Assembly (NCBI GenBank): GCA_000092065.1
Contig: CP000596.1
Source of the DNA: Ostreococcus lucimarinus
Taxonomy: Eukaryota
Length of the DNA: 64,000 nucleotides
Reading direction: 5' to 3' (one strand)
The notes below the pieces were generated by a model, which saw only the letters and a program-made list of their open reading frames with translations, was not told the origin of the DNA and did no database searches. Shown piece by piece: positions 1 to 64,000 of the stretch. Within the stretch, counting starts at the first letter, position 1. Every line of letters begins with the position of its first letter. A program made the translations under genes and the position numbers.

Positions 1-839
1 ATGTCGAGAATTAAATAATCCAGCTCGCCCCAATCCGTCGTCGTCAAGAGTTGATTAATCAACCCGCTCACCATCGGTCCGCGCATGATGGCGCTCCCTT
101 GTCCGGCGAACCCGAACGAGACCACCTTCACTCCCTCGTACTCCACCGGCGTGATCGTTCCCGTGCCTTTATCCATCTCTAACACCGGCGATTCGGGCGA
201 AATCATCGTCGGCAAGCTCGGTCCGTAGACGTCGGCGTCCAAAATCCCCACCTTTGCCCCCATCATGGCCAGCGTGTACGCCAAGTTCACGCTCGTCGTC
301 GATTTCCCGACTCCGCCCTTACACGAGCTCACCGCGATGATGTGTCGCACTCTGCGCAATCCCTCAACCGTCTCCGGCGCGTCGTTTCTCGCCGGCTGCG
401 CCGTCATCGTCACCCGCACGTTCTTCACCCATTCCAACTCCCCGACGAACGCCTTCGCCTGCCGTTCGAATTCCGCCTTCACCGGGCACGCCGGTGTCGT
501 CAATTCAATCGCAAACAGCACGTTTCCCGCGCTTTCGTCCACGTTCAGCGCTTTGACAAAGCCGCAGTTTACGATGTCCTCGCCAAAGTCTGGGTCGATC
601 ACCCGTCGCAGCTTTTCCAGCACCGCCGCCTCTTTGCTCCCGTCCGGGGCGCTGTAAATCGCGGGCATGGACGTGGTATCCACGTCCGCGGCGTCCAACG
701 CGTCGTGACCGTCCACCGCGGCGTGACGCGCGCGCACGGCGGCGCGCGGGCGTCGAGCGGCGTTATCCAAACGCTCGCGCGGCGGCTTCATAGCGCGCGC
801 TGACGGCGCGAAGACGCGCGCGGCGCCGACGCGAGGCAT
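1..839 (-). CDS. HCF101-like Mrp/NBP35-family Fe-S cluster assembly ATPase, 5' part of gene. The CDS runs off the window start. The start is ATG at 839 or the in-frame ATG at 791.
   Basis: Reverse-complement translation reads MKPPRERLDNAARR...VLEKLRRVIDPDFGEDIVNCGFVKALNV (DUF59/MIP18-like) followed by RHIIAVSSCKGGVGKSTTSVNLAYTLAMMGAKVGILDADVYGPSLPTM, the Mrp/NBP35 P-loop. The N-terminus is Ser/Arg/Ala-rich and looks like a transit peptide. It is absent from the ORF track because no stop falls in the window. Confidence 0.8.
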   Translation of the reverse strand, partial: MPRVGAARVFAPSARAMKPPRERLDNAARRPRAAVRARHAAVDGHDALDAADVDTTSMPAIYSAPDGSKEAAVLEKLRRVIDPDFGEDIVNCGFVKALNVDESAGNVLFAIELTTPACPVKAEFERQAKAFVGELEWVKNVRVTMTAQPARNDAPETVEGLRRVRHIIAVSSCKGGVGKSTTSVNLAYTLAMMGAKVGILDADVYGPSLPTMISPESPVLEMDKGTGTITPVEYEGVKVVSFGFAGQGSAIMRGPMVSGLINQLLTTTDWGELDYLILD

Positions 840-1040
840 CGCGGCGCGTTCTATCGATCGCGCGCGCGCGTCCGGAGAATCGCGCGGGCGCCGACGCGCG
901 CGCGTGCGTGTGCGCTCGTCGCGCCTCGTCGCCTCGCGTCTCGTTCGACGTTCAACGTACAGCGCTATTCCTATTCCTATTCTCCGCGCTCGTCGCGCGC
1001 TCGCCGCGCGCGCGCGACGTCACCTCGCGATCACCCGATG

Positions 1041-1625
1041 TCACCCGCGCCCGCGCCCGCGCCCGCGCGCGCCCCCCCGTCGGCCGAATTCGCCTCGCCG
1101 TCTCGCGCGCAGCGCCTTGTCGACGGCTTTGCTCTCTCGCAGCGCCGCCTCGAGTTTCGCCCCGCCGTGCGCGCGCTTGAACACCCACAAAAAGCACCCC
1201 GCCTTGGTGCGTCGTCGCCAAATCCCGCTCCCGGTCGCGCCCGCCTCGTACTTCGACCCGCCCTCGCGTTCGATTCGAAGCGTCTCTCGCAGCGCGGCGT
1301 CCATCGCGTCGCCGCCGAACGCGCGCGCGAGCCTTCGCATCAGGTGTCGCTTCGGCTCCTCGATCGTCGCCGCGACGCGTTCGGCGCACTTGAAATCTTC
1401 TTCGCGCATCTCGACGCGCGTCGGATCGTCGACGTCGAGCATCGCGTCGTCGTCGCGCGTCGTCGTCGTCGCCGCGCGGCGCGCGTCCCGAGCGTCGCGC
1501 GCCGTCACCTCCCCCTCCTCGACCTCGCGTTCGGCGTCGACCGCGCGCGCGTCGTCCATCGCTTCCATGGCTTCGTAATCGATCAGCGCGTCCTCGTCGT
1601 CGTTCGCGTCGTCGTCGCGCGCCAT
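1041..1625 (-). CDS. Hypothetical protein with an acidic N-terminus and an RGG tail.
   Basis: A 194-aa ORF starts with a true ATG at 1625 (MARDDDANDDEDALIDYEAMEAMDD...FKCAERVAATIEEPKRHLMRRLARAFGG...GIWRRRTKAGCFLWVFKRAHGG...GRGRGRG). Codon usage is GC3-rich. It sits head-to-head with the ARF gene. I do not recognise a family. Confidence 0.4.
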   Translation of the reverse strand: MARDDDANDDEDALIDYEAMEAMDDARAVDAEREVEEGEVTARDARDARRAATTTTRDDDAMLDVDDPTRVEMREEDFKCAERVAATIEEPKRHLMRRLARAFGGDAMDAALRETLRIEREGGSKYEAGATGSGIWRRRTKAGCFLWVFKRAHGGAKLEAALRESKAVDKALRARRRGEFGRRGGARGRGRGRG

Positions 1626-1699
1626 GACGGTGCTCGCGCGCGCGAATCGATGTCCCGTTGCGTCACAATCTGCCGCGCGCGCCGTCGCCGTCGCGCGCC
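1626..1699. promoter_or_regulatory. Putative bidirectional promoter, 74 bp between divergent start codons.
   Basis: The ATG at 1625 (- strand) and the ATG at 1700 (+ strand) diverge from this spacer. Confidence 0.3.
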
Positions 1700-2335
1700 A
1701 TGGGCGCGGCGCTGAGCCAGGCGCGGACGCTGTTCGACAAGTACTTCGGCAACGTGGACATGCGCGTCGTCATGCTCGGCCTGGACGCCGCCGGGAAGAC
1801 GACGATCCTGTACAAGCTGCACATCGGCGAGGTCCTGAGCACGGTGCCCACGCTCGGGTTCAACGTCGAGAAGGTGCAGTACAAGAACGTCGTGTTCACG
1901 GTCTGGGACGTCGGCGGACAGGAGAAGCTGCGACCGCTGTGGAGGCATTACTTCAACAACACGGACGGGTTGATCTTCGTGGTGGATTGCCTCGATCGAG
2001 AGCGCGCGAGACGAGCGAAGGAGGAGTTTTACAGCATCGTCAACGACGCGTTCATGCGAAACAGCGCGATATTGATATTCGCGAATAAACAGGACCTGAA
2101 GGGGGCGATGACGACGGCGGAGCTGGTGGAGGCGTTTGAACTGCCGTCGCTGAAGGGACGGAGGTGGCACGTGCAGGCGTCGTGCGCGACGCAAGGGCTG
2201 GGGCTGTACGAGGGACTGGATTGGTTGTCGAGCACGCTGACGAAGATGCGAAGGAATGGGGTGGTGACGAGCGTGGGGAGTAGCGGAGAGCGACACGGGG
2301 CGGGGAGACAGGGACGCTCGGCGCGGTTTACGTAG
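1700..2335 (+). CDS. ARF-family small GTPase (ARF/ARL-like) with a C-terminal extension.
   Basis: MGAALSQ carries an N-myristoylation-type Gly2. [15 protein letters not shown] is the P-loop. The [17 protein letters not shown] switch II and the NKQDL and CAT motifs are present. It is very close to the ARF1 pattern. The first ATG in the frame is at 1700; the ORF-track start at 1658 is a TTG. Confidence 0.9.
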
Positions 2336-2520
2336 GCGAGGCGAGCGAGACGCTTTAGACTGGGAACGCGGTCGCCTCATAGCAGCGGCGTCGGGTTCGT
2401 GTAATAAGACGACGATACGTGTGATGTGATGATGATTTTCGCGTCGGCGCGTCGCGCGATGGCGAAGCGTCGACAGTCGTCGACGATGATTCGAGTAATA
2501 CAAGTACACACAACGTAGGG

Positions 2521-4890
2521 CTACTTTTTACGCGCGAGCAGCAGCTTGGCTTCTTCGAGTTCCTCGCGACACTTGCCGCAGCCCTTGGCGGCGTAGCGAC
2601 ACTTCGAGCACCCGAGCTCGGTGCGAGGCGGACGCAACACGCGAGGTCGACCGCGAGCGGGCTTACCGTCCGCCGTGCGCACGGGGACGAGCGTGAGCTC
2701 CGTGACGATTTTCCGTTCGCCCGTGTTGATGTCGATGAACGCCTTCGCCTTTGACTTGGATGGGAACTTGACGTTGACTCCCTTGGCGCTCTTCGTTTGA
2801 ACGCGCGGGGCCGTCTTTGCCTTGGTCTTCGTCGTCTTCTTCGCCGCCACCGCCCTGGTCTTCGGCGTTCCACCGCGAGGTCCGCGTTTTGAGCGCGGCG
2901 TGTCTGGATCGCACGCGCCGCACCCTGTGGATGCCCAACGACACTTGCTGCATCCTTTCCCGACGACCACGAGCGCCATGGAATTGTCCGCGCGAACGCT
3001 CGCCTTCTTCTTTGGCGCCTTGGTGGCTTTCTTCGCCGCGAGTGCCAACTTTTGCGCAGCTGGTCCGCGCGGAAGTCGCGCGGTGCCGGGATCGCATGCG
3101 CCGCACCCGTTCGCGGACCATCTGCACTTGCTGCAACCCTTGGTGCCGTAGACGACGAGCGCCATCGAATTCGATGCGGTGGCTTTCGCCGCGCTCTTCG
3201 TCTTCTTCGTCGCTTTCACCACCGTCGGAGCTTTTGTCTTCTTCTTCGCCGCAGCCGCGCGTGGCCCTGTCGGCGCACGCGGCGTGTCTGGATCGCACGC
3301 GCCGCACCCGTTCGACGCCCATCGACATTTGCTGCATCCTTTCGAGCGCACGAGCGCGAGCGCCATCGAATCGTCCCTCGCGGGCGCTTCGACTCTGGAC
3401 TTTTTCGCCGGTGGCGGACCGTTTTTCACCTTGGGTGGGCGCCCACGGCGCTTTTTTTGTGGCTTCGAAGCTTCTGACTGCGTCGTCGCCGCGTTCAAGT
3501 CGACGACGCCGAGCGGCGATCGCGTCGCCTCGACGACGGGCGCGACGTCCACGGCGACTCGCGCCACCGTGACCACGGGCGTGCTCGCGACGGGCGTTTT
3601 CTCTCGTGGAGGCGGCATGTCATCCTCCGGCTCGCGCGCGTGCTGTAAGTACATCGGCGGCGGCAATTCGACGAGTTGTCGGTTCATGAGCGGATGCCAT
3701 CTCGGTCCCGGCGTGCACGAATCGATGGCGGGCGTCATCGCGTACGGCGTCGGCGCGTACGGCGTCATCGTGAATGGACCCGGCGTCAGCGCTTGCACGC
3801 TCATTGGACTTCTCTGTTCGACTTCTTCGCCTTCGTCGTCGTCTTCTCCGTCGTCCACGTCCGTGCACTGCACGCTCTCCTCTGGGAAACTCGTCGGGCG
3901 CGCGGGCGTGCACCCGCCCATGGGCAGCTCCAAATCGTTTGCTTCGCGGAAATCCACCATCTCCTCGATCGCCTCGTCCGCGCTCCACCGCTCGTTCGCG
4001 TCGACCCAGGTCGTGGACTTCAAAAACTCGTACAACACGCGACATCCCGGCGCGACGCGGTCGTCAAACTTGGCGAGAATCTCCTTGACGCGCGTCTCTT
4101 GACCCGCCGTCGCCGCAATCTTCTTCTCCAACTTCAGCTCCCCGAGCGCTTCTTCCAGCTGACAATCCACCAAAACCTCCACGTCTAAGCACATGGACGC
4201 GGCCCAGACCAAGAACGCCCACATATCGGCTTGAAAGTCGTAATGCGGCCCGCGCGTCTCCGGCGCGATGTACCCGCACGTCCCCGGTCCCTGCAGCGTC
4301 ATCCTCCGCTTCCCAACCTTTGGCAGCCGCACCGCGGTCCCCCAATCCGTGAATCCGATCGTCACCTTCGTCACCGTCCCGAACGCGTTCCTCAGCGCGC
4401 TCCGCACCAACAAATTCTTCGCCTTCAAATCCCTCCACACCACGCGCGCGCCCTTCAGCGCCTCCAGTCCCTCCGCCACCTGCAAGAACAAATCCAACTT
4501 CACCCGCTCGCTCAGCGCGCGTCCGCTCGCCCGCTCCCGCGTCACGAAATCCTCCAAGCATCCGTCCTCGCAGAGTTCGCTCAGCACCGCCAGATACTTC
4601 TTCCCGTCGCTCGGCCGCGTCGTCGCCGCGCACCCGTGCACCTTGACCGCGCACCGCGGCAAATCGCTCACCGTCGCCACCTCGCTCACCACCAGCGATT
4701 CCTTGTTCGAGTCCACCACGCGCGCGCACACGATTTCGTTTCGAAACCGCGCGGCGTACGCGGTGCAGAACCCGCCCTCGCCGAGGACGCGCGCGTAATC
4801 CACCTCCACCTCGGGCTCGGCGAACTGCTTCATGTCCGGGCGGTGCGCCGCGATCGCGCGCAGGCACCGCGCGCACTCGTCGGCGTTCAT
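2521..4890 (-). CDS. Ser/Thr protein kinase fused to a C-terminal array of four C2C2 zinc-knuckle modules separated by Lys/Ala-rich histone-H1-like linkers.
   Basis: There is a true ATG at 4890. The N-terminal kinase domain has LGEGGFCTAY, VAVK-like VKV, WRDLKAKNLL, DWGTA and GTCGYIAPE. A Pro/Thr/Ala-rich linker follows. The motif (M)ALxV...KGCSKCRW(A/S)xxGCGACDP occurs three times and a variant LGCSKCRYAAKGCGKCREE ends the protein. The linkers read AAAKKKTKAPTVVKATKKTKSAAKATAS. Confidence 0.8.
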   Translation of the reverse strand: MNADECARCLRAIAAHRPDMKQFAEPEVEVDYARVLGEGGFCTAYAARFRNEIVCARVVDSNKESLVVSEVATVSDLPRCAVKVHGCAATTRPSDGKKYLAVLSELCEDGCLEDFVTRERASGRALSERVKLDLFLQVAEGLEALKGARVVWRDLKAKNLLVRSALRNAFGTVTKVTIGFTDWGTAVRLPKVGKRRMTLQGPGTCGYIAPETRGPHYDFQADMWAFLVWAASMCLDVEVLVDCQLEEALGELKLEKKIAATAGQETRVKEILAKFDDRVAPGCRVLYEFLKSTTWVDANERWSADEAIEEMVDFREANDLELPMGGCTPARPTSFPEESVQCTDVDDGEDDDEGEEVEQRSPMSVQALTPGPFTMTPYAPTPYAMTPAIDSCTPGPRWHPLMNRQLVELPPPMYLQHAREPEDDMPPPREKTPVASTPVVTVARVAVDVAPVVEATRSPLGVVDLNAATTQSEASKPQKKRRGRPPKVKNGPPPAKKSRVEAPARDDSMALALVRSKGCSKCRWASNGCGACDPDTPRAPTGPRAAAAKKKTKAPTVVKATKKTKSAAKATASNSMALVVYGTKGCSKCRWSANGCGACDPGTARLPRGPAAQKLALAAKKATKAPKKKASVRADNSMALVVVGKGCSKCRWASTGCGACDPDTPRSKRGPRGGTPKTRAVAAKKTTKTKAKTAPRVQTKSAKGVNVKFPSKSKAKAFIDINTGERKIVTELTLVPVRTADGKPARGRPRVLRPPRTELGCSKCRYAAKGCGKCREELEEAKLLLARKK
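2790..3400. repeat. Intragenic tandem repeat of about three units of 195-205 bp. It encodes the CSKCRW...GCGAC knuckle and the KA-rich linker.
   Basis: The motif gcgccat(g/c)gaat(t/c)g plus ...gtgtctggatcgcacgcgccgcacccgt... recurs near 2975, 3165 and 3365. Confidence 0.7.
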
Positions 4891-5230
4891 GGCGACGTCG
4901 AGGATTAAATTTTTGGCGTCGCGCGCGTCGTCGACGCGCGTCGGTCGCGTCGCGCGTCGCGCGATGGCGCGCGCGGGCGGACGGCCGTTGGACGACGTCT
5001 TTCCCCTGGGCGCGTCGTTTTATCGCACTCGTGTACGCATTGTGTGTACGTTTCAGCCCATGTGAGTATCACGGAGCTGGTATTGGTGTCGGACACATGG
5101 GTATGTGTATTTAGTAGTGTATAAATAACACACGAACGCGAGGAAACCCTCGGACCGCGCGCGCGATCGGCACACCGCGGCGTCGATCGCGTCTCCGCGC
5201 GCGCGCCGACGGTCGACGCGCGACGAGAGC

Positions 5231-6124
5231 ATGCTCGCGTCCACCGTCTCCGCGCGCGGCGCCGCGCCGTCGCCGCGCGGCGCGAGCGCGCGCGCGGGAC
5301 CGGGACCGCGCGCGGGCGCGGCGACGACGACGCGACGCGCGGCGACGGCGAGCGCGCGCGCGACGCTCGGAAACTACGGCGGATTCGTCGATGGGAATAA
5401 ACTCGCGCGCGGGCTGGCGCGAGGCGACGGACGACGACGCGCGGCGACGTTCGCGGAGCGCGCGGGCGGGGCGGTGCGCGCGCCGAGGACGCGAGGCGGA
5501 CGCGCGACGAAGACGATGATGCCGATCGGTGTCCCGCGCGTGCCGTACAAGACGCCGAACGAGAACATGTGGCAGTGGGTTGATATTTGGAATTGCTTGT
5601 ACCGAGAGCGGATCATCTGGATCGGGCAGACGATCGACGAGGAACTCGGGAACCAACTCGTGGCGACGATGTTGTTCCTGGACAGCGCGGATCGAAACAA
5701 GCCGATGTACCTGTACATCAACAGCGAGGGGGGGCAGATCGTGCCCACGATGGCGATCCTGGACACCATGAAGCATCTGAACGCCGAGGTCGGGACGGTG
5801 GGGTTCGGAAGCGCGCGCGCGATGGGCGGTTTACTCTTGGCGAGCGGGGCCAAGGGCAAGCGCGCGGCGCTCCCGAACACGTGCATCATGCTTCATCATC
5901 CCTCCGGCGTCGCCCGCGGTTCGGCTTCGGACGTTCAAAACGAGGGTAAAGAGCTCATGCGCATCCGCGGTCAGATCAACAAGAAGATCAGCGACATCAC
6001 CGGTCGTCCCGTCGAGCAAGTGTCCGAGGAGATTCGTCGCGACAAGCACTTCACCCCCGAAGCCGCGCTCGATTACGGCATCATCGACAAGATTCTCTAC
6101 CGTCCGCGCGCGGGCGCGAGATGA
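5231..6124 (+). CDS. Clp protease proteolytic-subunit family protein with a transit peptide. The nucleophile position carries Ala, so it is ClpR-like (non-catalytic).
   Basis: IWNCLYRERIIWIGQTIDEELGNQLVATMLFLD...MYLYINSEGGQIVPTMAILDTMKHL...TVGFGSARAMGGLLLASGAKGKRAALPNTCIMLHHPSG aligns to ClpP [15 protein letters not shown]...RVMIHQPLGG. The Ser97 equivalent is Ala (ARAMG). The His and Asp equivalents are retained. Confidence 0.85.
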   Translation: MLASTVSARGAAPSPRGASARAGPGPRAGAATTTRRAATASARATLGNYGGFVDGNKLARGLARGDGRRRAATFAERAGGAVRAPRTRGGRATKTMMPIGVPRVPYKTPNENMWQWVDIWNCLYRERIIWIGQTIDEELGNQLVATMLFLDSADRNKPMYLYINSEGGQIVPTMAILDTMKHLNAEVGTVGFGSARAMGGLLLASGAKGKRAALPNTCIMLHHPSGVARGSASDVQNEGKELMRIRGQINKKISDITGRPVEQVSEEIRRDKHFTPEAALDYGIIDKILYRPRAGAR

Positions 6125-6571
6125 TCACGACACCGTTCGCTTCGTTCCTCGCATTCGTTCGCGGCGCGCCTTACGCGCGTTCGTTTGTCATAGTTTGATT
6201 CTTCGCGCTTCGCGACCGCGTCCCCTCGTCGCGCTATCCAGATCCCGCGCCCTCGAAAACGCCACTGATGGGCTCCAGCGCCTCTTCAATGCGTCATCCT
6301 AAAACCCTAGTTATGACGTCCCGTGACGTCGATGATGCGCCGACGTCACCACACGTCGACGCGCTCGCCCGCGCCCGACCGATCGCGCGCGCGCGAGCAC
6401 GCGAGCGCCTCTCGCGCCTCTCGCGCCGCGTCTCCCGCGCCCTCGCGCCGCGACTCGGCGCGCTCGACGACGCGCGACGCGACGCGCGCGCCGACCGAGG
6501 GATCGACGGCGACGGCGCCGCGCGACGGCGACGGCGACGCGGCGCGGACGCGGCGCGCGCGGTGAGGCGCG

Positions 6572-7951
6572 ATGATGCGCGCGACGACGACGACGACGAC
6601 GCTGAGCGCGCGCGCGGGATGCGCGACGCAGACGCAGGAACGGTGGACGAGCGTGAGGTCGATGGCGACGAGTCGAGGGGCGAGCGGGACGCGCGGGACG
6701 GCGACGCGAGGCGGACGCGCGAGCGCGAGAGCGCGCGGAGAAGGCGCGACGGTGAGATCAGAGCGCGAAAGGGAAGAGATGAGACGGAGAACGGGCGCGA
6801 GCGGCGGCGCGAGAGGACGGACGTGCGCGCGGGGAGGCGCGAGGAGACGCGCGGTGGCGCCGGATGCGGCGCAGGATAAGAGCGGGACGCCGATGGGGGG
6901 ACGAGTGGCGACGTCGTTCGATGAGCTCGATCCGGAGCATAACACGTCGTTCGGATCGAGTGATGAGGGGAAAGGATACGACATCGCGCAGATCACGGCG
7001 CCGGTGGCGGAGGATATGGAACAGCTGCGCCTGAATTTGAGGGATATCATCGGAAGGAAGAATCCGCTCCTCTTGGCGGCGGCGGATCAAATTTTTGGCG
7101 CTGGAGGGAAGCGGCTGCGACCGGTCTTGGTGTTTCTCGTCGCGCGTGCGACGGCGGAACTGATGCATATGAGCGATATTACGGATAGACAGAGACGGTT
7201 GGCGGAGATTACGGAGATGATTCACACGGCGTCGCTCGTGCACGACGACGTGTTGGACGACTGCGATACGCGTCGCGGCAAGGAAACCATCCACACGTTG
7301 TACGGCGCGCGCGTCGCGATTTTGGCCGGTGACTTCTTATTCGCGCAGTCGTCGTGGTTCCTGGCGAACTTGGACAACTTGGAGGTGATTAAGCTCATCT
7401 CGCAAGTCATCGCGGATTTCGCCGACGGGGAAATTTCTCAGGCGGGCGCGCTATTCAACTGCGACTTGACCCTGGACGAGTACCTCGAAAAGAGTCACAA
7501 CAAGACGGCGTCTTTGATCGCGGCGTCGTGCAAGTCCGCGGCGGTGTTCAGCGAAGTGACCGAGTCGGTCAAGGTTGACATGTACGAATACGGTAAGCAC
7601 CTCGGGTTGGCGTTTCAGGTCGTGGACGATATCTTAGACTTTACGCAATCGGAGGAGCAGTTGGGTAAGCCTCAAGGCCAAGACTTAGCGAGCGGAAACT
7701 TGACAGCCCCGACGATTTTCGCGCTGCGGGCAAAGCCAGAGTTGCGTGCGTTGATTGAGACGCAGTTTGAGAACGAGGGCGATCTTCAGAGAGCGATTGA
7801 GATCGTCAACGAGTTCGGCTTGGAGGAGGCTCAAAAACTGGCGAAGAGAGAGGGCGACATCGCGCTGGCGTCTCTCAGGCAACTCCCCGATAGTGAAGCA
7901 AAGCGGTCGTTAGTAGGCATGGTTGGGTACGTTCTCGAGCGTATCTATTAA
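6572..7951 (+). CDS. Trans-polyprenyl diphosphate synthase, solanesyl-diphosphate-synthase type, with an N-terminal Ser/Thr/Arg-rich transit peptide.
   Basis: The first aspartate-rich motif is LVHDDVLDD and the second is [30 protein letters not shown] and the overall SPS-like spacing are present. ATG ATG at 6572. Confidence 0.85.
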
Positions 7952-8037
7952 AAGCACATCCAGCGCGCATTTTTTAGGTTGCCAAAACAAAACAAGTTCC
8001 AACATCACTAAAACACTCCCGATCGATCAAATATTAT

Positions 8038-10896
8038 CTATCGTTTCCGTTCGAATACACCGTGAGAGGCGATGGTATCGTCATCGCGCTTCGCCTCGTC
8101 GAGCGAGCGCACGTATCCACCGGTAATACCTCTCGATATGCGATAGAGGAGCGAGTTCTCGGGCGCGCCGTCGTCGACGATGACGTCCCGACGCTTCTCC
8201 ATGGCTTCGACGTTTGGCGGGAAAAGCTTCGGTTGATCGAGGCTTTCTCGCGGAATGTGCCTCGCATAGGGCAATCCCGGACGACACCGATCATACGCGT
8301 GTAGAAGCGACTCAAATGTTCGCTTCCACGTCAACCCACTCGTGCTCGCCACCGCTGCGGCAGACATGCGTTTCGCGAGCTCTCTATCCTTCATCAATCG
8401 CCTGATTGCGTTGACGTAGTTGGTAACGTCGCCGGGCAATGGTGCCGTGTTCTTCACAATGATCCCGCTCACCTCATCTTGCACTATAGCTCGATTCACA
8501 CCAACGTCATCCGTGATCACGGGCAACCCTGAAGCCATGGCTTCGATGAGATTGTTTGGAATCACCTCTGTCTTCGACGGGAAGAAGAATATATCTCCCG
8601 CCGCGTACGTTTTCGCGAGATTTGTCCCACCTTTATGACCTAGAATCACCACGTTTTCAAACTGCTTCAAGCTTGATCGCACCCAAGCCAAATCCGGTCC
8701 ATCGCCGGCGACGACGACTCGAAACTTTGGTAAATCCGCCTCGCGCTGCGCGACCTTGTTCAACGACTGGATCGTTTTCACAAAGCTCCCGAGACCTTTC
8801 TCGCGAACGATGCGAGCGACCCATAGAATGACAATATCGTCGCTCGATGCGCCGAAGACATCTCGTCTGTACTCGTCATCGCGCATCGATGGGTTGTACA
8901 ACGTTTGATTGACTCCTCGCGGAAAGAATCCCATCTTTTCTCCGGGAATCCCGATCGAACGGAGATGGTTCGCCGCGGCGTACGTCGGTACGGCGACGAC
9001 ATCGCACATGGAATAAAAATCTTTGAGCAAGTGTTGGATCGGATGGGTCAACAATCTGACGCGATAGTACTGCATGTAAGTGTCAAACGCAGTGTGATAT
9101 GAACACACCGAGCACGCGCCAACTTCTCTGGCCCAACGCACCGCGCTGTGACCGAGCATGTCAGGTGCGGCGACGTGCACGACGTGAGGATTGTACGCCT
9201 CGAGAACAGCGCGTTGCCTGGCTTGCAATGGGGCCGCCATCTTGTATTCTGGCCGTCCAGGAACTTCAACGGCGGGCACCGGCGCCACGAGTTGGTGAAC
9301 GCTGTGGTAATTGTTCGCCTCAACGTAATCTCGCTCGGCTAGATCCGGAGACATGACGAGCACACTCGCATCGTCCCGATCGCGTAAATAGCTGGCAAAG
9401 CGCTTCATCGTTCGACTTACGCCGTCAACGTGCTCCCAAACAGTAGTGACGATGGCGATTCGACGCACATCCAGCGCGACTACGTCGGACGACGCCTCGC
9501 TGCACGCCAACTCCGGACACGTCTTGTCGCTCACGACATTTTTTGCTTCCTTCAGCGTTGTCGCCAAGTCTGACGTCGCTTTACGCGCGTCTTCCAACCC
9601 GCACGCTTCGTACGCCGAAGCGACTTGGTACAACTGTTCCACCGCGCCCTCGTGCCACTGGTAGTGCTGCACGGAAATTGGCACTGGGAAAATGTTGTCC
9701 TGACGAATGTCCAACGCCGTCGCCGGAACAACGTCGTCGTGCGCGAAATCGTGCAGCGCACGCACATCGGCGACGTCAAATTTTAGCTTATGTGCGATCA
9801 CCATGCCTTCGCGCGGAAGTACTTGACCCGCTCCATTTGTATTCGGCGGCGACCTTCGCACGTCGCACGCCGGCCCCACGTGACACTTTCTCGGATAGCT
9901 CTTGTGCAACGACGTCTCCGCCTCGCGCTCGACAAGGGAACCATCGGAAGAGATTCGATCGAACCAAACACCGTTCACGAGCTCGAAACCGAGCGCGTCC
10001 GCGCGCGCCAGAAACGCAGGAATGCTATACTTTTCGCTCCCCAAATCCGCTTGCTCGGGGACGAATAAATGTTCATCAATGTCGGCTAAAATCACCCAAT
10101 CTTCCTCGCACGCCACGCCCGCGAGTTGCCGTTGCCAATATCTCGACAAATCGCTGTGTAAAAGCGTCTCGCCCCAGTATTTAGAGTACGTCACCCCGCG
10201 TTTCTTCATCACCGTTTCAAATTTCCCAAACCGCGATTTCGAAGCCTCTCCGACGTGCACCACCATAAACACATTCTCCGCCGGAATCTTCCCGTAGTCG
10301 ACGTAATGCGTCAAAAATTCCTCTAAAAGTCTCACCCCAAACGTCGCGTGCGCGTGCACGCCCGTCAACAGCACCGTCTTCGCCGCCTTTCCTCGTCCGA
10401 GCGCCTTGTCCAACGCGCTCCTCCGCCGTCCCGCCGAGCTCACTCGCCGCGGTCTGTACCTTCGATTCGGTCCCTCGAACCGTCCTCGATCGCCCGCGTC
10501 CAGGTCCCCACAGCTTAATTTCTTCGCCCGCCGTCCATCGCCTCCCTCGGCGCCGCTCCACGACTCGAGCGCTCTGTCCGCGCGTCTCGCGCTCAGCGCG
10601 TGTCGCCGTCTCGACACCGCCCGTCCGTCGCTCATCCATCGCACCGCCCACACCACCATCGCGCACGCGCACGCGCGCGCCACCATCACCCGCGCGCTCG
10701 CGCGTCGCTTTCGTCCGCTCCGCTGTCCTCGCTCCCGTCGCGCGCCGTCGTTTCGCCACGCCGCGCCGACTCTATCCATCATCTTAATCAACTTTTGTCG
10801 CCACCGCGCGCGGCTGCCGCACAGCGCGCGGTGCTGCGCCCGGTCCCAGGACGTGTGCGGGGAGCTGTCGCCGCTCGCGCTCAGCGCGAGCGGCAT
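8038..10896 (-). CDS. Two-domain glycosyltransferase. An N-terminal region with a DIDE/DxD-like motif precedes a C-terminal GT4-type catalytic domain (Glycos_transf_1).
   Basis: The C-terminal half reads ...ILWVARIVREKGLGSFVKT...FRVVVAGDGPDL...FFFPSKTEVIPNNLIEAMASGLPVITDDVGV, a typical GT4 EX7E region. ATG at 10896. The first ~230 aa are low-complexity, so the true start may be internal (for example MVARACACAMVVWAVRW, a possible signal anchor). Confidence 0.8.
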   Translation of the reverse strand: MPLALSASGDSSPHTSWDRAQHRALCGSRARWRQKLIKMMDRVGAAWRNDGARRERGQRSGRKRRASARVMVARACACAMVVWAVRWMSDGRAVSRRRHALSARRADRALESWSGAEGGDGRRAKKLSCGDLDAGDRGRFEGPNRRYRPRRVSSAGRRRSALDKALGRGKAAKTVLLTGVHAHATFGVRLLEEFLTHYVDYGKIPAENVFMVVHVGEASKSRFGKFETVMKKRGVTYSKYWGETLLHSDLSRYWQRQLAGVACEEDWVILADIDEHLFVPEQADLGSEKYSIPAFLARADALGFELVNGVWFDRISSDGSLVEREAETSLHKSYPRKCHVGPACDVRRSPPNTNGAGQVLPREGMVIAHKLKFDVADVRALHDFAHDDVVPATALDIRQDNIFPVPISVQHYQWHEGAVEQLYQVASAYEACGLEDARKATSDLATTLKEAKNVVSDKTCPELACSEASSDVVALDVRRIAIVTTVWEHVDGVSRTMKRFASYLRDRDDASVLVMSPDLAERDYVEANNYHSVHQLVAPVPAVEVPGRPEYKMAAPLQARQRAVLEAYNPHVVHVAAPDMLGHSAVRWAREVGACSVCSYHTAFDTYMQYYRVRLLTHPIQHLLKDFYSMCDVVAVPTYAAANHLRSIGIPGEKMGFFPRGVNQTLYNPSMRDDEYRRDVFGASSDDIVILWVARIVREKGLGSFVKTIQSLNKVAQREADLPKFRVVVAGDGPDLAWVRSSLKQFENVVILGHKGGTNLAKTYAAGDIFFFPSKTEVIPNNLIEAMASGLPVITDDVGVNRAIVQDEVSGIIVKNTAPLPGDVTNYVNAIRRLMKDRELAKRMSAAAVASTSGLTWKRTFESLLHAYDRCRPGLPYARHIPRESLDQPKLFPPNVEAMEKRRDVIVDDGAPENSLLYRISRGITGGYVRSLDEAKRDDDTIASHGVFERKR

Positions 10897-11124
10897 CGCG
10901 GCGCCGCGCGCGCGCCGCGCGTCGAGGTGTGTCGCGTCGTATGGGCAAACAGTGACGCGCCGCGATCACAAACGTCTCGAACGTTGAGACCGACGCCGCA
11001 GACGACGACGCGCGAGCGCGCGCGCGCGGCGACGCGCGCGCGCGCGCGAGGCGACGACGGCGAAGGCGACGGACGGCGCGACGCGGCGAGGCGCGGGCAC
11101 GGCGGCGCGCGCGCGCGACGCGAC

Positions 11125-11160
11125 GCGAATCGTCGCGAATCGAATCGAATCGATTCATCG
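11125..11160. promoter_or_regulatory. (TCGAA)n-like pentanucleotide repeat in the 5' region of the PAF-AH-like gene.
   Basis: The sequence gcgaatcgtcgcgaatcgaatcgaatcgattc lies 25-60 bp upstream of the ATG at 11183. The same element sits upstream of the YEATS gene at 48851-48898. Confidence 0.4.
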
Positions 11161-11182
11161 CACTTTTTAATCGCGTCGAGCG

Positions 11183-13474
11183 ATGGTCTGGCGCGCGCTG
11201 GGACGCGCGTTCCGCGCGATCCGAGGACCGTTTCATCGACCGCTGGAACCGCTGCTGTGGCTGGCGAGCGTGGTGAGCGCGCGGCGAGTGTGGGCGGGGA
11301 AGGATGCGAAACACGCGGCGGCGCGGGCGGCGATGGACGCGCGATTGGCGGCGATGCATCCGGCGAGACGGGCGCTGCCGCTGCTGGCGGTGATCGCGCA
11401 GTGGAGGGTGGACGGCGCGCGGTGGCAGGTGGTGCCGGCGTACATCGGGACGGGGGTGTGCATGAGCGTGGGGGCGGCGGGGAGTAAATTGCCGCTGTGG
11501 GCGCGGCGCGCGGCGGCGCTGAGCGGAGGCGCGACGACGTTCGCGAGCGTGCTGAGTGGATTGTTGATACCGGTGTTTCGAATGCCCAAACCCACGGGAC
11601 CGCATAAGGTTGGAAAGAGGACGCTGATGTGGACGGATCGATCGAGGAAGAGTTGGTTGTTGAACACGAAGGGACGCGGGGCGTTTCCCGAGCACAGAAA
11701 ATTGATGGCGAACATTTGGTATCCGGCGTGCGAGCGCGGGCTCAAGGAGGTGAAGAAGCCGCGCAAGGCGAACTGGCTCGAGCCCTTGCTCGCGAAGTCT
11801 TTAGCGGTGAGCTTTTGGGCGCCAGAGTGGTGCGTGAATTACTTTCGATTGGTTCGCATGGAGGCGCTGGAGGACGTCCCCGTCGCGGGTGGACGAGGAG
11901 AGCAATTCCCGGTGGTCGTGTTTTCGCACTCATTCACGGGGATGAAGGAGCAAAACAGCGCGCTGTTGCAAGAGCTCGCGAGTTGGGGGTACATCATCGT
12001 CACCGTCGATCATCCGCACGACGCGGCGCTGGTGTTGTATCCGGACGGGTCGACGGCGGATTTCAGAGGATACGACATGCCGAACGACACCGTGCCGTTC
12101 AACTGGTGGAAATTTAGAAATCAGCACTTGCGTTGGCGCGCGCTGGATGTGGCTTTCGCCCTGGATCAGGTGGTGGCGATGAATGCCGATCCTGAAAGCG
12201 ACTTTTACGAGCGATTGGATTTGACGCGCGTCGCCGCCATGGGACACTCGTTCGGCGGCGCCGCGGTGGGGATGCTCGCGCAAATGGATTCTCGAATCCA
12301 GTGCTGCATCATGCTTGATCCTTGGATGTGGCCTTTCGGGTACGAGCGCATGAAACAAGGCATCCCATGCCCAGTGTTGGTCTTCGAAGCACCGCGATTT
12401 CTGGGTAATCGGGACATCTTTTGCATTTCCAACGCCGAGATGACGTCGGACTTGTGCGCCAACACGGCGCCGGCGGCGTGCTCGAAAGAGGTCGAGCCCC
12501 GACGTTTGTCCGAAGTTCTCGAAGCCCCCGACGCGAGTGCGACAATAGATGTCGCCGGCGAGCAATCGCCGAGCGATGAGATCGATTACAGAGAAGATGA
12601 TGCGTCGAACGAAGAATCGGCTCGCGCCGCTTCGCCGGGACGTCCGCCGCGTCCGCCGCGTCGCTCGAGTGGTGCTGATTCGACAGATAGGCGTGCGACA
12701 GACGCCCGCGCGTTATCACAAAGTAGAAACAGTAGCTGGGGATCTTTCATGTCGGTGGATGAGCAACGCGAGCCGAGCGGTGTGGCGTTCAAGGCGGTGA
12801 TCGAAGAGACGATGCACTTTGATTTCACCGATCTCGCCATGGTCGCCCCGTTGACGACGCGCTTACTAGGCGTCGTCGCGGTCGGAGGATACGAAGTTCA
12901 TCACATCACTTCGGCCGCGATTTTGCGTTTCTTGCACGGGTATAATCATCCGCACAAGTTTGAATCGATCTTCAGCGCGGAGGAACTCGACGAGCAAGCG
13001 AGAGCGTTGTACCCGGGGCCTTGGTTGGGTTGCCCGTTTGACGAAAAGGCGAAGCGTGTCGCTGAAAAAGAGTCTTTGGACGCCCTCGATGGGCGTGCGA
13101 CACCACTCAAGACGCTTCGCGAGGAATTGTCGAAACCGCGATCGAGCGGCTGGAAGGAGAAGGGCGGTATTTGCCGATGGATCCCCACCGAAGAGTTTAC
13201 TCTCGACAAGAGACGACCGTGGATCGACGAACAAAATCGCGAGATCCGATGGTTGTGCGCCGAGACGGAGGACAAAGGTGTGCCACTAACGGACCGCGAT
13301 TTGCACTGCATGTTCCCCACGCGTTCGTTGAAGAGTACGCGAGACGCCATCCGGGCGTACCGAGACAGCGATGAAGTGTTTCCCGAGCCGACCAAGTTAG
13401 CGTGGTTGTCGCAGGCGCTTCTCGACGGCGATGCCGCGGATTCAGGTCCAGACTACGCATCACTACGACCGTGA
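11183..13474 (+). CDS. Platelet-activating-factor acetylhydrolase (PLA2G7)-like alpha/beta hydrolase with a long C-terminal extension.
   Basis: FPVVVFSHSFTGMKEQNSALLQELASWGYIIVTVDHPHD, the nucleophile elbow AAMGHSFGGAAVGM, and CIMLDPWMWP are present. ATG at 11183. Confidence 0.75.
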   Translation: MVWRALGRAFRAIRGPFHRPLEPLLWLASVVSARRVWAGKDAKHAAARAAMDARLAAMHPARRALPLLAVIAQWRVDGARWQVVPAYIGTGVCMSVGAAGSKLPLWARRAAALSGGATTFASVLSGLLIPVFRMPKPTGPHKVGKRTLMWTDRSRKSWLLNTKGRGAFPEHRKLMANIWYPACERGLKEVKKPRKANWLEPLLAKSLAVSFWAPEWCVNYFRLVRMEALEDVPVAGGRGEQFPVVVFSHSFTGMKEQNSALLQELASWGYIIVTVDHPHDAALVLYPDGSTADFRGYDMPNDTVPFNWWKFRNQHLRWRALDVAFALDQVVAMNADPESDFYERLDLTRVAAMGHSFGGAAVGMLAQMDSRIQCCIMLDPWMWPFGYERMKQGIPCPVLVFEAPRFLGNRDIFCISNAEMTSDLCANTAPAACSKEVEPRRLSEVLEAPDASATIDVAGEQSPSDEIDYREDDASNEESARAASPGRPPRPPRRSSGADSTDRRATDARALSQSRNSSWGSFMSVDEQREPSGVAFKAVIEETMHFDFTDLAMVAPLTTRLLGVVAVGGYEVHHITSAAILRFLHGYNHPHKFESIFSAEELDEQARALYPGPWLGCPFDEKAKRVAEKESLDALDGRATPLKTLREELSKPRSSGWKEKGGICRWIPTEEFTLDKRRPWIDEQNREIRWLCAETEDKGVPLTDRDLHCMFPTRSLKSTRDAIRAYRDSDEVFPEPTKLAWLSQALLDGDAADSGPDYASLRP

Positions 13475-13586
13475 TGAATGTAAAATATAGCTCAAGCACG
13501 CGTTACGTTGCCATATATTATTGATATTAAAAACCGCCGCTAAGCGCGCGACGAGCGAGCAAAACGCAAATTTTACGGGACGCGCA

Positions 13587-14381
13587 TCAATTCCGTTTGC
13601 CCACGTCCAACTGGAACCACTGGTCGGCCAAAGGTTCCACACCGCTTTGCGCGTAGTAGTACGCCGCTATAGTACTCGCGAGGCGCTTCTTCTTCACCAA
13701 CGGTCGTTCGTTCGCGTCGTTCCCGCCTCCGTCCACGATGAAATCCGCCGCTTTCTTATACCACGGCAAACGTCGCTCCATAATCTCCCGAAAACTCTTC
13801 GACGCGTTCAAATCTGGCCTGTTCGAATCACCCGCGATCCTCTCGATCAAATAATCCACGTCTCGATCGAGAAACACGATCACTCCCCCCTTCGCCTTCA
13901 GCGCGTCCACCTTGCGTTGCGAAAACACCTCCTCTCCGTTTTCGTCCAAATCCGTCACGACCCCGCCCCCGGCGTCGATCAGCGCGAACCCATCGAACGC
14001 GCGTCCCGCTTTCACGCACACCTCAAACTCTAGCTCACGAAATCCACGCCATCCGCGCTCGTCCACGATCGCCGGTATCGACGCGCCGCCGGCTTCGTAC
14101 ACTATGAGGTCGTCCAGCGACATGTGTTTAAATCTTTTGTCGGCCGCCGCCAACCGTCGGCACACGCTCGACTTCCCGCACCCGCGCCCGCCGATGACGA
14201 TCAAGTTCAACCCCGCGCCGGCCGATCCCGCGTCGGTCGATCCCGCGTCGGTCGACGCCGCGCGCGCGCGCGCGCGCGCGCTCGCGGCGTCGACCGATGC
14301 GGCGCTCCGTCGACGCCCCGCGACGCGCGCGATCGACGCGCGCGCGTCGCGGCGCGTCCAACACGCGCGCGCGGTCGTCAT
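13587..14381 (-). CDS. Shikimate kinase with a transit peptide.
   Basis: The first ATG in the frame is at 14381 (MTTARACWTRRD...). The P-loop is IVIGGRGCGKSSV. The SK motifs are SLDDLI...GGASIPAIVDERGWRGFRELE, LIDAGGGVV, VFLDRDVDYLIERI...RPDL. The ORF track extends further upstream but has no ATG there. Confidence 0.8.
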   Translation of the reverse strand: MTTARACWTRRDARASIARVAGRRRSAASVDAASARARARAASTDAGSTDAGSAGAGLNLIVIGGRGCGKSSVCRRLAAADKRFKHMSLDDLIVYEAGGASIPAIVDERGWRGFRELEFEVCVKAGRAFDGFALIDAGGGVVTDLDENGEEVFSQRKVDALKAKGGVIVFLDRDVDYLIERIAGDSNRPDLNASKSFREIMERRLPWYKKAADFIVDGGGNDANERPLVKKKRLASTIAAYYYAQSGVEPLADQWFQLDVGKRN

Positions 14382-14465
14382 CTCGCGTCCCGCGCGCGCG
14401 CGCGCGACGTCGAGCGCGTCGACGCGCGTCGAGCTCTGCGACGCGCGGCATTGCGCGACGCCGTC

Positions 14466-15779
14466 ATGACGCCCGCGGCCGCGTCGACGACGCCGCTCAC
14501 GCTCGAGCGATGCGCGACGATGAAAGTCAAGGAACTTCGCGACGCGCTCGACGCGCGCGAGCTCCCGAGCGACGGCCTGAAGGCGACGCTGCGGGCGCGT
14601 TTGGAAGAATTCGTGCGGCGGGGCGATGGCGGCGGCGACGACGACGACGACGCGGAGCGCGCGTCGGACGCCGAGGCGAGCGCGACGGCGAGCGAGGGGT
14701 CGACGTCGGAATCGGCGTCGGTGGAGGACGCGCTGGCGAGGCGAATACGGGCGTCGGCGCAAAAGGCGGCGAGCGCGGCGAACGACGACGGCGACGGCGG
14801 CTCGAGCGACGAAGGCGACGACGAGAGCGAGGACGAGGCGTCGAGCGACGAGGAAGAGAAGAGGGAAGAATCGGAGTCAGAAGAGTCGGATTCGAACGGT
14901 GTGGAGGAGGATAAGTGGCGGCGGAAGGATGATCCGGTGCTGCATGAATTGCTTTCGTATTACGTCGCGCGCGGCGTGGAGACGGCGTGCAAGCTCGAGG
15001 CGTTTCGGAGACGCGTGGAGGATCCCGCGTTTGAACCCACGGCGGAGGAGGCGGCGTTCGTGGATGAATTGCAGACGAAGCTGATCGAGGAGTTCACGCA
15101 GCCGTTGCCGACGCTCGAGAGCGAGGCGAAGGCGCAGAGGGAGAGGAGATTAAAGGAGGAGGGCGGCATCGACGGGAGCGCGCCGAAGGCGCGAGGGGAC
15201 GAAAAGCGGAGCGCGATGCCCACGGATGGTTGGAATCGCACGCGGAAGAAGGAACGCGTGAAACTAAAAAAGAACGACCCATCCGCGCAAGGGACGTACG
15301 AGACGCGTAAGCTCATCGAGGAAGGCGCCGGATTGTTCGTCGCCCCGAACGACAAAACCAAGGTTCGTCGAGAGTTGCGAAAGATGGAACGCAAGACCGC
15401 GGGCAAGGGATGGTTCGACATGAAAGCCGTGGAGTATACTCCAGAGTTACGCAGAGAGATGCGCATGCTCAAGCTTCGCGGGGCGTACGACCCGAAGCGT
15501 TTCTACAAGAACGCCGATACCTCCAGGCTGCCGACGCACTTTCAAGTCGGCACCGTCGTCGGCGGCGCCGCGGACTTTTACTCCGCCAGGCTCGCCAAGA
15601 AGGATCAAAAGCGCACGCTCGCGGAAGAAATCATGCACGACAAAGACATCGAGCACGTCAGACGCCATCGTTTCGCGAAGATTCAAGAAAAGAACGCCGG
15701 AAACATGGGCCGAAAAGCCAAGCGTAAGCTCGGCGGCCGCGAGCGCGGCAACGCGCACCACAAAAAGAAGAAAATCTAA
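14466..15779 (+). CDS. SAP-domain protein with an acidic central region and a C-terminal Fcf2 (pre-rRNA processing, DNTTIP2-like) domain.
   Basis: MKVKELRDALDARELPSDGLKATLRARLEEF is a SAP motif. The D/E/S-rich middle is typical of Fcf2/TdIF2. The C-terminus reads KGWFDMKAVEYTPELRREMRMLKLRGAYDPKRFYKN. The start is the ATG at 14466 or 14520; the track start at 14124 is a GTG and would overlap the SK gene. Confidence 0.7.
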   Translation: MTPAAASTTPLTLERCATMKVKELRDALDARELPSDGLKATLRARLEEFVRRGDGGGDDDDDAERASDAEASATASEGSTSESASVEDALARRIRASAQKAASAANDDGDGGSSDEGDDESEDEASSDEEEKREESESEESDSNGVEEDKWRRKDDPVLHELLSYYVARGVETACKLEAFRRRVEDPAFEPTAEEAAFVDELQTKLIEEFTQPLPTLESEAKAQRERRLKEEGGIDGSAPKARGDEKRSAMPTDGWNRTRKKERVKLKKNDPSAQGTYETRKLIEEGAGLFVAPNDKTKVRRELRKMERKTAGKGWFDMKAVEYTPELRREMRMLKLRGAYDPKRFYKNADTSRLPTHFQVGTVVGGAADFYSARLAKKDQKRTLAEEIMHDKDIEHVRRHRFAKIQEKNAGNMGRKAKRKLGGRERGNAHHKKKKI

Positions 15780-15926
15780 GCCTCACCGCGACCTCGCGCT
15801 CGAGCGCGTCATTCGCAGCACCCACATCACCGTCGTACATCCCAAATCGTCGGAGATTGTAATAGAAATCATCCGCGTTGTATCGCCTCGTCCCGCGCCG
15901 CAGCCGTCGCCACTCGTCGCCTCGCC

Positions 15927-16820
15927 ATGGGCGCCAAAGTCTCCACGTCCGCCACCGCGGACGACCCTCGGGCGCCGCCGTGCGAGGGCGGCCGCGCCAT
16001 GTACGATCGCGCGCGCGAATCTAGCTCTGCCGCCGCCGACAGCGCGTGTCCCGTGCCGGAAGAGTACCGAGGAAACCTGGGGGTGTACAACGTGTACAAC
16101 ACGAAAATCGACGCCGCGCAGCCGTCGACGTCGAGCGATGGCGACCGGAAGAACGAGCGCAGAGGCATCGCTTCGTGGTTCGGATTCGGGGCGAGCGCGC
16201 TGGACCCGCGAAATAACATGCCGAGCGAGCCGGCGCAAGGGCGGGCGCCGGGACAACGGGACGCGCTGAGCGTCGCTCGCGAACGCTCGACGATTCCCAA
16301 GAGCGGCAGCGATGGTGGTACGTGGACGTACCCGTCGCCGCAGATGTTTTATAACGCATTGGTACGTAAAAATAAAGCCGAGGACGTGGAGGAGAGCGAT
16401 ATGGACAGCGTGGTGATGGTGCACAACGCGATGAACGAGGACACGTGGCGACGCGTGGCGCAGTGGGAAAAGTTGCACGCGTACGCTCGCGGGCAGCCGA
16501 TGCTGCTGCGATTTCGCGGACGACCGGACGAGTTGAGCCCGCTCGCGATGGCGCGATTGATGACCGGGGGCGCGCGACCGTTCGATAGACACGATTGGTA
16601 CGTCGATCGCGAAGGGCGCGAGGTGCGATACGTCATCGATTACTACTTCAACGAGGACAAGGCGGGGACGAGCGAACAATTCGACGTCGTCGTCCGTCCC
16701 GCCCTCGACAGCGTCGACGCGGTTTTGGACCGAATCAAAATGAACATTTACATCACGTGCGCGCGATTCGGGATTCCGTGTCCCGTGAGCGGCCACGGCG
16801 GCGAAATCGAAATCGACTAG
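15927..16820 (+). CDS. Cytochrome c/c1 heme lyase (holocytochrome c synthase).
   Basis: CPVPEEY is a CP heme-regulatory motif. WTYPSPQMFYNALVRKNK, MVHNAMNEDTWRRV and RPFDRHDWYVDR...RYVIDYYF are characteristic of CCHL. Confidence 0.85.
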   Translation: MGAKVSTSATADDPRAPPCEGGRAMYDRARESSSAAADSACPVPEEYRGNLGVYNVYNTKIDAAQPSTSSDGDRKNERRGIASWFGFGASALDPRNNMPSEPAQGRAPGQRDALSVARERSTIPKSGSDGGTWTYPSPQMFYNALVRKNKAEDVEESDMDSVVMVHNAMNEDTWRRVAQWEKLHAYARGQPMLLRFRGRPDELSPLAMARLMTGGARPFDRHDWYVDREGREVRYVIDYYFNEDKAGTSEQFDVVVRPALDSVDAVLDRIKMNIYITCARFGIPCPVSGHGGEIEID

Positions 16821-16897
16821 CGCGCGTCGCGCGACGAAACAAACGTCTCTCAACATTCTTTACGCGTCGTCATTAAATCAAATCATCGACGATTCCC

Positions 16898-17299
16898 TCA
16901 CCACAACCCGAACGGTCCCTTCTTGTTCGCCCGCGCTTCCTTCATCTTGCGCTGCGCCTCCGCCTTTTTCGCCGCGATCTCCGCCTGAAACTTTCGATAA
17001 TCTTCCGCCGTCACCTCCTTGGAGCCCTCCTTGATGAACGACCCGAGCAAGCCTTTCTTGATCGCCAGCTCCCCGTCGCGCAGTTCCCGCGCCGACTCGC
17101 CCGGCGTCTTCGCGACCGGCGTCTCGTTCGCCTTCGTCTCGCCCGACTTCCACGCGTCGATCCACCGCTGCGCCTCCGTCGCGCGCGCCTCGGGCGTCCG
17201 CGTCGCCGACGCGATCGTCGTTATCCGTTTTCGCGATCGACGCGGCGTCGTCGCGCGACGGTTCGCGACGGCGCGCGGCGCGGCGTTTGCAGCGAACAT
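16898..17299 (-). CDS. Small basic protein (133 aa) with an N-terminal presequence-like region and a C-terminal coiled-coil. Function unknown.
   Basis: The ATG at 17299 is the last in-frame Met before the conserved-looking tail ...WIDAWKSGETKANE...KKGLLGSFIKEGSKEVTAEDYRKFQAEIAAKKAEAQRKMKEARANKKGPFGLW. The 459-aa ORF in the track continues upstream through Arg/Ala low-complexity sequence and runs antisense over the UBTD-like gene. Confidence 0.4.
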   Translation of the reverse strand: MFAANAAPRAVANRRATTPRRSRKRITTIASATRTPEARATEAQRWIDAWKSGETKANETPVAKTPGESARELRDGELAIKKGLLGSFIKEGSKEVTAEDYRKFQAEIAAKKAEAQRKMKEARANKKGPFGLW

Positions 17300-17651
17300 G
17301 CGGCGAGTGAGGTTTTCGCGCTTTTGACGACGCGTTCGGGGCGGTCGCGAGGCGCGCGCGCGCGTGTCGACGTCGCGCGGATCGGCGGATGAATGAAGAT
17401 ACGCGCGCGACTGGAACCGACGTTCGCGATGCGATCCGACGACGCATCCATCGATCCGTCGTCGTCGCGTCGTCGTCGCGCGCGAAAAAGATCGCGCGCG
17501 CTCGCGCGTCGACGCGCGCGCGCGATGGTGAAACGCGCCCGCGCGTCGGCGCGCGCGGCGCGGCGTCTTCGTCGCGGGCGCGCGCGCGGCGAGACGATTC
17601 GCGCGTTCGCCGCGCGTCGACGCGTCACACCGCGCCGCGTCGACGCCGTCG

Positions 17652-18071
17652 ATGGGGTGCGCGTCGTCGAGCGCGCCGCGCGTCGACGCGCCGCGCGCCG
17701 CGGACGACGTCGAGACGGCCGACGCGACGCTCGGCGGCGCGAACGCCATCGATTCGTGGCGCCTGCCGACGACGCCGTACGCCGTGGGCGACGACGCCGA
17801 CGCGCTGTGCACGCGCGACGCGCTCGCGAGGCGACGGGATGAGTTTTGGGACACGGCGAGCGCGTACGGGGGGTCGAGCGAGGTGTGGGGGGCGCTGCGG
17901 GCGTGCTGCGAGGGGCGATTCGACGAGGAAACGTCGCGCGAGGTGCTGCGAGCGAGCGGCGCGGTGAGCTGCGACGCGCGATTGGCGGTGACGTTCGACG
18001 CGCTGGGACGGCGGTACGCGCTGCCGGCGTTCGTGCGAGGGACGCCGGATAGGTTCGAGGAGGATGGGTGA
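17652..18071 (+). CDS. UBTD (ubiquitin-domain-containing protein 1/2, DC-UbP) N-terminal-domain homolog, with a predicted N-myristoyl/palmitoyl MGC start.
   Basis: MGCASS... followed by [25 protein letters not shown]...[14 protein letters not shown] matches the UBTD1/2 N-domain ([27 protein letters not shown]...YDELGNRYQLPVYC). It stops before any ubiquitin-like domain. True ATG at 17652. Confidence 0.7.
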   Translation: [139 protein letters not shown]

Positions 18072-18191
18072 GCGAAGGGCTCGCGGGGCGGCGAGGGACG
18101 GAGCGGCGACGCGTTCGAAGTAAAACGCAGCCGCTTACGGTTTAATCTCGCCAGACATCGCCGGAAGGGGTTCGATAAAACGCGGGCTATC

Positions 18192-18222
18192 GCTACTGCT
18201 ACTGCTACTGCTAACGCTACTC
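18192..18222. repeat. (GCTACT)n microsatellite in the 3' region between convergent genes.
   Basis: gctactgctactgctactgctaacgctact. Confidence 0.6.
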
Positions 18223-19662
18223 CTCCACGAATAACTCGGGCTCGTGCACGCGGAGCCAGACGCACAGGCGATTGCACAGCGCCACCGCCGTCGTCGTCGT
18301 CGTCGACGGTTTGAGAGTTAAATAAATCTCAAAATCTCCGCCCACGCAGGCCAAAACGGAAAAGCGCGCGCGACGCTCGTATCGAACGCGCTGCGCGGCG
18401 CCGATGAATTTGGGTCCGGGTCCGCTCGCGTCGACGACGCCTTCGGTCTCTTTCATCGAAGTGTACGTCGACGCGTACGCTCGAGTAATCGCCTTGACGT
18501 CGGCGCCGTTCAACGACGGACTGAACGCGGAAGAAACGTGCTGATGACGCGCGGGGCGGTTGTACACGAAGTGCAAGAGCGGCTCACTCGCGTCCTGAAA
18601 CCCACCGAGGGCTTCGGATGGAAGTTTAGCGATGGACATCGATTCGCCGGCGGCGGCGACCATCTGCGCCAAAGCGCCGTCGTCGTTCAAGCGCTTTTCC
18701 AAGGCGTCTCTCGCCGCGCGACATTCCTCCATCGCGTCCGCGGATGCGGTTATGATACAAATCCCGATCGAACCCGACGACGCGCGCGTCGACTTCACCG
18801 GTTGTCCCTCATCGCCCGCCGCGTCGCCGTCGCGCGCCCGCAGCCTCGCCGTGTACGCGCGCATGAACCCGTCTGGATTAAATTCCGGCAAACACACGCG
18901 CGTGAACGAGTCTTCGTCGCCTTCGCAGCGCGAAACGACGCGCAGAAAATTCATCAACACGATCAAATCGCTCGCCGCGATCGTCGTCGGTCGATGTCCT
19001 CGCGGTTTCGCGTACGCCCCCACGCGACCGTCGTCTCCGAACGCCACGCACGCGAACGGTTTCGTCACCGTCTTCATCGCCTCCACCATCGCCCGCGCCA
19101 CCGTCTCCCGCACCTCCGCTCGCACGCGCACCGCCGTGTACGTATCGAACACGTAACACGTCTCCCAGCTCAAATTCCTCGCCAACTGCCCCAACACCTC
19201 GTCCGCCCGCGTCGCCGTCGCCAGCGCCCGCCCGACGTCAAATTTCGCATTCTTCGCCAGCGCCGTCTCCAATCCCGCGTTCGTCACCAGCATCTTCACC
19301 CCCCGCTCGACCCACTCCAGATGTTTCTCCAGCGTCGCCGCGCTCTCGCCTCGATCGCTCGACGTCGCGTACGTCATCGCGCCGCTCGCCCGTCTCGCCA
19401 ACCGCCTCCCCCCGACCTCCGCGCCCTCCAGCTCCCCCCCCATCGCGCTCGCGCTCACCGCGCCCAGCGCCTGCAGCGTCGCGCACAGCCCGCTCACGCC
19501 GTGCGTCGACCCGTACCGCGTCCACGCCGGCTTCCCGGCGCTCGTGAACGCGAGCACGTGTCGCCGTCGTCGTCGCCAGTCGTCGTGCTCGTCGTGCTCG
19601 CGCGCGCGCTTGTGCGCCGCCGTCCACGCCCGCGGCGCGCGCGCGTCGCGCGCGCGCGTCAT
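18217..19662 (-). CDS. MON1/SAND-family vacuolar fusion protein (Rab7 GEF subunit).
   Basis: HVLAFTSAGKPAWTRYGS is the Mon1 longin-domain signature (FFILS.AGKPIYSRYG). The first ATG is at 19662; the track start at 19746 is a TTG. Confidence 0.8.
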   Translation of the reverse strand: MTRARDARAPRAWTAAHKRAREHDEHDDWRRRRRHVLAFTSAGKPAWTRYGSTHGVSGLCATLQALGAVSASAMGGELEGAEVGGRRLARRASGAMTYATSSDRGESAATLEKHLEWVERGVKMLVTNAGLETALAKNAKFDVGRALATATRADEVLGQLARNLSWETCYVFDTYTAVRVRAEVRETVARAMVEAMKTVTKPFACVAFGDDGRVGAYAKPRGHRPTTIAASDLIVLMNFLRVVSRCEGDEDSFTRVCLPEFNPDGFMRAYTARLRARDGDAAGDEGQPVKSTRASSGSIGICIITASADAMEECRAARDALEKRLNDDGALAQMVAAAGESMSIAKLPSEALGGFQDASEPLLHFVYNRPARHQHVSSAFSPSLNGADVKAITRAYASTYTSMKETEGVVDASGPGPKFIGAAQRVRYERRARFSVLACVGGDFEIYLTLKPSTTTTTAVALCNRLCVWLRVHEPELFVEE

Positions 19663-19964
19663 CGAGCGCGCGCGCGTCGACGCTCGATCGCGCGTCGCGC
19701 GTCGCGGCGTCCGACGGCGTCGTCCGAAACGCCGCTCGATGCGCAAAAATCAAATCAAACGAAAGAATGTAATCTTCTTCGCGATCGATTCGATCGTTCG
19801 AGCGCTTTTCGATCCCTCGGCGCGTCCGTCGACGCGATGTGACGCTCGCGCGTCCGCGATTCGCGATCGCGCGACTCAACGCGTCGCGATCTGCGGCGAC
19901 GCTCGAACGAGTCAGAAATTAAAACGCCCGACGACGTCACAGACGACCGCCGACGCCTCGAGCG
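19663..19964. promoter_or_regulatory. Divergent promoter region between MON1 and USP14.
   Basis: It lies between the opposed start codons at 19662 (-) and 19965 (+). It contains gatcgattcgatcg. Confidence 0.3.
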
Positions 19965-21440
19965 ATGACGACGCGCGTCACGATCGGCGTCAAGCACGGC
20001 AAGGAGACGCACGACGTCGACGTCGACCTCGACGAGAGCGGCGCGACGTTCAAGGCGCGGCTGTGCTCGCTGACGAAGGTGCCGATCGAGCGCATCAAGG
20101 TGACGGGACTGAAAGGCGGACGACCGCTCGCGGACGACGCGGACATGCGAACGCAGGGCGTCGAGGCGCTGGCGCGACGAGGGAAGAAACTGCTGATGCT
20201 CGGGAGCGCGGCGACGCTGGCGAAGCCGGCGGAGGAGGTGGCGTTTTTGGAGGATTTGCCGGAGGGGGAGCGGGACGCGGCGAACGCGGGGGAAGGATAT
20301 CGACCGGGGCTGACGAATTTGGGGAACACGTGCTACGCGAACAGCGTGGTGCAGTGCCTGTACGCGGTGGAGGGGCTGAGGGACAGCCTGGGGGGGTACG
20401 CGGGAGGGAGGGACGCGCGCGGCGGGACGGCGGCGCTGACCACGGCGCTGAGAGATTTGTTCGGCGACGTGAAGACGGCCAAGGATACGGTGATGCCGGT
20501 GCGGTTTTTGAACGTGCTGAGGCAGTTGTATCCGCAGTTTGCGCAGCACGGACCGCAGGGGGTGCCGATGCAGCAGGACGCGGAGGAGTGCTGGTCGGCG
20601 GTGATGCACACGCTGGCGACGGAGCAGCCGGAGGAGACGCGACGGTTGTTCGGAATCGGGATGCGGCGCGAGTTGAGGTGCGCGGCGACGAACGAGACGC
20701 GCGTGGAGGATTCGGTGGAGTACACGTTCAAGTGTAACATCACGATCGAGGTGAACCACGTGACGGAAGGGTTTAAGATTGCGCTGAACGACACGCGCGA
20801 GCTGCGCTCCGAAGTCCTCGGCGCCGACGCCGTGTTCGAAGGGCAGTCGAAGATATCCAAGCTCCCGGATTACCTCACGACGCAGCTCGTGCGGTTTTAT
20901 TACAAGGCGGACATTCGCGCCAAGGCGAAAATTTTGCGCGCGGTGACGTTCCCGATCACCTTGGACGTGTACGAATTTTGCACCGACGAGCTCAAGGCGG
21001 AGCTCGAGCCGGCGAGAAAATTAAAATTGAAGCGCGAGGACGACGAAGCTCTGAAGCGCGTGAACGAAAAGAAGGCTGCTTTAGAAGACGTCGGCGCTAC
21101 CGCGAGCGGCGAGGGCGACGCATCGACGGACGGCGCCGCGACGGCGGCGGCGGCGAGCGAACCGGCGACGACGAGCGAGCCGGCGTCGATGGAAGTCGTC
21201 GACCCTCTCGAGGGCACTCGATTCACCGGCTTCTTCGACCTCGTCTCGGTGTTGACGCACAAAGGTCGCAGCGCTGACAGCGGTCACTACGTGTCGTGGG
21301 TGAAGAAGGACGACGGCTCGTGGACGGAATTCGACGACGAAACGCCCATTCCGAGAACAGAGGAAGACGTGTTGGCGCTCAAGGGCGGAGGCGATCACCA
21401 CATGTCCTACATCTTGTGTTACAAGGCTCGCAAGATTTAA
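19965..21440 (+). CDS. Ubiquitin carboxyl-terminal hydrolase of the USP14/Ubp6 type (N-terminal ubiquitin-like domain plus a USP domain).
   Basis: MTTRVTIGVKHGKETHDVDVD...IKVTGLKGG is a UBL domain. GLTNLGNTCYANSVVQCL is the Cys box. ...HYVSWVKKDDGSWTEFDDE is the His box. Confidence 0.9.
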   Translation: MTTRVTIGVKHGKETHDVDVDLDESGATFKARLCSLTKVPIERIKVTGLKGGRPLADDADMRTQGVEALARRGKKLLMLGSAATLAKPAEEVAFLEDLPEGERDAANAGEGYRPGLTNLGNTCYANSVVQCLYAVEGLRDSLGGYAGGRDARGGTAALTTALRDLFGDVKTAKDTVMPVRFLNVLRQLYPQFAQHGPQGVPMQQDAEECWSAVMHTLATEQPEETRRLFGIGMRRELRCAATNETRVEDSVEYTFKCNITIEVNHVTEGFKIALNDTRELRSEVLGADAVFEGQSKISKLPDYLTTQLVRFYYKADIRAKAKILRAVTFPITLDVYEFCTDELKAELEPARKLKLKREDDEALKRVNEKKAALEDVGATASGEGDASTDGAATAAAASEPATTSEPASMEVVDPLEGTRFTGFFDLVSVLTHKGRSADSGHYVSWVKKDDGSWTEFDDETPIPRTEEDVLALKGGGDHHMSYILCYKARKI

Positions 21441-21507
21441 AGAATTTGAACTAACTACTGTACGTTGTGGAAATTTGAAACATCCATCATTCTTTCTGAC
21501 GGTCGCG

Positions 21508-24236
21508 TCACGACTTCCAAACCTTTCTCCCGCGTTGTTGCTTCCCGCGTTGCACGGGTGCGTTTCGTCTGCGCGTGGCGGCGAACACGCGCGCCGCCAG
21601 CGGTAAGGCTTTCTTCTTGTCCTTCTCCTTGTTGCTCGAACCGCCAGTCTTCTTTTGTTTGCGCGCGCTCGACGCGCCGTACTCGTTGTCCTCGCGACCG
21701 GCGAGGACGGTGGCGAGACGCGACGCCTTGTCGTGCGCCTTCTTCAAGCCCGTCGCGGCGAGCGAATCAGGGTTCACCCGACGATCACTCGCGCGATCCG
21801 CCTTGCGAAGCATTAATCGAATGTGATCGGTCGCGACGTTCGAAGCCTTCATCGCGCCCGCCTTGGAGAGCGCGGCGTTGAGTTGCCGCTCCGTTTTGAG
21901 CGCCTTGATGCGCTTGAAATCCTCGTCGGTGAGAATGCGCTCTTGCTCCACCGGTCCACCCAGTTCGGCTTCCTCGGCCTCTTGCTCGGCGCGCACCTCG
22001 GCTTCTTCCTCTTCTTTACGCCTCTGCATCATTGCCTTGTGGCGACGCTTGAGTTCGGCGAGCGACAACTTGCCATTCTTACGAATCTTTGGCGGCGGCG
22101 CGTCGGGATCGATGGACGCTTCTTCGTCACTCTCGCGTCCGCGTTTGCCAATCGCTGGCGGCTCTACCTCGTCTTCTTCTTCTTCGTCCGCGTCTTCTTC
22201 TTCTTCTTCGTCCTCTTCCTCTTCTTCTTCGTTGTCTTCGTCTTCGTCTTCGTCTTCGTCGGAATACTCTTCCTCTGAAGACATTTCGACGGCTTCCTCT
22301 TCGCGTTTACGTTTCAAAATGTCGCGTTGAAGCAAGTCGACGCCGTCGATGCGACCCACCACTTCAGCTTCACCGAAACCCTTGAGCGTTCTTGACATAT
22401 CCGCCGCTTTCCCACGATCCTTCTTGTCGAGGAGGCCGGGCGCAATTTCTCGGAATAAAGCGATGAGTCCTCGCGCTGCGTTTGACACCGGCTTGTCGCG
22501 CGATTTTTTGTATTGCGTCAAATCTTGAAGTAAATCTTCATCCATCACCAAAGGACAGCGCGCACAAATTTCACGCACCGCGTTCAAACCAACCGCGGCA
22601 ATTTCAGGGCGCGCGCGATCGTGAATGAACTGGTTGACGAGCTGACGCAACATCGGCGCGAGCGCGTCCGGCGGCACGAGTTCGTGGCACGCCGTCGCGG
22701 CGGCGGCGAGAAGTCTCGTCACCTGCGTAAATGATGGAAATCAAACGTCAGTCGCGCATTCGATTATGCGTAAACGTAACCGCTCGATGCGTTCGCGTCA
22801 GGTACTAAGCGGAGGCGTTGGTATGGGTCATATTTGGAATGCCCTTGGCCTTGAGTTGTGTCGTCATTCGCGAGCGGGCGGCGCGTCGTCGAGCGCTCGA
22901 TGAATCAATGCGTACCTCCAGCTGACTCGGTTGAATATAGCGCTGCAAAAATGGATACACATTGAGCATGATGAGTTGATGCATGCCGATGATGCGACAC
23001 ATCATGAGGATGCACAGCATCTTCGTGTCGTACGACATGTGCCCGACTTGAAGCTTTCCGAACAGCAACTCAGCAAACGCTTGCGGATCGTTGATGAGCT
23101 GCATCGCGGCGAACCGAGAATCAATCGCTTTGTCCGCGTTGCGTTCTTTGCGCTGCATAGTCTTAATCGTCCGCTTTAGCTTCTTCTGCTTCTTCTTCTT
23201 AGACGAGGCGACGCCCTGCGCGATCGGAAGAAACGAGCGAGACAATTTTCGTCAGTATTTCGAACACTCGCTCGCGGCGCAAAGAAAAGAGCAAACGAAC
23301 GTCGCGAGAAAAGCCTCAGAGATCTTGGTGATTGATTGTCGTCACTGTCGAGCCTCGAGAGTAGCAAATATATTTGAACATCATCGGCTTGCACGTCGTC
23401 GTGTTTGAAAAAAAAGAGCGTTGAAAATGTGAGGCACCACGCACCGTCTTGTACGCCTTGAAAACGTCTTCCTTGGAAACCTGCGTGCGCGATTTAATCT
23501 CCGATTCGCGAGTCGACGGATCGTCGTCGGAATCGCTCCCATCCCCAGCTTCGGCTGCCGCCTCGGCGGCTTCGTCTTGACCTTCAAAAAACTTCAACGC
23601 GGCGATTAAGATCTTTTGCGATGGATGCTTGCACGCCTCCACCACCAAGTTGACCGTTTTCGCGTCGGTCCATATATTTCTCCGGTACATCTCCGTCAGC
23701 ACCGCGAGCGCCTTCTTCGCCGTGGCTTCGTTCTCATCCTTTATCGCCGTGTGCAAAAACGACTGCACCGTGCGATTATACTTGTCATCCGTCCTCTTCT
23801 TATTCGCCGCCTTCGCGTCGCTCACGATGTGTCTGAACATCAGCACCCGCAGATTTTTGTCCTTCACCCGGAACAGTTTAAAAAACAACGGCAGCGTCAC
23901 CTCCACACCGATCACGCCCTTGTTCCTCAATAAAATCAACGCGCTCGTCAAATTCTTCCTCAAGTGCGGGTCCAGTATCGCGTAATGTCGCTCCAGCACC
24001 TCCACCACCCCTTTCGAGAACCCTTTCGTCTGTTCCTTATACACCACGCTCACGTGCGCGATGAACGACACCAACTCACTGAATTCCTTATGATCCCGCG
24101 ACGGTTTCATCGCGAAGAGCGCGCGCAGCGCCTCGTAGTGTCGCAGCTGCAGCGCGAAATCCTCCTCGTATCCCTCCGGGTCGCGCTTACACGCGCTCTG
24201 CAGCGTCAGCAGGTCCATCGGTTTACGCGTCGACAT
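21508..24236 (-). CDS. SDA1: SDA1 (ribosome export/biogenesis protein), three exons: 23445-24236, 22916-23215 and 21508-22722.
   Basis: Exon 1 is the NUC130/3NT-like N-terminus (MSTRKPMDLLTLQSACKRDPEGYEEDF...). Exon 2 carries ...NDPQAFAELLF...YPFLQRYIQPSQLE. Exon 3 carries VTRLLAAAATACHELVPP...AAVGLNAVREICARCPL...LLQDLTQYKKSRDK plus an acidic E/D tract and a Lys-rich tail. The exon joins were chosen so that ...QPSQLE|VTRLL... matches human ...QPHQREVTKILL.... Confidence 0.85.
22723..22915 (-). other. SDA1 intron 2 (193 nt).
   Basis: Read on the - strand it begins GAG|GTACGC and ends ...catttaCGCAG|GTG. CTGAC lies about 30 nt before the acceptor. The read-through frame hits TAG, so splicing is required. 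Confidence 0.75.
23216..23444 (-). other. SDA1 intron 1 (229 nt).
   Basis: Read on the - strand it begins ACG|GTGCGT and ends ...tttcttccgatCGCAG|GGC. A CTGAC branch point sits about 38 nt before the acceptor. Both flanking exons are in phase 0. Confidence 0.7.
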
Positions 24237-24473
24237 CGTTCGTCGCCGTCGCTCGTCTCCGGCGCGTTCGTCGCCGTCGCGCGTCTCACCGCGTCGATTC
24301 GCGCCGCGCGTCGAAAAGCGTCCCGGCGGCGGCGGCGCGTCGCGCTCGTCTCCCTCGCGCGCGCCCTCGCGTCGCTCGGCGCGGCGTCGGGACGCTGCGG
24401 TTCAAACGAACGATCGCCGCGGGTCCTCTCGCGCGCGCGTCGACGCGCGAGCGCGAGCGCGCGTCGAAAAGTG
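24237..24473. promoter_or_regulatory. Divergent promoter between SDA1 and the KH/DnaJ gene.
   Basis: It lies between the opposed ATGs at 24236 (-) and 24474 (+). Confidence 0.3.
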
Positions 24474-25991
24474 ATGCCGCGCGCGGCATCACTTCGCCGC
24501 GCGATGTCCCGACGCTCGCGCTCGCGCTCGCGCTCGCCGCGTCGCGCGCGCCGCGCGCGCTCGCGCTCGCGGTCGTCGAGCGCGTCCGCGCGCGCGCGTC
24601 GCCGCTCGCGGCGGTCTCGCGACGCGTCGTCGTCGACGTCGGACGCATCGCGGTCGCGCGCGCGAAATCGCTCGCGACGGCGCGACGCGTCGCGCGATCG
24701 CGACGCCGCGCGGCGACGACGGTCGTCGCGGTCGCGATCGACGTCGCGCGAGCGCGCGAGCGGCGCGGCGGTCCCGAACGCGATGGAGGAGGCGTTGCGA
24801 AAGCGGCGGCGACTCGAGGCGGCGCGGCGACTGTTGGGCGTCAAGCGCGGAAATCGCGACGAGGACGCGAACGAGGGAAGAGACGCGGGAGATGAGGGTT
24901 TGGATGGCGTGGACTCGTTGGACGCGTACATGGCGCGCGAGGTGGATCCGGAGGTGGAGAGGCGACGTCGCGCGGAGGCGACGGCGGCGGCGGAGGCGAA
25001 GCGACGACGCGCGATGGAGATCGCCGAGGCGAAGGCGCGAGGCGAACGCGTGCGCGCGCGAGAGGACGTGGTGATGTTAGAGCGCGCGGAGGCGGAGGCG
25101 GAGGCGACGGTGACGCCGGACGAGGTGATTGAGATTCCGAGCGGTAAGGTGAAGTTGCTGATAGGCGCCGGCGGGTGCAACGTGAAGGAGGTGATGCGTA
25201 AGAGTAAGGCGATGGTGCAGGTGCTGAAGAGCGAGGGGGCGATGAATGAAGGGTTTTCGGGGATGGACATACACGCCGCGAACGCGGCGGCGCGCGTCGC
25301 GACGCAGAGAATGTTGGACGCGATTACGGCGAGCGTCGCCGTCGGCGAGGACGTCGGCGAGGAAGACGCCGGCGAAGGCGACGACGTTTTAGCGCCGAAA
25401 GATAAAGCATCGAACGCGACGAAAACAAAAACCACGACGGATGCACCAGCCATGACAAAAATCATGATCAACGGTAGTGAAGAGGCGCGAACGATGGCGA
25501 AGCGGTTGATCGAGGAATTGTTCCAACGCGCCGTCGAGGAAAAGCGTGAACGCCGCGGCGAGGATCGCGAGCGTAAAAAAGAACAGCGCGCGCGGGAGCG
25601 GCGAATGTACCACTTGCGACACGTCGCTGATTACGAGCGTTTAGAAGTTCCGCTCGGGGCACCGAAGGACGACGTGAAGTCGGCGTATAGAAAGCTCGCC
25701 GTGCGCTGGCACCCCGACAAACATCCCGAGGGTCCGGCGCGCGTCGCCGCGGCGGAGCGCTTCGCCGTCATCCAAGCCTCGTACAATAACCTCATGACCA
25801 CGGACGAGGAGCAAGGAATGATGGGTTCGATCGCACACACGTCGACGCAATCGAAATCGGCGAAGCCGCCACCGAACGTCGTCGAAGCGCGCAAGGCGCT
25901 CGAGACGCGCGCCGAATTCGAGCGCGCGCTCAAGGCACAAATGGCCGCCACCGAAGCCGCCGCCGCGCGCCGCGCGTATAAAACTTTGTAA
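24474..25991 (+). CDS. Protein combining an RS (Arg/Ser) domain, a KH domain and a C-terminal DnaJ (J) domain.
   Basis: [21 protein letters not shown] is RS-like. IEIPSGKVKLLIGAGGCNVKEVMRKS is KH-like (GxxG). DYERLEVPLGAPKDDVKSAYRKLAVRWHPDKHP is a J domain with HPD. The first ATG after the antisense-to-SDA1 stretch is at 24474. Confidence 0.75.
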   Translation: MPRAASLRRAMSRRSRSRSRSPRRARRARSRSRSSSASARARRRSRRSRDASSSTSDASRSRARNRSRRRDASRDRDAARRRRSSRSRSTSRERASGAAVPNAMEEALRKRRRLEAARRLLGVKRGNRDEDANEGRDAGDEGLDGVDSLDAYMAREVDPEVERRRRAEATAAAEAKRRRAMEIAEAKARGERVRAREDVVMLERAEAEAEATVTPDEVIEIPSGKVKLLIGAGGCNVKEVMRKSKAMVQVLKSEGAMNEGFSGMDIHAANAAARVATQRMLDAITASVAVGEDVGEEDAGEGDDVLAPKDKASNATKTKTTTDAPAMTKIMINGSEEARTMAKRLIEELFQRAVEEKRERRGEDRERKKEQRARERRMYHLRHVADYERLEVPLGAPKDDVKSAYRKLAVRWHPDKHPEGPARVAAAERFAVIQASYNNLMTTDEEQGMMGSIAHTSTQSKSAKPPPNVVEARKALETRAEFERALKAQMAATEAAAARRAYKTL

Positions 25992-26317
25992 TCTTTATAG
26001 AATCGTAGCCCTCATCGAGCGTCAGTCGCACGCGCGCGCGTTGAGGACGCCATCGAAAACGCCGTCTCGCGCGCGCCGAATCTGGATCCTCACACCGCGT
26101 CCAACCTTTCATCCCACGATGCCCAGCTGCCCGCGGTTGCCCTCCTGCACGGGTCGCTCTCCGGTACGCGCGCGATCTCGCGCGCGCGCCTTCGCGCCGT
26201 CGTCGCGCGCGCTCGAAAGACTGAAGAAGCGTAACGACGTCCACTTTGAAACACTTTGACGACAAAGACTGACGACGACGACCGCACGCGCCCGATGACG
26301 CGCAGTTACCGTGGACG

Positions 26318-26503
26318 ATGATCACCTGGGGCTTGTGGATCATCCTATCGAGCATCAACATCGCGAGTGTGTGTTTGGTGGCGCTCACGGCGAAGGTACG
26401 CTCGGCGCTCGGCGCGCGCTCGGCGCGCGCTCGGCGAAGCGAATTTCATTCGGGCGCTCAAAACGACAAAGACTGACTGAATGCGTTCAATTCGCGCGCG
26501 CAG
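26318..26503 (+). other. Candidate 5' exon (26318-26395, 26 codons encoding a hydrophobic helix) plus a 108-nt intron (26396-26503) for the downstream membrane-protein gene.
   Basis: ATG at 26318 opens MITWGLWIILSSINIASVCLVALTAK. This is followed by AAG|GTACGC, a CTGACTGA about 28 nt before gcgcgCAG|, and an in-frame continuation YIKNVVDPVTAKDLLEPIHAMRSY.... The alternative reading is a TATA box (tatataaaaa, 26504-26513) with the start at ATG 26564. Confidence 0.45.
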
Positions 26504-26563
26504 TATATAAAAAATGTCGTGGACCCGGTCACGGCGAAAGATTTGTTGGAACCAATTCATGCG

Positions 26564-27121
26564 ATGAGGTCTTACATGGCGGGCGTGTGCGTGGCCGTGG
26601 TGGCGTTTCACGTGATTTCGTTGTTCACACTCTTGTACAAGACGACGAAAAAGGGTGGCGTGACGCCGTGGTACGGTTTCGTTCTCGGCGGAACGTTTTA
26701 CATGATATTCATCATGATAGGTCAAGGACTCTTTGCGGGCGCGTTTCATCCGAATTTCGCGGCGATTCACGACTACCAAGTGTCGCAAAACAATCCGGGA
26801 ATTTATGGAAAGACGGAGTCGGATCGAAGCAAGGCGTTGGAGGGGCTGTCGTACACGAGCGCGGCTTTGTTCAGCGTTTCGTTTCTGATTTTGTTGTTCT
26901 ACCGGGACACGATTTGCGGTGCGACAGTACCACGAGAAGTGGCATCGGCGCCGCCGCCGGTTGCGTCGTCGACGCGGTCAAAGTCAAAGAAGGGTGCGTT
27001 TCGCGCCACGCAGCTGAGCGACAACGCGGCGTCTCCGAGCCATTCGGTTGTGGAAATGGGCGAGAGAAGCGATGGAGGATCGTCGCTTAGATTCGGCGCC
27101 GATAGATTTGCCGCGTCTTAG
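26564..27121 (+). CDS. Small multi-pass membrane protein (3 predicted TM helices, 4 if the upstream exon is real). Function unknown.
   Basis: MRSYMAGVCVAVVAFHVISLFTLLYK...WYGFVLGGTFYMIFIMIGQGLFAGAF...AALFSVSFLILLFY. The first ATG in the frame is at 26564; the track start at 26519 is a GTG. Confidence 0.6.
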   Translation: MRSYMAGVCVAVVAFHVISLFTLLYKTTKKGGVTPWYGFVLGGTFYMIFIMIGQGLFAGAFHPNFAAIHDYQVSQNNPGIYGKTESDRSKALEGLSYTSAALFSVSFLILLFYRDTICGATVPREVASAPPPVASSTRSKSKKGAFRATQLSDNAASPSHSVVEMGERSDGGSSLRFGADRFAAS

Positions 27122-27312
27122 CCGCCGGCGTTCTCTTTGAAATGCAAGATATGTCTAAGAGTACGACGTCATTTGTGCTACTTAAACGCACGACACCGTC
27201 GACACCATCGATGGTGATGAGCTCGCCGGTGTCGCCGCGGGACGCGTCTCCAGAATCGGTGACGATGATGACTGACGTCTTCTTTTCCCGGTCGCACGAT
27301 CTCGAGCTCTTG

Positions 27313-28626
27313 TCAATTTTCCTCTTTCGATTCAAACGAGCCAAAGAGACCCTGTCCCTTTGCACGGTCCGTTCGGTCGATGTCGATCGGCGGAACGCTC
27401 CAATGCATTCCGAGCGCGTCCAGAGCCTCGATTTTTCGCGCGCTCAATTCGCCAGCCTCGCGTTTCACTCGCATCTTACGAATCCACTGGTGGAGTTTTT
27501 TATCGCGCCTGGCGAGGACGTGCGGCGAACCATGAGTTTCGACGTACTCGGCGAAACGCGCTATATTTTTCTCAAATCCCGCGGCGCGCTTCACCTTCCA
27601 CTCCACACACACGCCATCGAGCGCTTCGACACGTTCGAGCTCGAGCTCCCCCTTTTCAAACCGCCGTCGTTGCTGCCGAATCCATTGAAACAGCGCGTCG
27701 TCTTCGCTCGATCGCGGTAACGCGCCGCGCGTCTCGTAAAACGATCGCATCGCAGACAACCGATCTTCCCAAGATTTGTGAACGGTGGAGCGCACGTCCC
27801 ACTCCACACCGAGCGCATCGAGCGCTGTTTCCCGCTCTTTAGAAAGCTTCCCGTCCCGCTTCGCCTTGCGTTGGTCGAGCAGCCAGAAATAGAGACCGTC
27901 TTCCTCGTCTTCGCGCACGCGACAGTGCCCGCGCGTCTTCACGTACGCCTCCAACGCCTCGCACCGAGTCTCCCACTGCACGACCCTCCGTTCCTCCACA
28001 CCATCGAAGTCCACCCCCAAATCCCTCAACGCCTCGTACTTTTCGCGCGACAGCGACCCGTCGCGGTGATCCGCCACGCAGTGACTCACCCACCGCGACA
28101 ACGCCTTCGATCGCGGCACCGCCCCATCCGACGCATAACACCTCGCCAGCTCCCTCAACCGCGCATCAAACGTAAATATCTCCTCCGGCACCTTCGTGAT
28201 CGCCTTTCGCAGCTCGAACGTCACCCCCAGCGCCCGCAATCGTTCCATTCGCGTCTCGCTCAGTTCGCCTCGCCGCGCCAGGTACCGCTGCCTCGCCAAC
28301 CATCGTCGCTGCGCGTTCAGCTCCCGCGGCAACCGCGCGACGTCCGCGCCGTGCATCGACTTGAACAGCGCGACCTCGTCGAACCTGTCGTCCCAGGACG
28401 CGCGCGCGCGACGCGGCGTTCCGTTTTCGTCGTCGCGAGACGCGCTAACGGTCGCGCATCTTCTTCGCGGTCTCGCGTCGCGCGCGGTCGCGCGTCGCGC
28501 GTCGCGGCGCGGCGTCGCGCGCGGTCGCGCGCGCGCGTCCGCGCCGCGCGCCGCCGTCGCGAGCGATCCCGGCATCGCGCCGCGCGCGCGTCGGCAGATG
28601 ACGTCGCGCGGCATCGCAATCATCAT
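27313..28626 (-). CDS. Protein made of about six tandem helicase-associated (HA) domain repeats, with a transit-peptide-like N-terminus.
   Basis: Units of the form W(E/D)xRxxxLxx(F/Y)xxxxGxxxVPxxxxxxxxLxxWVxxQR...xxGxLSxE(R/K)xxxLxxLGxxW recur throughout (WDDRFDEVALFKSMHG..., WETRCEALEAYVKTRGH..., WEDRLSAMRSFYETRGA..., FEKNIARFAEYVETHGS...). The first ATG is at 28626; the track start at 28767 is a GTG. Confidence 0.75.
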   Translation of the reverse strand: MMIAMPRDVICRRARGAMPGSLATAARGADARARPRATPRRDARRATARDARPRRRCATVSASRDDENGTPRRARASWDDRFDEVALFKSMHGADVARLPRELNAQRRWLARQRYLARRGELSETRMERLRALGVTFELRKAITKVPEEIFTFDARLRELARCYASDGAVPRSKALSRWVSHCVADHRDGSLSREKYEALRDLGVDFDGVEERRVVQWETRCEALEAYVKTRGHCRVREDEEDGLYFWLLDQRKAKRDGKLSKERETALDALGVEWDVRSTVHKSWEDRLSAMRSFYETRGALPRSSEDDALFQWIRQQRRRFEKGELELERVEALDGVCVEWKVKRAAGFEKNIARFAEYVETHGSPHVLARRDKKLHQWIRKMRVKREAGELSARKIEALDALGMHWSVPPIDIDRTDRAKGQGLFGSFESKEEN

Positions 28627-29626
28627 CGCGCGCGCCGTCGCCGCGCGTCCGCGCGCGCCGGTCGCGCGCGTCGGCGCGTCGCGCGTCCGACGCGCTCGAC
28701 GCGTCGCCTCGATCGCGCGACGCGACGACGCGCGCGACGCGACGCGCGCGCGCGCGCGAAGTTTCACGCTGCTCGTCGAGCGGTCGCCGAGCGTCGACGT
28801 CGTCCATCAGCGCGCCGCGCTCGACGCGTGCGACGCGATCGTCCATCCGGACTTCGGCGACGACGATTCGAGCGACGCGCGCGGCGAGGACGGCGCGCGC
28901 GCGTCGGTGCGGTCGGTGTCGGGGGCGCGGTGTCGGGACGCGGCGGCGGCGCGCGCGCGAATCTCGCGCGCGGTCGCGCGACGGCGCGATGCGGGCGGCG
29001 GTGGACGGTTCGCGCTGTTGTGCGTGAGCGGCGACGGCGATCGGGGAGGCGGGATGACGAGCGAGGACGTGTTGAGGGAGGCGCGCGGGATGCGGGCGCG
29101 GGGCGAGGTGCCGCGGGAGACGACGCTGCTCGCGGCGGTGAATCCGATGCTCGGCGCGTCCGAGGCGGTGCGGATGCTGCGAAAGAGGGAATGCGGCGCG
29201 GATGGATTCATCTCGCAGCCGGCGCTGTTGCAAAATCGGTTCGAGGCGTGGCGGGAGGCGTGCGAAAGAAGCGGCGCGTTGGACGGCTTGGACGGCGGCG
29301 GCGACGGCGCGCTCGCGGGATTGTTTCTGGGCGTGTCCACCGCGAGAACGGCGAAGAGTTTGGAGTTTTGGTATAAACTGACCGGCGTCGACGTCGAGGA
29401 CGCCGATGCGCGCGCGCTTCGCGATGAGTACGTCGAACGCGCGCGGACGATGACGCGGGAACGATTCGACGACTGGACGTTTGAACGCGTCGAGCTCGCC
29501 GCGGTGCACGCCATCTCCTTCGCTCGCGCCTCGGGGTTACACGTCATGCCCGTGACCGCGGGTGGGTACGAGCACGCCGCGCGACTCGCGCGCGACGTTT
29601 TACCGGCGTTTAGGCAAACATCGTAG
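28598..29626 (+). CDS. Methylenetetrahydrofolate-reductase-family (MetF-like) protein. The 5' end is uncertain.
   Basis: FALLCVSGDGDRGGG...MLGASEAVRMLRKRECGADGFISQPALLQNRFEAWREACERSG...LFLGVSTARTAKSLEFWYKLTGVDVE resembles the MetF C-terminal half (...[55 protein letters not shown]...). The ATG at 28598 would overlap the HA-repeat gene start by 29 bp. Confidence 0.5.
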   Translation: MTSRGIAIIIARAVAARPRAPVARVGASRVRRARRVASIARRDDARDATRARARSFTLLVERSPSVDVVHQRAALDACDAIVHPDFGDDDSSDARGEDGARASVRSVSGARCRDAAAARARISRAVARRRDAGGGGRFALLCVSGDGDRGGGMTSEDVLREARGMRARGEVPRETTLLAAVNPMLGASEAVRMLRKRECGADGFISQPALLQNRFEAWREACERSGALDGLDGGGDGALAGLFLGVSTARTAKSLEFWYKLTGVDVEDADARALRDEYVERARTMTRERFDDWTFERVELAAVHAISFARASGLHVMPVTAGGYEHAARLARDVLPAFRQTS

Positions 29627-29728
29627 CGCGCGCGACTCCCCTAGCCTTGTAGCGTCGACGCGTAGTCACAACTTCACACCGACGCGCGCGTCGGCGCGCG
29701 GCGTTCTCGCGCGTGGCCCACTCGCACG

Positions 29729-31378
29729 ATGCGGTTTCTCGTGTACTTTGTCCATCGTCACAACGACTTCAGGTGCGTCGCGCGCGCTCTCTCGCGCGTT
29801 TCGAGTTCGAGTGCACTTTTTGTCCCATCGGTGGCGGCGGAAGTCCCGAACGTCTCGCGCGTCGCACAAAGCGTGAATCGCGACCGCGCGACCGCGAACG
29901 ACTGACAACAATAACGTATTTGCGATTCACGCACGCGCAGGCGCGCAGAGTTTGAATCCGTGGCGGAAATGTGCGGAGTGTCGAACGTGGAGGACTTGGC
30001 GTGGACGCGCGCCGACGGCGGCGACTGCGAAGAGACGCCGTTTTGGTACGTCGAGCTCCCGGACGAGCGCACAGCGCGCGCGATCGCATCGCGCGCGCTG
30101 TTAGTCAAAGCGATTTTAGAGGCGTGGGGTTCGGCGCCGGACGAGGGTGGGCTGCGGGACGCGGTCGCGGCGTACGACGAGTCGCGAAAGACGCCGTATT
30201 TAGCGCCGGGGACGACGTTTAAGGTGGAGGTGGAGGATTTCGGCGTCAGGCGCGGGTCGAAAGACATCTTAAAGCGCGTCGGCGACTTGGGATTGCCGTT
30301 TCTAGGGAAGGCGGATCTTAAGAATCCGGAACATTTATTTTGGAGCGTGGTGAGCGACACGAAGGAGACGCCGAGTTTACCGCAAACGCCGCGGCATTGC
30401 TTCTTCGGGCGCGTCGTCGGTCAGAGCGATCGCTCGACGTTGAAAAGGTACGACTTGAAGCAACGTTCGTATTTAGGGCCGACGAGCATGGACGCGGAGA
30501 TGGCGCTTTTGATGGCGAATTTCGCGCAGGCGCGTCCTGGCGGCGTGATATTAGATCCGTTTTGCGGCACGGGATCAATGCTCGTCGCCGCGGCGCATTA
30601 CGGTGCGATGACGATGGGCATAGACATAGACATTCGCGTCATCAAGCATGGGAAATCGGCGCGCAAGAGCGGCTCGAAGTTTGGCGTAAAAGCGAGCGAT
30701 GGTTCGTCGGTGGACGTGTGGACGAATTTCGCGCAGTACGGTTTGCAACCGCCGGTGGCGTTGTTTGTCGGCGATTTGCACGCGTTGCCGACGCGACGGT
30801 TTGGTTTAGAGGGTACGCTCCAAGGTATCGTCGCCGACCCTCCGTACGGCGTCCGCGCCGGCGGACGCAAAAGCGGTGGGCGCAAACCGCTTCCCGAAGA
30901 CTACGCCATCCCGGAGGAGATGCGAGAAACGCACATTCCGAGCACCGCGCCCTATCCATTCGCCGAGATGAACGACGATTTGATGGAGCTCGCCGCTCGG
31001 TTTCTCTCCATCGGCGGCCGTCTCACGTTCTTCCTCCCCGGTTCCACCGAAGACGCCGAACGAGAGATTCGCGACCTCCCCGCGCACCCGGCGCTTCGCC
31101 TGCGATGGCACTCTCTAGAAACCTTCAACCAAATCTGGGGTCGCCGTCTCGTGACGTACGAAAAAATACACCCCTACGACGTTGAAGTCGCGCGAAAGGC
31201 GCGCGAAGACGCCGTCGCCGCCCGCGCGGCGAGCGACGAGCCGGATTTGATCGAACGGATGCGCGCGTTGGTGTACGACCAAGTCCCCGCCGAGGCGAAG
31301 CGTCGCAAGCGATACGAGAAATTCCACGGCGTGCCTCCGCCAGACGCGCTCACCGAGCGCGCGAGCGCAGAGACGTAA
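29729..31378 (+). CDS. TRM11: tRNA (guanine10-N2)-methyltransferase TRM11, two exons: 29729-29772 and 29941-31378.
   Basis: Exon 1 encodes MRFLVYFVHRHNDF(R). The spliced N-terminus MRFLVYFVHRHNDFRRAEFESVAEMCGV... matches yeast Trm11 MKKYLLYMVQVHLNFRKAELESLADLYNL..., followed by FWYVELPDE (FFIVELEND). The catalytic domain has LDPFCGTGSMLVAAAHYGAMTMGIDID, FVGDLHALP and ADPPYGVRAGGRK. Confidence 0.85.
29773..29940 (+). other. TRM11 intron (168 nt, phase 2).
   Basis: It begins AG|GTGCGT. ACTGAC lies about 38 nt before ...cacgCGCAG|G. The ORF track only sees exon 2, from a GTG at 29960. Confidence 0.75.
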
Positions 31379-31482
31379 ATTTACGCGTCACCCACGCGCG
31401 CGCATTAGCCTCGACGCGCGCGCGTCGTAGCTCTAGACTTGAAATTAGCCTCCGCGAATGAAATCTGTCCCGCTCGGCGAAT

Positions 31483-32727
31483 ATGTTATCGTTGATAACG
31501 ACCTGCGCTGCAAAGCACCGCGCGCCGGCCTCACCGCGCGCGACCGCCCGCGCGCGCGCCGAGCGCGAGCGCGCGATGCGCGTCGCCGTTTGCGCGCGCG
31601 CGCGCGCGACGCGCGTCGCGCGCGGCGGCGCCAGCGCGTCGAGACCGCCGACCGGTCGAGTTTCAGTCCCGCGCGCGACGCCGCGCCCTGGCCGCGCGAA
31701 CGCGTCTCGAGCGATCGTGATCGCGCGCGCGCGCTCGAGCGCATCGTCCCTGGCGCCGGCGACGACGCGGGCGCCGATCGAGACGATGGATGCGTACGTC
31801 GCGCGCGTGGCGGATTTCGTCCCGCCCGCGGCGTTCGCGGCGACGCTCGGCGCGTTCGCGTTCACGGCGATTGGATTCATGCTCGGGTGTCTGCTGACGC
31901 TCAGAGAGCTCGTGCGCGCGTGTCGCGAGGCGACGCTGGCGTCGCGAGCGGTGCGGAACTGTGCGAATTCGATAGAGGTGTCGTGCGCGAGCGTGGATAG
32001 GTGCACGAAGAACATCGACGCGACGTGCGCCAAGGTGGACGATTTCCTCGAGCAAGCGAACACGATCGGGACGACGACGTCGAATATTCTGACCGAGGCC
32101 GGGTTGTTGCAGCGACGGGTGTCGGAGCTGCCGAACGCGCTTTTGGGGTCGCTCGGGGATTCGGCGGAGGACCCGAGGTCGCGATCGTTCCTCGCGGCGC
32201 GAGGCGCCGACGGCGCGGAACTCGCGGCGGAGATGGCGCGACGAGATATCGTGCTAGGAAAAGAAATCACGGGGAGGAGGTTAGGGAACGGGTGGATCGG
32301 GTCGACGATGCATCGGTTCTTTTTTTCAAGAGATAATACTTTTAGCGTCGGCGAATACGTCGCGGTGAAGCGATCGAATAATATGTACACGTGGGGCGTC
32401 GTCGAGGCGGGTGATTCAGACGAAAGCGAGGACGGCAAGGGAGTGGACGGCACGGAGTCGTCGAGCAATAGCGCGGTGGACGTCTCGCAGGCAGAACCCG
32501 CGGTGTGCGAGTGGCCGCCGCGCGATTATCCCGCGGAAGCCGCGGCGAAGGAGATCGAAGAGGCAAACAAAATCACGCCCATGAAGGTGTTCAAGGCGCT
32601 CATTCGCATGCCGTTGCCAAAGAACTTGGGCGAACCTGAGAGGCAGTATCGCGTCGTCGTTGAAGTGGATAGAGATTTGTACCGTTTCAAGTACGTCGAC
32701 GCGTCGCTGTTGGGCAAACGATACTGA
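31483..32727 (+). CDS. Hypothetical protein with one predicted TM helix and a conserved-looking C-terminal domain.
   Basis: ATG at 31483. The Arg/Ala-rich N-terminus is followed by FAATLGAFAFTAIGFMLGCLLTL. The tail reads ...GEYVAVKRSNNMYTWGVV...QYRVVVEVDRDLYRFKYVDASLLGKRY. I do not recognise a family. Confidence 0.5.
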   Translation: MLSLITTCAAKHRAPASPRATARARAERERAMRVAVCARARATRVARGGASASRPPTGRVSVPRATPRPGRANASRAIVIARARSSASSLAPATTRAPIETMDAYVARVADFVPPAAFAATLGAFAFTAIGFMLGCLLTLRELVRACREATLASRAVRNCANSIEVSCASVDRCTKNIDATCAKVDDFLEQANTIGTTTSNILTEAGLLQRRVSELPNALLGSLGDSAEDPRSRSFLAARGADGAELAAEMARRDIVLGKEITGRRLGNGWIGSTMHRFFFSRDNTFSVGEYVAVKRSNNMYTWGVVEAGDSDESEDGKGVDGTESSSNSAVDVSQAEPAVCEWPPRDYPAEAAAKEIEEANKITPMKVFKALIRMPLPKNLGEPERQYRVVVEVDRDLYRFKYVDASLLGKRY

Positions 32728-32755
32728 TAGAGATGACACCAAGAGACTTGTAAAA

Positions 32756-33802
32756 TCACAACCCGAGCGATGAATAGTATTTCGCCACTAGTTGGCTCAA
32801 ACGATTGCCATCGGCGCCGCTAAATGTTTCCGCCTTGCGCCCTTCGCAATACACCGCGAACGTGGGCATGGACGAAACGCGCTCGTAACCCGCTATGTCT
32901 TGCGCCGCGTCGACGTCGACTTTGATGAAGTGCGCCGCCGGATACTTGGTCGCGAGCGACGTGAACACCGGCCCAATCATCTTGCAAGGCCCGCACCAGG
33001 TCGCAGTGAAATCCACAAAGACTAATTTCATCGTTTTCGTCAAACGTTGGTACTCCGCCATTTCGGTCACCTCTCGACATCCGGCTTGGACTTGCGGCTT
33101 CTTCAGCGCCGCTCGACATCCGTTCAAACTCGCGACTAAGCTCACATCTCCCGGCAAATCCTCCCACAGCCTCGTGAATACAACATCCGCTTCGGCGTAT
33201 TTCCCTAAAGCCGCCAATGCCGTCGCTTTGCGCAGCGAAGCCTTTTGATACGTTTCGCATCTCGCCAACGCTTCGTTCGCGTCGGCGAGCGCGTCCTCGT
33301 GTTTGCCCGACGCCGACTTACACGCCGCGCGATTACAAAACAACAGACTCGCCCCTGGAACATCGCTTCCACCGTTCGCTAATCCCTCGCTATACGCCTC
33401 GGCCGCGCTCTCGCGATCGCCCGCCTTGAATTTATCGTTGCCGAGCGCTCGCGCCGCCGCCAAGCGTTCCAACTTCCCCTTCGCGAGCGCCTCCGACGAA
33501 TCTCTCAATCCCTCGACCGCCCCGTCCAGCGTCCCCGCGCGCACGAACAACGACTCCAGGCGCGTCTTCGCGCGTTCGTACGACTCGCACGCCGCCCACG
33601 CGCGCGCACAGGCGACGACGGCGTCGTTCAGGTGTTGTCCCAGTCCCATGGCCATCAGCGCCGCCGCGGCGTTGGCGCGCGCTTTCGCGACGTCCAGGGG
33701 CGTCGAGGCGCATTCGGCGGCTTGTTCGTACAGGTCTAGAGCTGATTTAAAGTCGCTATTCTTCAGGGCGTCGTTGCCGCGCGCGCGAAGGTCGGTGGTC
33801 AT
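32756..33802 (-). CDS. TPR-repeat thioredoxin (TDX/TTL-like): N-terminal TPR repeats and a C-terminal thioredoxin domain.
   Basis: ...KLVFVDFTATWCGPCKMIGPVFTSLATKYPAAHFIKVDVD...MPTFAVY has the WCGPC active site. The N-terminal region is helical and repetitive with Ala/Leu-rich TPR-like motifs. My hand count puts the ATG at 33799-33801, one base off the track. Confidence 0.85.
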   Translation of the reverse strand: MTTDLRARGNDALKNSDFKSALDLYEQAAECASTPLDVAKARANAAAALMAMGLGQHLNDAVVACARAWAACESYERAKTRLESLFVRAGTLDGAVEGLRDSSEALAKGKLERLAAARALGNDKFKAGDRESAAEAYSEGLANGGSDVPGASLLFCNRAACKSASGKHEDALADANEALARCETYQKASLRKATALAALGKYAEADVVFTRLWEDLPGDVSLVASLNGCRAALKKPQVQAGCREVTEMAEYQRLTKTMKLVFVDFTATWCGPCKMIGPVFTSLATKYPAAHFIKVDVDAAQDIAGYERVSSMPTFAVYCEGRKAETFSGADGNRLSQLVAKYYSSLGL

Positions 33803-33850
33803 CGCGAGCGGGCGAGTGCGGCGCGAGCGCGGCGCGAGCGAGGAGCGTGC

Positions 33851-34798
33851 TCAGCCATACGGAGAACTTTCTCGCAAGATACGTGTCCACGCTTCTCGGT
33901 TCTTCTCTGCGCACTCGTGCAGGAATTCGTCTCGCTCTCGCGGCGTCATGGCGTCTAGGTACGCTTTGTGGCACTTCTTGCACATGCGCGTGTACGGATG
34001 GTGCCAATAGTACTTGCCGAGATTCGCACGGTACTTCCGCACGCTTCTGTCCGTCCCGCACGCTCGGCACGTCATGCCCTCCGGCGCCGGCGGCGTCGGC
34101 TCGCGACGCTCCATCCAAGCTTTCGATTTACGCCGTCCCGCTGCCTCGGCGCACTGTTTGTCGAACTCCTCTCGTGCCTCGGGCGTCATCGCGTCTAGGT
34201 GCACTTCGTGGCACTTGACGCACATGCGCGTATGCGGACGTTCCCAACAGTACTTGCCGAGATCCGCACGGTACTTCCGCACGTTTCTGTCCGTCCCGCA
34301 CGCTCGGCACGTCATGCCCTCCGGCGCCGGCGGTCTCGGCTCGCGACGCTCCAGCAGAGCTTTCGATTTACGCCGTCCTGTTTCCTCGGCGCACTGTTTG
34401 TCGAACTCCTCTCGTGCCTCGGGCGTCATCGCGCCGACGTGCGCTTCGTGGCACTTGACGCACATGTGCGTGTGCGCACGTCTCCAATAGTACTTGCCGA
34501 GATCCGCACGGTACTTCCGCACGCTTCTGTCCGTCCCGCACGCTCGGCAGGTCATGCCCTCCGGCGCCGGCGGCCTCGTCCCGCCGCCGCCCGACTCCGC
34601 CCTCAAAACGACCGCGCATCGCGCGTCGCTCAGGCACGCCTCCCCCAAACGTCTCGTTATCGTCTCCAGCGCCCCCCGCGCGCCGTCCCGTCCCACCGCG
34701 CGTCGCGCGTCGACGCGCGTTCGCCCGTCCCGACGCCCCCGAGCGCACAATCTCGCGTCGACCGACACCGACGCCGACGCCGCGCGCGCCGCGAGCAT
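33851..34798 (-). CDS. Protein built of three near-identical ~80-aa modules, each with a CxxC...CxxCH cysteine/histidine motif (a putative treble-clef zinc finger). An N-terminal presequence-like region precedes them.
   Basis: PPAPEGMTCRACGTDR(S/N)VRKYRA(D/N)LGKY(Y/C)W(R/E/H)...HT(H/R)MC(V/K)KCH(E/K)...AMTP(E/R)ARE(E/D)EF...QCAE occurs three times. The first ATG is at 34798 (MLAARAASASVSVD...); the track start at 34966 is a GTG. Confidence 0.6.
   Translation of the reverse strand: MLAARAASASVSVDARLCARGRRDGRTRVDARRAVGRDGARGALETITRRLGEACLSDARCAVVLRAESGGGGTRPPAPEGMTCRACGTDRSVRKYRADLGKYYWRRAHTHMCVKCHEAHVGAMTPEAREEFDKQCAEETGRRKSKALLERREPRPPAPEGMTCRACGTDRNVRKYRADLGKYCWERPHTRMCVKCHEVHLDAMTPEAREEFDKQCAEAAGRRKSKAWMERREPTPPAPEGMTCRACGTDRSVRKYRANLGKYYWHHPYTRMCKKCHKAYLDAMTPRERDEFLHECAEKNREAWTRILRESSPYG
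33890..34620. repeat. Tandem repeat of three units of ~240 bp, about 95% identical, inside the CDS above.
   Basis: The string tacttgccgagat(t/c)cgcacggtacttccgcacg(c/t)ttctgtccgtcccgcacgctcggca(c/g)gtcatgccctccggcgccggcgg recurs at about 34010, 34250 and 34490. Confidence 0.8.
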
Positions 34799-34956
34799 CG
34801 CTCCCGTCGCGCTCGACCGCGCGCGGCGTAATTTACCGAACCGCGCGGCGCGCGCGCGTCGCGCCGCGCGTCGCCCCGCGTCGCGCCGCGTCGCGATCTG
34901 CGTCCGTCGCCTTCGTGCGTTTTCGACGTTTTCACCGAAAACACCCGGTCGATGCG

Positions 34957-35574
34957 ATGTCCGCACAGATCGTCGCGTCGCCGCGCCGCGCGATGTCCGT
35001 CCTGCGCGCCCTCGCGCGGCGCGCGCGCGCGCGCGCGCCTTCGCCGCGCGCCGCCGCGCTCGCGACGCGCGCGCGGGCGCCGCCGCCGCCGATGACGTCC
35101 GTCGACGCGCTCTGGGAGGAGGTTCGCGACGCGCGCAGCGGACAGATTTACTACTGGCAGACGGAGACCGACGAGACGACGCCGCTCGGCGCGCCTCGGC
35201 CGACGACGTACAGCGCGCTCGACCCGACGATGCCGGCGCCGACGCGATCGGGGACGCGCGCGCCGCCGCCGTCGCGAGATCTCGGCGCGGCGGGAGGGTC
35301 GGCGGCGGGCGGATTCGGGTCGATGATCGCGCAGGGCGCGGCGTGGGGGATGGGGAGCTCGTTGGGACACCGCGCGATCGGAGGGATGTTCGGGTACGGC
35401 GGGTACGGCGGCGTCGGCGGGGTCGGCGGCGGCGAGGGCGCGATCGGGGAGGCGGGAGGGACGGAGGCGCCGGCGCCGCCGGATTTCGGCGCGAGCGAGT
35501 TCGACGACGACGACGGATTCGGCGACGGTGGATCCGACGGTGGATCGTTGTTTGATTTCTTTTCCGAAGACTGA
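34957..35574 (+). CDS. Small protein with a mitochondrial-presequence-like N-terminus, one WW-like motif and a Gly-rich C-terminal tail.
   Basis: [28 protein letters not shown]... followed by LWEEVRDARSGQIYYWQTETDETTPLGAPRP is WW-like (GxxYYxxxxTxxTxW/P). Then GGxGG repeats. The start is the ATG at 34957 or 34993; the track start at 34915 is a GTG. Confidence 0.5.
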   Translation: MSAQIVASPRRAMSVLRALARRARARAPSPRAAALATRARAPPPPMTSVDALWEEVRDARSGQIYYWQTETDETTPLGAPRPTTYSALDPTMPAPTRSGTRAPPPSRDLGAAGGSAAGGFGSMIAQGAAWGMGSSLGHRAIGGMFGYGGYGGVGGVGGGEGAIGEAGGTEAPAPPDFGASEFDDDDGFGDGGSDGGSLFDFFSED

Positions 35575-35695
35575 GCGCGCGCGCGATCGCGCGCGATGTA
35601 ATTTTGAGGCTGGGTGATTTTGTTCGTTTCGTCTTCGGCGTTACAAATTTCCTTCGCGAGCGCGAGGCGGCGGCGCGATCTTTCGGGTCGTTCGC

Positions 35696-36328
35696 TCACG
35701 CGCCTTCCCCCGCGGTCGTCTCCACCGCGCCTTCGGTCGCCGCCTCGGCCGATGTGGCCTCGACGACCTCCTCGCGCGTCGTCTCCGACGTCTTCTCCGC
35801 GTCTCTCCGCGGCGACGCCGCCGCCGCTTCCTTCGCCGCCGCCGCCTCGTCCTCCGCCATTTTCTCTTCAATCCACCGTTTCAGCGTCCCGCTCCCGAAT
35901 CCGTACGCGCCCGGTAATTTCACGTAATCTCTCGTCTGCTGTGCCGGTTCCTTGCCCCAGTGTTTCGGGAATCGCGCCATCCACGGCGCGTCGCTTCGTC
36001 GCCACTTGACGTACGCGTACTTGTCGTTTCGCTTCGTCCCGTCCTCGTTCTTCAGCGGCGTCCCGTGCTCGTACTTCGTCCCGCGCGCGTCGCCGAACAT
36101 GTTCACCTCGTCTCGCTGGGCGTACAACCACGCGTCGATCAGGCTCTTCTCCTCGAGCGAGACGGCTTTCGGGTTTTTGAGATGATGAAACTTTAGGATG
36201 TCGGTTTTGATCACCGAGACTTGGGTGAGTTTGCTCGCCGCTTTCGCGAATTTGCGCGCGTTGGAGCCGGTGGCGTTGAGCGCGAGAAACGCGCCCGCGA
36301 CGGCGACGACGAGGGCGGGGATTTTCAT
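35696..36328 (-). CDS. Secreted or lumenal hypothetical protein with an N-terminal signal peptide.
   Basis: ATG at 36328. MKIPALVVAVAGAFLALNATGSNA is a signal peptide. The rest is Lys-rich and ends in an acidic Ala/Glu/Thr tail. No family recognised. Confidence 0.55.
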   Translation of the reverse strand: MKIPALVVAVAGAFLALNATGSNARKFAKAASKLTQVSVIKTDILKFHHLKNPKAVSLEEKSLIDAWLYAQRDEVNMFGDARGTKYEHGTPLKNEDGTKRNDKYAYVKWRRSDAPWMARFPKHWGKEPAQQTRDYVKLPGAYGFGSGTLKRWIEEKMAEDEAAAAKEAAAASPRRDAEKTSETTREEVVEATSAEAATEGAVETTAGEGA

Positions 36329-36593
36329 GGCGCGCGAGGCGAGGCGCGCGACGCGGAATGCGGAACGAGGAAAGTGCGAGGCTGGACGAGGACGGCGGCG
36401 TCGGGACGCGACGCGAGATCGACGACGACGACGACGACGACGCGCGTCGACGCGAAAAAGGTTCTTCGTGATGATGAGAGTACATGCGTTGACATCGGTT
36501 ACGCGAGGATTCGTCGGTGCGCCGAGGCGGCGGCGCGTCGTCGTTCTCTTCGTCGTCGTTCTAATAATCGTACGGTTGGCGCCGAGCCGTCGA

Positions 36594-37607
36594 TCACGTC
36601 GCCTTCTTCGAGCGCTTGGACGCGCCAGCCCCGGACGCGGGCGCGGCGGTCGACGCCTCTTGTTTTGCCGCGCTGCGTTCGGCGGCGGCGTCGCGTTTTT
36701 CGCGCTTCATGCCCTTCATCTTCGCCGCGCCGAGCGCCTCTAATCCGGTTTGCTTTTCCACGTACAGGCGACCCACCTTGCCCTCCAACATGTCGTGCGA
36801 CACGTTCTTTTGCTTTTTCGCCACGCGAGCTCGTTGGTAGGCCTCGCGTTTGACGTCCGGTGGCGCCTCGCGGTGACGTCCGCACGTGAAATCAAAACTA
36901 GGTCCCATCTCGGCGAGCTCGATCAAAGGCAACCGCGTGCCGGATTTCTTATACTTGATCGCGTACTGTCGAAACATCACGATCGGTGGTCCCCCGGGAT
37001 TAGCCAACGCCGTGCACACGATCGCCCGATCGATTCCTTTCAAATTTATCCTATCCACCACTCGTCCTCGAAATATATCGCTCATCACGTTTTTCACCAG
37101 TCGCAACCCGTCGTGCGTCTCGAAATCCTCCCCTTGAAAGCACAAGCACGGCTTACTTCCAGCCACCGCGTGCTTTCCCTCGCCCCCGAACGATTGCATC
37201 GACTTATAATTCCTCACCAACATCTCCACGCAATCGAACAGGTGATATTCAAAGAATCTGCCCGCCGTCAAGCAGTTCGGTCTCTTCTTTTGGTGCGTCC
37301 CGAGCAGAAACGCCCCCGCGTCCGCCTTCTTGGCGAAGAATTCCAGCGACGTCTCCCCCCCGCCCTCGAACGGACGTACCCCTGGGTTCTTTCGCGTCAT
37401 CTTGTGCGCCTCTTGGCCCTTGGTTCGCGCCAGGTCGGCGAGGAGACGCTTCAAAACTTCGGAACTGTTTTGCCCGTGCAGACACAGGGTGGTTTTGCCA
37501 GCCTTTTCGACCTTTTTCGGCGCGCGCGCGAGCAACGCGCGCTTGCCCGCGGTCGTGGACGCGCGTTTGATCTCCATTTTGCTCTCCATCGCGGCGCTGT
37601 CCGCCAT
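36594..37607 (-). CDS. RPF2: Ribosome production factor 2 (RPF2/Brix-domain protein).
   Basis: ...KTTLCLHGQNSSEVLKRLLADL...PFEGGGETSLEFFAKKADAGAFLLGTHQKKRPNCL...IELAEMGPSFDF... is the Brix/Rpf2 pattern. ATG at 37607. Confidence 0.85.
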   Translation of the reverse strand: MADSAAMESKMEIKRASTTAGKRALLARAPKKVEKAGKTTLCLHGQNSSEVLKRLLADLARTKGQEAHKMTRKNPGVRPFEGGGETSLEFFAKKADAGAFLLGTHQKKRPNCLTAGRFFEYHLFDCVEMLVRNYKSMQSFGGEGKHAVAGSKPCLCFQGEDFETHDGLRLVKNVMSDIFRGRVVDRINLKGIDRAIVCTALANPGGPPIVMFRQYAIKYKKSGTRLPLIELAEMGPSFDFTCGRHREAPPDVKREAYQRARVAKKQKNVSHDMLEGKVGRLYVEKQTGLEALGAAKMKGMKREKRDAAAERSAAKQEASTAAPASGAGASKRSKKAT

Positions 37608-37783
37608 GGCGGCCGTGCGCGGGCGAAAAGTGAGGTTCGTGGACGATGCGAACGCGCGTGGCGGCGGCGGCTGAAATTTGGCCTCGAGCCAGACGCGAGG
37701 TAGAACGACGACGAGAGCGACGCGCGACGACGCGTGGACGCCGGGACTTGGGAAAATACGTTAATAATAATACAACACTCGCG

Positions 37784-40630
37784 TCACGCGAGCTCGCTCG
37801 CGACTTCGCTCGGGAGTAAATTGGCGGATTTCAGGGCGTCCGTGGCGTCGAGCTTGATGATGGCGGCGCCCAGAGCCAAGGGATCCGAGCGCTTGGGTAA
37901 ATCGTTGACGGCGATGCGGTTGGAGATTCCGCCCGTGGTGGAGAGCAATACTTCATCCGTGACGTCGTCGCCGATGCGGTCGACGAGAGTGATGGTGGCC
38001 AGGGCGTCGTCGTCACCCTTTTTGAATTTCATGCACATGACGCCCGAGCGACCGCGGCCGAGCAGGCGGTACGAGTTCGCGGCGACCACTTTGCCTTTAC
38101 CTTTCTTCGTCGTAAATAAGATAAACGGACCGAATTCTTCGCTCGCGGACACCATGCGTTCACCTGGGACGATAGCCATACCGACAGTTTTCGGCGGCAA
38201 AAGTTCGCCGTCGTCTTCGTCGTCGTCTTCGTCGTCGCCCGCGTCTTCGACGACGGCTTCTGCCACCTTCTTCTCGCCCATGGTTTTGATGCCCGAGATT
38301 GGCCTGCACGCCGACTTCACGACTCGGAAGTCTCCGACACGGCAGTGAAGGATGAGCCCTTTTCCAGCTTTCCCGGTGCCTGTGATGAAGAGATGGTCGG
38401 ACGTGCGCGCGAACATCACTTGCTGCAACCTATCGCCCTTGTCGAGCGTGATCACCTTCTTACCCTTGTGCCCGAGCATGGACGCCGCGGACGCCACGGA
38501 TACCTTACCTTGGCTTGTTAACATCACCACCACTTGGTCGTCCGCTACTTCACCCTGTTTCATGTTCGTCGACAACATGGCGGTGACGTTTTGGTTGCGC
38601 TTTGCGAACGTGTTCAACAGACTGGTCGCTGGAACTCCTATCGTGTTCAGTTCGGATTGCGGAATCGCCTTCGCACTGAGCTTTTGGACTCGCCCTCGAT
38701 CGGAGAAGAATAATATTTGATCGCTGTCTTTGCAGTGCATGGCTTTGGAAAGCTCATCGTTGGCGCGGAGCTTGCTCATGCGCTTCCCTCGAGTGCCTCG
38801 ATTCTGCGCGCCAAAGTTCTTCGGGCAGATGCGCTTGACGTATCCACGCTCAGAGAGGGTCAAAATATTATCCTTTGGTGGCGAATCGTCTTCGACGCCG
38901 CTTAAAGATTCGATTTGCTCGACGGACGTACGTCGAGGACGCGCGAATGCCTCTTTCGCCTCCATCGCCTCTTGCACGAGGACGTCGATGACCTTTGACT
39001 TGTTGCTCAACAAACCTTGGAAGTGTGCGATCTGCTCGTTCAACTCCTTGAGCTCGGCGTCTAACTTATCCGCCTCGAGTCCGGTTAATCGACGAAGCGG
39101 CATGGCGAGAATCGAGTCGGCTTGGATGTCGGACAAACCGTGCGATTCGCGCAACTTTTTCGACGCCGACGGGCCGTCTTTCGATTTTCGGATAATCTTC
39201 ACCACTCCATCCGCGTCGGCGAGCACGATCGAGAAGCCTTCAACGAGATGCTTGCGATCTTGCGCCTTTGAGAGCATAAATCTCGTCCGTCGCTCGATCG
39301 TATCGACGCGAAACTTGATGAACTCGTCGAGAATCTGGCGAAGAGGCATCACCGTCGGCTTGTTGTCTATGAGCGCGACGTTGTTCACAAAAAACTTCAC
39401 TTCGAGCTTCGTCTTGGCGTAAAGCTCCTCCAGCACGCTCGCTGCATCATATCCACGCTTAATCTCGATCACGACGCGCATGCCATCGCGATCGCTTTCG
39501 TCGCGAATATCACTGATGCCGTCGATGGTGCGCCCGTTGACGTGGTCGGCGATTTGTTCCACCAACCTCGCCTTGTTGGTTTGGTAAGGAATCTCGCTGA
39601 TCACCACCGCGTCCTTATCCAGCGAACCGCGCGCCGCCGACACGCGCTCGATCGTCGCCCGCCCGCGAAGCGTCACCCCGCCCTTGCCGGTTTCGTAAAT
39701 TTCCTTCATCCCGCTCTTATTCGTCACCACCCCGCCCGTGGGGAAATCCGGCGCCGGCAGCAACGCCATGAGTTCGTCCAACGAGCAATCCGGGTTTTTC
39801 GCCAGCGCGCACAGCGCATCGACAGACTCACCGAGATTATGCGGCGCCATGTTCGTCGCCACCGCCACCGCGATCCCACTCGAGCCGTTGATCAAAAGAT
39901 TCGGCACCCGCGCCGGCAGCACCTCCGGCTCCGTTTGACTCCCGTCAAACGTCTCCGTGAAATTCACGCACTCGTTCCCGATGTCCGCCAACAACCCCTT
40001 CTCCGCCAACTTATTCAATCGGCACTCCGTGTAACGCATCGCCGCCGGCGGATCGTCGTCCAACGACCCAAAGTTCCCGTGTCCGTCCACCAACGGCGCC
40101 GACATCGAAAAATCTTGCGCCAACCGCACCAGCGCCTCGTACACCGATCCGTCCCCGTGCGGGTGATACTTCCCCAGCACGTCTCCCACCACTCTCGCGC
40201 ACTTTCGGTGCGGTTTATCCGCCCGCAATCCCAGCTCGTGCATGCCGTACAGGATCCTTCGATGCACCGGCTTCAGCCCGTCGCGCGCGTCCGGCAGCGC
40301 TCGCCCCACGATCACGCTCATCGCGTACGACAGGTACGACGTCTTCGCCTCGCTCGCCAGTTCAACGTCGATGATCTTCTCCTCCGCGCTTCCCGTCGCC
40401 GTCGCGTACGTTCGCGTCGCGCGTCGCGCCGTCGCGCGCGTCGTTCGCGTCGTCGTCGGTTTGAAATTTGAACCCATCGCGCGTCTTCGCCAACTTCTCT
40501 CGCGCGCGTCGCGCGTCGTCGCGCCTCGCGCCCGCGCGACGTCGCGCGCGGTCGTCGCCATCGCTCGACACGCGCGCGCGACGACGGACGCGCTCGAAGC
40601 GCCGAACGACCGCGCGCTCCGCGTCAACAT
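37784..40630 (-). CDS. gyrA: DNA gyrase subunit A, organelle-targeted.
   Basis: [53 protein letters not shown]...[23 protein letters not shown] is the GyrA N-terminus with the active-site Tyr region. The C-terminal beta-pinwheel repeats are present. The first plausible ATG is at 40630, followed by an S/T/R-rich transit peptide; the track start at 40999 is a TTG. Confidence 0.9.
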
Positions 40631-40675
40631 GCACCGCGGCGCGCAGTGCGGCGTCAGAGCGCGCCGCGGCGCGCC
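40631..40675. promoter_or_regulatory. Ultra-short (45 bp) spacer between the divergent GyrA and LAS1 start codons.
   Basis: ATG at 40630 on the - strand and ATG at 40676 on the + strand. Confidence 0.3.
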
Positions 40676-42331
40676 ATGAGCGCGCGCCTGCAGCCGTGGG
40701 CGAGCGTCCGGGAGTGGCGCGACGTCCGCGACGCGCTCGCGCGCGCGACGGAGGACGAGGCGCGCGGCGACGGCGCGCGACGCGGCGCCGCCGGGGACGT
40801 CGAAATCGACGCCGCGCTCGGCGTCGTGCGCGCGTGGCGCGCGCGCGGGCGCGCGCCGCTCGCCGCGGACGTCACCGCGATGCTCGTGCGCGCGTCGCGC
40901 GCGCGCGAGGGCGTCGATCGAGGCGACGCGGACGCGGCGCGGTCGGCGACGGCGATGACGCTCGCGAGACTGGTGAACGGCGTCGTCGACCCGAAGCAAA
41001 AGGGACGGTACGCCGCGCCGATCGCGACGCTGGCGCGAGAGGTGGGACTGCCGCGATTTTTAGTGGATCTGCGACACGAGTGCGCGCACGGGACGATGCC
41101 GAGCGCGGGAGCGCTGCGGAGGGGCGCGCGGCGAGCGTTGGCGTGGTGTCGACGATGGTATTGGGACGAACAGGCGCGGGCGTTCGACGCGGCGTTCGAA
41201 CGCGTGCGGGGATGCGTGCGAGCGATGTGCGCGTGCGAAAAAGACGCGAGAGGGCTGCGGGCGCGGGAGGGACGGGGCGCGGTGGAGTCGTCGAGCGAGG
41301 AGATGGACGAGGACGGGGCGAGCGAGGGCGAAAACGCGGGACGGGAGAGCGAGGGCGGGACGTCGTTTAAGGACGTGCGAGAACGACGACGACGGGCGAT
41401 CGGAACGTTGAGCAGCGTGTGTCCGAAGGGCGCGGCGCACGTCGTGGCGGAGGCGTTGCTCGACGGGGGGTGGCTCCGCGTCGTGGAGGACGAGACGGCG
41501 AGCGACGTCGACGACGCCGACGAAGCGACGTTTCGCGCGAGCGCGGAAGATTGGCGGCCGACGCTCGAGCGACTGTGTCAGAAATGGACCGGTTTGTTCG
41601 CGTATCTGTTCGACGCCGCGATTCGAGGCGAGAAACCGGGAAACGATGTGGGGTTTCAAACTTTGTTGAGCGTCGCGGCGAGCGGCGACTTCGCCGCGAA
41701 CGGCGATCAGCGCGTCGCCGCGTTCCACGCGTGCAAACGCGCGCTCGCGAGCGTGCACGAAGACGATTGGAGCGATGACCCGGCGGTGGCGAAGAGAACG
41801 ATCCGGACGCTGCAAAAAATTGCCGGCGTGTCAAAGGATGAAATCAAATCCGCGTCGCGTCGCGGCGCGGCGCCCGCGGACGCGCTCGCGAGCGCGAGAG
41901 CCGACATCGAGGCGCTTCGCGCGACGCTTCAGTCCGGTCGTAAACGCAAGCGCGATTCGCGCTGGGAACGGGCGGAAGATTGGACGCCGTCACCCATAGG
42001 CGTCGTCGCGGGCGTCTCGGCGCGCGCGTTGGTCGACGTCGCGCCGTCGTCGCGAACGATTCGCGTCACATCCGGTGTCAGCGCGTCGAGCGACGCGGGG
42101 TATCGAAGCGCCACGAAATCGGCGACGTATCCACGCGGCGACGACGGTGACGACGACGACGCCGCCGACGACGACGAGGACGAAAACGACGACGAGGACG
42201 AAAACGACGACGGCGGCGAACCGTCCGAACGCGTCGGCGTCGCCGCCGCGCTCAACGTCGCCGGCGGTCGCGTGGAGCTCTCAAAATCGCAAGCCGCCGC
42301 CGTGGCGGCGTCTGTGGCGTGTCTGCTTTAG
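40676..42331 (+). CDS. LAS1-like pre-rRNA processing protein with a C-terminal acidic tail.
   Basis: [17 protein letters not shown] and [38 protein letters not shown] match the Las1 signature (PWrs.eEW..., RHeatH..lPsl..L...a.raL.WL...YW). The C-terminus is D/E-rich. The first ATG is at 40676; the track start at 40646 is a GTG. Confidence 0.7.
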
Positions 42332-42368
42332 CGCATAGCCTGTAATTCTTAAAATTAATTGTTGTACT

Positions 42369-43052
42369 CTACTTCGCGTACACGAGCGTGAGATTATTCG
42401 CCGGCATTTCCACCGGCGACTTCATCCCGTCCACAGACGCCGGCGTCAGCCCGACCGATCTCGCCTGTTCGTCCATCCACTCCAAATCCACCAGCCCAAA
42501 GTTCTCCGGATCCTTCAATCGCAACGACGCGTCGAACCGGGCGTCGCCCTCGGATCGAAACTCGCCGCCGACTTTAAACGGCCCGTACACGAAAACCAAT
42601 CCACCCTTCCTCAACGCCTTCGCGCTCCCCGCAAACATCCCCAGCGTCGCCGCGCGACTCGATATGTGCGCCACATTCACCATCAGCACCCCATCCAACG
42701 ATTCCGCCTCCACGACGTCCGCCATCGTCGTCGCGTCCATCGTCCGCGGCGCCGCGCACGTCCCGCTCGCCCCCGCGTCCGCGCAATTCTCCATCACCGC
42801 CGCGAACGACCCGTCGTGGTCGCACACGTCCGTCGGGTAATACCTCTTCAGGCACGCCGCGCCGCTCGCGCGCAGGATCTCCGCCGCGTGCGCGCCGACG
42901 CCGCAGCCGAGTTCGAGCAGCTCAAACTTTTTCTCCCGTCCCGCGCTCGAGCTTCGCACGAACGCGTCGACGACGCGCGCGACGTGCGCCTTGTTCCGCT
43001 GCGCCGCCGTCGCGCTCACCGCGATGTTAAACCTCTCCGCGCCGCGCGTCAT
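42369..43052 (-). CDS. DUF938 / METTL26-like SAM-dependent methyltransferase.
   Basis: ELLELGCGVGAHAAEIL is methyltransferase motif I. ...GLVFVYGPFKVGGEFRSEGDARFDASLRLKDPENFGLVDLEWMDEQARSVGL is typical of the DUF938 family. ATG at 43052. Confidence 0.75.
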   Translation of the reverse strand: MTRGAERFNIAVSATAAQRNKAHVARVVDAFVRSSSAGREKKFELLELGCGVGAHAAEILRASGAACLKRYYPTDVCDHDGSFAAVMENCADAGASGTCAAPRTMDATTMADVVEAESLDGVLMVNVAHISSRAATLGMFAGSAKALRKGGLVFVYGPFKVGGEFRSEGDARFDASLRLKDPENFGLVDLEWMDEQARSVGLTPASVDGMKSPVEMPANNLTLVYAK

Positions 43053-43118
43053 CCCGCGCGCGCGGCGTCGTGACGCCGCAGAATCCGACGCGAAAAAGCG
43101 CGCGTCGTCCCGGCGCCG

Positions 43119-46100
43119 ATGCGAAACTGCCGCGTCGCGTCGTCGCGCGCGCGCCTGCGCCTCGGCCTCGGCGACGGCGACGGCGACGACGCGCGCGTCC
43201 TCGGCGGCGCGTTCGACGACGAGCGCGACGCGCTCGAGGCCGCGACGGCGACGCGATGCGCGACGACCGGCGGCGCGGTGATTTCGCTGCGACGCTTTCG
43301 CGTCGCCGACGGCGTCGAGCTCGAGCCCGCGCGCGCGTGCGAGACGCGCGGTGATGACGTCGCGTGCGTCGGCGTGGCGTGCGTGCGAGAGACGGACGAG
43401 ATCGTCGCGGCGTTCGCGTCGGGGGAATTCGCGGCGACGCCGCGGGCTCGGGACGCGAACGACGACGGGTGCGACGTCGTCGGTGAGATACCGTGCGGCG
43501 TGCGCGCGTTCGCGTGGTGCCCGGACGGAGAGACGTGCGCGGTGATGAGCGCGGAGGGACGCGTGGTGATCATGACGAGGGATTTTTATCCGGTGAGCGA
43601 GACGCGCGGGGACGGCGGGGCGGACGACGAAGACGCGGCGAACGAGACGACGAGCGGAGCGACGATCTCGTGGCGGGGAGACGGACGGTATTTCGCGTGC
43701 AGCTCGACGAACGCGAAGACGGGAGAGACTACGATGCGAGTGTGGGAGCGCGAGGGCGCGCGCGTGGAGAGCGTGGGGGAGACGAGGACGGCGTCGAGCG
43801 GGACGCCGGCGACGCTCGCGGCGGGCGACGGGACGCCGGCGTTGGCTTGGCAGCCGCGAGGGGCGTTGATCGCGGCGGCGGCGCGATCAGAATGTGATGT
43901 GAGCGATCGCGTGGTGTTTTACGAGCGGAACGGGCTGCGACGGGGGGATTTCGTGCTTCCAGGGGAAGGCGCGGAGATTACGAGTCTGGCGTGGAGCGCG
44001 GATTCGGCGTGCTTAGCGGCGGCGACGCGGTATCGCGACGGCGCGCACGCGGTGCAGATTTGGACGCGATCAAACATGCATTGGTACTTGAAACACGAAA
44101 CGCGGTATCCCGCGCGCGAGGGCGTCGTGCGCATGGAGTGGGACGCCGAACGCGGAGACGTGTTGCGCGCGTACACGGAACGCGGAGCGATCCATCGTTA
44201 CGACTTGTTTTGGGAAACCACGGTGAGCGATCGAGGGACGTGCGCGGTGATCGACGGCGACTGCCTCATGCTTACGCCCATGTTTCGCACGCCCGTGCCG
44301 CCGCCGATGTGCGCGGCCAAGGTGGTGTTTAGCGCCCCCGTAATCGCCGCGGCGTTTCAACCGGCTCGAGCTTCGCGAAATGAAACAGTCGTCGCGCTGT
44401 TATCGACCGGCGAACTCGCGTACGCGACGAGCGACAGCGGTACGGATTGGGCGTTGACGGCAGATAATTTCGCCGATAGTGAACGAGCCGCGACCTGGGC
44501 GCGGTGGTGCGACAACGAAATACCCGCGACGCCGTACTCGAGCGTCGCCGTCGCCGACGCCGCCGTCGAGCATTTGGCTTGGGTGCGCGATGACCACTTG
44601 ATTGTCGCCGCGGCGCGCGAACACGAGACCGAATTATTGCTCGTGCCTTTCGACGAAACGAAAACGCCGGGCGAAGACGCAATGAGTCGACGAATCGTGC
44701 CGGTGGCCGTCGGAGCGTTGACGAGCGCCAACGGCGTCGCGTTCGCGGTGGCGCGAGATTCCGCCGACCTATACCAAGTGGACGTGACGGATACCATCGC
44801 GGCGGGAGGCAACGCATTTGACGATGCGTGGCTCGTGCGCTCGCACGGCGTGCCAAGCGCGGGCGGCGAGACTCTGAAAATAATCTCCTCGCGAGGATTA
44901 GACGTTGGCGATCGCTACGCCTCGGCGCTGGGAACGTCCGCGGATCGACCAAGCGGGGCGCTGGTCACGCTTGACGATCGAGGAAATCTCAGAATTGGAA
45001 ACATACTCGTTGCGCCCAGAGTCACGTCGTTCGCGACGCACGTTTTCGGTGCCGATGGATGCGCGGTGACGACGCCCGAGGAGAGTGCAGAGGTGGCGGC
45101 GGCGGCGCGCGATTCCTCGCGTTGGCTTCCTGACGCCGTCCCATCGGCACGCGTGTGCTACATTACCCGAGACAATCAGCTCTTTGTCGCTGAAGTCGAC
45201 GACGTGATAGCCAACGGCGGAGGACGCGCCCGAGTCGTGGGTGAAGTCGCTGCGGACGACGCGCACATTGGAAATTGGCTGGCCGAGCGTTCTGCGGCGG
45301 ATGGCGCACGCATGGGCGAGCTCGCGTTTAGCGATTTGCACATGCGCATGCGCCGTGCGATGCGCCCCGAAGCGGCAAAAGTTGCCGCGGACGCGACGAC
45401 ACGACAAGTCGAAGACGGTGCTCGCATTGTCGCGTGCGCGCCGGGAACGACGAGCGTGGTTTTACAAATGCCGCGCGGGAATTTAGAGACGGTGGCACCG
45501 AAGGCTTTGGTGTTACCCGCGACGGCGTGTGCGCTACGCGCAGGTAGATATGGTGATGCCTACGCGCTCGCAGCGAGGCAGCGCGTGGATTTGAATCTCA
45601 TCGTCGATTACGGGTGGCCAAATTTCTTGAACGCCGCCGACGCCTTCGTGCGAGACGTCGACAGCGCGGACGCGGTGATGGAACTTCTTGAAGCGCTCGA
45701 TGACGGCGATGTCACGGCGCCTGGTGGAATTTACGAAGATCTCGTACGATTGTATCCGCCTCGCTCGAGCGATGCAGGCGCAGGCGCGAACGAGCGGCCG
45801 AACAAAGAATCCAAGGTACAAGCCGTGTGCGCGGCTATCAGAGCGGCGATCGAGACGCACGTCGGCACTGGTGGCGCCGCGAGTGTCGGTCGTTGGGAAT
45901 TAGCCGCATTGACATCTTACGCTTCCGGCGAGAATCCCGATTTGGCTTCAGCGCTTCGTCGCGTCGCCGTATTGCGTGAGCGCGAGTTGGAAGACGCGGC
46001 GTCGAACGCGCTCGTCTCGTCGTCGTCGAAGAACGAAGGTGGGCGCGCCGTCGACGCGGCGGCGGCGTTGAAGCATTTACTCTTTTTGGTCGGCGGCAAG

Positions 46101-47465
46101 ACTCTATATTCCGCTGCTTTGGGTACTTGCGATCTTTCGCTGGCGTATCTCGTCGCGCAACACGCGCAGATGGACCCGGGGGAGTACATGTCCGAGTTGC
46201 AAGAATTCCAAGCCATGCGCGAGCACGAGCGCCGCGCCGAAATCGCCAAACGGCTCGGTCGTCACGAGGACGCCATCACGGAATACTTGTTGGATGATAA
46301 TGTCTCCGCCGCTGGTAGCGTCGCCGCCGAACGTAAAATGTTCCCTTGGGCACTCGCGGAAGCGAAACGATTGAACCTCGCGGACGCCCGGCGCGCACTG
46401 CTGTTGCGGCACGCCGAACATTTGTCGTCGAGCATGCGTTCTGAAGACGCCGCGATCGCTCGCCTCGCCGCTGGTGATCTCACTGGAGCATTAGACGAAT
46501 ACCGCGCCGGACTTTCGTGGCGTCAGGCGCTCGCGCTGGCGAACCGATTGGAAATGCCCACGAACGCGGTGCGCGACATCGCGGAAGAGCTGTGCGAGTC
46601 TCTCACGCTGTCGGATCCTCTCGCCGCCGCGCGCGTGGCGAGCGGGTATCTTCAAGACATCGACCGCGCGGTTGAGTTATTCGCAAACGCTGGTGCGTGG
46701 CGAGAAGCGTGCGAGACGGCATACGCGAAGAATCGCGCAGATTTGATGCAAACCACCATCGCACCCGCGTGCGCGGGCGCGGCGAAGGAACATTTCGACG
46801 CGTTCAAGGAAAACAAGTTGCGCTCGGAAAAGTACGTCGAGCGTCTTCGTGATTTGCGCAAACACCGCGAGCGAGCTGAGTTAGCGCTCGACGACGGCGG
46901 ATGGTCCGAACTCGGCGGTCGCCCTCGAGCCGGCGTCGGCGCCGACGGATTGGAGGACGACGACGCGATGAGCGAAGCGCCGAGCCTCGCGAGCGACATG
47001 AGCGCCTACACCGATCGCACAGGCTTGACGTCTGTCGTGAGCGGCACGTCTGCGGCATCCACAATCGGCGGTCGCAAAGGCAAGAAACGAAAAGACAAGA
47101 AGAATAAAAACAATCGTAGCGGATTACGTGCGGGGTCTCCGACGGAGGAGCGCGACTTGGCGCTTCACGTCATCGCGCTCGCGCCCGTGAACAAAACCCT
47201 GGAAGAAATCGGCGAGTTGCTCGAGCTTCTGGTGAGTTTAGGACACGAAGACGACGCGCGCGCCTTACAGCGCGTCGTCAGTGAAGCCGTCGACGCCGCA
47301 TCTCGCGCGAAAGTTGACGCCGAGACGAGTCTGGGAGAACTTATCGAGCGAGCGAAAAAAGCGGGCGAAAGCGTCGAGGCGTTCGAAAAGCACGCGAGTG
47401 CGTTCGACGCGACGCCAGAGTGGAAGTGGTCGCTCCTTCGCGCGGCGACGGGATCGAGCGAATGA
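43119..47465 (+). CDS. ELP1: Elongator complex protein 1 (ELP1/IKI3).
   Basis: A 1448-aa single exon. The N-terminal WD-like region includes ...CGVRAFAWCPDGETCAVMSAEGRVVIMTRDFYPVSE (compare yeast GIKCARWSPDQEMLILVTGSFNVIFMTKDFLP). The C-terminal IKI3 helical region reads ...RKHRERAELALDD.... ATG at 43119, only 66 bp from the divergent methyltransferase start. Confidence 0.85.
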   Translation: MRNCRVASSRARLRLGLGDGDGDDARVLGGAFDDERDALEAATATRCATTGGAVISLRRFRVADGVELEPARACETRGDDVACVGVACVRETDEIVAAFASGEFAATPRARDANDDGCDVVGEIPCGVRAFAWCPDGETCAVMSAEGRVVIMTRDFYPVSETRGDGGADDEDAANETTSGATISWRGDGRYFACSSTNAKTGETTMRVWEREGARVESVGETRTASSGTPATLAAGDGTPALAWQPRGALIAAAARSECDVSDRVVFYERNGLRRGDFVLPGEGAEITSLAWSADSACLAAATRYRDGAHAVQIWTRSNMHWYLKHETRYPAREGVVRMEWDAERGDVLRAYTERGAIHRYDLFWETTVSDRGTCAVIDGDCLMLTPMFRTPVPPPMCAAKVVFSAPVIAAAFQPARASRNETVVALLSTGELAYATSDSGTDWALTADNFADSERAATWARWCDNEIPATPYSSVAVADAAVEHLAWVRDDHLIVAAAREHETELLLVPFDETKTPGEDAMSRRIVPVAVGALTSANGVAFAVARDSADLYQVDVTDTIAAGGNAFDDAWLVRSHGVPSAGGETLKIISSRGLDVGDRYASALGTSADRPSGALVTLDDRGNLRIGNILVAPRVTSFATHVFGADGCAVTTPEESAEVAAAARDSSRWLPDAVPSARVCYITRDNQLFVAEVDDVIANGGGRARVVGEVAADDAHIGNWLAERSAADGARMGELAFSDLHMRMRRAMRPEAAKVAADATTRQVEDGARIVACAPGTTSVVLQMPRGNLETVAPKALVLPATACALRAGRYGDAYALAARQRVDLNLIVDYGWPNFLNAADAFVRDVDSADAVMELLEALDDGDVTAPGGIYEDLVRLYPPRSSDAGAGANERPNKESKVQAVCAAIRAAIETHVGTGGAASVGRWELAALTSYASGENPDLASALRRVAVLRERELEDAASNALVSSSSKNEGGRAVDAAAALKHLLFLVGGKTLYSAALGTCDLSLAYLVAQHAQMDPGEYMSELQEFQAMREHERRAEIAKRLGRHEDAITEYLLDDNVSAAGSVAAERKMFPWALAEAKRLNLADARRALLLRHAEHLSSSMRSEDAAIARLAAGDLTGALDEYRAGLSWRQALALANRLEMPTNAVRDIAEELCESLTLSDPLAAARVASGYLQDIDRAVELFANAGAWREACETAYAKNRADLMQTTIAPACAGAAKEHFDAFKENKLRSEKYVERLRDLRKHRERAELALDDGGWSELGGRPRAGVGADGLEDDDAMSEAPSLASDMSAYTDRTGLTSVVSGTSAASTIGGRKGKKRKDKKNKNNRSGLRAGSPTEERDLALHVIALAPVNKTLEEIGELLELLVSLGHEDDARALQRVVSEAVDAASRAKVDAETSLGELIERAKKAGESVEAFEKHASAFDATPEWKWSLLRAATGSSE

Positions 47466-47635
47466 ACGAGCGACGTAGATGATAGAGAGGATATTTAGAT
47501 TTGATAGCGCGCGCTTCGCGCATGTGTGAAATTTCAAAAGCCGACGGATGACGTCGACGAGTAATTAAGAAGTTGTCGTTGTGTTTTATCGTCTCGTAAG
47601 TAACGAAATCAGACTCGCGCTCGCCCGCTCGCGCG

Positions 47636-48499
47636 TTATCGCACCACATCGACGACGAGCTTGCGCGATTTCAAGTGACTCCACGCCCAGCGCTTGTAGT
47701 ACACCGCTTGCACCGCGACGAGCGACAGGGCAAAGATCCACTTCGCCCCCATGAGCTTACGATCGTCCATCTCCGGCTCCGCCGCCCAGGCCAAAAACGT
47801 CGTCACATCTTTCGCCATCTGCGTCTCCGTCGCGGGCGTCCCATCATCGTACTCCACCCCCCCGTCGACTAACATCTTCGGCATCGCGATGAACCCCCCG
47901 GGAAAGTACGGATTGTAATACATCCCCCCCGGCACCTCCACCCCCGCCGGCGGTTCCCGATACCCGAGCAACAGCGCGAACACATAATTGATCCCATCGT
48001 GTCTCGCCTTCGTCATCAGCGATAAATCCGGCGGATACGCGCCGTTATTCGCGAATCGCGCCCCCTCCTCGTTCGCGTACGGCGCCGGTATCCCGTCGCT
48101 CAGCTTCCCCGGTCTATCGAACATCTCCCCCGTATCGTCCGGCCCGTCCCTCACCTCGACTTCCTCCGCCAGCGCCTTCGCTTCCGCCTCCGTGTACGCC
48201 ACGCCGACCAAATTTCTGTACGCAATCTGATTCAACGAGTGACACGCCGCGCACACCTGCGTGTACACCTGATGCCCTCGTCGCACGCTCGCGTGGTCGT
48301 AGCTCGAGAACAACCCATCGTGCGGCCACTCGTACCGCGGCAGCGCCAGCCCGTGCTCGGCCTCGTCCGCGACCGCCACCGCCGCCGTCATCCCGCACGC
48401 CGCCGCGCCGAGCGCCGCGAGCGTCGAGGTTTTATCGCCGGACGCGCGCGACGCGATCGCGGCCGATCGTCGCGCGAGATCGCGCAGGTGCGCGCGCAT
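47636..48499 (-). CDS. Cytochrome c1, mitochondrial.
   Basis: The heme-binding site [11 protein letters not shown] (CxxCH) is present, with ...[12 protein letters not shown]...[10 protein letters not shown] and a C-terminal TM anchor [23 protein letters not shown] at 48499. Confidence 0.9.
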
Positions 48500-48850
48500 G
48501 GCGCTCGCGCGGCGTCGTTCGAGCGTCGGACGCGCGCGCGACGCGTTCGTTCGATCGACGTCCGCGGCCGTCGGTCGGCGCGCGTCTCGCGCGTCGCGAT
48601 CGCGTCGCCGTCTGCGGCGCGCGCGGCGGGCGCGATCGATCGCGCGATCGATCGACGAATCACGAACCGTCGCGGGGGGGGTCTATACGTATTGAAGAAG
48701 GAAAACGCCCATGTTTTGAATGCGGCGCCGCGGTCGCCGTCCGACGGCGACGCCGACGCCGCACACGGCGTCGCGCGAGCGCGAGCGCGCGCGTCGAGCG
48801 CGTCGCGGTCGGATCGATCGATCGCGATCGCGAGACGTCCGACGCGCGCG

Positions 48851-48898
48851 TCGAATCGAATCGAATCGAGCGTCGAATCGAATCGGAATCGAATCGAA
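48851..48898. promoter_or_regulatory. (TCGAA)n pentanucleotide repeat in the 5' region of the YEATS gene.
   Basis: tcgaatcgaatcgaatcgagcgtcgaatcgaatcggaatcgaatcgaa lies 25-75 bp upstream of the ATG at 48924. The same element occurs at 11125-11160. Confidence 0.4.
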
Positions 48899-48923
48899 AC
48901 GCGACGACGACGACGCGCGACGC

Positions 48924-49547
48924 ATGGCGCGCGGCGCGGACGAGCGCGATCGGACGCAGGCGATGATCGTCGGAACGATCGCGCATTACCTCGGGAAGAG
49001 GGCGGACGAGTATCACAGCCATCGATGGACGGTGTACGTCAGAGGGCTGGACGGGGAGGATTTGTCGCACTGCGTGGAGAGCGTGGAGTTCGCGCTGCAC
49101 CCGTCGTTCGACGAACCGACGCGGGTGCTGACGCAGGCGCCGTACGAGGTGACGGAGACGGGATGGGGTGAATTCGACATCGGGGTGAAGATCACGTTCT
49201 CGAGCGATTGCGGCGAGGCGAGAACGGTGACGACGACGACGCCGTTGAAGCTGTTTCCGAGCGCGGAGGAAATCGCGAGGCACGGACCGCAGACGACGAA
49301 GAAACCGTTGATCAAGGAGCGGTACGAGGAAATCGTGTTTCACGAGTGCGATGGTGGGTTTTATAAGCGGATGAAGTCGCACGCGTGGAAGAGGGCGCCG
49401 AAGAGCGCGCACGACGACGCGTGGTCGTCGTTCAAGGACAAGCCCGAGCTCGTCGGCATCTACGCCGCGCGGGAGGTGACGAAGGAGCGGATCAAGATTT
49501 TGGAGCAACAACTCGAAGTCTTAGAGAGCATCGATGCCAACGCGTGA
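48924..49547 (+). CDS. YEATS-domain protein (Yaf9/GAS41-like).
   Basis: HSHRWTVYVRGLDGEDLSHCVESVEFALHPSFDEPTRVLTQAPYEVTETGWGEFDIGVKITF is a YEATS domain. The C-terminus is a coiled-coil. The first ATG is at 48924; the upstream part of the track ORF has no ATG. Confidence 0.85.
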   Translation: MARGADERDRTQAMIVGTIAHYLGKRADEYHSHRWTVYVRGLDGEDLSHCVESVEFALHPSFDEPTRVLTQAPYEVTETGWGEFDIGVKITFSSDCGEARTVTTTTPLKLFPSAEEIARHGPQTTKKPLIKERYEEIVFHECDGGFYKRMKSHAWKRAPKSAHDDAWSSFKDKPELVGIYAAREVTKERIKILEQQLEVLESIDANA

Positions 49548-49745
49548 CGGGGCGATGCGGTTTAGTTTGGAGATCGCGCGTCGCGCCGCGCGGTGGACGG
49601 CGCGTCGCGTCCGTCGTGTAACTCAATTTTAGACTCTTCTCATCCGACGACGCGACCAATGTGAAAATCGACGCGCGCGTCACACGACGACGCGGCGCGC
49701 GTCGCGGGTTTTCTCGCGAGGTTTCGAGCGCGACGCGCGTAAAAA

Positions 49746-50762
49746 ATGCGATCGAGCCGCGTCGAGGACGGGCGCGCGGCGCGCGCGCGCGCGCTCGACG
49801 CCGTGATCGATGCTTTAGAACGTAACGCCGAGAAAACGCTCGAGGCGCAGAAACAGCTCGAGCTGGACGAGAAGCGAATCAAAGTCTTCGCGACGAGCGA
49901 TTTACACACCGACATGCCGAAAAACATGCAGGTGATGGAAGAGTACGTCGAGCGCGAGACGGCGGCGCGTCGCGCGCGATCTGAGACGAACGAAGCGTCG
50001 GTGATCGTCGTCGCGGGCGACGTCGGCACGAATCTGGAGTGCGTCGAACTCACCTTGCGGTTGTTGAGCAAAGCCCACGACATGGTCTGCTACCTCCCCG
50101 CGGGAAATCACGAGCTGTGGTGCGCGACGACGGAACGGTGGTGCCGAGACAACGGACGAGAGTATCCGTGTGACTCGATCGGAAAGATGCTTCGTTTGAT
50201 TGATTTGTGTACCGACATTGGCGTGTGCTGTTCACCGTTGAGCGTCGCCGGCGTGCGAATAGTGCCCATCTACGGATGGTACGACGATCTTTTCGCCCCG
50301 CGCGGCGAGATCCCGGCGAAATATTCCGACTTGGAGCGCAGGTTCGATTGCGCGTGCTCGTGGCCGTCGTTCATCAATCCGCCGAGCGAGGCTCGCAACT
50401 CGCACTCGCCCGCCATCGGAGCGTTCATGCGGGCGGTCAACGATCGCGTTCTCGATCGATTTCAAGACGCCGCGCTCGATCAAAACTCGCCGATAAAACA
50501 CGTCATCACTTACTCTCATTTCATTCCGCGATCGGAGCTGTATAGAGGGACCTACGATCTGGTGCACGTGATGGGGAGCTGCAGAATAGACGCGGACGCC
50601 AAAAAATGGAAATCAACCGTTCACGTCTTCGGCCACTCGCACTTAAACGTCGACCGCTGCGTCGATGGTGTGCGATATATTCAATGCGCGCTCGGGTACC
50701 CGCACGAGCGTTGGTTCGGCGTCAACCACCCGAAATTAGTGTTCGACGCCTCGCTCGAGTGA
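49746..50762 (+). CDS. Calcineurin-like metallophosphoesterase family protein.
   Basis: IVVAGDVGT, LPAGNHELW and VFGHSHL are metal-binding-type motifs. By my count the ATG is at 49745-49747, one base off the track. Confidence 0.65.
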   Translation: MRSSRVEDGRAARARALDAVIDALERNAEKTLEAQKQLELDEKRIKVFATSDLHTDMPKNMQVMEEYVERETAARRARSETNEASVIVVAGDVGTNLECVELTLRLLSKAHDMVCYLPAGNHELWCATTERWCRDNGREYPCDSIGKMLRLIDLCTDIGVCCSPLSVAGVRIVPIYGWYDDLFAPRGEIPAKYSDLERRFDCACSWPSFINPPSEARNSHSPAIGAFMRAVNDRVLDRFQDAALDQNSPIKHVITYSHFIPRSELYRGTYDLVHVMGSCRIDADAKKWKSTVHVFGHSHLNVDRCVDGVRYIQCALGYPHERWFGVNHPKLVFDASLE

Positions 50763-50846
50763 CCGCTGGCGACGCCGCGGACCGCAGACCGCGCCTCGCC
50801 AGGCCTCCGTCGTCCATCCGCGCGCGACGCGAGTCTGTCGGAGTCG

Positions 50847-52637
50847 ATGTCGCGCGACTTCTCGCGTCGCGCACCGCGCGAGCGCGACGGCCGTCGTCGT
50901 CGTCTCGTCGCGTTCGCCGTCGCGGCGGTTGGATTAATCTGCGGCGTCGTCCCGGTCGCCGCCAAGCTCGCGCAAGGCACGGTGGTGCTCAACAGCGAGG
51001 TGACGGAGAAAGTGCTCACGAAATTTAGCGTATCCAAAGTCGGCGGGTCGCTGAAATTGAAGCTGACCACGGCGAAGACGGGTTGGGAACGCGGCGCGCA
51101 TCAGCTCGAACTTTTGGTGTTGAACGACGAAGAATACTTCAAATGGCGAGCGATGATGAAGAAAGGGTCTCTGTGTCGCGATCGGAACGCCCTGGCGTCG
51201 CGAAGGCACCAGGTCGCGCTGCCGCATCCCGGGGCGACGCATCAAGCGTTGGGGTACGAATTTTTCATCGACCCGGAGAGCGGCGATAGCTATCGTTTGG
51301 ATTTGTCTACTGGGAACACGACGTGGATGCACCCGAACGCGCATCACGAGAAGGCGTCCGCGATCGTGCATCGAGAGACGTCGTTATCGGTGGAGCTGAA
51401 GGAGACGAAAACGACCAATTCGCGGGCGAAAGTGGTGGAATACGGCGTGGCGAGTAATTGGTTCGTCGTGTTGAGCGACTGCGCGTTGGAGTTTTACCAA
51501 GCCAAGCCCCCGGCGTTGCATTACGAGTTGGAATTGAAGAGCAATAACAAACACTTACCGGAAGAACTCAGAGGGCTCGGGGTGATTTACGCGATCGCGT
51601 GGCTCGGTATGGCGGGCGCGCTGGCGGTGTTTTCAATTTTAGCGTTCAAAGAATACTCGAAAGCAAAGAGCGTGCACGCGCTCGTACTCGTCGTCATGCT
51701 CGCGCACGCGTGTCAGCTGACGTCGCTTGGGTTGGAATTCATGCACATCACCGTGTTCGCGATGAACGGGAAAGGTTTACGTTGGCGATACACGTGGTTT
51801 GCCGCGGATTTCGCGGCGGAAATGTTGCAAGGCGCAAGCGAGTTTATCGTCGAGTTCGTGTTATTGTTCCTCGTGTGCGGCTGGACCACGCTTTCGATGA
51901 CGGTGAGTGGACTCGGGGGGAGCCTGTTCGCGTCGCTCGAGTCAGGTGCAGGCGGTAACGGCGCGCGACCGCATCCGCCGTCCGGCGCCGATGGTAGACA
52001 ATCGACTCGAGCGATGCTGACGAGCGTGCTGAAATCCTTCTTCAAGGTAAACTCTGACGATCCAGCGGTGAAATATCGGGTTGATCTCGTCGCTGGTGCG
52101 TTACGTTCGCCCGTGAACATGCTCAAACGCGGCGCGGAGACTACGATTGGCGTCGTCATCTTAGTCTTCTTTGCCTTGGTGCACTTGACGCTCGAATTGA
52201 TGTCGCGCAAGTATCACGAGGATTTCGAGGCATTTCACGATCACGATCACTGGCCCGGGTACGCGTTGGTGTTCATGCGCGTCGCGTTCGCCGTGTTGTT
52301 CATCGTCGCCGGCGGATCGACGTACGCGACGGCGAAATCGCAAGATCAAGCTCTGGCGCAGTTTATTAGAAACTTGCTCGTCATCGGCGCCGCGTGGTTG
52401 CTCGCGTTTCCATTCGTGATTTTCACCGCGCAAGGGGTTCCGTTGATTTGGCGCGAGCGATACGTCGCCGGAGGTTGTGCGTTTCTGCAATGCACCGCGC
52501 TCGCGGCGCTCGGCATCTTGGTTCTCGTGGACGGATCGTTTAAAAAGCTCAGCTCCGTCGCCGGAGGCGGCGTCGACGTCGCGGCTCGCGCCAAGCTCGG
52601 TCGTCGCGGATTTAGGGCGAAAGTGGCGATCGATTAG
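50847..52637 (+). CDS. Multi-pass (about 7 TM) membrane protein with an N-terminal signal anchor and a lumenal or extracellular N-domain. Possibly in the GPR180/TMEM145 or LUSTR-like receptor-fold family.
   Basis: ATG at 50847. LVAFAVAAVGLICGVVPVAA is an N-terminal hydrophobic segment. A ~230-aa soluble domain contains the WW-like motif GDSYRLDLSTGNTTWMHP. Seven hydrophobic segments follow between residues ~250 and 560. Confidence 0.55.
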   Translation: MSRDFSRRAPRERDGRRRRLVAFAVAAVGLICGVVPVAAKLAQGTVVLNSEVTEKVLTKFSVSKVGGSLKLKLTTAKTGWERGAHQLELLVLNDEEYFKWRAMMKKGSLCRDRNALASRRHQVALPHPGATHQALGYEFFIDPESGDSYRLDLSTGNTTWMHPNAHHEKASAIVHRETSLSVELKETKTTNSRAKVVEYGVASNWFVVLSDCALEFYQAKPPALHYELELKSNNKHLPEELRGLGVIYAIAWLGMAGALAVFSILAFKEYSKAKSVHALVLVVMLAHACQLTSLGLEFMHITVFAMNGKGLRWRYTWFAADFAAEMLQGASEFIVEFVLLFLVCGWTTLSMTVSGLGGSLFASLESGAGGNGARPHPPSGADGRQSTRAMLTSVLKSFFKVNSDDPAVKYRVDLVAGALRSPVNMLKRGAETTIGVVILVFFALVHLTLELMSRKYHEDFEAFHDHDHWPGYALVFMRVAFAVLFIVAGGSTYATAKSQDQALAQFIRNLLVIGAAWLLAFPFVIFTAQGVPLIWRERYVAGGCAFLQCTALAALGILVLVDGSFKKLSSVAGGGVDVAARAKLGRRGFRAKVAID

Positions 52638-52693
52638 CGCGCGCGATGTAAAAAAACAAAAGTTGGCTTTGATTAATCGTTACAGCGTCGGTT

Positions 52694-53836
52694 TCAGTGC
52701 TTCGCGCGCTCGCTTCTGTACTCTTCGTCGTACGCCCAGCGTTGATAGTCTTGCGCCAAACCTCCGACGAAGACGGATTGAAGCACTCGCAAAGTCGTTC
52801 CGAGCACGGCGTCGCCCACGCGCTGGGAAACACCTTTCGGAACCTTCGCAAACGGACCGGGAGGATCGACGCCGACGCCGATATCGGTCCATCCCATGAT
52901 GCACGCGCCCTCGCTCTCCTTTTCGCTCGCCGCGTCTTCGTCGTCGACGAACCCCGTCCGCGTCAACGCCGGTCCATCCAAACTCCCATCCCCTATCGAT
53001 CGCCACCTAAACGCCGTCGTCCCGCGATTCACGAACATGTCGTTCAACCCCAAGCTCTCCACGAGCTTCCCCTCGACCTTGGCGCTGATTATCTCGATCA
53101 ACACGCACGGCCCCCGCATCGCCGCTCTCCGCGTCTCCGGTCTCCGTCCCGCCTTCACCTCCGCCTCTCCGTCCACGCCCTCGTCCCACGCTCGCCCGTG
53201 CCACGTCTCCACCGTTTCCTCGTCCCCCAAGCACCGCACGCGCACCGTGATCACCGGCGCCACCTCCAACGAAAAAAACTTCAGTCCCGGTATCGTCAGC
53301 TCAAACGTTTCGTCCCGCGTCTCGCTCGCCGTCGCCGTTCTCACCGTCCCCTCTCCCAGCCTCGCCATCGTCGCTCCCAGCGGCAGCGGCACGTCCACGT
53401 ACTGCGACACCGGCAGTCGCATGTAATCGCTCAGCGTCAGCCCCGGTTCGTCGCGCTCGTCCGTCGCCGCCCGCACCCGCGTGTGCGCTCGCAGATTCAC
53501 CGCGTACGCGCAGCAGTCCCGTCCCTCGCCCGCGTCGAGCGCGCACTCCACCGACGACGCGTCGAATACCGTCGCGTCGCTCGACGCCGCGCTCGCGCGC
53601 CGCGCGCGTCGCGTCGCGTCGCCGTGCGCGCGCGAACGCGACGCCCGCGGATAAGGCGCGCGGCATCCGAGACGCGCTCGACGCGCGCCGCCCGACGCGC
53701 GCGTCGCGTCCGCGCGCCGCGTCGAGCGACGGTCGAGCGCGGCGCCGCCGGTTCGCGCGACGCGCGTCGAGCGCATGCCGCGCGCGCGTCGACGCGAAGT
53801 GGCGCCAGAGTCGAGCGCGACAAGCGCGCGAATCAT
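52694..53836 (-). CDS. Hypothetical protein with a transit-peptide-like N-terminus and a conserved-looking C-terminal half. The start is the ATG at 53836 or 53776.
   Basis: The Arg/Ala/Ser-rich N-terminus is followed by ...TFELTIPGLKFFSLEVAPVITVRVRC...GPCVLIEIISAKVEGKLVESLGLNDMFVNRGTTAFRWRS...ACIMGWTDIGVGVDPPGPFAKVPKGVSQRVGDAVLGTTLRVLQSVFVGGLAQDYQRW. Family assignment is unsure; it may be a DUF1997-like plastid protein. Confidence 0.5.
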   Translation of the reverse strand: MIRALVALDSGATSRRRARGMRSTRVARTGGAALDRRSTRRADATRASGGARRARLGCRAPYPRASRSRAHGDATRRARRASAASSDATVFDASSVECALDAGEGRDCCAYAVNLRAHTRVRAATDERDEPGLTLSDYMRLPVSQYVDVPLPLGATMARLGEGTVRTATASETRDETFELTIPGLKFFSLEVAPVITVRVRCLGDEETVETWHGRAWDEGVDGEAEVKAGRRPETRRAAMRGPCVLIEIISAKVEGKLVESLGLNDMFVNRGTTAFRWRSIGDGSLDGPALTRTGFVDDEDAASEKESEGACIMGWTDIGVGVDPPGPFAKVPKGVSQRVGDAVLGTTLRVLQSVFVGGLAQDYQRWAYDEEYRSERAKH

Positions 53837-54695
53837 GTCCCGAAGCGACGACGACGCGCGGAGCGCGCCGACGTGCGCGGTGTGCTACGACGACGTCGAC
53901 GACGCGTCGCTCGCGCGATTGCCGTGCTGCGGCGCGCGCGCGCGCGCGTCGACGACGCAGTTTTGCGCGAAATGCGTCGAGATTTTGATTCAGACGGGGG
54001 ACGGCGTCGCCGCGTGTCCGCGGTGTCGCGCGGCGATCGCGCGCGTCGATGGGGCGTTCGTCGCGGCGCCGCTTCGGCGGTGCGCGGTGTGCCGGCAGGC
54101 GAGGGCGACGGGAGAGACGTGCGAGGCGTGCGCGCTCGGCGGACGCGCGGCGCTGCGATATCGTTGCGAGCGGTGCGGCGGCGCGCAGCGCATACCGCAC
54201 CCGATGTGGCGGTACATGGCGTCGCCGACGTCCTTGTCGAGCGCGACGTGGGCGTGTCACGGGGCGTGCGGGGATTACACGCGGTGGAGGATCGATTCGC
54301 GGGACGCGGCGAGCGTGCCGGCGAGCGACGCGCCGGCGAGTTGGGGATCGAGCGAGGCGTGGCTCGCCGCGGCGCGGGAGGCGGTCGAACGCGCGCGGGC
54401 GAGCGAGGCGCGGTTAGAGGGGGCGCGGACGACGCGCGTGGGGGATGGGGTGAAGGCGGCGGTGATGGTGGCGCTGTGGGCGGCGGCGGCGGCGATGATG
54501 GCGTTCGCCGACGGACCGTTCGTTGAAGAAGGCGGCGGCGGCGGCGACGCGCGGTCGTCGTCGTCGTCCTTCTTTTCGTCGTCGTCGCTCTCGTCGTCGT
54601 CGTCGTCGGGTGGCGCGTTGCGACGCGCGATTTCTAGATCGTTCGGCTCGTCGGTGGGGGGCGCCAACGTTAGTCGAGCGGACGCCGCCGCGTGA
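53835..54695 (+). CDS. Cysteine-rich RING-variant/zinc-ribbon protein with a poly-Ser C-terminal tail. The start is the ATG at 53835 or 53775.
   Basis: CAVCYDDVDDASLARLPCCGARARASTTQFCAKCVEILIQTGDGVAACPRCR is a C4C4-like cross-brace. A second cluster reads CAVCRQARATGETCEACALGG...RCERCGGAQRIPHP...WACHGACGDY. Confidence 0.6.
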   Translation: MSRSDDDARSAPTCAVCYDDVDDASLARLPCCGARARASTTQFCAKCVEILIQTGDGVAACPRCRAAIARVDGAFVAAPLRRCAVCRQARATGETCEACALGGRAALRYRCERCGGAQRIPHPMWRYMASPTSLSSATWACHGACGDYTRWRIDSRDAASVPASDAPASWGSSEAWLAAAREAVERARASEARLEGARTTRVGDGVKAAVMVALWAAAAAMMAFADGPFVEEGGGGGDARSSSSSFFSSSSLSSSSSSGGALRRAISRSFGSSVGGANVSRADAAA

Positions 54696-54805
54696 CGATT
54701 CGGGGCGGTGCGCCCGCGGTCGCTGGCCGACGCGCGATGCGTAACGAAAATGAAATGTATTAACAAGCGGCGAGCAACGAGCAGTACTAGTACAGCGCGC
54801 GATCA

Positions 54806-56065
54806 TCACACTGCCACGTCCGGCGCGGAGAAATCGCTCGGCACCGGCTCGACGACGGTTCTCGCGTTGGCCAATTTATCCCCTCCGCTCGTAACCTTGG
54901 CGCTCGTGATGCGCGCGTTCGTGCCGATTGAACCTAAATATTCTTCGCCCTTCGTCACGTACCCGAACACGGCGAACTCCCCCTCCTCGAACGACAAACC
55001 GCCGAGCCCGGCGCTTCGCTTGTCGAATAAATACACAAAGAATTGCTCCTTATCGCTCTGCCCGTCGCTACTTCTAGCCATCGCCACCGAACCGTTGATG
55101 CTGAGCGGAATGCTCGGAATCGCTTCGCCCGATTGCACGTCGAGCGGCGAGCGGTACAAAGGATCGAACGAATCGCTCGATTTAATCTCGAGCGGCACGC
55201 TCTCCTGCGAGTCGGCGTTCGTGCCGCCCATGATGCTCGTCTCGCTTCGTCGCAACGGTGCGTTGTCGTACACCCCCCGCTTGACGTTATCGACGAAATT
55301 TCCCGCCGTCACCGGCGCGTTGTAGCCATCGACGGTGATTTCGATCGTCGCCTCATCCAACTTATCCCCGTTGAGCAACCCAAATCCGCCGCCGTCGGCG
55401 TTCCGCACCTTCAATTCCACGGTCGCGCGCCCGACGAGTTTGGGCAACGCCTGATATTTCGCTGGAATTTGAAACGGCAGTCCCGGCGCTTGCGCGATCT
55501 GCACGACGGACAGCGAATCCAACGCTTGCGCGATTTTCGCGTCAAACGTATCAAAGTCTTGCGTCGCCGCCGCCCGACTCAACCGTTCCAGCGCGTCGTC
55601 CAATCGCGCGTACGCCTCCTCCGCCTCCGCTCGATCGTTCGACCGTACGTTTTCAAACACATCCGTCTTCTTTTCGAGCATTATTTTCCGCGATTCATCG
55701 ACGTCTTTCGCCATCGTCGCCCAGGGCTTGCGCTGCGGTATGCGCATCAGGTACGCCGCGTCCTCGAGTTTGCGTTGGATCTCTCGCGTCTCTTCGTTCA
55801 CCGCCGGCACCGCGCGTCGAAGCGCCGCCTTCGCGTTGCGCGGCAGGCGACTGTTCGGGTTGCTCAGCGCCGCCAGCGCGTCGGGCGTCGGCGCCGCGCT
55901 CAGCGTCGCGGCCAGAGCCAAAGCCAAGAGAGATCGACCGAGCGCGGCGTCGTCGGACGACGCGTCGCGGTTCGCGGCGCGCGCGGCGACGCGGTTTCGA
56001 CGCCTCGATCGGGGCGCGGCGGCCGGCGCGCGCGGGGGGGCGGCGCGCGCGACGGCGTCGGGCAT
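54806..56065 (-). CDS. CYP38/TLP40-like thylakoid-lumen peptidyl-prolyl isomerase. An N-terminal helical domain precedes a C-terminal divergent cyclophilin domain.
   Basis: ...ATIEITVDGYNAPVTAGNFVDNVKRGVYDNAPLRRSETSIMGG...EQFFVYLFDKRSAGLGGLSFEEGEFAVFGYVTKGEEYLGSI... is the cyclophilin-type fold of CYP38. A bipartite transit-like N-terminus is present. ATG at 56065. Confidence 0.85.
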   Translation of the reverse strand: MPDAVARAAPPRAPAAAPRSRRRNRVAARAANRDASSDDAALGRSLLALALAATLSAAPTPDALAALSNPNSRLPRNAKAALRRAVPAVNEETREIQRKLEDAAYLMRIPQRKPWATMAKDVDESRKIMLEKKTDVFENVRSNDRAEAEEAYARLDDALERLSRAAATQDFDTFDAKIAQALDSLSVVQIAQAPGLPFQIPAKYQALPKLVGRATVELKVRNADGGGFGLLNGDKLDEATIEITVDGYNAPVTAGNFVDNVKRGVYDNAPLRRSETSIMGGTNADSQESVPLEIKSSDSFDPLYRSPLDVQSGEAIPSIPLSINGSVAMARSSDGQSDKEQFFVYLFDKRSAGLGGLSFEEGEFAVFGYVTKGEEYLGSIGTNARITSAKVTSGGDKLANARTVVEPVPSDFSAPDVAV

Positions 56066-56200
56066 CTCGCGGCGCTCGCGCGCCGAGTGTGCGGACGCGG
56101 CGAGACGCGCGCGACGAGCGATTCGTCTCCGCGAAGCGCGACGGGCGAATCGAGCGCGCGCGATGTTTGATTTAAACCTAAACCTTTTTGAAACGTAAAC

Positions 56201-57799
56201 CTAAGACGACGGTAAGTACTTGCGAACCATGTCGCGCGCGCGGGCGTAATCGACGACTTTGAAATTGTCGGCGCGTCGGCGCGCGGCGGCGTCGGGCGCG
56301 TCGGCCGCCGCGCTCGGAACGAGCACGTCGAGCGTGGCGCGCCAGCCTGGGTCGACGTCGCGATGGTCGAGTCGAGTGCTGATCCAGGGGCAGTAGGGCA
56401 AGTGCTCGTCGATGACGTTGAAACGCACGGCGAGCGCGGGGATGTTGAGCTTGGCGTTTTCGTCGACGGCGACGCGTTTGCGCTTCTTCGCCGCGGCGAG
56501 TTTTTTCGTCGCCGCGGCGACGACGATTGACGCAAACTTTGAACCTTGTTCGGAATCGAGCGTTGCCGACGGCGTAGCGTCGGTCATCGTGGTCACCGGA
56601 CGCGGGCTACCGAATAACGGCGTCGACGACGTCGTCGAACCAAAAGGCGTGGAATCCACCTTCGCATCACTCGCACCACCGCCCGCGATGCTCGCCGTGA
56701 GCTTGGACAAAACGCTCGCGCCGGCGACGGCGGCGACCCATTTCGACTTGACGCTCGGCGAGTGCGCCGGTTTCTCCTCGTGAAGTTTCGGGGCGAACGG
56801 CGCGGCGGCGGCGGCGGCGACGGCGCTCCGCAACGTCCCCAAACCGTACGTCCCACCGGCGGCACCTCGAAGCGCCGCCAGCGTCGTCTTTGGTTTCTTG
56901 CTCGACGAACTCTGCGCCATCGCGAGCTGCTTACGACTCGCAATCAGAGGTGTGAATGTCCATTCCGGCGCGCGCACGCCGCAAAGCGCGCAACAATACG
57001 CCGCGCGTCCCTTCGCGTCCGTCTCCAAATCCCCATCCACGACCGTCGGCGACCAACCGAACAACCCCATCTCCGTCGCATAATCGATCGCCGACCTTCG
57101 CTCGAGCGGGGTCAAGTCATCCGCGTCGTCGCTCGCGCTCGTCTCCGCCTCCTCCGCGTGCGTCCGCGCGTCTCGCACCAACGCGCGAATCCTCTCCTTC
57201 TCCCCGTCCCCGATCGCCTCGCTCGTCGGTCGCGATCGTCCTTCGTCCTCTAAAGCTCCCACGACCATGGGTAATTTCCCTCCTCGACGCGCGATCGCGT
57301 CTACTCGACTCGCGAAATCCGCGCGCGTCTCGTCGGCGCTCGCCGCCGGAAATCCGCGCGCGCTCGTCGAGCATCCCGTCTCCCGCCACGCGCACCCGCG
57401 CTCGTGCGTGTCGACTAAGTCTTTCATCACGCGTTCGTTGACGTCTTTTCGCGCGTCTTCGTCTAATTTATCCACGTTTCCCGGGTACGCCAACAGCGCT
57501 TCGCACGTCTCGCACCGCAGCAAATCTCTCGCCTCGAGCGTCCACCCTCGCGCCGCGCACGCGGGCCCTTGCAGCGCGCTCGGCTTGTCGAAGTTCCATC
57601 GCACGCAGTCTCTGAACGCGCGCAGGCGCCTGAAGTAGTCGGCGCGCGAGAGCGGACGCGCGGGAAGATTGGCGGACGAACTGGCGTCGACGTCGAGCGC
57701 GACGTCGAGCGGCGCGTCGTCGACGCGACCGGCGTCGAGCAGGGTCGACGTGATCAGTTCGAAGCGCGACGACGGCGTGGGCGACGCGGCGGTGGTCAT
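56201..57799 (-). CDS. C3HC-type zinc-finger protein (NIPA/Rsm1-like).
   Basis: YFRRLRAFRDCVRWNFDKPSALQGPACAARGWTLEARDLLRCETCEALLAY is the zf-C3HC signature. A second Rsm1-like motif reads AAYCCALCGVRAPEWTF. The first ATG is at 57799; the track start at 57835 is a GTG. Confidence 0.75.
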   Translation of the reverse strand: MTTAASPTPSSRFELITSTLLDAGRVDDAPLDVALDVDASSSANLPARPLSRADYFRRLRAFRDCVRWNFDKPSALQGPACAARGWTLEARDLLRCETCEALLAYPGNVDKLDEDARKDVNERVMKDLVDTHERGCAWRETGCSTSARGFPAASADETRADFASRVDAIARRGGKLPMVVGALEDEGRSRPTSEAIGDGEKERIRALVRDARTHAEEAETSASDDADDLTPLERRSAIDYATEMGLFGWSPTVVDGDLETDAKGRAAYCCALCGVRAPEWTFTPLIASRKQLAMAQSSSSKKPKTTLAALRGAAGGTYGLGTLRSAVAAAAAAPFAPKLHEEKPAHSPSVKSKWVAAVAGASVLSKLTASIAGGGASDAKVDSTPFGSTTSSTPLFGSPRPVTTMTDATPSATLDSEQGSKFASIVVAAATKKLAAAKKRKRVAVDENAKLNIPALAVRFNVIDEHLPYCPWISTRLDHRDVDPGWRATLDVLVPSAAADAPDAAARRRADNFKVVDYARARDMVRKYLPSS

Positions 57800-57911
57800 C
57801 GGCGTCGCGCGCGCGGAGGAATGGCGATCGGTCACTCAGTCGTCGACGCGCGCGAAACCAACCGGCGCGGCGCGGCGGCGAGTCGAGATTCGGTTGATTA
57901 CAATCGGCGAG

Positions 57912-60863
57912 CTAACGCCCGGACGCGGATTTGCGATCGGCGATGAAGGCGGCGATCTTCTCGCGTAAGTCGTCGTCCGGGACGAGCTGGTCCGCGGTGA
58001 GGGGTTGGCGCGAGAAAGGGTCGGTTTCGTCGCTGAGCAAGTGTCGAGTGATGATGCTCCTGTCGCACGAGTGCCCGCTGGGAAGTTTGACCGGATCGCG
58101 CATGAGGGTGCAGTAGATCGGGTCGAGGAACTCGTCGGGAATGTCGCCGAGATCGGTCTCCTCTTCTTCGTCCTCGGAGGCGCGCGTGCGGGCGTCGGCG
58201 GCGAGTTTCTCGAACGCGGCGACGCGCCGCTCGGAGCGGAGCTGCAAACCGCGCGCGATGGCGGCGGCTTCGAGCATGACTTCGTCGCGATAGGACCGGC
58301 CGTCGGCGGCGATGGCGGCGATGAACGCTTTGTCCTTGTCCGCGGCGTAGATCTGGACGTAAATGTCGGTGATCATGCCGAGAAGCTCTTTAGGTTCCCA
58401 GCCGTACTTTTCGGGATTTTTAATCTTCAGCTTTCGGCGCTCGGGACCGGCGAGGAAGAGCAAGAAGTAATTCAGCATCGCAGCGACACGTTCGACCATC
58501 TCGGGGCGTAAGAATGGATGTGCGATGTCACACGAAGTGTACGCCATCATGCGTACGTGCACCATGGCGAGCGTGAGGTTAGATCGCAAATGACGCCGTG
58601 TCTGGCGAAACTCGCTCTCGCGTTCCTCGCGCTCTTGCTGCGGACGCGCCTCCCACGCCGCCTGGTCTTGCATGTCCGTCTCCGTCTGGCGCACCTCCGG
58701 AAGCTTTTTCATCGCCTCGTCTAGTAAGTAAATTGCATCATTGATGAGCATGTTCAGGAATCGAGTGTAAAATTCAGGGTCTTCGCTCGCGAGCTTGATC
58801 CATGCGTTTCGGTGCGATTGCACGGACCACAAGTATTCGCAAAGCTCACCGATTTGATATCGAACGTTGAACTTTTCGTAGAACTGGTTCGCGCCTCCCG
58901 AGAACTCGATGTCGACGTAGAGATACAGCAGACTCGGAATCAAGTTCTTCAAACTCACCGGGTTCACCTCGAATAAGGTCATGAGCTTTTGCGATTGGTA
59001 GCCATCCTCAAACGGGATCCAGTGGCGCAAGACTTCGACGAATTTGCATCGCAAGTACGGATTCTTCACGAATGCCGTGTTGCCCATGAATGTGATGAAG
59101 AAGTTCATAATCTCATCCAACGGCTCGTGATCGAGCGCGTCGGGGGCGTAGCGAGAGATGTACAGAATGAACTCCACCAAGTCCTCGATGACGTACTCGG
59201 GCAAGCACCCGAACGCCACCGGACACGTCTGAGGGAACTTGTCCATGGTGATTTGAGCAAAGGTGAATCCGTTCCCGGCCTCGTAGTCCCCATTCGTGGC
59301 GACGATACGCATGAGCCAAACAGCGACGAGACGATAGTACTGCATCGCCTCGCTGATCAGCCGCGGATCGCGAAGCGCGCAGTCGAATTGCAAATTTCTT
59401 TCGAGTGCGCGCTCAATCTCCGCAGTCATCTCTTCGTGTTTGCGCTCGTACCGCTCTCGCTCGGGCGAGCTCATCAATTGCTGGTCTAACATTCCTCGTA
59501 AATCCCGCACCGCCTCTCGCATGTCTTGGATCTCGCGCGTGCACGCCGCGTATTCGGCGATGCACTTGACGTAGCCCAAATGCAACGCTCGTCCGGTGAT
59601 GTAAAAGCACTCGCAAATGAATCCCCAATCTTCTTTGTCTTCCGACGTCGACAATTTAGCCGCTACAGCTTCGTCCGCGGTGCACGCGACGCGCGTCTCG
59701 TCCGTCAAATTGATCCTGCACGCGCGACTTCGTACGTACGCCGGGCTGATTTTGTCGTACTTGCCGCTCTGCGGATCCAAAAACGGCATCGCCAGACGCA
59801 ACGCCACCATGCTCAAATTGTGCGCACCACCGTGCGACGCGACGACTTGAGGATGGATGCGCATCTTGCCACGCCCGGCGTTGACGCGCATGAACGCATC
59901 TAGGTAGTTCAGCACGCCCTGGCGAACGTCGCCACCGTGTTTCAACATGACAAAGAGAATCTGATACAGTCCCTCGACCAGGCGATTGCCGCAGCCTCGT
60001 AACATGCCGTACGACGCCTCCACGTCTCGCTTCAATCGCTTCGTGACGTTACTAAAGTACGGGCCCACGCAGTCGGGCTCGCCGCATCCGAGAATGTCCG
60101 GCAACACGCTCGGTCTGAAGAACCAACCGAGCACGCTCTCCGTCTCAAACTGCCTCCCGTTAATCGCGCTCAGATGACTCTTCATCGGCACCCACCGCTT
60201 GTGCTTCACGAGCGCCGTCGCGAACGCTTTCACTGAGCACAGCTGATACATCACCTTTAAGTGCTCGTCAAACTCCCCCAACGGACTCATCCCTCGCGTC
60301 GACACGCGCAACTCGTCGAACACGCGCTCGGCGATTTCGTCCAAACCTTCGTCCTCGCACCGCGTCGCCAATCGCTCCAAATATCCGTGCGGTATCCCAC
60401 CCACCGTCCGCATCGCGTCCAACAACTGACACGCCCCTCGCCCGGCCGCCCACTCGCTCTGCGGAAACGTCCCCGCGAGCGCCGGATTCAACAACAACCC
60501 TCCGTACGACGCGCAAAATTCCATGCAACTCTGCAGCTCCTCCCGCGCCGCCGTCGACGCCCCATCGCTCTTCGTCCCCAACCTTCGATGTTCCTCCGTC
60601 GCCCGCCGGTACGTCTCCACCGTCCACGCGTACGGTTCCGCGCGCTCGTCGAACCCCGCGTTCGCGCCGCCGCCGCCGCCGTCGTCGCGCGCCAACCGCG
60701 CGAAGAAGACCCGCTCCAGCGTCTCCCCCGTCATCCTCAACACCGCGCTCGTCCCTCGCTCCTCTCGCAGCTCGCGCGCGAGATCTCCCAGAAACATCAC
60801 TCCACCATCGTCCGAGCCCGTCGCGGCGTCCAGCGCGCACCTGCGCGCGTCGTCGTTCGTCAT
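57912..60863 (-). CDS. UFD2: Ubiquitin conjugation factor E4 (UFD2/UBE4).
   Basis: A 983-aa single exon. The Ufd2 core is present. The C-terminal U-box reads IPDEFLDPIYCTLMRDPVKLPSGHSCDRSIITRHLLSDETDPFSRQPLTADQLVPDDDLREKIAAF. ATG at 60863. Confidence 0.9.
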   Translation of the reverse strand: MTNDDARRCALDAATGSDDGGVMFLGDLARELREERGTSAVLRMTGETLERVFFARLARDDGGGGGANAGFDERAEPYAWTVETYRRATEEHRRLGTKSDGASTAAREELQSCMEFCASYGGLLLNPALAGTFPQSEWAAGRGACQLLDAMRTVGGIPHGYLERLATRCEDEGLDEIAERVFDELRVSTRGMSPLGEFDEHLKVMYQLCSVKAFATALVKHKRWVPMKSHLSAINGRQFETESVLGWFFRPSVLPDILGCGEPDCVGPYFSNVTKRLKRDVEASYGMLRGCGNRLVEGLYQILFVMLKHGGDVRQGVLNYLDAFMRVNAGRGKMRIHPQVVASHGGAHNLSMVALRLAMPFLDPQSGKYDKISPAYVRSRACRINLTDETRVACTADEAVAAKLSTSEDKEDWGFICECFYITGRALHLGYVKCIAEYAACTREIQDMREAVRDLRGMLDQQLMSSPERERYERKHEEMTAEIERALERNLQFDCALRDPRLISEAMQYYRLVAVWLMRIVATNGDYEAGNGFTFAQITMDKFPQTCPVAFGCLPEYVIEDLVEFILYISRYAPDALDHEPLDEIMNFFITFMGNTAFVKNPYLRCKFVEVLRHWIPFEDGYQSQKLMTLFEVNPVSLKNLIPSLLYLYVDIEFSGGANQFYEKFNVRYQIGELCEYLWSVQSHRNAWIKLASEDPEFYTRFLNMLINDAIYLLDEAMKKLPEVRQTETDMQDQAAWEARPQQEREERESEFRQTRRHLRSNLTLAMVHVRMMAYTSCDIAHPFLRPEMVERVAAMLNYFLLFLAGPERRKLKIKNPEKYGWEPKELLGMITDIYVQIYAADKDKAFIAAIAADGRSYRDEVMLEAAAIARGLQLRSERRVAAFEKLAADARTRASEDEEEETDLGDIPDEFLDPIYCTLMRDPVKLPSGHSCDRSIITRHLLSDETDPFSRQPLTADQLVPDDDLREKIAAFIADRKSASGR

Positions 60864-61066
60864 CGAACGTCGTCGTCAATCTCAACAGAATCCATCGCTC
60901 GATCGCGCGCTCGCTCGCTCGCGCGCGCGCTCCCGCGCCTCGTCGCGCGCGCGCTCGACGCACCTCGTGCACCGCACCAGCGCCTCGTGCGCGCGCGCGT
61001 CGTCGTCGCTCGCGCGCGTCGCCATCGCGCCGATGAGTGTCGTCGTCTCCACACCTCGACCGCGCC

Positions 61067-61705
61067 ATGCTCGACGCCGCGACGCCGACGCTCGTCTTCG
61101 CGACGACGAACGATGGGAAACTGCGACGCATGCGCGAGCACCTGCGCCGCGCGCGCGCGCCGGCGCGCGTCGACGCGTGGCGCGGCGCGGCGATCGAGGA
61201 GATACAGGCAAACAGTGTCAGAGAAGTCGCGGTCGCGAAAGCGGCGCTGGCGCTCGAGCGGTGCGACCGCGCGTGCGCGGGCGTCGTCGCGCACGACTGC
61301 GGACTGTGCGTGCGCGCGCTCGGTGGGTTCCCGGGACCGTACACGAAGGATTTTAACTACAGGGTCGGGGGCGACGGGTTGAGAGCGCTGCTCGACGGCG
61401 CGGGCGCGATCGATCGAAGCGCGTGCTGGGACGAGACGCTGGTGCTGGCGCGCGAGGGTCGGGAGATGGTGGTGTTCACGCGCGAGAAGGAGTACGGGGA
61501 CGGGGAGGTGGGAGAGCCGAGAAAGTGGACGCGGTGGCGGGACGACGCGAGTCGAAGCGTCGGGAGCGTCTTCGTGGCGACGGGGTTCGGGTTCGATGAA
61601 CCGCTCGCGGACGTCTCCGAGGATGAGTATCAACGATTTCGAAGGGACGCACCGTCGGTTTGGTCGAGCTTCGCGACGTTCGTGAGAGAGAGCGGCGAGT
61701 TTTGA
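61067..61705 (+). CDS. Ham1/ITPase-family non-canonical purine NTP pyrophosphatase.
   Basis: TLVFATTNDGKLRRMREHL (compare FVTGNKNKLRE), ...DCGLCVRALGGFPGPYTKDF..., ...VFTREKEYGDGEVGEPRKW... and ...GFGFDEPLAD all fit the Ham1 pattern. The first ATG is at 61067; the track start at 61037 is a GTG. Confidence 0.75.
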   Translation: MLDAATPTLVFATTNDGKLRRMREHLRRARAPARVDAWRGAAIEEIQANSVREVAVAKAALALERCDRACAGVVAHDCGLCVRALGGFPGPYTKDFNYRVGGDGLRALLDGAGAIDRSACWDETLVLAREGREMVVFTREKEYGDGEVGEPRKWTRWRDDASRSVGSVFVATGFGFDEPLADVSEDEYQRFRRDAPSVWSSFATFVRESGEF

Positions 61706-61818
61706 GTGAGGAGTTTTTCGCTCGAGCGATTGGGAGGCGAACAGACACCTTTTTGCGAGCGGATAAAAACGCTCGGCGCGCGCAGACGACGACGCGCGGT
61801 CGAGTGAGATCGCGCTCG

Positions 61819-64000
61819 ATGACGACCGATGGCGTCCATGCCGTCGCTGTCGTCGCCGTCGACGCGCAGGCGAAGGGAGACGCGCGCGATGGTGACATTC
61901 AGCCCGCGGCGGCGCGCAGGCCCCCCGCGCTTCGCGTCCCGACGCCAAAGTACGACAACACGATGAGTCCTATGGGGCCGCTCTCGTCGCGTCGGTCGAC
62001 TTCGAGCGATTCCGCGGATGACACGACGATCGATTTCGACGATGACGACGAAGGGCCGATGAAGTCGTGTATTTTGCGTTTGCTAGATGGCGACAACGTC
62101 GCGAGAGAAGTCGTCGCTCGAACGCGCCGCCGCGACGTCGCGCTCCGACGACGGTTCAAAGGCGAAACGTTCGTCGTCGCGCGCGCACACACGAAATACG
62201 AGCGGGAAAAATGCTGCGCCGCACGAACGTATCAGATGCACGTGCTGCGATCGAGTGGGACGTGCGAGGAAACTTCTCGGTACGCCGCGGCACAGGCGTG
62301 TGAGGACGACGTCGCCGAGGTCAACTCCGATCCGGGCACGATGGAGTACTTCGTCGAGGTCGACGACCCGTTCGACACAAAAGTGTACGGCGTCATGCGT
62401 TTCGTACGGCGAGACGTGGACGCGTTGTTGAGAACTAGATTCGATGTTCCGACTCGCGAATCAATTTTGGGCGTCGACTTCGTCGTCGACCGGTTCTTCG
62501 CCACCACTGCGGCGAACGAAATCGCGGGCGAACCGGATGGGGCGACGTTTATTCGAACGCTCATGCTCGATGCCACTCGCAAGGAGGCTTGGCGAATGTC
62601 GCCGTGTCGCGCGGTGCCCATCTTGAGCGCAGTGCCGATCGACGTCGAAGGTGTCAAAGTCTTTGCGCATTCCGCGCGCGACGTCGCGGTGGTGGAGTGC
62701 GACGGCGTCGCGTGCGACGCCGACGTCATGGCTGAGCGTGAAGATTGGGTCACGCGCAAGTTTCTTACGTTATACGTCGTCCCGGCGTCGGCGCCCAACG
62801 AGGCTAAGAACGCGCTTTCGCCGGGCAAGAAGACTTGGCTCGCGTTTGCCGAGGCGCGCGGCGAGACCCTTCGCGACGATGCGACGAACGACGACGCACC
62901 GATGATTTTGACGCTTCACGCGTGTGCGCGGCAGAAAATCGAGTACAACGAGTCTATTCGACTATCATGTATGTATATCATCGCGGAAGCGTGCGGGGAA
63001 ACGCTCTCGGATGAGGAATCAGCAGGCGCCGTCGTGGACGCGCTCGGGTGCGCGCTTCGCGACGATTCCGGAAAGATTTCGCACACGTTGGAATTCGAAC
63101 GAAACGTCTCGCGAGATTTCGTCGATGCCGTCGAGTTTGTGCGCGGTGAGGACGCGTCGTCAACGAAACGCGCCGTGGTGTGCTTGCGCACCGCCTGCGA
63201 TGACGCAGATATTTTTATGGAATCGTTGGAGTCGTCCATGCGCGACGCGGAGACGGATGCCTGCGTGCTCGTCGCTCGATGCTCGACTTACGGCGATCAC
63301 TTGACGTTGTGCGACGGCGACGTGCTTCTTAGCGAAGCTTTAGCGCGCGCCGCATCGAGAGGTCTGTTCGTCGACGGCGGCGTATTCAAGGCGTTCGTGC
63401 GCGAGGACGCGTGTATCATCACCGCCCGTTTTGCGCGACGAGAATTCCGCGTTCGGCCGTCGACGCTCAAAGACGTCGACGCGTTGGTCGCCATCGAGGC
63501 CGAGGCGTGGGTTGAAACGCCAGAGATGCGGACGTCGCCGGAGACCGTGCGCGAGCGCGTTCAAAACAACGCGAGCATGAACTTTGTTGTGGAAGACATC
63601 AAGAGTGGAGACGTCCGAGGCGTCATGTACACGCAATACGTCGAAAGCGTCGACGCGCCGCTCGACGCCACGTGGGAGACGAAGGAGTCGAATCGCCGCG
63701 AGCCGAAATCGACGGATGTCGTTCAACTTCTGGACGTTTTTGTGGATCAGGCTTACGGCGCGAGGTGTGCGAGCGATTCGGGCGCGTCCGTCGGTCAAGA
63801 GCTTCGTAATTATGTGTTACACTACGCCGAGCAGACGGGATTGAGATACGCGTGCGCGGTGACGCGAACGCGAGGATTTCGCTCGACGCAAGCTTTGAAT
63901 CCGAATCTCACGTACGAAGCATACGTCCACGGCGACGCGCTCGATCGTGGCGTGTTCTTCCACACGTCTGCTGGCGCGGAAATCGTGCGCGTCGTTCGTC
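61819..64000 (+). CDS. Large unidentified protein, 5' part (727+ codons, no stop in the window). The C-terminal visible part resembles a GNAT-type acyl-CoA N-acyltransferase fold. The 3' end lies outside the window.
   Basis: The ATG-initiated frame from 61819 is open to the window end, with no stop in 727 codons. Codon bias is GC3-rich. FRVRPSTLKDVDALVAIEAEAW...VVQLLDVFVDQAYGARCASDSGASVGQELRNYVLHYAEQTGLRYACAVTRTRGF is GNAT-like. It is not in the ORF track because no stop is reached. Confidence 0.5.
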   Translation, partial: MTTDGVHAVAVVAVDAQAKGDARDGDIQPAAARRPPALRVPTPKYDNTMSPMGPLSSRRSTSSDSADDTTIDFDDDDEGPMKSCILRLLDGDNVAREVVARTRRRDVALRRRFKGETFVVARAHTKYEREKCCAARTYQMHVLRSSGTCEETSRYAAAQACEDDVAEVNSDPGTMEYFVEVDDPFDTKVYGVMRFVRRDVDALLRTRFDVPTRESILGVDFVVDRFFATTAANEIAGEPDGATFIRTLMLDATRKEAWRMSPCRAVPILSAVPIDVEGVKVFAHSARDVAVVECDGVACDADVMAEREDWVTRKFLTLYVVPASAPNEAKNALSPGKKTWLAFAEARGETLRDDATNDDAPMILTLHACARQKIEYNESIRLSCMYIIAEACGETLSDEESAGAVVDALGCALRDDSGKISHTLEFERNVSRDFVDAVEFVRGEDASSTKRAVVCLRTACDDADIFMESLESSMRDAETDACVLVARCSTYGDHLTLCDGDVLLSEALARAASRGLFVDGGVFKAFVREDACIITARFARREFRVRPSTLKDVDALVAIEAEAWVETPEMRTSPETVRERVQNNASMNFVVEDIKSGDVRGVMYTQYVESVDAPLDATWETKESNRREPKSTDVVQLLDVFVDQAYGARCASDSGASVGQELRNYVLHYAEQTGLRYACAVTRTRGFRSTQALNPNLTYEAYVHGDALDRGVFFHTSAGAEIVRVVR

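What the first reader, a model, noticed from the sequence alone, without database searches (positions are those of the whole stretch)
2521..3600. Ser/Thr kinase carrying a tandemly repeated C2C2 zinc-knuckle plus H1-like linker array
The C-terminal ~330 aa of the kinase at 2521-4890(-) are not ordinary low complexity. A module (M)AL(A/V)(L/V)V...KGCSKCRW(A/S)xxGCGACDP(D/G)T.R...GPR occurs three times. A fourth variant, LGCSKCRYAAKGCGKCREELEE, ends the protein. The modules are separated by AAAKKKTKAPTVVKATKKTKSAAKATAS-type Lys/Ala linkers, like histone H1 or AT-hook tails. At the DNA level these are ~200-bp tandem repeats (2790-3400). C-x2-C-x6-C-x2-C knuckles with basic linkers suggest a nucleic-acid-binding array fused to a kinase. 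I do not recognise this knuckle as a named family.
Basis: seen in the sequence. Interest (0 to 1): 0.6.

Follow-up and report, generated by a model that had tools for sequence, protein, structure and literature searches.

The report
Algal kinase with unnamed zinc-knuckle tail
A protein kinase of the tiny marine green alga Ostreococcus carries a long, basic tail with four copies of a small four-cysteine motif; no Pfam model covers this motif, yet it recurs in green-algal DNA-replication, DNA-repair and chromatin proteins, so the tail probably holds the kinase on chromatin.

Summary
ORF 2521-4890(-) encodes a 789-aa protein. It has an N-terminal Ser/Thr-type kinase domain, an acidic S/T-P-rich spacer, and a 314-aa basic tail (pI 10.7). 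The tail holds two AT-hook cores, three 'SMALVV-GCSKCRW-x3-GCGACDP' modules separated by Lys/Ala linkers, a small beta block, and a terminal 'LGCSKCRY-x3-GCGKCR' knuckle.

The repeats are old duplicates under purifying selection (dS 0.9-2.1, dN 0.1-0.2). They correspond one-to-one with those of O. tauri. Between species they are better conserved (72-79%) than the linkers (29-52%).

An exhaustive profile search found 218 protein clusters with the same core, L-G-C-S-K-C-R-[YWFH]-x4-G-C-x2-C-R. Its Cys and Gly residues are invariant. The other domains in these proteins are ORC1/CDC6-type AAA+, BRCT, BAH, an HhH-GPD glycosylase, CHD1-HTH, RING and GNAT.

No Pfam model, PDB sequence or paper matches the knuckle. 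It is not a CXXC domain.

Best reading: an undescribed, probably zinc-binding, strongly basic knuckle that helps tether nuclear enzymes to DNA or chromatin. Metal binding and the ligand are inferred, not shown.

The kinase is atypical: an invariant Arg replaces the beta3 Lys.

The parts
2521..4890 (-). Single-exon CDS, 789 aa plus stop: kinase with knuckle-bearing basic tail
   Evidence: ORF list. It is collinear over its full length with O. tauri XP_022840457.1 (779 aa). Copies with 4-6 nucleotide and 1-2 amino-acid differences occur in marine metagenomes.
3964..4794 (-). Protein kinase domain (aa 33-309), Ser/Thr-type catalytic loop W152-RDLKAKN, D182-WG, APE
   Evidence: Pfam Pkinase E 7e-20. 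BLASTP against PKA aligns WRDLKAKN with YRDLKPEN, DWG with DFG, and APE with APE. The domain is 84-86% identical to Ostreococcus orthologues and 58% to M. pusilla.
4720..4722 (-). Arg57 in the invariant 'VCARVVD', at or next to the position of the canonical beta3 (VAIK) lysine
   Evidence: There is no Lys between K21 and K63. V54-C55-A56-R57-V58-V59-D60 is invariant in five orthologues from three genera. The STK33 alignment puts its AIK lysine in this segment.
3466..3900 (-). Acidic, Pro- and S/T-P-rich spacer (aa 331-475; pI 4.2; 10 S/T-P sites)
   Evidence: Composition and motif counts. 61-62% identical to orthologues.
3424..3456 (-). AT-hook 1 and NLS-like basic patch, KKRRGRPPKVK (aa 479-489)
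   Evidence: GRP core flanked by basic residues. Conserved in O. tauri and L001 as QPQKKRRGRPPK. Identified by inspection; Pfam AT_hook was not reported.
3259..3375 (-). Module 1 (aa 506-544): DDSMALALV-RSK-GCSKCRWASNGCGAC-DPDTPRAPTGPR; Cys4 core at 3295-3336
   Evidence: 72% identical to orthologues.
3175..3258 (-). Lys/Ala/Thr linker 1 (aa 545-572; 9 K, 0 D/E)
   Evidence: Only 36-43% identical to orthologues. The L001 orthologue carries an AT-hook (GPGRPRK) in this linker.
3061..3174 (-). Module 2 (aa 573-610): NSMALVVYGTK-GCSKCRWSANGCGAC-DPGTARLPRGP; Cys4 core at 3094-3135
   Evidence: 76-79% identical to orthologues.
2989..3060 (-). Lys/Ala linker 2 (aa 611-634)
   Evidence: 29-50% identical to orthologues. 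The L001 orthologue has two AT-hook cores here.
2875..2988 (-). Module 3 (aa 635-672): DNSMALVVVGK-GCSKCRWASTGCGAC-DPDTPRSKRGPRG; Cys4 core at 2911-2952
   Evidence: 76-79% identical to orthologues. AF2 of this module with a 105-sequence alignment gives pLDDT 77-80 in the core.
2743..2874 (-). Lys/Thr/Ala linker 3 (aa 673-716)
   Evidence: 43-52% identical to orthologues.
2620..2742 (-). Conserved block 'FIDINTGERKIVTELTLVPVRTADGK' followed by AT-hook 2 'ARGRPRV' (aa 717-757; AT-hook at nt 2635-2661)
   Evidence: Conserved in P0001, P0002, P0003, P0014 and L001. It is the only part of the tail for which AF2 predicts strands. GRP core found.
2524..2619 (-). Terminal knuckle RTELGCSKCRYAAKGCGKCR plus C-terminal helix EELEEAKLLLARKK (aa 758-789; Cys4 core at 2569-2610)
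   Evidence: 69-75% identical to orthologues. AF2 predicts a helix at aa 772-788. This copy matches the general family consensus.

Best explanation
The gene encodes a Mamiellales-specific Ser/Thr-type protein kinase with an unusual active site (Arg in place of the beta3 lysine). Its C-terminal third is a largely disordered, strongly basic tail that probably anchors it to chromatin.

The tail combines three kinds of element. First, two AT-hook cores, which in other proteins bind the minor groove of AT-rich DNA. Second, Lys/Ala/Thr linkers that are free to drift in sequence as long as they stay basic. Third, four copies of a 17-residue knuckle, L-G-C-S-K-C-R-[aromatic]-x4-G-C-x2-C-[R/D]. Its four invariant cysteines most likely hold one zinc ion and display about four basic side chains and one aromatic side chain.

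The knuckle is a mobile module. It occurs, usually in one or two copies, in many green-algal proteins that act on DNA or chromatin. I infer that each knuckle makes a weak contact with DNA or chromatin. Multiplying it (1 to 3 internal copies, depending on the Ostreococcus lineage) and adding AT-hooks would raise avidity, so that the kinase domain is held near chromatin-bound substrates.

Shown: the architecture, the conservation, the purifying selection, the family distribution and the domain associations. Inferred: zinc binding, the DNA/chromatin ligand, nuclear location and the tethering function. Whether the kinase is catalytically active is open.
For: Architecture and repeats.

Not chance: 4 motifs against 0.002 expected, and none elsewhere in the window.

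Selection: dS 0.86-2.06 against dN 0.11-0.23 between the internal copies. Modules are 72-79% identical across species against 29-52% for linkers. The three modules correspond one-to-one with those of O. tauri.

Family: hmmsearch over 1.84 billion representative proteins gives 218 hits at E<=1e-3. In 142 non-redundant instances G-1, C0, C3, G9, C10 and C13 are invariant and R4 is present in 139.

Domain contexts of knuckle proteins: AAA+/Cdc6_C (P0017, P0069, P0089); BRCT (P0087, P0097, P0099, P0156); BAH (P0099); HhH-GPD glycosylase (P0080); CHD1 HTH (P0113); RING (P0088); GNAT (P0122).

Charge: the core averages +4.15 per 16 aa. Its flanks are more basic than the rest of the same proteins (0.085 against 0.023 per residue, p = 5e-10).

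AT-hooks: two cores in the window protein, and more in the linkers of the L001 orthologue.

Structure: AF2 gives a moderately confident compact core without regular secondary structure (pLDDT 77-80). The tail as a whole is predicted disordered (mean pLDDT 46.7).

Conservation of the fusion: the kinase-plus-knuckle architecture is kept in Ostreococcus, a Bathycoccus-like lineage and Micromonas.
Against: There is no direct evidence for metal or nucleic-acid binding.

Only about a quarter of the 66 longer knuckle proteins have any recognisable Pfam domain. The association with DNA and chromatin functions therefore rests on roughly 13 clusters outside the kinase family.

AT-hook-like cores accompany only 15 of 150 knuckle proteins, so the two elements are not obligatorily linked.

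The structure model has no match in the PDB, and Cys-Cys geometry could not be measured.

The three internal modules end in 'CDP' rather than the family's 'CR', so they are a derived subtype that might have a different ligand.

The Arg-for-Lys change may mean the protein is a pseudokinase scaffold rather than an enzyme brought to substrates.
Confidence: 0.55

Rival explanations
1. The knuckle is a protein-protein interaction module. It might bind a histone tail, PCNA, SUMO or ubiquitin, or another shared nuclear hub. DNA affinity of the tail would then come only from the AT-hooks and the Lys-rich linkers.
For: The same association with nuclear proteins would arise if the knuckle docked onto a common chromatin protein. 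Each internal module is preceded by a conserved hydrophobic strand-like motif, (D/N)SMAL(V/A)(L/V), which looks more like a peptide-interaction motif than a DNA contact. Many small Cys4 fingers bind proteins (general knowledge, e.g. NZF and UBZ fingers).
Against: The conserved non-Cys positions are K2, R4, K/R12 and R14 plus one aromatic residue, with a net charge of +4. That pattern is typical of nucleic-acid-binding knuckles. No conserved hydrophobic surface is apparent.
Confidence: 0.2
2. The knuckles bind RNA or single-stranded nucleic acid, as retroviral-type CCHC knuckles do. The kinase would then be recruited to RNA or to nascent transcripts rather than to duplex DNA.
For: The element is small and basic, with a conserved aromatic residue two positions after the second Cys (Y/W/F/H in 133 of 142 instances). 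This recalls the aromatic and basic residues of CCHC knuckles (established knowledge of PF00098 proteins).
Against: The recognised partner domains are DNA replication, DNA repair and chromatin domains. No RNA-binding domain (RRM, KH, helicase) was found among the 66 proteins scanned. The spacing and the ligand set (C4, x2-x6-x2) differ from CCHC. Pfam zf-CCHC gave no hit at E<=10.
Confidence: 0.1
3. The paired CxxC motifs are redox-active or bind an iron-sulfur cluster rather than structural zinc. The tail would then be a redox sensor regulating the kinase.
For: CxxC pairs can form disulfides or bind Fe-S clusters. 22 of the 105 isolated knuckles give weak matches to the BFD-like [2Fe-2S] model (best E 0.038).
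Against: Those matches are far below the curated cut-off (26 bits) and cover about 10 residues. The spacing fits no known Fe-S motif. The nuclear partner domains and the strongly basic nature of the core point to a structural knuckle.
Confidence: 0.05
4. The array is a lineage-specific low-complexity expansion with no specific function.
For: Copy number differs between close relatives: one internal module in P0002 and P0015 against three here. The linkers are compositionally simple and evolve fast.
Against: dN/dS is about 0.1 between copies. Cys and Gly are invariant across 142 instances. The three modules are orthologous one-to-one with those of O. tauri. 218 unrelated clusters share the core. 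Environmental copies differ from the window protein at only 1-2 residues.
Confidence: 0.02

Closest known systems
zf-CXXC domain (PF02008; CpG-binding domain of MLL1, CFP1, DNMT1, KDM2, TET)
   Same: Small, Cys-rich and basic, with repeated G/C-x2-C units. It is found in chromatin enzymes and binds DNA. Some knuckle subtypes are followed by '(R)(D/N)P.F.G.R', loosely recalling the CXXC 'D.(P)KFGG' loop.
   Different: CXXC has eight Cys in two CGxCxxC clusters plus two distal Cys, and binds two zinc ions. The knuckle has four Cys. The knuckle profile finds none of the 29 distinct CXXC chains in the PDB at E<=10. hhalign probability is 1.8%. There is no Pfam hit.
Retroviral-type CCHC zinc knuckle (PF00098)
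   Same: A metal knuckle under 20 residues, basic, with a conserved aromatic residue, often arrayed in tandem with basic linkers, and binding nucleic acid.
   Different: The ligand set is C-x2-C-x4-H-x4-C, against C-x2-C-x6-C-x2-C with no His here. There is no Pfam hit at E<=10. The partner domains here are DNA and chromatin domains, not RNA domains.
ULTRAPETALA1 zinc-finger domain (PF23293, zf_ULT1)
   Same: It is the Pfam model that recurred below threshold when full-length knuckle proteins were scanned, always matching profile positions 73-96 of 99 (E 0.02-4.5). ULT1 is a plant chromatin (trithorax-group) factor (my own knowledge).
   Different: All scores (8-16 bits) are below the 27-bit cut-off and cover only a quarter of the model. 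Only 1 of 105 isolated knuckles hits it. A relationship is not established.
AT-hook / histone H1 C-terminal-tail type basic DNA-binding regions
   Same: There are two R-G-R-P cores flanked by basic residues (aa 482-487 and 746-751), and Lys/Ala/Thr/Pro linkers with no acidic residues. An orthologue has further GRP cores in its linkers.
   Different: The H1 resemblance is compositional only: there are no S/TPKK motifs and no linker-histone globular domain. Pfam AT_hook did not report the cores; they were identified by inspection.
Kinases fused to nucleic-acid-binding modules, e.g. PKR (two dsRNA-binding motifs plus kinase)
   Same: An array of small nucleic-acid-binding modules on a flexible linker attached to a Ser/Thr kinase domain. 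PKR is among the weak PDB sequence matches of the kinase domain (E 5e-7).
   Different: In PKR the binding modules are N-terminal dsRBMs and they activate the kinase by dimerisation. Here the modules are C-terminal Cys4 knuckles and AT-hooks. No specific relationship between the kinase domains is shown: the best PDB hits are a mix of STK33, LRRK2, ULK and PKR at E 1e-10 to 1e-7.
Pseudokinases and atypical kinases with Arg for the beta3 Lys (e.g. mammalian KSR1, from my own knowledge)
   Same: Arg57 sits where the VAIK lysine is expected and is invariant in orthologues.
   Different: All other catalytic motifs (RD, the catalytic-loop Asn, the D of DWG, APE) are retained. Activity cannot be judged from sequence.

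Membership tests
Eukaryotic protein kinase (Pkinase, PF00069) | Significant match to the kinase-domain profile over its full length | tested here: met
   E 7.1e-20, 71.9 bits against a 31.7-bit cut-off, profile positions 4-259 of 263.
Eukaryotic protein kinase (Pkinase, PF00069) | Catalytic loop (H)RDLKxxN, DFG and APE motifs | tested here: met
   W152-RDLKAKN, D182-WG and I-APE align with YRDLKPEN, DFG and APE of PKA. They are invariant in orthologues. His is replaced by Trp, and Phe by Trp.
Eukaryotic protein kinase (Pkinase, PF00069) | Invariant beta3 (VAIK) lysine | tested here: not met
   There is no Lys between K21 and K63. The invariant segment reads VCAR57VVD. The N-lobe register is uncertain by two residues, but no register supplies a lysine.
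zf-CXXC (PF02008) | Two CGxCxxC clusters plus two distal Cys (eight Zn ligands) and a KFGG loop | tested here: not met
   There are only four Cys per unit. No Pfam hit at E<=10. The profile against PDB finds no CXXC chain. hhalign probability is 1.8%.
zf-CCHC retroviral-type knuckle (PF00098) | C-x2-C-x4-H-x4-C ligand pattern | tested here: not met
   The pattern here is C-x2-C-x6-C-x2-C with no conserved His. No Pfam hit.
Fungal Zn2Cys6 binuclear cluster (PF00172) | Six Cys: C-x2-C-x6-C-x5-12-C-x2-C-x6-8-C | tested here: not met
   The knuckle shares the opening C-x2-C-R...x6-C, but has four Cys and a different second half. No Pfam hit at E<=10.
zf_ULT1 (PF23293) | Score above the 27-bit gathering threshold over the 99-position model | tested here: not met
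   Best score is 16.1 bits (E 0.02), covering profile positions 73-96 only. 1 of 105 isolated knuckles matches.
AT-hook (PF02178 / SMART AT-hook) | R-G-R-P core flanked by basic residues | tested here: met
   KKRRGRPPKVK (aa 479-489) and KPARGRPRVLR (aa 743-753), found by pattern. The Pfam model itself was not reported at E<=10, so membership rests on the motif definition only.
AT-hook (PF02178 / SMART AT-hook) | Binding to the minor groove of AT-rich DNA | not testable with these tools
   Needs EMSA or footprinting.
Structural zinc knuckle (generic Cys4 Zn site) | Four invariant metal ligands at fixed spacing | tested here: met
   C0, C3, C10 and C13 are invariant in 142 non-redundant instances. 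One exception in spacing: x4 instead of x6 in the terminal knuckle of the Bathycoccus-like orthologue (P0016 and P0005).
Structural zinc knuckle (generic Cys4 Zn site) | Stoichiometric Zn binding and tetrahedral geometry | not testable with these tools
Linker histone H1 | Winged-helix globular domain (PF00538) and S/TPKK motifs in the tail | tested here: not met
   No Linker_histone hit. No S/TP[KR][KR] motif. Only the Lys/Ala composition resembles H1.

The most novel reading that the evidence does not exclude
The 'GCxKCR-x4-GCxxC' knuckle is a previously undescribed DNA- or chromatin-recognition domain, widespread in chlorophytes. It would read a specific chromatin feature, for example linker DNA or its CpG/methylation state in these compact genomes. 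Through it, replication-licensing (ORC1/CDC6-like), repair (BRCT proteins, an HhH-GPD glycosylase) and remodelling proteins, together with an atypical Arg-for-Lys kinase, would be recruited to the same sites.
Probability: 0.3. Interest if true: 0.7.

Novelty: new variant of a known kind. Interest (0 to 1): 0.55.

Why it matters
Small zinc modules such as CXXC, PHD and CW are the main way chromatin enzymes are targeted. A new one with a clear signature and a consistent set of replication, repair and chromatin partners would fill an annotation gap for hundreds of 'hypothetical' green-algal proteins. It would also give a handle on how ORC1/CDC6-like and BRCT proteins are recruited in these organisms.

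The kinase is conserved across Mamiellales, which are ecologically dominant marine picoeukaryotes. It sits in a genetically tractable model (O. tauri), so the prediction of a chromatin-tethered kinase, possibly a pseudokinase, can be tested directly.

If the knuckle turns out to be just another generic basic Zn knuckle, the result is a useful domain definition but not a conceptual advance.

Tried and rejected
(1) Tandem Repeats Finder on 2400-5000 did not detect the module repeat. Seed-based repeat finding did.

(2) An exact-sequence look-up of the 789-aa protein found nothing. The neighbouring Arf protein located near-identical environmental contigs instead.

(3) The word-indexed homologue search with module alignments was poor: 7 short fragments with A1, and nothing with the 105-sequence A5. 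One call failed because the query was under 40 aa. The exhaustive HMM search was what revealed the family.

(5) Viral contigs: 28 pattern matches, none confirmed by tblastn. The A5 alignment was too diverse for that tool.

(6) The CXXC hypothesis ('half-CXXC') was rejected by hhalign (1.8%) and by the lack of reciprocal hits.

(7) The Zn2Cys6, CCHC, RanBP2/NZF, LSD1-type and GATA spacings were compared by inspection and by Pfam. None fits.

(8) Literature. The motif strings GCSKCR, CSKCRY, CSKCRW, CSKCRF, GCPKCR, GCTKCR and 'CX2CX6CX2C' gave nothing relevant. Keyword searches gave nothing relevant. The O. tauri kinome paper has no passage on an atypical or lineage-specific kinase of this kind. 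The O. tauri accession was absent from the supplements of two proteome/phosphoproteome papers.

(10) No tRNA genes in the window.
Full report
**Observation**

The window is GC-rich (53-70% in 2-kb bins). Its gene order and proteins identify it as a prasinophyte of the Ostreococcus type.

- ORF 2521-4890 on the minus strand encodes 789 aa.
- Pfam recognises a protein kinase domain at aa 33-309 (E 7e-20) and nothing in the last 329 aa.
- Four C-x2-C-x6-C-x2-C units lie at aa 519-532, 586-599, 647-660 and 761-774.
- They are the only such motifs in all six reading frames of the 64-kb window.
- The number expected by chance in this protein is 0.002.
- The first three sit in a roughly 39-aa module: (D/N)SMAL(A/V)(L/V)V-x3-4-GCSKCRW-x3-GCGACDP-x-T-x-R-x2-3-GP.
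- The fourth, RTELGCSKCRYAAKGCGKCREELEE, is followed by a short C-terminal helix.

At the DNA level the three modules share a 94-nt core with 183- and 201-nt spacing, but only 62-77% identity. Tandem Repeats Finder misses it.

**Anatomy of the tail**

- Residues 331-475 are acidic and Pro-rich (pI 4.2), with ten S/T-P sites.
- Residues 476-789 are strongly basic (79 K+R against 18 D+E; pI 10.7).
- Two R-G-R-P AT-hook cores flank the array: KKRRGRPPKVK at aa 479-489 and ARGRPRV at aa 745-751.
- The three linkers contain no acidic residue.
- AF2 with ten orthologous sequences predicts the tail as mostly disordered (mean pLDDT 46.7). Strands appear only in the conserved 'FIDINTGERKIVTELTLVPV' block, and there is a terminal helix.
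- A single module modelled with a 105-sequence alignment has a moderately confident core (pLDDT 77-80) without regular secondary structure. That is what one expects of a metal knuckle.
- Foldseek finds no PDB match for that model.

**Not low complexity**

- Between the three internal copies, synonymous sites are near saturation (dS 0.86-2.06) while dN is 0.11-0.23.
- The three modules match those of the O. tauri orthologue one-to-one. Examples are 'LALALV' in module 1, 'CDPG' in module 2 and 'GPRGG' after module 3. The triplication therefore predates the split of these species.
- Against O. tauri and a second Ostreococcus lineage (locus L001), the modules are 72-79% identical and the linkers 29-52%. 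The kinase domain is 84-86% identical.
- Marine metagenome contigs carry the same 789-aa gene with 1-2 amino-acid differences.
- Copy number does vary over a longer range. One related lineage has a single internal module (P0002, P0015).
- The L001 orthologue has canonical AT-hooks inside its linkers.

**Orthologues and synteny**

The neighbourhood (FeS/ParA-type ATPase, PHAX-like, Arf, kinase, ClpP, polyprenyl synthase) is conserved in L001-L007.

The closest named relative is O. tauri XP_022840457.1 (CEG00579.1), annotated only as a Ser/Thr or dual-specificity kinase.

The same kinase domain is fused to knuckles in a low-GC Bathycoccus-like lineage (P0016, 61% identity) and in Micromonas pusilla (XP_003064213.1, 58% identity). 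In Micromonas the tail carries two knuckles of another subtype, an AT-hook, and a sub-threshold Tudor-like segment.

**The knuckle family**

An exhaustive hmmsearch with a 12-module profile over 1.84 billion representative proteins returned 218 proteins at E<=1e-3.

In 142 non-redundant instances the consensus is L-G-C-S-K-C-R-[Y/W/F/H]-[S/A]-x-x-G-C-x-[K/R]-C-R. Both Gly and all four Cys are invariant, and R4 is present in 139 of 142.

Most carriers are environmental sequences. The named ones come from Mamiellophyceae (O. tauri, M. pusilla) and Trebouxiophyceae (Symbiochloris irregularis, Parachlorella kessleri).

Where other domains are recognisable, they are mostly nuclear DNA or chromatin domains:

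- ORC1/CDC6-type AAA+ with or without Cdc6_C: P0017, P0069, P0089
- BRCT or tandem BRCT: P0087, P0097, P0099, P0156
- BAH: P0099
- HhH-GPD DNA glycosylase: P0080
- CHD1-type HTH: P0113
- RING: P0088
- GNAT: P0122

The 16-residue core carries +4.15 net charge on average. Its flanks are significantly more basic than the rest of the same proteins (p = 5e-10).

**Comparison with known families**

- No Pfam-A model reaches significance on the window protein (E<=10), on 66 full-length family members, or on 105 isolated knuckles. On the isolated knuckles the only recurrent hits are noise-level: Fer2_BFD (best E 0.038) and I-TevI_ZnF (best E 0.19).
- Sub-threshold matches to the last quarter of the ULTRAPETALA1 zinc-finger model recur (8-16 bits against a 27-bit cut-off). 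They do not establish a relationship.
- The profile finds no PDB chain other than a spurious cytochrome c match, although 29 distinct CXXC chains are present.
- hhalign against the MLL1/MLL2 CXXC domains gives 1.8% probability.
- The spacing and ligand set exclude CCHC knuckles and Zn2Cys6 clusters.
- Searches of the paper library for the motif strings found nothing relevant.

As far as these tools can show, the knuckle is an unnamed family. InterPro member databases other than Pfam could not be checked.

**The kinase**

The catalytic loop (WRDLKAKN), DWG and APE align with PKA's YRDLKPEN, DFG and APE, and are invariant across three genera. The loop is of the Ser/Thr type.

The N-lobe has no lysine between K21 and K63. 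The segment where the VAIK lysine should lie reads VCAR57VVD and is invariant. K63 is not conserved. The protein is therefore either an atypical kinase that uses Arg, or a pseudokinase. Sequence alone cannot decide.

**Mechanism**

The best-supported reading (confidence about 0.55) is that the tail is a multivalent DNA/chromatin tether made of AT-hooks, basic linkers and four probably zinc-binding knuckles, and that it holds the kinase domain on chromatin.

- Shown: the architecture, the selection, the family and its domain associations.
- Inferred: metal binding, the ligand and the localisation.

Rivals:

- a protein-binding knuckle (0.2)
- an RNA- or ssDNA-binding knuckle (0.1)
- a redox or Fe-S motif (0.05)
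- a functionless expansion (0.02, contradicted by the evidence)

**Verdict**

This is a real, well-conserved and apparently undescribed small Cys4 module, found in an unusual fusion with an atypical kinase. It is a new family within a familiar class (small basic metal knuckles on chromatin proteins), not a new kind of system. Interest is moderate (0.55). It would rise if the knuckle proved to read a specific DNA or chromatin feature.

Noticed in passing
window 4720-4722 (-), aa R57; also 4414-4437 (WRDLKAKN) and 4339-4347 (DWG): The kinase lacks the canonical beta3 lysine. The invariant segment 'VCARVVD' places Arg where Lys is expected. HRD is WRD and DFG is DWG. All of this is invariant in Ostreococcus, a Bathycoccus-like lineage and Micromonas. 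The protein may be a pseudokinase or an Arg-using atypical kinase.
   Followed up: partly
L001 6001-6804 (+), protein P0003; compare window 2336-2520: A related Ostreococcus lineage has an extra stand-alone 267-aa gene between the kinase and Arf. It is built from two copies of the 'YVDxNTG...RGRPR' block and one terminal knuckle, so it looks like a duplicate of the kinase's C-terminal end. The window has only 185 nt at that position and no such gene.
   Followed up: partly
window about 3655-3810 (-), aa 361-412: A conserved cluster of S/T-P sites and a motif, 'TPGPRWHPLMNRQLVELPPP', lie in the acidic spacer. The motif is recognisable even in the Bathycoccus-like orthologue ('TPGFHRRPMNSRR..VLPPP'). 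It may be a phospho-regulated docking motif.
   Followed up: no
window aa 507-514, 574-581, 636-643 (nt about 3349-3372, 3148-3171, 2962-2985): Each internal knuckle is preceded by a hydrophobic '(D/N)SMAL(V/A)(L/V)' segment. Related '(A/V)LALPAPG' and 'GLVLCLPAPGD' motifs occur in the Micromonas and Bathycoccus-like tails. AF2 does not pack this segment confidently against the knuckle (pLDDT about 55). Its role is unexplained; it may be a short linear interaction motif.
   Followed up: partly
P0016 / P0005 C-termini (Bathycoccus-like orthologue): The terminal knuckle reads GCSKCRYTACSKC, i.e. C-x2-C-x4-C-x2-C, two residues shorter than the x6 spacer seen everywhere else. The spacer length is therefore not absolutely fixed.
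   Followed up: no
P0023 / P0213 (Micromonas pusilla XP_003064213.1), aa about 255-310 of P0023: The Micromonas orthologue's tail contains an AT-hook (KRGRGRPAAKKK) and a 'GDWYEGVV...VRYDDGDEEDL' segment. That segment gives a sub-threshold PTM/DIR17-like Tudor hit (E 0.052). This hints that a chromatin-reader domain has been added to the same kinase.
   Followed up: no
window 3504-3581: Tandem Repeats Finder reports a 39-nt unit in 2.0 copies (77% matches) inside the spacer region (aa about 437-462, 'TPVVTVARVAVDVAPVVEATRSP'). It is a small local duplication unrelated to the knuckle modules.
   Followed up: no
window 1-8000 and L001-L007: A conserved gene block runs FeS-assembly/ParA-type ATPase, PHAX-like, Arf-like GTPase (1700-2335 +), kinase, ClpP (5231-6124 +), polyprenyl diphosphate synthase (6572-7951 +). 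The 211-aa Arf-like protein is identical in several hundred marine metagenome assemblies, so the source organism is abundant in the ocean.
   Followed up: partly

Follow-up and report, generated by a model that had tools for sequence, protein, structure and literature searches.

The closest described systems to the gene analysed here are the PRDM9- and KRAB-type C2H2 zinc-finger arrays of animals, whose zinc modules come from an in-frame, minisatellite-like tandem repeat in the coding sequence. Concerted evolution homogenises the module scaffold in these arrays, a few hypervariable, ligand-contacting positions per module have dN > dS, and module number and order differ between alleles, with very high allelic diversity within species (PRDM9 pattern as summarised in PMC8925151). 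TAL effectors and Rf-like PPR proteins are also repeat arrays in which a constant scaffold carries few variable specificity positions per repeat, and Rf-like PPRs are described as organelle-targeted and under diversifying selection (PMC1892557).

Here we analyse a gene of the green alga Ostreococcus lucimarinus, located in a window of 64 kb (the whole stretch of DNA analysed, 64,000 nucleotides). It has the same repeat origin, homogenised scaffold, few hypervariable positions with dN > dS, and allelic variability in module number and order as the PRDM9 and KRAB arrays, with ligand contact by the hypervariable positions putative in the alga. The two differ in that the animal module is a 28-aa C2H2 beta-beta-alpha finger, whereas the algal module is an 80-aa Cys4 knuckle-hairpin-helix; the algal protein is without SET, KRAB, or other effector domain; the algal and animal proteins have no sequence or family relationship; and DNA binding by the algal protein is putative. 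TAL effectors and PPR proteins, unlike the algal array, have helical, metal-free repeat folds, and the likeness may not extend to a one-module-one-base code or organelle import. Ostreococcus has among the smallest and most streamlined genomes of free-living eukaryotes, and in O. tauri an outlier chromosome is tied to viral immunity. To our knowledge, very few loci of the kind described here are known in marine phytoplankton beyond this "viral immunity" chromosome. The main point of the analysis is the extreme site-specific allelic hypervariability of the gene in wild populations, which is invisible from a single sequence.

The gene and its 240-bp units

An uninterrupted open reading frame runs on the minus strand from an ATG at 34798 to a stop codon at 33851-33853. 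The gene, its reference model, and its repeat units are placed as follows, with each unit starting at PPAP in the protein register:

33851..34798, minus strand: complete CDS, from ORF and translation, 315 aa plus stop, made up of an N-terminal region (75 aa) and then three units of 80 aa
33851..34555, minus strand: O. lucimarinus CCE9901 "predicted protein", 234 aa (XP_001422019.1 / ABP00313.1 / UniProt A4S987)
34574..34798, minus strand: non-repeat N-terminal region, aa 1-75, Arg/Ala-rich, pI 11.5, conserved among alleles
34334..34573, minus strand: unit 1, aa 76-155
34094..34333, minus strand: unit 2, aa 156-235
33854..34093, minus strand: unit 3, aa 236-315, terminal
33937..34578, no strand assigned: DNA-level tandem array (Tandem Repeats Finder)

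The reference model XP_001422019.1, an uncharacterised protein, corresponds to residues 82-315 of the reading frame (its translation is an exact string match to P0095); it begins at Met82, within unit 1, and is N-terminally truncated. All full-length wild alleles have the same start Met and the same C-terminus as the complete reading frame. The N-terminal region is rich in Arg, Ala, and Ser, particularly Ala, Ser, and Arg in its first 13 residues, and contains 16 K+R and 8 D+E. The organelle targeting read from it in the initial annotation is putative, and the region may be a presequence, an NLS, or something else. Compared with alleles L002, L007, and L008, pN is 0.006-0.013 in this region and 0.053-0.066 in the units. 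The whole protein has a pI of 9.6 and basic linkers of the GRRKSK type. The locus lies between the TPR-thioredoxin gene and a WW-domain gene, in a region of normal GC content and not on the outlier chromosome. A literature search for the array gene and its accessions turned up no paper, and the O. tauri population-genomics paper contained nothing of relevance.

Tandem Repeats Finder detected the array with a period of 240, 2.7 copies, 90% matches, no indels, and a score of 1058, and it is the sole long-period array in the window. An initial annotation of the sequence had proposed three tandem units of ~95% identity. The in-frame 240-bp repeat is real, but the units are less uniform than claimed: units 1 and 2 are 91.7% identical over 240 bp (93.5% over the 186-bp core), while unit 3 is only 70-71% identical to either over 240 bp (82-84% over the core). 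The unit starts given there, 33900, 34141, and 34381, are also out of register with the protein, such that the 5'-most unit takes in ~45 nt of non-repeat sequence. Its observation that the differences are mostly nonsynonymous holds, with 13 nonsynonymous and 2 synonymous codon differences between units 1 and 2, and 32 nonsynonymous and 5-7 synonymous between unit 3 and either other unit. The units share identical in-register runs of at most 50 bp. The C-terminal half of unit 3 (codons 44-80) is an old position-specific variant that has not been homogenised with the internal units.

Predicted structure of the module

Each unit contains the motif C9-x2-C12 ... C38-x2-C41-H42, in agreement with the CxxC...CxxCH pattern noted previously. 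The predicted zinc ligands and the segment between them, which we refer to as the hairpin (unit codons 17-33), are at the following positions:

34451..34549, minus strand: unit 1 Cys4 span (C9, C12 ... C38, C41), predicted zinc ligands
34211..34309, minus strand: unit 2 Cys4 span, predicted zinc ligands
33971..34069, minus strand: unit 3 Cys4 span, predicted zinc ligands
34475..34525, minus strand: unit 1 hairpin segment, SVRKYRADLGKYYWRRA
34235..34285, minus strand: unit 2 hairpin segment, NVRKYRADLGKYCWERP
33995..34045, minus strand: unit 3 hairpin segment, SVRKYRANLGKYYWHHP

The four Cys are invariant across the whole family, paralogues included. AlphaFold2 models the 50-aa module with a pLDDT of 88, with strands at 19-22 and 27-30 and a helix from residue 39; C9 and C12 are in coil before the strands, and the helix bears C38 and C41. 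In the model of the 80-aa unit (pLDDT 78) there is an extra helix at 51-76. Each 80-aa unit is therefore predicted to fold around one Zn2+ held by the four invariant Cys, as a treble-clef-like Cys4 zinc module with a Cys knuckle, a beta-hairpin, a helix at the second CxxC, and a long helical linker. The CxxC knuckle, the beta-hairpin, and the placement of the second ligand pair at the helix N-terminus are those of a treble clef, and this modelled topology fits the treble-clef-like arrangement guessed in the initial annotation. Because the second Cys pair starts a helix in the model, the module would be a treble clef rather than an all-beta ribbon such as DZR. Its nearest structural neighbours are ribosomal uS14 and eS29, which are weak matches with scores that are not significant; compared with uS14 (type Z) and eS29, the algal module has 25 residues between its Cys pairs, a longer hairpin, hypervariable positions, and a tandem arrangement.

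Within the hairpin, hypervariable positions alternate with the invariant residues V18, R19, Y21, G26, Y28, and W30. From this strand periodicity we infer that the variable side chains share one face of the hairpin and also occupy its turn and the first turns of the helix, and we take these residues as a putative recognition surface.

Family assignment

No match passes threshold in searches of Pfam, NCBIfam, and PDB sequences. Against Pfam, NCBIfam, and PHROGs, the protein, a single unit, and the paralogues had only sub-threshold matches to generic zinc-ribbon or CxxCH models. The top Pfam match is PF12773 (DZR), whose gathering score of 27.3 bits is reached neither by the window protein (21.2 bits) nor by the paralogues (15.8-18.9 bits), and membership of DZR was rejected. 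Pfam scans of the protein and paralogues gave no match to zf-C2H2, SET, or KRAB, and the C2H2 array signature (C-x2-4-C-x12-H-x3-5-H over ~28 aa, TGEKP-type linker, SET or KRAB) does not describe the 80-aa Cys4 unit. Profiles from 80-aa and 50-aa alignments matched CxxCH cytochromes, rubredoxin knuckles, and Kelch-type hairpins (SVEAYDPETDEW) among PDB sequences, all of them short-motif or repeat-summed matches that we discarded. The match of the profile to uS14/eS29 has an E-value of 0.82 and covers the knuckle only.

An exhaustive HMM search against 1.84 billion representatives gave 18 matches at E<=1e-3. True relatives in this set comprise copies of the gene (P0005, P0007, and the fragment P0055) and two Ostreococcus paralogue types (P0050; P0052, P0056). 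Most of the others are beta-propeller repeats, 'DFxVRAYxxxTGxLLWQD', that match the hairpin alone, and the remainder are short-motif or repeat-summed matches; all of these were discarded. A word-indexed profile search added only close fragments, while P0066 as the query led to one further paralogue, P0133, whose locus is not syntenic. A scan of viral contigs for relatives found none. The initial conclusion that the module could not be assigned to a family thus still stands with all Pfam, NCBIfam, and PDB matches sub-threshold. Judged by sequence comparison, the zinc module belongs to no described family, and the gene would define a previously undescribed one.

Allelic diversity in wild populations

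Metagenome contigs syntenic with the locus are 99.7-100% identical to it in the flanks, over ~12 kb, but only 87-97% identical in the array. The 26 full-length alleles are all distinct and all have an open frame with no stop; two units are present in 11/26, three in 13/26, and four in 2/26. The three-unit layout is reproduced by independent contigs. Altogether these alleles contain 66 distinct unit cores and 54 distinct hairpins. Of the 62 core positions, 24 are the same in all 66 units and four more change in one unit only, and CxxCH is invariant (66/66), whereas other core positions accept 6-12 residues. About eleven positions of the unit are hypervariable (17, 20, 22, 24, 25, 29, 31, 32, 33, 39, and 43), and position 20 alone takes up to 12 different residues. 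W, F, L, I, M, and Y are among the residues seen at the variable positions. Within the array pN is 0.053-0.066 and pS 0.027-0.052, compared with pN of 0.001-0.0025 and pS of 0.008-0.012 in the neighbouring TPR-thioredoxin gene.

Many of the alleles come from short-read metagenome assemblies and may be chimeric across the 240-bp repeat. Two look like chimeric assembly products from their sequences: L004, in which a lineage-A flank is joined to a lineage-B-like gene at a contig end, and L005, on a 428-kb contig, with five 1-bp indels that are all within the gene. We rejected the reading of P0007/L005 as a pseudogene; the indels fall exactly where two allelic states differ, so the sequence is most likely a mixed-population consensus. 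Assembly error as the source of the repeat number or of the allelic diversity as a whole, which these two sequences would favour, is very improbable. The window sequence equals the deposited CCE9901 protein model, exact in-register identity between units does not exceed 50 bp, and contigs of 42-85 kb with both flanks 99-100% identical carry different arrays. In addition, independent projects have alleles and units in common, with near-identical alleles in ENA and JGI data sets (e.g., L003/L009 and L007/L008). Collapse or expansion of the array during assembly, one outcome that the initial annotation named as a refutation, is unlikely on the basis of the 50-bp maximum run, the deposited model, and the independent contigs.

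Concerted evolution and probable selection

In the zinc-half scaffold, the terminal units of lineage A have a nucleotide distance of 0.029 to lineage-A internal units and 0.144 to the terminal units of lineage B that are their orthologues. Within each lineage, concerted evolution has thus kept the zinc half alike from unit to unit. These distances, along with alleles of two, three, and four units, support concerted evolution with recent gain and loss of units, in line with the proposal made at the outset. A DGR-like or donor-cassette mechanism was considered and rejected; neither the window nor any other locus yielded a further copy or a cassette.

Inter-unit recombination invalidates simple tree-based tests. 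For hairpin codons 17-33, dN/dS is 1.8-2.2 (about 1.9) and exceeds 1 in 90-96% of codon bootstraps, with a region-level confidence interval of 0.8-7 that includes 1; outside the hairpin dN/dS is 0.6-1.0 (about 0.7), and for the whole core it is ~0.95. The eleven hypervariable codons were picked after the data had been seen, so their dN/dS of 4.5 is circular. Nucleotide diversity in the hairpin is 0.28, 0.25, and 0.12 at codon positions 1, 2, and 3, respectively, so that positions 1 and 2 are twice as diverse as position 3 and 4-8x as diverse as outside the hairpin. At codon positions 1 and 2 within the hairpin, pi is 0.02-0.04 in scaffold codons and 0.39-0.47 in hypervariable codons. Synonymous diversity in the array is raised 3-5 fold, and a local mutation or gene-conversion hotspot therefore contributes. 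Concerted evolution of the scaffold, an amino-acid excess at few positions, and array-length polymorphism, the hallmarks of a PRDM9-like regime, are all found here, in alleles that are mostly metagenome-derived and with a hairpin dN/dS interval that includes 1.

Proposed function and alternative explanations

Our leading reading, which we hold tentatively at somewhat short of an even chance, is that the gene encodes a basic, lineage-restricted tandem array of zinc modules with a hypervariable recognition surface under diversifying selection and a nucleic acid as its likely, putative target. Unequal crossing-over and gene conversion between the 240-bp units would shuffle and homogenise the modules, while selection would favour new amino acids on the putative recognition surface. 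The array may read a rapidly changing or frequency-dependent target, with each module giving part of the specificity; this is the least certain step. The likely driver would be genetic conflict, such as a prasinovirus-host arms race or selfish DNA. A more specific proposal, possible but clearly less probable, is that the protein is an algal counterpart of PRDM9 or KRAB zinc-finger proteins that uses an undescribed Cys4 fold, with sequence-specific DNA or RNA binding through a code of roughly 11 residues per module, rewritten continually by unequal recombination and positive selection. The conflict behind such an array could involve prasinoviruses, selfish DNA, or organelle genomes.

The same architecture and regime could instead serve a hypervariable surface that binds proteins, such as a prasinovirus protein (the array then being a restriction factor or a host factor that evades capture by the virus), or a partner in mating or in self/non-self recognition. 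We consider this a real but doubtful possibility. It is suggested by the hydrophobic and aromatic residues (W, F, L, I, M, and Y) at variable positions, by the frequent binding of proteins by treble-clef modules, and by the Ostreococcus-prasinovirus arms races that are described as well documented (PMC5082852 and PMC5498103). However, a basic protein with basic linkers and tandem zinc modules is more typical of nucleic-acid readers, and the best structural neighbours, although weak, are the rRNA-binding uS14 and eS29. Moreover, no viral homologue or partner was identified, and the normal-GC locus is not on the chromosome linked to viral immunity. On balance we favour a nucleic acid (DNA or RNA) over a protein as the ligand. 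It is unlikely that the array is instead an unstable coding minisatellite under relaxed constraint, changing by slippage, gene conversion, and error-prone repair with no allele-specific function. Such an origin would account for the whole-core dN/dS near 1, the 3-5x higher synonymous diversity than in the flanks, and the unstable unit number, but not for the extreme heterogeneity between fixed core positions and those that accept 6-12 residues, the gap in pi between scaffold and hypervariable hairpin codons, or the greater change at codon positions 1 and 2 than at position 3. All 26 distinct full-length alleles also remain in frame without a stop, and the scaffold is kept in paralogues at 22-37% identity.

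The invariant CxxCH could also belong to a multi-haem c-type cytochrome, with a haem in each unit attached through C38-x-x-C41-H42, a distal ligand at M49, H34, or H45, and import into an organelle. Cytochrome c3, c7, c555, and doubled-CXXCH models give sub-threshold matches and the N-terminus is rich in Arg, Ala, and Ser, both of which point in this direction, but the matches fall below curated cut-offs and cover the CxxCH motif alone, and the protein shows no evident signal of the lumen or intermembrane-space type. A haem protein would leave the first CxxC without a function, the strongly charged unit has no obvious hydrophobic pocket for haem, and AlphaFold2 places the second CxxC at a helix N-terminus after a knuckle and hairpin, as zinc treble clefs do. 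The four Cys are kept in paralogues, where CxxCH is replaced by CxxCE, CxxCD, or CxxCN, so CxxCH is not a family-wide feature, and we regard a cytochrome as highly improbable. Least probable of all is that a nuclease domain of the HNH or His-Me finger kind, known from homing endonucleases, has degenerated and now serves to bind DNA. Zinc-stabilised HNH domains have a similar outline of CxxCG ... CxxCHxxH and a beta-beta-alpha core, a likeness that serves only as a lead, and the AlphaFold2 topology is beta-beta-alpha. Yet no HNH model matches in Pfam at E<=10 or in NCBIfam, and no HNH protein is among the structural neighbours of the module. The His or Asp-His expected where strand 1 ends is absent, as is a conserved Asn, these positions being occupied by R19/x20/Y21 and variable residues. 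The rejection of HNH in the initial annotation is upheld by the missing matches, catalytic residues, and structural neighbours.

Wild populations hardly differ over the ~12 kb of flanks compared, and in this setting a 0.7-kb array with 5-13% allelic divergence is a rare local hotspot. Differences in module number and site-specific amino-acid turnover would mark strong ongoing conflict or frequency-dependent selection. The gene is thus a candidate for strain-level specificity in virus susceptibility, recombination control, or genome defence, and the locus could provide a high-resolution strain marker. Natural variation already maps the putative binding surface of what would be a new zinc-module family. 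If the PRDM9/KRAB-like reading were true, no such system would have been known before from a picoeukaryote, and the module might offer a new scaffold for programmable binding.

Paralogues in Ostreococcus

The paralogues, found solely in Ostreococcus-like marine contigs, are of a P0133/P0066 type and a P0052/P0083 type, each with two modules per protein. They share the signature C-x2-C-x4-V-x2-aromatic-x6-W/Y-x-W/Y-x4-T-x-M-C-x2-C and, at 22-37% identity, keep the four Cys, T35, M37, V18, and aromatics at 21, 28, and 30, while H42 and C61 are not conserved. Their P-D-W-x-C-x-x-C-G motif resembles the second knuckle of rubredoxin. The N-termini are acidic, without the Arg/Ala/Ser-rich region of the array gene. 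The paralogue loci are elsewhere in the genome, one beside an SNF2/SHPRH gene and the other beside a 226-aa gene whose product contains an NPPY motif and which we read as a HemK-like methyltransferase. In contrast to the array gene, the two modules of a paralogue are mutually diverged rather than tandem-identical. In 11 members of the P0052 cluster, the modules are almost invariant, with three single-residue changes, and variation is mainly in low-complexity linkers.

A tandem Cys4-module gene in a lineage-restricted family

The zinc-module protein consists of a non-repeat N-terminus of 75 aa followed by three 80-aa units, and the start codon of the adjacent TPR-thioredoxin gene lies just 48 bp downstream of the zinc-module gene stop:

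33851-34798, minus strand, zinc-module gene CDS by ORF translation (ATG at 34798, stop at 33851-33853, 315 aa)
34334-34573, minus strand, unit 1 (protein register, starts PPAP)
34094-34333, minus strand, unit 2 (protein register, starts PPAP)
33854-34093, minus strand, unit 3 (protein register, starts PPAP)
32756-33802, minus strand, TPR and thioredoxin ORF (348 aa, called full length in all metagenome contigs)

Tandem Repeats Finder detects one array at 33937-34578 (period 240, 2.7 copies, 90% matches, 0 indels), the sole long-period array within the whole 64-kb window. The initial annotation described three ~95%-identical units, in a register offset from the PPAP-based protein register. That identity is too high: at the DNA level, units 1 and 2 match at 91.7% of positions (93.5% in the first 186 bp), and unit 3 shares 70-71% identity with each of them across the full 240 bp (82-84% over the 186-bp core). 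The unit alignment that it proposed does bear out its view that the differences are mostly nonsynonymous, with 13 nonsynonymous and 2 synonymous codon differences between units 1 and 2, and 32 and 5-7, respectively, between unit 3 and the other two. At 34841-35089, within the divergent intergenic region (~160 bp) and the 5′ part of the WW-domain gene, there are GC-rich simple repeats with periods of 10-42 bp (CGCGTCGCG-type), including a (GC)n-like run at 35004-35089. GC content dips to 0.53-0.57 at 8001-10000, 22001-24000, and 38001-40000, against a background of ~0.63-0.70.

From residue 82 to residue 315 the protein matches XP_001422019.1 (ABP00313.1, UniProt A4S987) exactly. The model of this 'predicted protein' of O. 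lucimarinus CCE9901, from a 428,333-bp record, begins at Met82, within unit 1. All wild alleles conserve the 81 codons upstream of Met82 (34556-34798, minus strand) in frame and share one start Met upstream of Met82, making it probable that the annotated model is N-terminally truncated. Two of the metagenome contigs, L003 and L009, carry an in-frame 9-bp insertion in this upstream region. The neighboring genes match XP_001422018 (thioredoxin) and XP_001422021 (Brix/RPF2). XP_001422018.1 (CCE9901) spans only the last 101 residues of the 348-aa TPR-thioredoxin ORF, from residue 248, and looks like another truncated reference model. The literature searched contained no mention of the gene or its accessions.

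The initial annotation could assign the module to no family, and the Pfam run that it proposed agrees: the protein has no match above threshold in Pfam, NCBIfam, or PHROGs. The best Pfam match is DZR (21.2 bits vs a cut-off of 27.3), and the other sub-threshold matches are generic zinc ribbons and CxxCH cytochrome motifs. Haem and HNH readings are both disfavored, as the protein did not pass the family membership tests applied for either group. Profile searches of PDB sequences returned short-motif matches only (cytochrome CxxCH, rubredoxin knuckles, Kelch-type hairpins). An HMM searched exhaustively against 1.84 billion protein representatives found true relatives solely in Ostreococcus-like marine contigs; by this search the tandem Cys4-module gene belongs to a lineage-restricted family. 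These relatives are copies of the zinc-module gene and two further types found at other loci. In P0133/P0066 a Lys/Glu-rich tail accompanies two diverged modules, and P0052/P0083 combines two modules with an acidic linker. The family shares four unchanging cysteines (C9, C12, C38, C41) and T35, near-invariant V18 and M37, and conserved aromatics at positions 21, 28, and 30; H42 and C61 are not conserved.

Most remaining HMM matches are propeller repeats in which only the hairpin is matched, and these were discounted with the other short-motif matches. The hairpin consensus VRxYdaxtGkyyW resembles blade hairpins of Kelch-type and PQQ-like β-propellers (SVEAYDPETDEW, DFTVRAYxxxTGxLLWQD), with matches of hairpin profiles A2/A4 to P0051, P0053, P0054, P0057, and the PDB Kelch designs 8pjr and 7ona. 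Summed repeat scores of the propeller matches reach E ~1e-6 to 1e-9. We take this resemblance as convergence of hairpin sequence rather than homology.

AlphaFold2 gave one topology whether run on the unit alignment (pLDDT 78) or on a 50-aa core alignment that also took in paralogues (pLDDT 88): a Cys knuckle, a β-hairpin (strands 19-22 and 27-30), a helix that begins at residue 39 and bears the second CxxC, and a long helix at 51-76. The module is therefore predicted to adopt a treble-clef-like zinc fold.

Unit number and diversity among wild alleles

Syntenic contigs in ENA and JGI marine metagenomes keep the neighbors gyrase A, Brix, a 210-aa ORF, the WW protein, the zinc-module gene, TPR-thioredoxin, and Trm11. 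Flanks of ~12 kb are 99.7-100% identical to the window, and 300-bp bins within the array drop to 87-97%. The only other bin below 97% in a ~13-kb comparison with contig L001 is 36401-36700 (93.7% identity, 81 gap positions), close to the 210-aa gene's 5′ end.

Divergence of wild alleles by region
TPR-thioredoxin gene: pS 0.008-0.012, pN 0.001-0.0025
Array: pS 0.027-0.052, pN 0.053-0.066
N-terminal 75 codons of the zinc-module gene: pN 0.006-0.013

Unit number is polymorphic and diversity peaks locally at the array: all 26 full-length alleles are distinct, with two (n=11), three (n=13), or four (n=2) units. Most alleles were assembled from short-read metagenomes, and the combination of units in any one of them may be a chimera. 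Over all collected proteins, the 62-aa unit cores comprise 66 distinct sequences and the hairpins 54. A given unit can occupy one array position in one allele and another in an allele of different length (the four units of P0045, for example, reappear in 2-unit and 3-unit alleles), a pattern that indicates unequal exchange.

Comparison of window-like alleles (lineage A) with a slightly diverged sister lineage (lineage B) bears on the concerted evolution raised in the initial annotation. Lineage B has an orthologous gene with 2-4 units, and its TPR-thioredoxin pS relative to the window is ~0.11. In the zinc-half scaffold, the distance of lineage-A terminal units (the last of each array) is 0.029 to lineage-A internal units and 0.144 to lineage-B terminal units, and internal units differ among themselves by 0.032. 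The units thus evolve in concert. The C-terminal half shows the reverse, with 0.024 between A and B terminal units and 0.33-0.40 between terminal and internal units. Homogenization therefore extends over the zinc half and does not reach the last unit's tail. The hairpin VRKYDADLGKYYWIHP occurs on both lineage-A (P0002, P0124) and lineage-B (P0131) scaffolds, and could be a trans-lineage polymorphism, introgression, or an assembly chimera.

Amino acid turnover on a fixed scaffold

Among the 66 units, positions 9, 12, 14, 15, 18, 19, 21, 26, 28, 30, 35, 38, and 40-42 are unchanging, and position 16 is altered in one. Interleaved with them, positions 17, 20, 22, 24, 25, 29, 31, 32, 33, 39, and 43 each accept 3-12 residues. 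Amino acids thus turn over at specific sites on a fixed scaffold. The i/i+2 periodicity of strands would place residues 20, 22, 29, and 31 on one face of the hairpin and Y21, Y28, and W30 on the other; residues 24 and 25 would fall in the turn, and a single helical turn would separate 39 from 43.

Nei-Gojobori estimates from 23 distinct unit DNAs give a dN/dS of 1.8-2.2 in hairpin codons 17-33 vs 0.6-1.0 elsewhere, and among 17-codon windows pN is highest in the hairpin. Hairpin dN/dS exceeds 1 in 90-96% of codon bootstraps (95% interval 0.8-7). These selection statistics are suggestive and not a formal test, since the units recombine and the same data served to identify the variable sites. 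In lineage-A internal units, diversity at codon positions 1, 2, and 3 is 0.28, 0.25, and 0.12 in the hairpin and 0.04, 0.06, and 0.06 outside it, and the hairpin excess therefore falls at amino-acid-changing positions. The hypervariable codons of all three units (e.g. within 34475-34525) are AT-rich at the third position (GC3 0.45 vs 0.86 for other unit codons). In several of them the third position stays T as the first two vary, as in codon 22 (CGT/AAT/ATT/GAT/TAT/CAT).

Possible function and alternative explanations

The variable residues may form a recognition surface, and the array could act as a modular reader whose diversity is kept by an arms race or frequency-dependent selection, an evolutionary regime that we liken to that of PRDM9 and KZFP arrays. 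A nucleic acid is the favored ligand on account of the protein's basic character (pI 9.6, with basic linkers), its tandem arrangement of zinc modules, and a weak resemblance to ribosomal uS14/eS29; a protein ligand for the variable surface is a serious rival. A purely neutral, unstable minisatellite is unlikely, as the scaffold is invariant and all 26 reading frames are intact.

Assembly artefacts explain a few contigs (L004 and L005) but not the overall pattern, and near-identical alleles were recovered from independent projects (e.g. L003/L009 and L007/L008). L004 (ENA ERZ27313099 k141_32424) matches the window at ~100% over its upstream 6 kb but has an array of lineage-B type, and the first 202 bp of TPR-thioredoxin, where the contig ends, has a pS of 0.079; L004 is an assembly chimera or else a genuinely introgressed allele. 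L005 (3001-3756; JGI 3300046167, 428-kb contig) has five 1-bp indels, all within the array and none elsewhere in the alignment shown. They fall where two allelic states differ (e.g. CACCTAGAC vs CACGTCGGC), and we rejected a pseudogene on this coincidence; the contig looks like a consensus of mixed alleles. IMG labels its frameshifted ORF 'general stress protein YciG'.
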